DNA from: a virus
Taxonomy: Duplodnaviria > Caudoviricetes
IMG/VR virus record: IMGVR_UViG_3300044448_001125
Location: 1 to 24,762 of that record
Length of the DNA: 24,762 bases
Strand: one strand, 5' to 3'
Below are positions 1-24,762 of this stretch, piece by piece. Position numbers and translations under genes: made by a program. The notes beneath the pieces were generated by a model that had not been told where the DNA came from, did no database searches, and was given only the letters and a program-made list of their open reading frames with translations. Numbering within the stretch: the stretch's first letter is position 1; every line of letters starts with the position of its first letter.

Positions 1-1
1 C

Positions 2-655
2 AAAAGTAGCGTTTTGGCTTGAGTCTAATGTAAGTGCAACAGCATCAGCAGTAGCACCACTTGGAGTAGTTTCAAAAACCATTTTAGTAGGCGAAGATGA
101 ATCTGTAAAATCTGCATCAGCGTGTAATCTTATTCTTCCTATGTCGGCTATAGAAGATTCACCACCTCTAAATAGTATAGCACCTATTGCATCATTATCA
201 GCTACAGTTGTATCAACTCTTTCTAATTGTATAAAAGCATCTGTTGAACTTGCAATGTGTAGCATTTGTGTTGGACTTTCAGCACCTATTCCCAACCGAC
301 CTATCTGGTCAACAACAACATAAGCATCCGCTTGATTTCTTGCAGAAATATAAAGTTTATCTGTGGAGTTGTTTTCTCCATACATAATCCTTGCCGCACC
401 ATCTCCACCTCTCATTCTCAATATGGCACTTCCAGATGCGTTTGTATTCTCAATTAATAAACCAGCATTAGTATCTGTCGCTGGGTTTGTAACAGCATCT
501 GCTCTAGTAATTGACATACTACCAGTTAATACTTCATCGTATGCAAGAGAACCGCCACCTTGAACAGTTAAGTCTCCAGATATAGTTACATCACCAGAAA
601 TCGTACCTCCAGCGCTTAAATTTTTTGCTGTATTATTAGTTATCGAACGAAACAT
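2..655 (-). CDS. Tail fibre/spike-like protein, N-terminal part (runs off the left edge; not in ORF track)
   Basis: ATG at 655 preceded by GAGGTG, 1 nt after the upstream TAA. The frame is open to the edge: MFRSITNNTAKNLSAGGTISGDVTISGDLTVQGGG...GRLGIGAESPTQMLHIASS...ALTLDSSQNATF. GTISGDVTISGDL and GxxGIGxxSPxxxLHI motifs are typical of phage fibres. Confidence 0.8.
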   Translation of the reverse strand, partial: MFRSITNNTAKNLSAGGTISGDVTISGDLTVQGGGSLAYDEVLTGSMSITRADAVTNPATDTNAGLLIENTNASGSAILRMRGGDGAARIMYGENNSTDKLYISARNQADAYVVVDQIGRLGIGAESPTQMLHIASSTDAFIQLERVDTTVADNDAIGAILFRGGESSIADIGRIRLHADADFTDSSSPTKMVFETTPSGATADAVALTLDSSQNATF

Positions 656-656
656 T

Positions 657-1022
657 TTACACCTCTACTAATCTTAGGGATTTAGTTCCAACTGAAGTTA
701 CTTGTTTAAAGTGAACTGTAATTGCTGTATCTGCGCTAGCTTTTAAACCATTCGGGACACGAATGCTCATAAGTGTCTGAGCTGGTATAATTACATCGTT
801 AGCAGTAGATACTGTATCGCTTGTTAGCTGGTCAAATCTTATATAAACATCTGAATCAGAATAAATCAGGATTGAGTTTGTGCTAGCATCTAGCGTTTTA
901 GATGCATGAGCTGCGCTTGATATGTCAAGTGCGCTAGAAACGCTCCAACTAGCTGATACATCGGCATTTAGGGATTCAACCACACTTTTCTTGTGTGATT
1001 TTGATGGTAAATAATTACCCAT
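657..1022 (-). CDS. Hypothetical phage protein (121 aa), probably virion-associated
   Basis: AAGGAG RBS at 1029-1034, beta-rich pattern, and position directly upstream of the fibre gene. Confidence 0.75.
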   Translation of the reverse strand: MGNYLPSKSHKKSVVESLNADVSASWSVSSALDISSAAHASKTLDASTNSILIYSDSDVYIRFDQLTSDTVSTANDVIIPAQTLMSIRVPNGLKASADTAITVHFKQVTSVGTKSLRLVEV

Positions 1023-1043
1023 AATATTCTCCTTGTAGTTTTG

Positions 1044-1080
1044 TGCGCCTTACCGCCCAAGAATAGTTGACATGGGCGCA
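1044..1080 (-). promoter_or_regulatory. GC-rich structured element in the 5' leader of the 121-aa gene (candidate cis-regulatory RNA)
   Basis: Minus strand TGCGCCCATGTCAACTATTCTTGGGCGGTAAGGCGCA sits in an otherwise very AT-rich spacer. The 5' arm can pair with TGGGCG or with GGCGCA. Confidence 0.45.
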
Positions 1081-1119
1081 TCAATAATAAATTGTGCTAG
1101 AATATAATAATAAAGTACA

Positions 1120-4100
1120 TTATTCTTCTATATTAATTTCTTTAAACATTTCAATAAGTGCTTCTTGAGTTGAGTCCATAACAGATTCAACAGTTTTAAT
1201 ACTACCATCTTTATGTCTTCCAATTACTAATGGCCCCATATGTTTTTTACGAATATCCATAATCTTAATCTGTTTTTCTAACATTAAATCTTTATATTCT
1301 TCTGTTTCTATAAAGATTTCACCTGTTACTTTTGACTTTTTTCTTAATCTATTTTCTTTAATTGCATACTCTTTTCCCAAGGCAGACAGCTTAGCATTAG
1401 AAATTTTTACAGCTCGTTCATAACCCTCATCAGTAATCGGTTTAAATGTATATGGAAGAAATCTTGATATATCTTGACCTATAGTAGTTTCTGGCTTGCC
1501 CAGTTCAGTTTCGTCTGATAGTATATTTGCAATTGCACCTCTTGGGCCAAATGTGCTAGGTAATGACATATCCCATAAAAAGGTAAATAATGCTTTTGCT
1601 TTTTCTCCGCTAGTTGATTGAGAGTTATACAATTCAATATAGCCACCATCTTGAGTAGGTATAGTACCTGTGTGTACTGCTGATAAAGCTGTAAATATAG
1701 GTGTTACACCCATATTATTTCTTAATTGAGCTATGTCTCCATTAATTGCATTTTCTCCAAACTCAATCCAAAATTCCCAAGGCAATCCATATTCTAGGTT
1801 AGTAACTTGAACTCTTCCTTTTGAGTCTTTAAAAGGTAAAACAAGTAAGGCTTTTGAGCTAGCCATTTTATTGCCCATTGCAACTTGTAGCTCTCCGAAA
1901 CCTTCTTCGTCTATGTCTAATTTATTTAAAGAATAATTTGTACCTAGCTCTGTCAGTAGGTATGGCATTAATAAAGTCCAAGGTCTTTTATAAGCCGCCT
2001 CTGTAACAAGTGGTAATATTTTTGCTTGATAAGTTATAAATGGAACACCAAAAAAATGTTCTCTTAAACTTCTTACAACCGGACTAACCAATGAATAATC
2101 CATTACCCATTTTTGAGATTGTATTGCTGCTTCAGAGTCTGACAAACCTTTGTTTTTTCCGTCTAGATATTTTACAAATTTATAAAACTCATCTATCCTT
2201 GAATAAAATCCAGCAGTTTCACTAAATATTTTTTGTATTGATAAATTAATATTATTAGTTGTTTGAAATTCTTTTTCAACTTGACGCATTGTTTTTAATA
2301 TTGATTGTATTTCTGCTTGAGACCAAGTTCCTCCAAAAACACCATTTTTACCAGCATTAATAAAATCTGGATGATTTGTTGCCATTTTTTTTGCGGCGCT
2401 ACCCATTGTTGTAATTATTTCTCCATATCCCATACCAGAAATTGACAGTTGCCAAGGATTAGATAGTATGTTCCTCATTACAGTTGGAGGATTAAATGCA
2501 ACTTTACCAGTTTTCCACAATGCAGTTACTTTTTTTTCCGCAGAAATAAGTTTTTCTCCTAAGGTTCTATACTCAGAACCTTCTGTAATTTGAAACATAG
2601 ACACAATATCATCGTGTATTGCTTTGTTTACAAAAGTTCCAGATAAAGGCCCATATCCTTCATGTATTGGCATTTGTTTAAAGTTTTCTGGAGTTTGACC
2701 CATTGTTTCAGAGACTTCTTGTAATTTCATTTCAAGTTTATTTATATATTCTGAAATAAAAGCTTTTTGAGATTCTTCTGCTTTTGGCAACATTTGTCTA
2801 TAAACAGTAAGTTCGTGTTGCATTTGACCAATACTAAGCATCTTTCCATCTACTTCAGCTCTTGATGGCTGAAATGTAAATCTACCATCTTCTGCTAATA
2901 ATTTAAAAAAATCATATTTTGCTATATCTCCAAACTCCCTAGTTAACCCAACTGTAATTGGTAGCTCTGGAGTTCTTATTTCGCCTAGCTTAGCTCTCAT
3001 TTCAGGAGTCATTTCTTTTCTTACATTATTATAAACTCCAGACATTTTACTTCTACCACCTAACTGTGGCCCTTTGTCAAGCATATACCTTAAATATATT
3101 CTAGTTATATACTGACCTTTTAAATCATTATATGCCTCTTCAGACAATAAACCTCTTTTAACTAAGCCTTTTCCAGCAGTATCAAACAATCTTCTTGTTT
3201 TTTTGGTAATTTTTTTCAACTTAGGGTCTTTAATTGATGCAATATCTGCTTCTCCAGTAAGAACTAAATAGCTTAATATTCTGTCTCTTTCTGTATAGTT
3301 TTTATAACCAGAAACCAACTCCTCTAATCTTTTTGTAAGATTATACTGTTGTCCTAAAAACTTGTATCTAAATCCAAGATATGCGTCTCTTTGCTCTTTT
3401 GGAATATCAGCTAAAGGGTTAAATACTTTTCTTACTTCTCTAATAACATTAGTTAATCCATCTGCGCCCAAAGATTTTGTCATTGGTTTTTGTCGCATAG
3501 CAGAGTATGCTAGCGCAAGTTGTTCGTCTGTTATATTTTTACCAGTATAAAAACCATATAAAGCTTCTATTTCTTCATTTGTTAGAGGTTCCCTTGCTTC
3601 TTTAAACTTTTTTCTAGCACGTAAGTAGTCAACTACTAAGCTTATACCCGGAAAAATATCAGATTTTGCTTTTTCTAGCCCAGATAAATCATATTTATTT
3701 TCTAAAGCATCAATTAATTCTTTAGCTTGTCTTATAGAAGCTCTTTTTCTTTGTACGTCAAGGTCTTTTGATGTCTTACCTTCTGACAAGTCATTTTTTA
3801 TTTGACCCCTTAAGCTTTCAACATTTTCTTTTAGTAGAGTGTATTCAGCTTCTTTTTTAGCAGGCAGAGGGTCTTTTGTTACTTTACCTTCAGCATCTGC
3901 CCTTATTATTGCATCAATTAATTTTAGCCTACTTAATTTTTTATCATATACTCCAACTTTTTTTGCAACTCTAGATACTTCTTCATAATTATATATATCC
4001 ATTTTCATCTTGCCCTGATTGTCGTAAGCTATTTTTAAGCCATCAACAACCTTTGGTGGTTTTTGAGATTGAATATCTGGATTTTTAAAAGAGTCAAGCA

Positions 4101-5973
4101 AAGAATTAACAATATCATTTCTGTTGTTATTTTTAGAATCATAAACTCCTCTTTCTTTTGCTAGCTCAACAAGAGCATCGTACCTATAAGAAGTCTTGTC
4201 TGATTTTAAGTTTTCAATTGATTTGTCATATCTATAACTAGCAGAAGGTTCGTTAACCCCTTCTAAAAGAGCTTGAATTTTTCTTTTTGATTGTTTTCTG
4301 TTAAATTTTTGAGTTTCTTTTTTTGTTTTTTGTTTAGGAAGTTTTTCTATTTTAACAGGCTCTGTGGAAGGAACATCTCTTTCAAGATTTAGTTCTGTAG
4401 ATTGAGTTTTTTGTTCTGTTTGTTTCGGCTGTTCTATAGGTTCTATTTCTGGAGTAGGTTCTTTTTTACTTGACTCAACTTTGTCTAAAGCCATTTCTTC
4501 TTTTAATTCTTTTATATTTTCAAACAATTCCATTTGATGAGACTTGCCGACCTTTGGCTTAGTTGGGGGAGCATCAGTTTTTGTAAGTGGTTCTGGTTTA
4601 AAATCTTTAAAACCCTCATACATATTTAAAGATAATTTTAAAAATTCTGGATTTGCTTGTGCTGTTTCAAGGCTTTTTAAAATCATTTTGTTTTTAGAAG
4701 ACTTAGATATATTAGGCATAAAAGAATCTAAATACTCTCTCATGCCTTCAACCCTTGTCCCTGCTGATGTTCTATGAAAAGACATAAGCATTAAGCCACT
4801 TGCAATAGATTGAACCTGAGCTATTTCTCTAGCTTTATTTTTTTCATCATCAGTTAAAGAGTCAAAATTAGGGTCGTCTTCTGGATTTGGAGTAAGACCA
4901 TATCCTATTGCGCCAACAGTAGGATATGAAGCAATCCTAGCTAGCTTGCCAAATTCTTTCATTGCTCCTGCACCACTAAACATTGCAGCGTGCCACGAAG
5001 ATTCTGGTATTCTTTCTATTCTTTCAAGAATGCTTGATTCAACTAAATCAGAGCCTAACTGGGTATGTATGTTAAAACCATACAAATTAGCCAATGTTCC
5101 TTTTGCAATTTTTTGAGCTTTAGGAGACTTTGTTGCAACATTCTCTATTAACTTAGATAAAGGTTTTATTTTTTTTGCTAGCGTAGATGTTCCTATAACT
5201 CCTACTTGTCCAACTTTCATTGCTTGGCTAAAAGGAATTAACATACCAACAAAATTCCCAACAACATCAGCAACAGCCTCTTTTTTCCCTATTGGCGCAT
5301 CAGAAACTCTTGTTGGAGTGTATCCCATAGTTGCTGATTGCTCCAAAGCATTATACATTCTTCCTAAAAACTTATCTTCAGGAGCAACAGGTTCTGTAAA
5401 AAATTCTGGAACTTGAATGCCTAATTCTCTTCGTACTGCTGGAGCTGTAAAAACAGGACTTCCAAAAGTTAATGCTTCTGCCATTTCTCTTGAATTTTGA
5501 AACATAGAAAGCATTGGATTATTCATAACTATTTCAGGATTTGTTTCCATCAAAGTATTTACTTGTCTTTCAACATTGGTCACAGCGTCTTGATACGGGA
5601 TAGGTTCCATGCTTTGCTTTGGTAAACTCATTCTATCTTGAACATTTTTTGCAATTTCTGAAGAAAGCAAGGACTCTGCATCAGAATCACCTAATGACTG
5701 ATTAGAATCTGTTATATCATCAGATGTTGGGTGAACAGGATTGTCAAGAGTGTCTGTTGTAGCTGGTTGCATCCACGCTGGAGGAATATCGGCAGGTGCG
5801 TCAGAAGGTAAATCATCAATCTTTATTTCTTCTACCTTTTCTTCTTCAGGAAATAAATCAGAAATAGAAAATTGATTTGACAAACTTGTGTTTGTATCTA
5901 CTATTTCTGGAGAAATAGAATCTTTTTCTTCAGGGAATAAATCAGAAATAGAAAATTGATTTGGGCTAGCCAA
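1120..5973 (-). CDS. Large internal virion / DNA ejection protein (1617 aa)
   Basis: TTG start with AGGTGA RBS. Last and largest of four helical ORFs after the tail genes, the position of T7 gp16-like ejection proteins. Low-complexity acidic N-terminus and helical C-terminal part (WKTGKVAFNPPTVMRNILSN). Confidence 0.7.
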   Translation of the reverse strand: MASPNQFSISDLFPEEKDSISPEIVDTNTSLSNQFSISDLFPEEEKVEEIKIDDLPSDAPADIPPAWMQPATTDTLDNPVHPTSDDITDSNQSLGDSDAESLLSSEIAKNVQDRMSLPKQSMEPIPYQDAVTNVERQVNTLMETNPEIVMNNPMLSMFQNSREMAEALTFGSPVFTAPAVRRELGIQVPEFFTEPVAPEDKFLGRMYNALEQSATMGYTPTRVSDAPIGKKEAVADVVGNFVGMLIPFSQAMKVGQVGVIGTSTLAKKIKPLSKLIENVATKSPKAQKIAKGTLANLYGFNIHTQLGSDLVESSILERIERIPESSWHAAMFSGAGAMKEFGKLARIASYPTVGAIGYGLTPNPEDDPNFDSLTDDEKNKAREIAQVQSIASGLMLMSFHRTSAGTRVEGMREYLDSFMPNISKSSKNKMILKSLETAQANPEFLKLSLNMYEGFKDFKPEPLTKTDAPPTKPKVGKSHQMELFENIKELKEEMALDKVESSKKEPTPEIEPIEQPKQTEQKTQSTELNLERDVPSTEPVKIEKLPKQKTKKETQKFNRKQSKRKIQALLEGVNEPSASYRYDKSIENLKSDKTSYRYDALVELAKERGVYDSKNNNRNDIVNSLLDSFKNPDIQSQKPPKVVDGLKIAYDNQGKMKMDIYNYEEVSRVAKKVGVYDKKLSRLKLIDAIIRADAEGKVTKDPLPAKKEAEYTLLKENVESLRGQIKNDLSEGKTSKDLDVQRKRASIRQAKELIDALENKYDLSGLEKAKSDIFPGISLVVDYLRARKKFKEAREPLTNEEIEALYGFYTGKNITDEQLALAYSAMRQKPMTKSLGADGLTNVIREVRKVFNPLADIPKEQRDAYLGFRYKFLGQQYNLTKRLEELVSGYKNYTERDRILSYLVLTGEADIASIKDPKLKKITKKTRRLFDTAGKGLVKRGLLSEEAYNDLKGQYITRIYLRYMLDKGPQLGGRSKMSGVYNNVRKEMTPEMRAKLGEIRTPELPITVGLTREFGDIAKYDFFKLLAEDGRFTFQPSRAEVDGKMLSIGQMQHELTVYRQMLPKAEESQKAFISEYINKLEMKLQEVSETMGQTPENFKQMPIHEGYGPLSGTFVNKAIHDDIVSMFQITEGSEYRTLGEKLISAEKKVTALWKTGKVAFNPPTVMRNILSNPWQLSISGMGYGEIITTMGSAAKKMATNHPDFINAGKNGVFGGTWSQAEIQSILKTMRQVEKEFQTTNNINLSIQKIFSETAGFYSRIDEFYKFVKYLDGKNKGLSDSEAAIQSQKWVMDYSLVSPVVRSLREHFFGVPFITYQAKILPLVTEAAYKRPWTLLMPYLLTELGTNYSLNKLDIDEEGFGELQVAMGNKMASSKALLVLPFKDSKGRVQVTNLEYGLPWEFWIEFGENAINGDIAQLRNNMGVTPIFTALSAVHTGTIPTQDGGYIELYNSQSTSGEKAKALFTFLWDMSLPSTFGPRGAIANILSDETELGKPETTIGQDISRFLPYTFKPITDEGYERAVKISNAKLSALGKEYAIKENRLRKKSKVTGEIFIETEEYKDLMLEKQIKIMDIRKKHMGPLVIGRHKDGSIKTVESVMDSTQEALIEMFKEINIEE
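5842..5963. repeat. 38-bp direct repeat (5842-5879 and 5926-5963), 37/38 identical
   Basis: ttcttcaggRaataaatcagaaatagaaaattgatttg occurs twice, 84 bp apart, and encodes NQFSISDLFPEE twice. Confidence 0.95.
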
Positions 5974-5975
5974 TT

Positions 5976-7229
5976 TTATTCACCTAAGTTTACATTTCTA
6001 AAGTTAGACATCATTTTTGAAAACTCAGATTCACTGCCAAATGCAGTTGTATGTAAATAAAACTTAGGAAGAGTCCCTGATGATACGCTTCTAGCAAAAG
6101 CTTGTTCTGCTGCGTCAATAATTTGTTCATTTGTTTTTCCTTGCAATGCTTCTCCAAATTGCATTTTAAAATCTTCTATGCTAGTAAATATTGGAACATT
6201 TCCTTGAAACATATTGTCTATTAATGTTTTTTCTTTTTCTAGCATATCTTGATAGCCGGGCCATTTTTTACCCATTTTAAAGTTTGTATCATCTGCATAT
6301 TTAGCATAAACAGGTTTTAAAGTTTTATTTATTAAATTTTTAAAAGCATTTCTTGTTTTTTTCTCTGTTTTTTCATTTCTATCATCTCGTTGCAAAGCAA
6401 AATTAGACCATTCAGTATTTAAAATAGGATTTCCTGTATCAAGCCAAAAATAATCTTCTTTTTGATTACCATCTTTATCTATAAAGGTTCTTACATCAAA
6501 TTCTCTAGTTTCACCATCAGGATAATACGCTGTTGTTAAGTTTTTAGGGCCTTTTGCAGTCTGTGAACGTGGTCTTTGTTTAGTCAAGTTTGCAAATATA
6601 GCAGGGTCTACTGGCTGTTGTGTATCTGCCGTAAAATATTGACCACCTCTTTTTTGCAATAAAATAGATTCGCCTACTTTTCCACCCGGAATTTGTTCAT
6701 TGTACATATCACCAAATTTTCTTTTATGTTCTTTTTCCTCTTCAAAAGTATCAAAGTATTTAAAAGTGCTGTCAATTGTTTGTCCAGTTTTTGGGTCTAA
6801 TGTTCTTCTTTCTAACCTAGCTTTAAATTCACCAGTTGGATATTTAGGTCTCACTCCTCCATCAAAGTCTACCATTGTGCCAGTATTTGGGTCATACACT
6901 TCATTAGGATTATTTTCGGTACTCATTAACATATATTTTACATTTGGATTTTCAGTATTTCCAGTTTTATAAAAAAACTCTTCAGTAGTAAATCCTTGGC
7001 TACCTGTTTTTGGTGGTTTTTCAACATCTGGAAAAACTCTTTGACCAAAATCATCTTTTCTTTTATCGGCATAATATAAATAACCATCTGCCCCCTGACG
7101 AATCATTGGCTTGTCTTGTTTTTGGGCAACTTCAAAGTATCGTTCTCGTTCTTTTGACTGATTTGTTAAATATGTATCAAGTAAATCAGTAAGCATATTT
7201 GCATTAAATGTTGGGTCTCTATATGCCAT
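5976..7229 (-). CDS. Hypothetical protein (417 aa), probable internal virion protein
   Basis: AGGAG RBS and long hydrophilic ORF inside the ejection-protein cluster. Function is inferred from position only. Confidence 0.6.
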   Translation of the reverse strand: MAYRDPTFNANMLTDLLDTYLTNQSKERERYFEVAQKQDKPMIRQGADGYLYYADKRKDDFGQRVFPDVEKPPKTGSQGFTTEEFFYKTGNTENPNVKYMLMSTENNPNEVYDPNTGTMVDFDGGVRPKYPTGEFKARLERRTLDPKTGQTIDSTFKYFDTFEEEKEHKRKFGDMYNEQIPGGKVGESILLQKRGGQYFTADTQQPVDPAIFANLTKQRPRSQTAKGPKNLTTAYYPDGETREFDVRTFIDKDGNQKEDYFWLDTGNPILNTEWSNFALQRDDRNEKTEKKTRNAFKNLINKTLKPVYAKYADDTNFKMGKKWPGYQDMLEKEKTLIDNMFQGNVPIFTSIEDFKMQFGEALQGKTNEQIIDAAEQAFARSVSSGTLPKFYLHTTAFGSESEFSKMMSNFRNVNLGE

Positions 7230-7238
7230 TATATTCTC

Positions 7239-7703
7239 CTAGCTGTAATCCTGTCTTTGTAATTGTAAATTCCTAATTATATCATCTAATTGAAAGAGTT
7301 CTTTTTGTTCTTGTTCTCCTAGATTTAAATTTCTTAACTCAGTTTGATATTGATAGTCTGTTAAAAATTTATTTCTATCTTTTTCAATTTTTCTTTCAGC
7401 CATAATAGCATTTCTATTAATAACAGTTGGAAGATTTGTTTTTGCAGCTACTTCTTCTGATTCGCTTTTTATATTATAAGACTTATCTAAAAAATCTTCT
7501 AAAGAACTTAACATTTCACCTTCAGCTCTATCATCTTCTAACGCTCTTAAATCTGAATAAAAACTTGTTATGTCTTCTCTTCTATTTTCTAAATCCCCTA
7601 AAAACCCACCTATTGAAGCAGAAGCCTTTCTAGCTTGTTTAGAACCAGATGTTTCTCCAAATATTCCCCATTTTCCTGATTTTGGATGCCATTTAGTAGC
7701 CAT
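7239..7703 (-). CDS. Hypothetical protein (154 aa), probable small internal virion protein
   Basis: AAGGAG RBS, Gly-containing N-terminus followed by a charged coiled-coil-like region. Confidence 0.6.
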   Translation of the reverse strand: MATKWHPKSGKWGIFGETSGSKQARKASASIGGFLGDLENRREDITSFYSDLRALEDDRAEGEMLSSLEDFLDKSYNIKSESEEVAAKTNLPTVINRNAIMAERKIEKDRNKFLTDYQYQTELRNLNLGEQEQKELFQLDDIIRNLQLQRQDYS

Positions 7704-7705
7704 AT

Positions 7706-8758
7706 TTATCTTCTCCTTTTTGATATTAAACTTAACAAACCTAGACCCGCACCTAAAAGAGGATTTACAAGACCTGCTGCGCTAGCAAGCCCAGCAGCTC
7801 CAGCTCCCGCCCTACTAACCGCAGACAAATCTCCTCTGCCTCTAGCAATATCAGAAAGCCCTGAACCTAAGCTAGCTACGCTACCCACAGTCCCAAGAAC
7901 ATTTCCTGCTGTTCCTAGAGCAGAAGATTTTTGAGCCGCATCTTGTAATGGGTCGGTTACTCCTACTTGTTCTATTCCTAAGTTTTCTACACCAGATTCT
8001 TGAACTCTTCTTAAAGCATCAATATTTGGCTTAGGTCTTGACATAACATCTACTTGAGCCATTTGAATAGGTTGTTGTCTTGTTATTTCCCTAGCCATAG
8101 ATGGACTTGCATATTCAACTTGCGGTACTATTGGAACCCTGCCTCTATTCAACATATTTTGCAAGCCTTGATTAGAAACGTCTCCCATAGGTGGAGGAAT
8201 AATTGATTCAACCTCGACATCTGGTAGTATATCCTGTTGGGCTGATGGTACTGAACGCCTTGCGCCTGACCTTAATCCTTCTAACATAGCATCGCTTTGC
8301 ATTCTTTCTGGATTTGGTGCGCCTAAAGCAAAAGAATCATAAGCATTTCTAGTTCCGAACGATGGAGTTGTTTTTCCGAATCCTTCTCTTACATTAACCA
8401 TACCAGAATCGTCAATTCTTCGGGGTATTCCAAATGTTTCTCTCAATGTTAGTGGAGCAGATTCTCCGCTTGCTATTTTTTTAGAACCTTCTAACATATA
8501 CTGACCGGCAGTTCTAGGGTCTAGTAAAAACTCTCCAAATGTTAAATCTGGTTTAAATCTTTTAGCTAAAAGAAATTCACGTCTTGTTTTAATAGTATTT
8601 AAACCTGTTTTTCCGCCTTTTTTAATATTTTCTGCTCTTTGCTTATCTTCTTGCTGTGCTAGCATCATATCTCTTCTAAGCTTTTTTAATAAAAAGTTAG
8701 CATCAGAAACATCTTGACTAACAGTTCTTTCTTTAATTAAATCTTGTATTGTTGCCAT
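7706..8758 (-). CDS. Hypothetical protein (350 aa), probable ejection/pilot protein with a Gly/Ala-rich hydrophobic C-terminus
   Basis: GAGGT RBS. The C-terminus AGAGAAGLASAAGLVNPLLGAGLGLLSLISKRRR resembles membrane-inserting segments of podovirus ejection proteins. Confidence 0.6.
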   Translation of the reverse strand: MATIQDLIKERTVSQDVSDANFLLKKLRRDMMLAQQEDKQRAENIKKGGKTGLNTIKTRREFLLAKRFKPDLTFGEFLLDPRTAGQYMLEGSKKIASGESAPLTLRETFGIPRRIDDSGMVNVREGFGKTTPSFGTRNAYDSFALGAPNPERMQSDAMLEGLRSGARRSVPSAQQDILPDVEVESIIPPPMGDVSNQGLQNMLNRGRVPIVPQVEYASPSMAREITRQQPIQMAQVDVMSRPKPNIDALRRVQESGVENLGIEQVGVTDPLQDAAQKSSALGTAGNVLGTVGSVASLGSGLSDIARGRGDLSAVSRAGAGAAGLASAAGLVNPLLGAGLGLLSLISKRRR

Positions 8759-8769
8759 ATTATACCTCT

Positions 8770-10197
8770 TTAAAAGTCATCTTTACTTTGCAATCTTAAT
8801 GCAGAAGCTTTTAATGTTGTTATTAAATTAGATGCTCCACCAGAATGATTATTTGTAAATACAATTCCAGCACCGCTTGTCCATGCTAAAGAACCACCGG
8901 CGCTTGTTGCTAATTCTTCTGTAACTAATTGAGTGGTAAGAGCTGTACTTGATACCCCAAAACATATATAAGATTGCATACAATCATTAGCTGCTCCATG
9001 ATGCCATACAATTGTAACTAACCATACTGTTCCTAATCCGTTATCATCGTTTGAAGCAGAAACAATTGTTTCTGAGCTACCAACGCCAATATTTGAAAAC
9101 GATGCTTTATATGTTTGCGCCCTCACTAAATGATTTGTATTTATTGCTTCAAATTCAGTATGCCCACTTTCAGGAGTGCCACCAAAAGGAGAAGTTATTG
9201 TATCTAAATTTGTTGTAATTTGAGAACCCGTTGGTCTGTACAATTGCACTATTTCTGATATTCCATGTATTTTTGTTCTTTTAATAGTGTCTCCTGTTGG
9301 AGTAATACTAGAACTATTACCTGCTAAATCAATATGTTCTGTAGCTCTTATTTGAATATTATTTGCTAATCCACTATTTGGGTTTTCTGCTCTTATTAAA
9401 ATACCATCTTCACTTCTAATATCAACACCATCTCCACCTCCTTTAGCAGCTCTTCCATCACATTCAATAAATATACTATTTTCAACAGAGGCAGTTCCTC
9501 CAGAATCTGTTTTTAAATGTATTCCTCTAAATGAAGATGCATGGTCGTTGTCATTAAAAAGCAGTATTGTTTTAGCTGTGCTAGCTCCATTTGTTTCAAT
9601 AGTTAAATTATCAACAGATGTTAAAGTCCATGTTCCTGTACTTCGATAGTCTGTGTTTCCAGTTATGCCCCAATTACAATCTCCTCCAACATTTAATTCG
9701 TAATCTGATGTTATGTCTACATCTAGTTTTTGATTGCTTACTATATCTATATCATTTGAACCAGTCGTAGTCAAAGTAATAGGGTTTGCTCCACTTACAG
9801 CAAATGCTCCATCTGTAGTATTTACTGTTACTTGGTCTAATGTAGTATGACCATCAACATCTAAATCGTCACCTATTGATACATCATCTCCAACTGTTAA
9901 ATCATTAACTCCAGTTATATTATTTCCACCAAAAGATTGACTTCCTCTATATGTAACACTTCCATCGGATTTTATAAAATCATCTGTTGGTATTGATGTA
10001 GAAATTTCATCCTTAATTAATTGATTAAGTTTTTTATCTGCTATTGCAGGCGTAGACAAAGGTTGCATTTTAGTTGAATGCAATTGATTATTGTATCTTA
10101 CATACAACACAAGGCCCACTCCTTGAATATATCTGTATATAGATTCACCTTCTTTAACCTCTTTAACAGTTGGTATGCCATTCTTAATTCTTGCCAT
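8770..10197 (-). CDS. Tail-associated fibre-like protein (475 aa)
   Basis: Start coupled by a TAATG overlap. Gly/Ser/Thr/Asp-rich beta repeats (DLTVGDDVSIGDDLDVDG). Confidence 0.6.
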   Translation of the reverse strand: MARIKNGIPTVKEVKEGESIYRYIQGVGLVLYVRYNNQLHSTKMQPLSTPAIADKKLNQLIKDEISTSIPTDDFIKSDGSVTYRGSQSFGGNNITGVNDLTVGDDVSIGDDLDVDGHTTLDQVTVNTTDGAFAVSGANPITLTTTGSNDIDIVSNQKLDVDITSDYELNVGGDCNWGITGNTDYRSTGTWTLTSVDNLTIETNGASTAKTILLFNDNDHASSFRGIHLKTDSGGTASVENSIFIECDGRAAKGGGDGVDIRSEDGILIRAENPNSGLANNIQIRATEHIDLAGNSSSITPTGDTIKRTKIHGISEIVQLYRPTGSQITTNLDTITSPFGGTPESGHTEFEAINTNHLVRAQTYKASFSNIGVGSSETIVSASNDDNGLGTVWLVTIVWHHGAANDCMQSYICFGVSSTALTTQLVTEELATSAGGSLAWTSGAGIVFTNNHSGGASNLITTLKASALRLQSKDDF

Positions 10198-11390
10198 TAC
10201 TTTGTGCTTTTTATTCTATAAATAATAGAAATATCATTAATAGCAAAATTAGCATCTGTAGACGTACCGCCAACAACTAATTGAAAGCTATTAACATTAT
10301 TAATAGAGCTAACAGGTTTTAACTCTGCTTTTAGCCAGTCAGATGTTCCTACAGAGGAGCCATGCAATGGAGTAGTAGAATCTGTTGCATTTGAAGAAGA
10401 ACCATCAGAATTAATTTTGTAAAAATTTCCAAGAGTTCCTGCATTTTCTCCATTCACTCTGTATCCAATAGTAATTCCGCTACCATCACCCTTGTAAGAT
10501 ACATAAACTTTGTATATTTTTTTTCTTACAGAAGGATTTCCGAAGTCGATGTCCATACTTTTTAAACTAATATTGGATTTTGTAGAAGATGCATCAGAAA
10601 AGGTTTTAGGAGTTAATGATGTAACATGAACTAAGTCTTCATTGTAGTCATTAATAAAGTTTGATTTTACAGCATCTGCAAATGTTGTATTATGGCCTTT
10701 TACCCAACTAGATGTTATCATATCATATATATAACAAGCACCTACTCCCGAATCACTACTAGAATCAACAATTATTAATTGACGTTTTTTTGGCAAATAA
10801 CCAATCATTGGAGAATGTGTGCCTATAAAAGAACTCCAAGTATCTTGAGATACTCTCTGTATTCCTTGTTTTTCAAGTAAGTTTCTTATATTTTGACCAT
10901 CGTACAAATAACAACCATGTTTATTTACCCAAGCTATACCAAAATCTGTTCTGCATACAGCAGCAGGATTATTTACGCCTTTATGAACGTGCTTAGACTC
11001 TAAAAACTCAACCTGACCACCTACATTTATACAATATAAAGTATTTTTTTTATATTGAAATATTTTATCACCATACTCCGCTAGCGCAGTTATTTCTTCA
11101 CCATCATTAACTGCCGCTTCTATTTTATTAAATGTTGCAAAAGAGTCAAATTGATTAACAACAGACTTATACATAGCATCGCTTTCTACTTTTATAGAAC
11201 CCCTTCTTCTAGAAAAAGCTTGAACATTAGCCACATATGCAGTTCTGTTTACGACAACAACGTGTTTGTATTTTAAATCTACTTTAAATTCATCTTCAAC
11301 GTGCATTGGCAGTCTTTCTATTAAAACAGGGGTTGGAAACCTGTATCCTAAATGATATTTACCCGGATTCATTTGTGCATAATTAGCCAT
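10197..11390 (-). CDS. Tail tubular/nozzle-like protein, C-terminal-type part (397 aa)
   Basis: Beta-propeller-like segments (GEEITALAEYGDKIFQYKKNTLYCIN; GIAWVNKHGCYLYDG; YIYDMITSSW) and the ending DIDFGNPSVRKKIYKVYVSY...INDISIIYR, characteristic of P22 gp10/T7 gp12-position proteins. Confidence 0.7.
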   Translation of the reverse strand: MANYAQMNPGKYHLGYRFPTPVLIERLPMHVEDEFKVDLKYKHVVVVNRTAYVANVQAFSRRRGSIKVESDAMYKSVVNQFDSFATFNKIEAAVNDGEEITALAEYGDKIFQYKKNTLYCINVGGQVEFLESKHVHKGVNNPAAVCRTDFGIAWVNKHGCYLYDGQNIRNLLEKQGIQRVSQDTWSSFIGTHSPMIGYLPKKRQLIIVDSSSDSGVGACYIYDMITSSWVKGHNTTFADAVKSNFINDYNEDLVHVTSLTPKTFSDASSTKSNISLKSMDIDFGNPSVRKKIYKVYVSYKGDGSGITIGYRVNGENAGTLGNFYKINSDGSSSNATDSTTPLHGSSVGTSDWLKAELKPVSSINNVNSFQLVVGGTSTDANFAINDISIIYRIKSTK

Positions 11391-11845
11391 TACAACTCCA
11401 CATATATTCTTTTTATTTTATCAAGACCCATATCTCTATGCTTTGGTTTGACAAGCATAATTTGTTTTTCCCAAAGATTGCCATATATATTAGTGTATTT
11501 TATAAAATCCCAATTTTCAAGTTTTTTATTGCTGTAGACATATCGCTTTACAATTTTATCTCTATTTTTATATAAGTCATTTCCACTCATTTTTATTACT
11601 TCTGGAATATATTGAGATATTTGCGTGTCAATTGGTTTGCCATCTTTTTCTTTTTTATTGTAAAAACTTTTTAAAAGAGGCTCCCAGTCTTTTTTGTTAT
11701 TATAATTGTCGTATACTGCAATATCATAATCTTTAAAATCTTTTTCATTTCTTGCAAAACTACCTGTTAAATAAAAAATAAATCTATTACCATGTTTTAT
11801 TTTTAAATTACTAACTATAGAATTAACTACTTCCACCATAACCAT
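11390..11845 (-). CDS. Small Pol-beta-superfamily nucleotidyltransferase-like protein (~149-151 aa)
   Basis: FYLTGSFARNEKDFKDYDIAVY matches the hG[GS]x(9-13)DhD signature, with a candidate third Asp in PIDTQI. Overlaps both neighbours and is visibly more AT-rich than they are. Confidence 0.75.
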   Translation of the reverse strand: MVMVEVVNSIVSNLKIKHGNRFIFYLTGSFARNEKDFKDYDIAVYDNYNNKKDWEPLLKSFYNKKEKDGKPIDTQISQYIPEVIKMSGNDLYKNRDKIVKRYVYSNKKLENWDFIKYTNIYGNLWEKQIMLVKPKHRDMGLDKIKRIYVEL

Positions 11846-13553
11846 CCGATTTATTTAAGTCTGTAAACAAGATAACACCAGAATCTGTTATTGTAACTTC
11901 ATTTTCTGCTCTTCTCATAATATTAAAGTTTTCATCTAATAATTCAACAGAAAATTTGTGTAAACCCGGAGAAGGATTTATAACATTAAATGTTTTTGCT
12001 TGTGCAGATGTACTGCTTAAGTCAACCTCTTGATAAAGTGGACTATTTTGAAAGCCTAATAACCTTAAAGTTCCAACTCTATTTACACCCTTAGATTGTT
12101 CTAAATTTAAGGTAGCAACACAAGTATTGTCTTCAGCTTGACCATCATAAGATTCAGTATCTGATTGAGTAGCTAAAGACAAAGAGTCTGCTGTGCTTGT
12201 AGTTTTCCAATAACCCGCTAATGTATTGCCACCAGCAGATGTAATGTTTGCCCCTGCATCAGAATTGTATGTTTCCCAACCATGTTCTCCGCCTTCAAGT
12301 AAATCGAATTCTTTCAATAAAAACCACTCATCTGAAGTATATGCTTTTGTATAAAGCCTAACTCCAATTATTCTTTCATCAATCAAGGGATGACCATCAG
12401 ATTCAGTAATACTTGAGTCGTCTAAATCTGGGTGAGTTATATATAGTTGAACATTTAATATTTCTTCATGTATTTGTAATGGAGAAGAACCTACAGTTGA
12501 TATTGGCCCTTCTTGATTGCCTTCATAAACAGGTGTTAATCCTATCCAGTAAGAACCATTCCAAAAGCCAGAATCGCTTTCTGTTGCGGTAAACCAGTAA
12601 GCAACTATTATTTTATTTACAACATTAATTTGGCTTGAAGTAGGAGAACTGCTATTAGCATCATAAAGTTCCATTGTGACTCCAAGATTGTCAAGCGACC
12701 TTAGATGTTGTATGTTGTTATACCATTTATGAGTTTTATATGCAGAATCTCCAGCGTTGGTTTGAAAAAAGTTTTCATTTATATATCCATACCATTGATT
12801 CATATTTATTATAAAAATATCTTTATTATTATCGTGTTGAACTATTTTAGTGCCAAATAAACCCCTAATAACTGTTAAATCATGTGTAGCTTTAGATTTT
12901 ACATAAATTATTTCATCTTCTATTTTTAAATAATTTCCAACTAAAAAATGAGCGCCATTATCAACTGTTAAAGTAGTATCTGTAGATAGAAAGTGACTTG
13001 CGTCATTAATATCTGAACCTGAATCATATGTTTTAAATTCTCCAGTTGAAACCCTAAGAACTCCATCAACAGAATAAAAACATGGCCTTGCAACAGCACC
13101 TGTTGATTTTCCTAAAAATTGAATTGGGCCTTGGTCTGTATCTTCCCAAACATCAGACCAAACATCACCATTAAGAGTGTATATAAAAACACTTGGGCCA
13201 ACAGATGAAGTACCTGCTGAATCGTCATACAAACAAAGATAGCTGTCTCCTGATTCAGCCACAAAAGAAGCTCCGTCTGAATTTGCATATCTAGCTTGTG
13301 CGCCTCGCCTATCGTGACTAAAAAAGAAAAAACCACTTCCACTAACTTGTGTAAACGCAGAACCATATGCATTCCCATCAATTGCTGGAGCATCAGAATG
13401 ATTAACAACAGAACCCATAGTTCTAATTAATCCAACTTTGTCAACCATTAAGTTTGTAACTTCAACAAACTCATCTTGCTGTATGTCTCTTGGGTCGGAA
13501 TTATCGTTTATTCCTCCATGAAATCCTTCGATTTTGTATACATTCTTTGGCAT
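11823..13553 (-). CDS. Tail tubular/nozzle-like protein, N-terminal-type part (576 aa)
   Basis: Begins MPKNVYKIEGFHGGINDNSDPRDIQQDEFVEVTNL. The FxGGxN...P start is typical of podovirus nozzle/stabilisation proteins, and the gene follows the adaptor genes. Confidence 0.7.
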   Translation of the reverse strand: MPKNVYKIEGFHGGINDNSDPRDIQQDEFVEVTNLMVDKVGLIRTMGSVVNHSDAPAIDGNAYGSAFTQVSGSGFFFFSHDRRGAQARYANSDGASFVAESGDSYLCLYDDSAGTSSVGPSVFIYTLNGDVWSDVWEDTDQGPIQFLGKSTGAVARPCFYSVDGVLRVSTGEFKTYDSGSDINDASHFLSTDTTLTVDNGAHFLVGNYLKIEDEIIYVKSKATHDLTVIRGLFGTKIVQHDNNKDIFIINMNQWYGYINENFFQTNAGDSAYKTHKWYNNIQHLRSLDNLGVTMELYDANSSSPTSSQINVVNKIIVAYWFTATESDSGFWNGSYWIGLTPVYEGNQEGPISTVGSSPLQIHEEILNVQLYITHPDLDDSSITESDGHPLIDERIIGVRLYTKAYTSDEWFLLKEFDLLEGGEHGWETYNSDAGANITSAGGNTLAGYWKTTSTADSLSLATQSDTESYDGQAEDNTCVATLNLEQSKGVNRVGTLRLLGFQNSPLYQEVDLSSTSAQAKTFNVINPSPGLHKFSVELLDENFNIMRRAENEVTITDSGVILFTDLNKSDGYGGSS

Positions 13554-14206
13554 TATCTACTTGAAACCATAAAAGGAGCAAGTGCATTTGCATATTCAGA
13601 TAACAATTCTTGATATTGCGCTCTATGCATAGCTACTACTTCACTATCTTCATCTTCATTAAAAAAAGTTATTTGCCTTTGTTTAAGTCTTGCGCTAGCA
13701 CCTAAAACCAATGCGTGTTCTAGCTCGTTTGGAAACTTAGCAACAGTATCAGCACTATGTAATATTGTAGGATTTTCCATAGAATAATATCTACTTGGAT
13801 TTGCGCTTGCCGGCTCAGGATATACATAAACATCATTATCATTAAAAGTCCACCTTGGAGATTCGTCTGTTGCAAAAAATATACTGTGAGGATTTTGAAT
13901 TTTTCCTTGTAATGATGCATCTAAATAAACACAGGAAACATATAAATCAGTGGTATCATCAGACTCTCTTCTTTCAACCAATACTATTCTACTGTTTTCG
14001 ATGTTGCTAGCAATTGGATTTGAAGTAACATTAGAAGATTTAGTTGCAAATTGCACTAAAATATCAGGATTTACTTTATTTATTATATCGCTAGCAGTAT
14101 CTTGCAAAGCATCTTGAATTGCTTGTTCATTTGCTGAGGCATTATCGCTTCCAACACTTGCAGTAGCTCCTATTATATCTTCTATTCTTACTTGAAAAGT
14201 AGCCAT
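13553..14206 (-). CDS. Head-tail adaptor / tail tubular A-like protein (217 aa)
   Basis: Helical N-terminus, VYVYPEP motif and C-terminal FPNELEHALVLGASARL, all typical of adaptor proteins. TAATG overlaps at both ends. Confidence 0.65.
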   Translation of the reverse strand: MATFQVRIEDIIGATASVGSDNASANEQAIQDALQDTASDIINKVNPDILVQFATKSSNVTSNPIASNIENSRIVLVERRESDDTTDLYVSCVYLDASLQGKIQNPHSIFFATDESPRWTFNDNDVYVYPEPASANPSRYYSMENPTILHSADTVAKFPNELEHALVLGASARLKQRQITFFNEDEDSEVVAMHRAQYQELLSEYANALAPFMVSSR

Positions 14207-15123
14207 TAGTCATCTGCTCCTGTAGTATTTTCAATAGAACCATTTCTTGTAGTTACAAATACCTGCATTGGATTTGGAATCAAATGAGGCATAGGTTCTT
14301 TTGCGCGTGATGTTTCCATGTAGTCTTGCTCTATCTTTCTTGCCAATCCCATATGCCCGCTACCAACTTGAAGATTTCCTCCAAGATTTAAAAAATGACC
14401 CAAAGTGCAATGTATTGCCGCTGGAATTAGTTGTTGAGGAAGGTCAACCCTACTTGATAAGCTAGTTTTTTCTTCTGGGCTAGCATAGTAATAAACTCTA
14501 AGGCCATTATCTGAGCTAGGATTTTTAGTTAAATATAACTTATGCGTGTTTTGTTGCCATACGCCACCACTTGAATATGCTGTTGTTACACTTGAAGAAT
14601 CAACTGCTACAGAAAAATTATTATCATCAACTTTTGTTACGGCTAGTCGCTTGCTATTTAAGTGAGAAACTTTGCTAGCGGTTACATAGTGACCTTTTAT
14701 TTCGCTAAATATAACAAAGTCGCCAGTTGCCAGTCCATGAGAATTAGACGTTACTACAGTTGGGCTTGCTCCTGTCACGTTTGTTATAGACCCATTTGAA
14801 ACATCTGTTTTGATATAATAACCAATTTTAGATACTTCATCATCATCTACATTAGATATAATTGCTGATTCATCTACAAAAGGAACATCTGTCTGGTCTA
14901 GTTCTACCTTGTATATTTGCCCAGAGTAATTTGCTTTTGTAAAAATATACTCTTTACCGCTAGCAGTAAATGTTTGTGAGTCTTTTTTACGAACTGCCCT
15001 CATTGCGATTTCTTTTATTGCTTGGTCAAAGTATATCTCAATTAAATTATGAGACACAGGCAGTTCTATTCCACCAGCTATAACCCCAGCATCAATAAGT
15101 TCGTATGCTTCTTGGTATCGCAT
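14206..15123 (-). CDS. Head-tail adaptor-like protein with an inserted beta domain (305 aa)
   Basis: Adaptor-like frame (IEIYFDQAIKEIA...LRVYYYASP...DLPQQLIPAAIH) interrupted by ITNVTGASPTVVTSNSHGLATGDFVIFS...VTKVDDNNFSV. Confidence 0.65.
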   Translation of the reverse strand: MRYQEAYELIDAGVIAGGIELPVSHNLIEIYFDQAIKEIAMRAVRKKDSQTFTASGKEYIFTKANYSGQIYKVELDQTDVPFVDESAIISNVDDDEVSKIGYYIKTDVSNGSITNVTGASPTVVTSNSHGLATGDFVIFSEIKGHYVTASKVSHLNSKRLAVTKVDDNNFSVAVDSSSVTTAYSSGGVWQQNTHKLYLTKNPSSDNGLRVYYYASPEEKTSLSSRVDLPQQLIPAAIHCTLGHFLNLGGNLQVGSGHMGLARKIEQDYMETSRAKEPMPHLIPNPMQVFVTTRNGSIENTTGADD

Positions 15124-15244
15124 TTTTCTTTCTCTTTTTACGTTTTTTACGAATACGAGATTTTTTAGTGCCTAACGTGGTCATCAATCTTGATGAACCA
15201 TCGCTAAACTTTGTTGCTCCAGTTCCGTATGTTATATCTTTCAT
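15092..15244 (-). CDS. 50-aa basic protein resembling the MCP N-terminus (not in ORF track)
   Basis: ATG 15244 to TGA 15092: MKDITYGTGATKFSDGSSRLMTTLGTKKSRIRKKRKKRKKNAIPRSIRTY. Weak AGGT RBS. Fills the gap between MCP and adaptor. Confidence 0.8.
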   Translation of the reverse strand: MKDITYGTGATKFSDGSSRLMTTLGTKKSRIRKKRKKRKKNAIPRSIRTY

Positions 15245-15255
15245 ATTTCAACCTA

Positions 15256-15281
15256 TTTGAGGGCGGTTGCCCGCCCCCAAA
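15256..15281 (-). terminator. Strong hairpin after the MCP stop (terminator/attenuator or 3' stabiliser)
   Basis: Minus strand TTTGG-GGGCGG-GCAA-CCGCCC-TCAAA forms an 11-bp stem with one G-U pair and a GNRA tetraloop. There is no following U tract, so termination is uncertain. Confidence 0.55.
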
Positions 15282-15293
15282 CGATTATTAGGC

Positions 15294-16754
15294 TTAGACC
15301 AGCTTTAGAACAGCATGGGTTTGTTCGTTACGAACTTCCATACCAACTTCCATTAGCCACTCGTCAGTTTGACCATCGCGACCATCCTGAACGATGTCTT
15401 TACGAAGTTGCATATCGCGACCAGCCAAAGGACGAACTGAAAAGTTCGCAGGGTCAATCGCAATCGCATAATCTTCATATGCGCCTTTTAGATAAGGATG
15501 AGACACAAAGTCAAGCTCACCAACAGGGCCGAGATAAGAACGAACTCTTAATCCACCCTTGGTTTCTTCACCAGAATCATAGAATCCAGTATCTGCACCT
15601 CTTGTCATGGATGCTAACTTAACCATCCACTTATTTGATGCAAAAACTGTTTTTCTCATGCTACCTGCTACCATATCTGAGAATATAAATTCAACAACTG
15701 AATCCATATCATTCAATGCACCACTAGAGTAGTTTAATTGCAGATTTGTGTTGTCATATCCATTTAAAGAAGTGATAGACCCATTAGAACTACCTAGGCC
15801 TATGCCTTGGAATGTTCTTTTTGGATTTTCTGCACTAGCATCAAGAGAAATAGCTCCATTGGTAAGCATAGCAAACTCAATGTCACCTTTTATCTTAGCT
15901 AGCTTTCTAGCTTGCAACCTTGAAAGCTCAGGGCCACCATACTGTTGCGACACCTTTGCAGTGTTGGTTATTGTGTATGGCTCGCGAAAAATTTGCGTAC
16001 AGTTTTTCAACCTACGTACCTTTTTACGAGTTTCAACCCCAACAGCAGAACCTTCAGCAATTCCAGCTATTCCATTTTCTCTAATGAAATAGTCAGCATC
16101 AGCAAAATTAGCTTCTCCGAAACCATTGCTTCCGCTATGATTTTGATAGCCATAATAAGATGTTGCAGTTCCAGCATCGTAAAATAGACCAGCATTTGCA
16201 ACATAACTTAATGTTAGCACACCAGAAGCGTCTGCCGTAATAAGGTCTGAGCCATCAGCGCAAGCTTCTACTAAATAAGCATCAAGACTACCATGAACGT
16301 GCGCTCCAACAAACTGAGCCATTTTATCTGTTGCGCTAGCATGATTTACATCCTTACCAACAGCAATGCAAATAAAATGAGTAACAGCAGTTTGAAGAGC
16401 TGCTGAACCACCTGCAATGCTAGCAGAATAAATACCACCAACTTCAAACAGTTCCATTTGAGCTTGTCTTTCTGCAATTAAGATTGTGTGATGACCATTA
16501 ATGCCACCTGATGCCGTATCAGCAACATCTGTAGAAGTTACATTAAACTTCTCGCTTTTTTTAATCATGTACTCGTCTTCCATCCACTCAAATATAGGGA
16601 CTGGAGTCAAAACTGACTGTTGTCCAAAAAGTGAGAAAATGGGAGTAACATTTGGATTGTAGTAGTGGATTTTGTCACCTAATTCCAAGACCTGTCTTTG
16701 AGACCCGTCTGAAAATTGTAACGCAGTTCCAGCACCATAACTAGTTGTAGACAT
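15294..16754 (-). CDS. Major capsid protein (HK97 fold, DUF5309/SU10-like; 486 aa)
   Basis: GGAGGT RBS, follows portal and scaffold. Motifs TPIFSL...FEWMED, NCTQIFREPYTITNTA, KIKGDIEFAMLTNG, RTFQGI and the C-terminal EVGMEVRNEQTHA. Confidence 0.9.
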   Translation of the reverse strand: MSTTSYGAGTALQFSDGSQRQVLELGDKIHYYNPNVTPIFSLFGQQSVLTPVPIFEWMEDEYMIKKSEKFNVTSTDVADTASGGINGHHTILIAERQAQMELFEVGGIYSASIAGGSAALQTAVTHFICIAVGKDVNHASATDKMAQFVGAHVHGSLDAYLVEACADGSDLITADASGVLTLSYVANAGLFYDAGTATSYYGYQNHSGSNGFGEANFADADYFIRENGIAGIAEGSAVGVETRKKVRRLKNCTQIFREPYTITNTAKVSQQYGGPELSRLQARKLAKIKGDIEFAMLTNGAISLDASAENPKRTFQGIGLGSSNGSITSLNGYDNTNLQLNYSSGALNDMDSVVEFIFSDMVAGSMRKTVFASNKWMVKLASMTRGADTGFYDSGEETKGGLRVRSYLGPVGELDFVSHPYLKGAYEDYAIAIDPANFSVRPLAGRDMQLRKDIVQDGRDGQTDEWLMEVGMEVRNEQTHAVLKLV

Positions 16755-16778
16755 TTCTACCTCCGTTTATGTTACAGC

Positions 16779-16809
16779 AATGCTACAATCCTATATAGAT
16801 TATAGCACT
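16779..16809 (-). promoter_or_regulatory. Stem-loop between the scaffold stop and the MCP RBS
   Basis: Minus strand AGTGCTATAATC-TATATAG-GATTGTAGCATT forms a 12-bp stem with two G-U pairs. Confidence 0.5.
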
Positions 16810-17698
16810 ACGTATTTGTATTATTAAATTCCATAATTCCTTTCCAAAAATCATCAACTGCTTTTTCTTCAGGTTCAATAGCTTGAGGAGCGTTACCACT
16901 TACAGAGGCCGCGCTATTCTGCTTGTTTTTAACCTTTGGAGCCTGTTGAGCTACTTCTGGTTTGGAATTATTCCCTTTGTTAGACAATGTTTTCCAAATA
17001 TTAACTAAGTTCTCCTGAGATACATTATTTGGGTCAGCCATAAATTGTCTATATTCAACAATATCTGTATCGCTTAACCCCATTTTCTGTAACTCTATAG
17101 TCTCTGCGTCAAATGCCTGAGACTCAGTAAGTTCAGACTTTAACTTTTCAACTTCTAGCATGGCTTGAGTAGCGCCCTGACTTATAAGCCATTGGTCATG
17201 CTCTGCTCTCCATTTTGCGGAGCTAGAGTTATCAATGCTTTCATCGAGAATATCATAATCATCTGGCTTAACAGGCGGTGCATTCATATCCCTTTGTTTT
17301 TCTTGAACTGATTCTGTCAGTTTTTGAACTACATCTGGATTATTTGAAAGAAATTCATCTAATTGCGCTAACTTTTCATACTTACCTTTTTCAGCAGTCC
17401 ATTCGTTTTTATCTTTATCAGACTTTGACTGAAGTTGTTTGTATGCGTCAGCGAGTTTTTGAACTCCTTCTTCATCATTTGCGAATTTATTCTCAATTAA
17501 CCATTGCTCAACCTTAGATTGTTCACTTGGTTCTTCATTGTCATTATTCTCATCAGGTTTAGTTTCTAGAACTTCTTCTTCCTGAGGTTCTTCAACCTCT
17601 GATTCCGGTGAAGAGCCTGAGTTGAACTCATCAAGTTCAGCTAAAAGGTTATCTTCGTTCATTACTTCTTCCTGATTGTTTTGGTCTTCATTTGTCAT
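16808..17698 (-). CDS. Capsid scaffolding protein (296 aa)
   Basis: AAGGAG RBS. Very acidic and coiled-coil-like (KLADAYKQLQSK), located between portal and MCP. Confidence 0.8.
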   Translation of the reverse strand: MTNEDQNNQEEVMNEDNLLAELDEFNSGSSPESEVEEPQEEEVLETKPDENNDNEEPSEQSKVEQWLIENKFANDEEGVQKLADAYKQLQSKSDKDKNEWTAEKGKYEKLAQLDEFLSNNPDVVQKLTESVQEKQRDMNAPPVKPDDYDILDESIDNSSSAKWRAEHDQWLISQGATQAMLEVEKLKSELTESQAFDAETIELQKMGLSDTDIVEYRQFMADPNNVSQENLVNIWKTLSNKGNNSKPEVAQQAPKVKNKQNSAASVSGNAPQAIEPEEKAVDDFWKGIMEFNNTNT

Positions 17699-17722
17699 TC
17701 GATGCTCCTTTAAAGTTATCCG

Positions 17723-19729
17723 CTATGCTTGCGGAGCTTTTGGTTCTGAGTTAATCGTTTGCTTTGCAATAGATAGTTCCTCACCGACCATGCGAGTCCT
17801 ATCTCTTTGTCGCGCTTCTTCCAGCTTAGCATTTGATTTGATTTTAGTAACTGCCTCACTTACAGGTTTGGTAGCTTCGCTAATTTCAGCTCTCATGTTA
17901 GCATGGAATACTTCGCGCTCTCTAGTTTGCAAGTCACCTTGCATTGTCTTGAGTTCTTGTTGCGCTTGTTGCAATTGCGCTTGTAAGTTTCCTATCTCTC
18001 CCATTCTCTGCATAAGCGATGATTTATCAATATCGCCTTTCATATTCATAATAACTTGAGTTTTATCATAAATACCAGCACTTAGAAGAGTTAAATCTTT
18101 TTGAAGTTCAGCCATTGGCGACTTACTTCTAGTAGAACCGACTACAACTCTTACATCGAATCTAGCCGTTTCCATATCATATAATTTTTTTACTGCACCT
18201 GTTTTGTCATCAATAACAGGAATATTTAATCTTACTTCATTCTCATCGCCTGTAGGGCTTACAATTCTTAATGTTCTCTGTTGTTCATAAACATTAGGCA
18301 TCCATTGAGTAACAACCTTTGCAGTTCTTGTAAGCATATCATATATAGGCAGTATTTTCCAATTTTGTTTTCTTGATGATGATTCATCCATTATTTGCGC
18401 TTCACCAACAGTACCGGGTGCGCCTTGGGCATTTCCCTGAAGAAACTTATAAGCGCCAAAAACTGTTTCTATATCAACCTCGTATCTGCCTTTTTCTGCG
18501 TATAAACTTGATGATACTGCTGGTGGAGCAAATTCTTTTATTTTACCAGATGCCAATGCTCCGGGGTTAGCCCTTATTATAGCATTTGGTATATGCCACT
18601 TCTGTATTTCGCTAGCATCTATAGCGCCATCTTCATATAATAACTTAAAATTAGTAGTAGCATTGGTATGAGATATAATTAAAGCCTCAGTTCTATTTAA
18701 CATTCTCTGAGGAGTCTTTGCATGACGAACATCTCCACTTGGATATGGTGTTCCGGCGTGTTCGTTACAGGCAACAGCTATAGGATATTCAGAGATAGGC
18801 AGTATTTCATCGTACAAAACAGTATCTCCAACAACAAATACTTCTCTGACCCTTGTTTTATAAACAAGTTGCTCTGTAATAATTCCTTGTTTAATAAACT
18901 CTTCGTATTGCTCATCTTTTACAAGTTCCTTATACTCATCTCTTGTATATGACTGAGTTCTTCCAGTATTTGTATCTAGAATAAGAGCATGAGGAACATT
19001 TACTTTTACAAAGTAACAATATTTTCTTACTCTACTTTGATGGTCTAGTACACCATTTCCTTTTGTTTCAATAAAATCTCTTGAATATTTACCAGAACTT
19101 TGTTCGTTTCTATAGTGGTCTTCTTTAGCGTCTTCTATTTCTTTTGCATATTGAGGAAATAAAATCTTTAAGTGTTCTTTTGTATGTAGGTCAGAGTATA
19201 TAATTGCGCTAGCGTCTGAAAAATCTGGTAGGGAACTGTTTGGGTCAACAAATATAGACTCAGGTGGCATTCTTTTTACTTTGATTGTTCCAAGTCCACC
19301 ATCTCCTTGGTAATCAGGGTATATATACATATAAGCTATACCCTTAACAATAAAATCTTTACAAGCCTGTCTAAAATGTACATCCGCATCAGATTCGTAC
19401 CATATTTTATCAAGCAGTTGGTCAAAGACGAACGCCGCATCATTGTCTGTTTTGCCCACAGCGTGAACATCCCATTCAGGAGCAGATGCGGCGATATTCG
19501 CTAGAACCTGCTCGACGGCGGGACGTATTTTGTTATTAGCTTCGGGGGGCTGACCCACACTAAGCAGGTAATTCTTTTGAGACCTTGTAAGTTGAGAGCC
19601 TAAATAAAACTCATGGTCTTCCGCCATTTGATAACGATATTCGCTAGAAGAGCTTTCGAACAATAAATAGTCCGACCTTACCTCTTCCGCCGAAATTTCT
19701 TTTGTTTCTAGCTTACGTAAGTCTAACAT
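17723..19729 (-). CDS. Portal protein (P22-like, 668 aa)
   Basis: EFYLGSQ...NKIRPAVEQV, IFVDPNS, G-VRHAKTPQRMLN, FDVRVVVGS and a C-terminal Gln-rich coiled coil. Lies between terminase and scaffold. Confidence 0.9.
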   Translation of the reverse strand: MLDLRKLETKEISAEEVRSDYLLFESSSSEYRYQMAEDHEFYLGSQLTRSQKNYLLSVGQPPEANNKIRPAVEQVLANIAASAPEWDVHAVGKTDNDAAFVFDQLLDKIWYESDADVHFRQACKDFIVKGIAYMYIYPDYQGDGGLGTIKVKRMPPESIFVDPNSSLPDFSDASAIIYSDLHTKEHLKILFPQYAKEIEDAKEDHYRNEQSSGKYSRDFIETKGNGVLDHQSRVRKYCYFVKVNVPHALILDTNTGRTQSYTRDEYKELVKDEQYEEFIKQGIITEQLVYKTRVREVFVVGDTVLYDEILPISEYPIAVACNEHAGTPYPSGDVRHAKTPQRMLNRTEALIISHTNATTNFKLLYEDGAIDASEIQKWHIPNAIIRANPGALASGKIKEFAPPAVSSSLYAEKGRYEVDIETVFGAYKFLQGNAQGAPGTVGEAQIMDESSSRKQNWKILPIYDMLTRTAKVVTQWMPNVYEQQRTLRIVSPTGDENEVRLNIPVIDDKTGAVKKLYDMETARFDVRVVVGSTRSKSPMAELQKDLTLLSAGIYDKTQVIMNMKGDIDKSSLMQRMGEIGNLQAQLQQAQQELKTMQGDLQTREREVFHANMRAEISEATKPVSEAVTKIKSNAKLEEARQRDRTRMVGEELSIAKQTINSEPKAPQA

Positions 19730-19742
19730 ATGTTATGTTATA

Positions 19743-19771
19743 ATCTTACAAAACTAAAACCCAATATTCAA
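19743..19771 (-). promoter_or_regulatory. Putative sigma70-type promoter for portal/head genes
   Basis: TTGAAT (19771-19766), 17 bp spacer, TAAGAT (19748-19743), 13 nt upstream of the portal ATG. Confidence 0.55.
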
Positions 19772-20148
19772 AATTTTTTATTTAATAAAATTAAAGTTGA
19801 TATTGGTACTAATAATAACTCAGAAGTATTATCATCTCCGCCATTTACTTTGTGCGCTAAGTCGTTTAAATACATATACTTAACTGCTTTTCTAAGTTTA
19901 TCAACTCTAAACATCAGCATAAACTTTACATCATTTTCTATAGTAAATACGTGAATCCACCACTTTGCTTCTGTTGTTGAAATACCTGACGGCTTACCTC
20001 TAGACTTTATTTCTATCGCCGCATTGCCAGTATCAGCCCATATATCTCTTTCAGTTTTTACTTCAATACTACCTTCACCTTCAAAAAGGTTTCGTATTTT
20101 TTCTTCGTATATTTGACCAAAGTCTAGGTCAATGTCAAAGTTTCCCAC
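19768..20148 (-). CDS. Putative PD-(D/E)XK-type nuclease (126 aa)
   Basis: FDIDLDFGQIYE...IEVKTER...TGNAAIE...KPSGISTTEAKWW, an ExK-motif family common in phages. The GTG start overlaps the terminase TAG (TAGTG). Confidence 0.6.
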   Translation of the reverse strand: MGNFDIDLDFGQIYEEKIRNLFEGEGSIEVKTERDIWADTGNAAIEIKSRGKPSGISTTEAKWWIHVFTIENDVKFMLMFRVDKLRKAVKYMYLNDLAHKVNGGDDNTSELLLVPISTLILLNKKF

Positions 20149-21794
20149 TATGCTTCGACAAAATCTGCTGCGCTAAACATTTGACCAGTCTCCCAGTCAA
20201 CTTCAACTATTGGCGGTGGAGCCATCCAGTCTCCATCTTTATTCTGTTCTACGTCAGGCGCCCATATATCATCAATAGCCCAGCGAAGTGCATCTAGCGT
20301 ATCTTTTTTAAATGTACCATGCTCTTTGAAGTTTAACAACTCTGTTTCTAGCTCTTCATGGCTTTCTTTTAGAAATACAGAATGAGATGCAAAATGAGGT
20401 TGCATTTGTTTTATTCGGTAATACTTAGCCTTTATAGCCTTTCTTGTGTTTATATTATAAAACCTTCCAGTTTCCTTCGAGTGTCTTCTAACATAATCTG
20501 CTAGCATAACATGACCAGTCTCTTCAATTTTAATATCTCTAGGATGATACATATCTGCTAGCTCAAATAACTTGTCTGCTCCATCCATAGGAGCAACCTG
20601 ACCTCTAAAGTAATCAAGAACATATATATTATATTCCTTATCTACAGCTATAACCATAATAACAGTATAGTCAGCTTTTACATTTTCGCTTGATGCTGGG
20701 TCAACTCCCAAGAAAATATTTACTGGTAACTGAACTCTTCTGCCTTCATCAGTTCTCATAATAAAACTTTGGTCTTTTTCATACATATAACGACCTTCCC
20801 AGTACCTCATATCTTTTTGTTTGAATATACGAAAGCTGTCATCAACCGGAATGTTTTGATACTCTTGGTAAAAATATGCAATATCACCTTCTGACTTTAA
20901 TCTTTCTTTTTCTCCCATTAACCATGAATAAGGTCTTCTGTCGGGCCATAATACTTCTACATTACCTTTCTTGTCTGTAAACTCATTACCTGAAGTTGCA
21001 AACCTGCCATGAGGTAAGTCTTGTGGAACTGCTTGAAAAAATAAAGACTTCCAACCCTTGACCTTATAATTACCTTCTTTATCATATGCTAGAGGGCCAG
21101 CGATTCTGTTTAAGTATGCATCCGTATCTACGATTGTACCTATAAATACAAGCTTTGCATCTCCACTACCCGGAATAACTGCGGCGTTTAGCCATCTTCT
21201 AAATTTATCCCTTGCAGTAGGGGTAGTGCTATTTGACTCACCTTCTCCATCATCGATTATTGTTAGAGTTGGACGATATGCACCATACTTTAAACCACGA
21301 ACTTTTTGTCCTGTACCACGTATAAGACACTTGCACATAACATTTGGTCTGCCACTTTCATCTATACCGCCTACTATTTCTTTTTCTTCCTTACCCCATA
21401 TCGGGCCTTTTCTATCTCCAAAGAAGTATTTTATCTTAGGATTAAATTCAATCTCGTTACCAATTGCTTCTAGGTTATACTTTGACTGCATTTCAGATTC
21501 TGAAATCAACAAAAGAAACCTTTCTTCACCAAAAAGTATTCTATGTAAAGGATATATTAAATTTATAAAGGTAGACTTAGCATGGTCTCTAGGCGCTACA
21601 ACAGCTAGCTTATCTCCGCTATCCATGTCAATTAGGGTTTTTGCTATTTCTCTATGAAAATCAGGTGATTTAGACCTGCAATGATAATGCATAGAGTTAT
21701 CAGGGTCTCCAAATAATACTTCAGCAAATGTAAATATATCTAGATACATTAATTCTAGCATAGATTGTTTTGTTTCAGCTTTCGCCATGCTCAC
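20148..21794 (-). CDS. terL: Terminase large subunit (548 aa; alternative ATG start at 21788)
   Basis: Walker A-like APRDHAKST, Walker B LTIIDDGE, coupling motif FIGT, YQEYQN, and RNase H-like nuclease motifs LGVDPA and KKDTLDAL. Confidence 0.95.
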   Translation of the reverse strand: MSMAKAETKQSMLELMYLDIFTFAEVLFGDPDNSMHYHCRSKSPDFHREIAKTLIDMDSGDKLAVVAPRDHAKSTFINLIYPLHRILFGEERFLLLISESEMQSKYNLEAIGNEIEFNPKIKYFFGDRKGPIWGKEEKEIVGGIDESGRPNVMCKCLIRGTGQKVRGLKYGAYRPTLTIIDDGEGESNSTTPTARDKFRRWLNAAVIPGSGDAKLVFIGTIVDTDAYLNRIAGPLAYDKEGNYKVKGWKSLFFQAVPQDLPHGRFATSGNEFTDKKGNVEVLWPDRRPYSWLMGEKERLKSEGDIAYFYQEYQNIPVDDSFRIFKQKDMRYWEGRYMYEKDQSFIMRTDEGRRVQLPVNIFLGVDPASSENVKADYTVIMVIAVDKEYNIYVLDYFRGQVAPMDGADKLFELADMYHPRDIKIEETGHVMLADYVRRHSKETGRFYNINTRKAIKAKYYRIKQMQPHFASHSVFLKESHEELETELLNFKEHGTFKKDTLDALRWAIDDIWAPDVEQNKDGDWMAPPPIVEVDWETGQMFSAADFVEA

Positions 21795-21999
21795 CTGTAA
21801 CTTTTTGTAATAAACTTAATTGTTCTTTATAAGAATCTAGTTCTTCAAGTAATTCAAGAATAAATTTAGCAACTTCACCATCTACAAAATACTGCTCATT
21901 GTCAATATTTATCAAGCCCGGCTGAGATGTGTCTACATCTTTACTCTTGGACTCTTGATGATGTGTGAATTTCTTCGTTTCTATTATCTTTTGTGCCAT
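21775..21999 (-). CDS. Hypothetical protein (~74 aa from ATG 21999; track start 22014)
   Basis: Overlaps both the terS end and the terL start, with a C-terminal coiled-coil-like helix. Confidence 0.55.
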   Translation of the reverse strand: MAQKIIETKKFTHHQESKSKDVDTSQPGLINIDNEQYFVDGEVAKFILELLEELDSYKEQLSLLQKVTGEHGES

Positions 22000-22750
22000 A
22001 CGTTGTTTCCGCAATAGACTTTCTTACAGTAGCTAATTTTTTTATATCACCATCAGATAATGCAAATACACCTTCAATTTGTTCTTCTTTCTTTTCCTTG
22101 GTAAGATGTCCAAGCATATCACTTACCCTGTTCAATGCATTTAATTTAGTAGCTGGGGGTATATCTATATCTTCAATAATATTCTTATATTGACTCGCAA
22201 CATAATCATCGTCCATTCCTAATGCACTTAGCTTGTCTCTCATATTCATAGCAATGTATTCCCTTATGTGTTTTCTTTTTAATATACCCATACCACGACG
22301 CAAAGCTTGCTCAGGGTTATTATCTTTATAAATTGACTGGTAGGCAAGAATAATAGACTCAGAATCCCACATTCCAAGCTTATCTGTCTTACCTTTTAAG
22401 AATAAAGCATCTACAAATGTTCTTTGTTTTGCAGTTGGTCTTACGTTTTTTATTAAATCCTTTCCAAAATAGTATTTATCACGATAATAATTTGGTTGTT
22501 CCTGAGCATATACGTGTTTTTTATGGACACCGCATTCGCCGTATCCAGTACGAATAAAAATATAAGACTTTTTAACGTTTGAAGGGTTTTCTTCTCTTCT
22601 TCCAATAACCTGAATAACCTTTCCATCCTGAGTTTTTATCCAATCGCCTACTTTTGCGGTTCTCCAGTCGTCTATTGGTGTTATATTTTCTTGTTTAGCC
22701 TCTTCTTCAGTATATACATCAAACGTTTTGCCCCGACATTCAACTTTCAT
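21941..22750 (-). CDS. terS: Terminase small subunit with an N-terminal extension (269 aa)
   Basis: The C-terminal half PTAKQRTFVDAL...AYQSIY...LKRKHIREYI...KLNALNRVSDMLG matches the TerS helical pattern, and the gene lies upstream of terL. Confidence 0.7.
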   Translation of the reverse strand: MKVECRGKTFDVYTEEEAKQENITPIDDWRTAKVGDWIKTQDGKVIQVIGRREENPSNVKKSYIFIRTGYGECGVHKKHVYAQEQPNYYRDKYYFGKDLIKNVRPTAKQRTFVDALFLKGKTDKLGMWDSESIILAYQSIYKDNNPEQALRRGMGILKRKHIREYIAMNMRDKLSALGMDDDYVASQYKNIIEDIDIPPATKLNALNRVSDMLGHLTKEKKEEQIEGVFALSDGDIKKLATVRKSIAETTYGTKDNRNEEIHTSSRVQE

Positions 22751-22752
22751 GT

Positions 22753-23139
22753 CTAAGCATTACGTACTTTTCTGGCAATTGACTTACTGTATGTAGCTTT
22801 TCTACGTGACCTAGCGTTTGCAACGCGTTTTTTTCTATTTGTACTAGCTTTTTCGGAGGGAGAAAGACTTTCTCTAACAGATTTTGGCAGATAACGACCT
22901 CTTTTTGACTTTGGCTTCTTTTTATCGCCTTTTGAAACATAATCCCACTTTTGGTCGCCCCATTTTTTAAGCTTGTTGCCAGATGATTTCTTTCCAGAGT
23001 AGGTTCCGCCAGCATCTTTGTAGTATTTAACAGCAAGTTGCATAGCTCTGGCAGAGTGTTTTCCACCCATTTTGGCTTTTGCCCTAGCTTTTGCCCTAGC
23101 CCACTTTGCGGGGTCTTTCTTTTTTGCTGTTCCTGCCAC
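22753..23139 (-). CDS. Basic hypothetical protein, DUF5872-like (128 aa)
   Basis: HSARAMQLAVKYYKDAGGTYSG, LKKWGDQKW and RYLPKS...LSPSEKASTNRKKR. The GTG start overlaps the upstream TAG. Confidence 0.75.
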   Translation of the reverse strand: MAGTAKKKDPAKWARAKARAKAKMGGKHSARAMQLAVKYYKDAGGTYSGKKSSGNKLKKWGDQKWDYVSKGDKKKPKSKRGRYLPKSVRESLSPSEKASTNRKKRVANARSRRKATYSKSIARKVRNA

Positions 23140-23296
23140 TATTTTTTCTTTTTCTTAGACTTCATAATTGCTTGCTGTAACTTTTTTGGTAAAGTTTTCT
23201 GCTTAGCACTTAATATAGTTTTTTTTTACCTTTTGGCATTTTAGGTTTAGTAGCCTTTTTTGACTTACTCATTTTTTTATATTTTTTACCCGGCAT
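23139..23296 (-). CDS. Small Lys-rich protein, split by a frameshift at an A9 run (28 aa as read; ~52 aa if shifted -1)
   Basis: AGGAG RBS and ATG 23296 give MPGKKYKKMSKSKKATKPKMPKGKKKLY*. The -1 frame continues TILSAKQKTLPKKLQQAIMKSKKKKK* and ends in TAG overlapping the next GTG. Confidence 0.7.
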
Positions 23297-23305
23297 GATA
23301 TTCTC

Positions 23306-23632
23306 CTATTTGGATTTTTTATGTCTGTTTGCAAAGTTTCTAGCGGCCTCAACAGAACCAAAGCCCCAAGCTTTTAATGCTAGCGCTTTTCTTGTTGGTC
23401 GGCCTTTCGAATCTTTCATTGGCCCTTTCATTCCAGCAAATCTTGCGGCGAAAGAAACTCTTCTTGGATTGGTTCCGCTTTTAACAGGTGCTTTTAAAGT
23501 TCCGCCAGTCTCTCTTTTATAACTAGCTCTGCCCTTAGCATTGAGTCCACCCTTGGGATTCTGTCCCTCTTTGCGTCTCCATGCTGCGCTTTTTCCTTTT
23601 CTAGCACTTGTTCTTTTTCTGATTCGTTTCAT
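23306..23632 (-). CDS. Basic hypothetical protein, DUF6321-like (108 aa)
   Basis: AWRRKEGQNPKGGLNAKGRASY...LKAPVKSG-NPRRVSFAARFAGMKGPMKD-KGRPTRKALALKAW, a family I recognise from aquatic phages. Start coupled by TAATG. Confidence 0.75.
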   Translation of the reverse strand: MKRIRKRTSARKGKSAAWRRKEGQNPKGGLNAKGRASYKRETGGTLKAPVKSGTNPRRVSFAARFAGMKGPMKDSKGRPTRKALALKAWGFGSVEAARNFANRHKKSK

Positions 23633-23829
23633 TAAACTGGAAAATTATTTTTATCCTCTACTTTGAAAGATACATACTCTTTACCCGATTGACCAACCTT
23701 TTTCCATCCTGCAACCTTAACTTCTCTACCACCAACTTTACCTTGGCCTGTATAGTCTGGCTGAGTGTCTTTAGTTTTGTTATCGTTGTCAAAAATAGTG
23801 AATGTATCATCTTTTATTTCGTATGGCAT
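23632..23829 (-). CDS. DUF736-like small protein (65 aa; start revised to ATG 23829)
   Basis: CAGGAG RBS at 23835-23840 precedes MPYEIKDD. Motif NDNKTKDTQPDYTG...VAGWKK...GKEYVSFKV. Confidence 0.7.
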   Translation of the reverse strand: MPYEIKDDTFTIFDNDNKTKDTQPDYTGQGKVGGREVKVAGWKKVGQSGKEYVSFKVEDKNNFPV

Positions 23830-23857
23830 TGTTGCTCCTGATTTTGTTAAAAAAATA

Positions 23858-23886
23858 ATTTTAGCCCCTGTTTGAATATACTTCAA
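23858..23886 (-). promoter_or_regulatory. Putative sigma70-type promoter at the head of the late operon
   Basis: TTGAAG (23886-23881), 17 bp spacer, TAAAAT (23863-23858). Same TTGAAK/TAARAT form as the portal promoter. Confidence 0.6.
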
Positions 23887-23906
23887 AGTAAATTAGTTGG
23901 CAAAGC

Positions 23907-23929
23907 AAAAAAGGTTGAGTTCGCAACCT
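23907..23929 (-). terminator. Possible intrinsic terminator just upstream of the late promoter
   Basis: Minus strand AGGTTG-CGAACT-CAACCT followed by TTTTT. Confidence 0.4.
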
Positions 23930-23967
23930 GAGGTTTACTAAACCTAAGGTTTTTTATACCTAAGATA
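23925..23967. repeat. Three palindromic boxes at 16-bp period
   Basis: AACCTGAGGTT (23925), AACCTAAGGTT (23941), TACCTAAGATA (23957). Confidence 0.65.
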
Positions 23968-23999
23968 TATATACTTCTACTTCTTCTTCTACTTCTATA

Positions 24000-24062
24000 T
24001 GCATGGCAAGGCCATAGCTAGGCTATGGCAAGGCTATAGCTAAGCCATAGCTTAGCCATTAA
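24000..24062. repeat. Iteron-like array of six 8-bp quasi-palindromes at exact 11-bp period
   Basis: TGCATGGC (24000), GCCATAGC (24011), GCTATGGC (24022), GCTATAGC (24033), GCCATAGC (24044), GCCATTAA (24055), with 3-bp spacers. Confidence 0.9.
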
Positions 24063-24436
24063 GTGTTAATATTGTTGAGGATAAGAGAATGTTAAGCAAA
24101 AATAAACAATTGTTTTTTTCTCTTTTCTTTTTTTTTATTTACTTTTCTTTTCTTTTCTATGTGTTTCTACGTGTAGAAACTATATCTAAAAATTGTGCAA
24201 AAAATGTATGGGAGCTACCTTACTATAACGCACCCCCCTACCTACGTGTTACGCGTTGGGCATTTTCGTTGAGTACGCGTTTCGCGTCTACGCAAGGCTG
24301 TCCACCCTACGCGTACGCTGACCAGTATTTATGCCCTGTTTAACCGACATTAACCGACGATAATGGGTTTTTGTGCTAGGTTTTGCTAGCATACATTGGT
24401 AAGTTTGGGTTCTGCCGACGGCACTGGGTCGACGGC

Positions 24437-24464
24437 TTGACAAACGGCGCTTATGCGCTATAAT
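24437..24464 (+). promoter_or_regulatory. Consensus sigma70 promoter (probable early promoter)
   Basis: TTGACA (24437-24442), 16 bp spacer, TATAAT (24459-24464). Both hexamers are perfect consensus. Confidence 0.85.
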
Positions 24465-24468
24465 AACA

Positions 24469-24497
24469 CGCGAAGGAAACACCCCTTCGCGAAGGAG
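24469..24497 (+). promoter_or_regulatory. 5' leader hairpin adjoining the RBS
   Basis: CGCGAAGG-AAACACC-CCTTCGCG (8-bp stem) immediately followed by AAGGAG (24492-24497). Confidence 0.7.
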
Positions 24498-24504
24498 ACA
24501 AATC

Positions 24505-24762
24505 ATGAGTATTTCTATTATCACACTAACCGACGGCGTAGTATCCAAAGGCGATGTAAACACCCTAGCTAGCACCGAACGCGTAGATATTCCTACGCCT
24601 GAAGAAGAGCAAGCTCTTCTCGCGTATGAGGAACACTTTCGCCAACCGGAACTAGCTAGCTTTGTCCAGAACGCGCAAGACCACGCGGTAATTACACCCG
24701 CCGTCTATGACTTCGAGGATGAACTGCAACGCCGAGAGGAATCCGACGTACCGAACGCGCTA
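24505..24762 (+). CDS. Hypothetical acidic protein, N-terminal part (runs off the right edge; not in ORF track)
   Basis: Promoter, AAGGAG RBS and ATG 24505, open for 86 codons: MSISIITLTDGVVSKGDVNTLASTERVDIPTPEEEQALLAYEEHFRQPELASF...ESDVPNAL. Confidence 0.8.
   Translation, partial: MSISIITLTDGVVSKGDVNTLASTERVDIPTPEEEQALLAYEEHFRQPELASFVQNAQDHAVITPAVYDFEDELQRREESDVPNAL

Follow-up and report, generated by a model that had tools for sequence, protein, structure and literature searches.

A small conserved gene in the head operon of uncultured marine podophages resembles the N-terminal arm of their major capsid protein

Introduction

In HK97-fold capsids, the N-terminal arm (N-arm) of the major capsid protein (MCP) extends onto adjacent capsomers. 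At the portal vertex, where one penton is missing, arm contacts are therefore left unmade. The internal proteins of phage T4 are basic and carry an N-terminal tag, the capsid-targeting sequence, which is common to several cargo proteins and is removed by gp21.

According to the parts of the published accounts drawn on here, the N-arms of a T7-like podophage bind subunits in neighbouring capsomers (PMC10575957), those of T4 move out and fold only on expansion (PMC9958956), and T4 gp23 residues 66-91 are disordered in the five portal-facing subunits (PMC7136217). In P74-26, the portal vertex protein (PVP, gp34) is present in five copies; its N-arm joins an MCP beta-sheet and its Lys2 lies in the DNA minor groove (PMC12407722). 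At the crAss001 portal vertex, gp57 serves as the substitute (PMC10172136). The T4 internal proteins IPI-III are small, non-essential and co-assembled into the head (PMC9958956).

Here we analyse a microprotein gene in a 24,762-nt stretch of phage DNA (IMG/VR record IMGVR_UViG_3300044448_001125, positions 1 to 24,762), hereafter the window. A first-pass annotation, made from the letters alone, had proposed that the ORF after the MCP gene copies the capsid N-arm and adds a basic tail, and that the peptide may occupy vacant N-arm sites and tether DNA, or may regulate assembly.

Results

The window is a minus-strand morphogenesis operon of an uncultured phage, the record being 57% complete (Table 1). 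Its MCP scores 128 bits against PF17236 (cut-off 24.1), and its sequence and fold matches, top-ranked in Foldseek, are Vibrio phage VP1 (9IN6), SU10 (7Z45-48) and Pa223 (9NY2); the carriers are marine, uncultured podophages of SU10/VP1 type. The 305-aa gene downstream of the microprotein is likely a neck protein, judging by its position. Two further ORFs are a 126-aa one between terminase and portal, in a PHROG family of unknown function, and a 151-aa one within the tail region. No cultured close relative was found among 50,697 phage records, where the best MCP match reached 26% over half the length. Since four of the five genome-collection matches are Marinimicrobia/Fidelibacterota assemblies (one match lies within a 2.1-Mb chromosome, at 44% MCP identity), the host group is probably Marinimicrobia; short contigs among the matches could be binning errors. 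A related head-tail operon in a chromosome-level Fidelibacterota (Marinimicrobia) assembly (L203; OZ252221.1, 208445-221863) is likely a prophage and a host lead for the phage group.

Table 1 Features of the window, by position
Feature	Position	Strand	Basis or remark
ORF, 151 aa, within tail region	11390-11845	-	weak nucleotidyltransferase matches (E about 0.009)
SU10-type adaptor gene, after 305-aa gene	13553-14206	-	PF24175 SU10_adaptor match
305-aa gene directly downstream of microprotein	14206-15123	-	PF16190 insert; weak PHROG tail matches
Overlap of microprotein and next gene, 32 nt	15092-15123	-	stop-to-start offsets across relatives
Microprotein gene, 50 codons here; family core ~40 aa	15092-15244	-	ORF; relatives; pN/pS
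Microprotein codons 27-41, basic tail	15122-15166	-	12/15 residues K or R, no acidic residue
Microprotein codons 1-26, homologous to MCP residues 1-26	15167-15244	-	alignment, shuffles, profile-profile
Codons T5-Y6-G7	15221-15232		synonymous sites unusually fixed
GC-rich hairpin, MCP stop to microprotein start	15249-15287	-	-26.3 kcal/mol, no U-tract
MCP, SU10 type, HK97 fold, with insertion domain	15294-16754	-	PF17236 E 6.7e-37; fold and sequence matches
MCP codons 1-26, N-arm stretch resembled by microprotein	16677-16754	-	residue conservation in 116 MCPs
Second hairpin	16777-16810	-	z -5.1, no U-tract
Scaffold candidate, 296 aa, acidic	16808-17698	-	identity suggested by position and charge
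P22-like portal	17723-19729	-	head operon
ORF, 126 aa, between terminase and portal	19768-20148	-	phrog_13596
Large terminase	20148-21794	-	head operon
Small ORF just upstream of large terminase	21775-22014	-	homologue marks terminase-side site in sister clade
269-aa gene upstream of terminase	21941-22750		small-terminase position; matches no family
Basic ORF, 128 aa, phrog_14910	22753-23139	-	head of operon
Basic ORF, 28 aa with 13 K/R	23210-23296	-	head of operon
Basic ORF, DUF6321	23306-23632	-	head of operon

The microprotein ORF has 50 codons on the minus strand, starts 49 nt past the MCP stop and carries the sequence given in the first-pass annotation. BLASTP aligns it to the MCP with 14 identities in 28 positions and one gap (E 2e-5). 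The local score of 57 was not reached in 20,000 shuffles of the whole ORF (maximum 53) nor in 20,000 of residues 1-28 (maximum 48), so the alignment to the MCP start that had been claimed is significant in both designs. When the ORF is compared with all 456 stop-to-stop frames of the window, the MCP scores highest apart from the ORF itself (runner-up score 33). The family profile matches the MCP profile over MCP residues 1-28 (probability 94.8%, E 4.9e-8), and a search of its own record with the peptide profile yields nothing at E under 0.001 beyond the ORF and the start of the MCP (E 1.4e-5). Significant similarity is thus restricted to the MCP N-terminus (residues 1-26/28).

The copied stretch belongs to the extreme N-arm of an SU10/VP1-type MCP, as had been proposed, because MCP residues 1-26 lie upstream of, and include, the strand that aligns to VP1 from residue 14 and to SU10 from residue 17 onward. 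Invariant in 116 MCPs are Y6, G7, G9, F14, R20, L23, E24, L25 and G26; the Pfam match begins at residue 19. AlphaFold2 gives residues 1-39 of the MCP monomer a pLDDT under 50 and no resolved arm, and a complex prediction from alignments of two copies of MCP 27-486 plus peptide 1-40 scored 0.00, with controls likewise not folded, so that this score speaks neither for nor against binding. An insertion domain rich in beta structure spans residues from about 65 to 230; it is predicted with good confidence (pLDDT about 85-94), and relatives vary in length there.

The family core reads F/Y-S/T-D-G-x-x-R-x-x-x-x-L. In most members Y, G, G, F/Y, D-G, R and L stand in register with the MCP arm; all share a fixed one-residue deletion relative to it, and one sub-lineage has replaced the YG motif. 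Of the LGxK named in the original alignment, the Leu is nearly invariant and the rest is not family-wide. Scored with an MCP-arm profile, 34 of the 36 variants encoded beside the MCP exceed the best of 8,158 scored shuffles (9,400 made), compared with only 3 of the 11 encoded beside the terminase, the other eight reaching 6.5-12.0 against a shuffle maximum of 14.2. Codons at residues shared with the arm are identical in 78/288 cases (0.27), below the 0.41 expected from codon usage; this match below chance rejects recent gene conversion between the ORF and the MCP start, as well as a shared DNA or RNA motif. The gene likely arose by duplication of the 5' end of the capsid gene, and the most distant MCPs, in which a YG-type arm is still there with no peptide at the sites covered, fit such a derivation.

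We used MCP similarity to collect 79 loci, of which 68 were kept after dropping those in which the MCP match ends early (8) or the stop is cut off (3). The microprotein ORF is present in 48 of these 68, and conservation, which the annotation had asked after, is borne out by its retention in 47 of the 61 viral loci with the next gene located; many loci are near-copies. Selection is purifying and frame-specific: pN/pS over 35 distinct sequences is 0.36 (20 codons) or 0.31 (15 codons), against 1.49 and 2.33 for the two shifted frames; the MCP arm itself gives 0.23. The ORF-finding pattern fixes a few residues, which lowers pN, but a looser pattern gave no extra ORF in the same gaps. Synonymous divergence is high (pS about 0.55). 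The microprotein is a real, conserved and selected phage gene. Within it, codons T5-Y6-G7 are unusually fixed at synonymous sites (ACA in 31, TAC in 34 and GGA in 30 of 35) and later codons vary freely, possibly reflecting a translation-start or RNA constraint.

Members are 36-50 aa long, mostly 38-44. The 50-aa length applies to the ORF of this window; its last ~10 residues only overlap the next gene and are absent from most relatives. Of 39 distinct sequences, 20 have a stop-to-start offset of -1 or -4 to that gene, 12 have one of -23 to -32, and 7 have another small basic ORF between the two. A frameshift fusion of the microprotein to the next gene was rejected, since the offsets differ in frame among relatives. 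Where genes are inserted after the MCP, the microprotein ORF still adjoins the downstream gene. In many relatives (L012, L014, L018, L025, L031, L063, L079 and L167-L173), the MCP hairpin is followed immediately by a variable, low-charge gene of 158-221 aa, which may encode a decoration or fibre protein.

The family is small: the 8,000 scored candidates yield 43 clusters at 90%, and a profile search of 1.84 billion representatives returned seven matches, six of them true; the seventh, the 1,497-aa repeat protein P0166, matches over a 13-residue stretch and was attributed to chance. The microprotein matches no Pfam or PHROG family, and at E up to 0.1 only 2 of 58 members match a PHROG, each a different unnamed family. 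Its description as unannotated is right in this respect, but close relatives are gene-called as hypothetical protein and the sequence is in the ESM Atlas, a search of which gave no usable match. In the AlphaFold2 model, whose pTM is only 0.32, residues 12 and 18 pair in a single beta-bridge at the FSDGS turn and the basic tail contains helices; there is no globular domain of the PVP or gp57 kind. One marine RNA run, containing 0.09 of the words, gave eight contigs that map to the MCP and scaffold genes; the microprotein ORF is covered by none of them, a result that carries no information on its expression.

The hairpin that separates the microprotein start from the MCP stop (z -3.3, 0/200 shuffles) recurs in 53 distinct relatives at a mean of -24.3 kcal/mol. 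An intrinsic terminator with a U-tract after the MCP was looked for in the window and these relatives and not found (U-run in 1/53). The hairpin probably reduces expression downstream of it, either as a site of mRNA processing or as a partial stop. The MCP message would then be set apart and the microprotein made at the lower level of the neck or terminase genes; the hairpin, together with coupling to the next gene or to the terminase, fits a lower dose than that of the MCP. A second strong hairpin means that hairpins flank the MCP gene on both sides.

A second site for the gene lies at the other end of the head operon. In a sister clade, divergent members sit just before the large terminase gene, whose start some of them overlap, and after a homologue of the small ORF upstream of the terminase. 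All 13 new loci inspected out of 26 show this, as do eight more; the site is empty in the window. In 84 wide loci, 41 of which span both sites, the gene was found after the MCP in 33, before the large terminase in 6, at both in 0 and at neither in 2. It always lies within the head/neck operon; further positions may exist. Of the 28 records that we searched whole, nine are at least 90% complete, and eight of these hold one copy; the exception is G023 (99% complete), which like G027, G019, G015 and L202 lacks the gene at both sites. In an MCP tree (FastTree, 49 hand-picked rows, no bootstrap or outgroup), the two sites follow two MCP clades. A gene-less pair is nested in the first clade, which implies loss; four more gene-less rows are sister to the second, where without an outgroup ancestral absence and loss are indistinguishable. 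This tree supersedes an earlier one, in which loci labelled 'none' carry the gene at the terminase site. Since some lineages do without it, the microprotein is accessory. The 269-aa gene in small-terminase position carries AETTYG near its C-terminus, like the start of several microprotein members. AETTYG occurs in 3 of the 12 distinct C-termini listed and near forms in two more, all from the clade whose terminase-side site is empty; it is either chance or a relic of the gene's former site.

The tail (residues 27-41) holds eight Lys and four Arg, and family tails total 359 K, 136 R and 3 D/E in 742 residues. Protamine-like tracts are arginine-dominated; the tail is basic, as had been noted, but lysine-rich rather than of protamine type. 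Three consecutive small, strongly basic, arm-less ORFs head the morphogenesis operon on the minus strand, and related ORFs, several ending in Tyr, shift between the operon head and the MCP gap in relatives. Arm-less basic ORFs occupy this gap both with and without the microprotein, and in G023 and G027 an arm-less lysine-rich ORF sits at the microprotein's own site. The three arm-less ORFs of the window indicate that, in these phages, a basic tail does not require an arm.

The expectation that the peptide would co-vary with the MCP arm of its own phage failed: permutation p values were 0.15-0.31 (31 pairs), and the centred score of cognate pairs was -0.84 (p 0.998; 40 pairs, only six of them terminase-side), slightly below that of non-cognate pairs. 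T8 and G16 are fixed in the microprotein and variable in the MCP, and the MCP's Q13, Q21, E24 and G26 are not kept in the microprotein. Its descent parallels that of the MCP body (rho 0.75) more closely than that of the MCP arm (0.37), and its conservation (0.70) is about that of the MCP C-terminal half (0.73). The microprotein thus appears to be an old paralogue under constraints of its own. Of the original interpretation, a real selected gene, significant similarity, the head/neck operon and the N-arm identity were upheld, but not the co-variation; the proposed mechanism is plausible and weakened by this absence.

The layout has a counterpart in T4. The 54-aa gp61.1 (NP_049649, annotated as hypothetical) matches gp23 residues 58-93 with 46% identity (E 6e-9, 0/10,000 shuffles), followed by a lysine run. 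No sequence homology between gp61.1 and the microprotein family was detected (hhalign probability 0.3%), so two separate origins appear most likely. The first-pass annotation knew of no described example of such an arrangement. Our search found no literature description of such a peptide, with most subscription papers (including the VP1 structure paper) and supplements outside its coverage, but gp61.1 shares the layout. The family thus appears undescribed and, from its alignments, derived from the capsid arm.

Discussion

We tentatively favour, at somewhat under an even chance, the reading that the microprotein is a low-copy head protein with its arm half on a free N-arm site, most plausibly at the portal vertex, and its lysine tail on DNA. 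The arm-like half would take a free N-arm site on the capsid protein, most plausibly one of the five around the portal and otherwise one on the procapsid inner wall before expansion, and the tail would neutralise or anchor DNA near the portal. Its drift from the arm could reflect a different neighbourhood, of portal and DNA rather than a penton subunit. A free arm, a basic tail, a low dose and dispensability together fit the portal-vertex niche best. Counting for it are the homology limited to the extreme arm and visible above shuffles in nearly all MCP-side variants, selection on the protein and not the DNA (pN/pS against codon identity), presence in 39 of 41 two-site loci but never at both sites, retention through a move across the head operon, the dose logic of hairpin and coupling, and the precedents of PVP, gp57, gp23 and gp61.1. 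Counting against it are the lack of tracking of its own arm, the differing fixed residues, the fixed deletion, the YG replacement, the eight terminase-side variants under the shuffle maximum, absence in some lineages and the arm-less basic ORFs; the monomer model also does not give the arm site on the MCP.

Missing co-variation would be accounted for by a looser fit, if the arm half were instead an address tag for internal cargo. The peptide would bind a partner of the MCP arm (scaffold or portal) in procapsid assembly and end as a free internal basic protein, like the T4 internal proteins. The scaffold candidate is strongly acidic (67 D+E vs 29 K+R), and gp61.1 joins an arm copy to a leader that resembles the internal-protein type. 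We nevertheless consider this reading rather unlikely: the arm motif is common only to the microprotein and the MCP, with at most two matches in each of the nine records at least 90% complete, the microprotein has no T4-type leader, and no head-maturation protease family was found by Pfam among the 45 ORFs of the complete relative G034, most of which match no Pfam. Since no such protease family was found there, the microprotein seems to function with no leader to be cleaved.

The same lack of tracking, together with the microprotein's own pattern of invariant residues, the lineage that lost YG, its closer descent with the MCP body than with the arm, and the arm-less basic ORFs that move among the same sites, would also suit a basic DNA-binding peptide built from a piece of the capsid gene, in which the hairpin motif was kept for another job; its likeness to the arm would then stem from ancestry rather than mimicry. 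This is improbable in our estimate, because the shared residues keep the arm register in spite of the synonymous divergence, and the recurrence of the layout in T4 from an unrelated arm suggests that the arm part is selected.

An assembly regulator outside the virion is less probable again. Here a free arm would briefly occupy arm sites of soluble MCP or procapsid, tune nucleation or the timing of expansion, and then be displaced. The abutment or overlap with the terminase start in one clade, the dispensability in some lineages, and the T4 arms that, in the part of the account cited, move and fold only on expansion (PMC9958956) are all compatible with this. A competitor should however track the arm with which it competes, which the microprotein does not, and competition needs no long basic tail. 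That the ORF is a gene fragment in decay, or a leader whose only role is to couple translation of the next gene, is largely refuted and very improbable despite stop/start overlap in 32 of 39 distinct sequences, given frame-specific purifying selection and the same protein motif beside two different downstream genes.

If the portal-vertex reading is extended beyond this family, tailed phages may several times over, each time independently, have turned the first 25-35 residues of their MCP, detached and fitted with a basic tail, into minor head proteins. Such spare arms would fill in at the portal vertex for those of the absent penton and clamp the end of the genome there. This family and gp61.1 would then be two origins, one without and one with a protease leader. 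We hold this to be possible but doubtful. Every phage solved so far completes the five-fold rim at the portal and holds the genome near it in a different way; for this task a free-standing capsid-arm copy would be a minimal solution, one for which we found no literature description. Gene callers and tryptic proteomics readily overlook peptides this small and basic. As T4 gene 61.1 has the same design, a model phage is at hand for testing the idea straight away, and existing cryo-EM maps can be examined again for rim density that has no assignment. The many small basic ORFs of marine-phage head operons would also gain a first clue to their function.

Comparison with known systems

The parent of the microprotein is a member of the SU10/VP1-type MCPs (PF17236; PDB 7Z45-7Z4B, 9IN6), whereas the microprotein has only the first 26 residues and nothing of the HK97 fold. 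The T4 internal proteins IPI-III are, in the part of the account cited above, likewise small, non-essential head proteins, but the microprotein's motif is not spread over several cargo proteins. PVP gp34 of P74-26 and gp57 of crAss001 are small dedicated proteins that offset contacts lost where the portal replaces a penton; unlike the microprotein, whose model has no globular domain, they are folded and globular, and the parts of their accounts drawn on here do not describe them as MCP-arm copies. Like the microprotein, T4 gp61.1 is a stand-alone small copy of the N-terminal arm region of its own MCP, followed by lysines. It differs in its targeting-type leader, in copying the cleavage region of gp23, in its place among replication genes and in its short mixed-charge tail, whereas the microprotein family has no leader and lies within the head operon, and no head protease was recognised in the complete relative searched.
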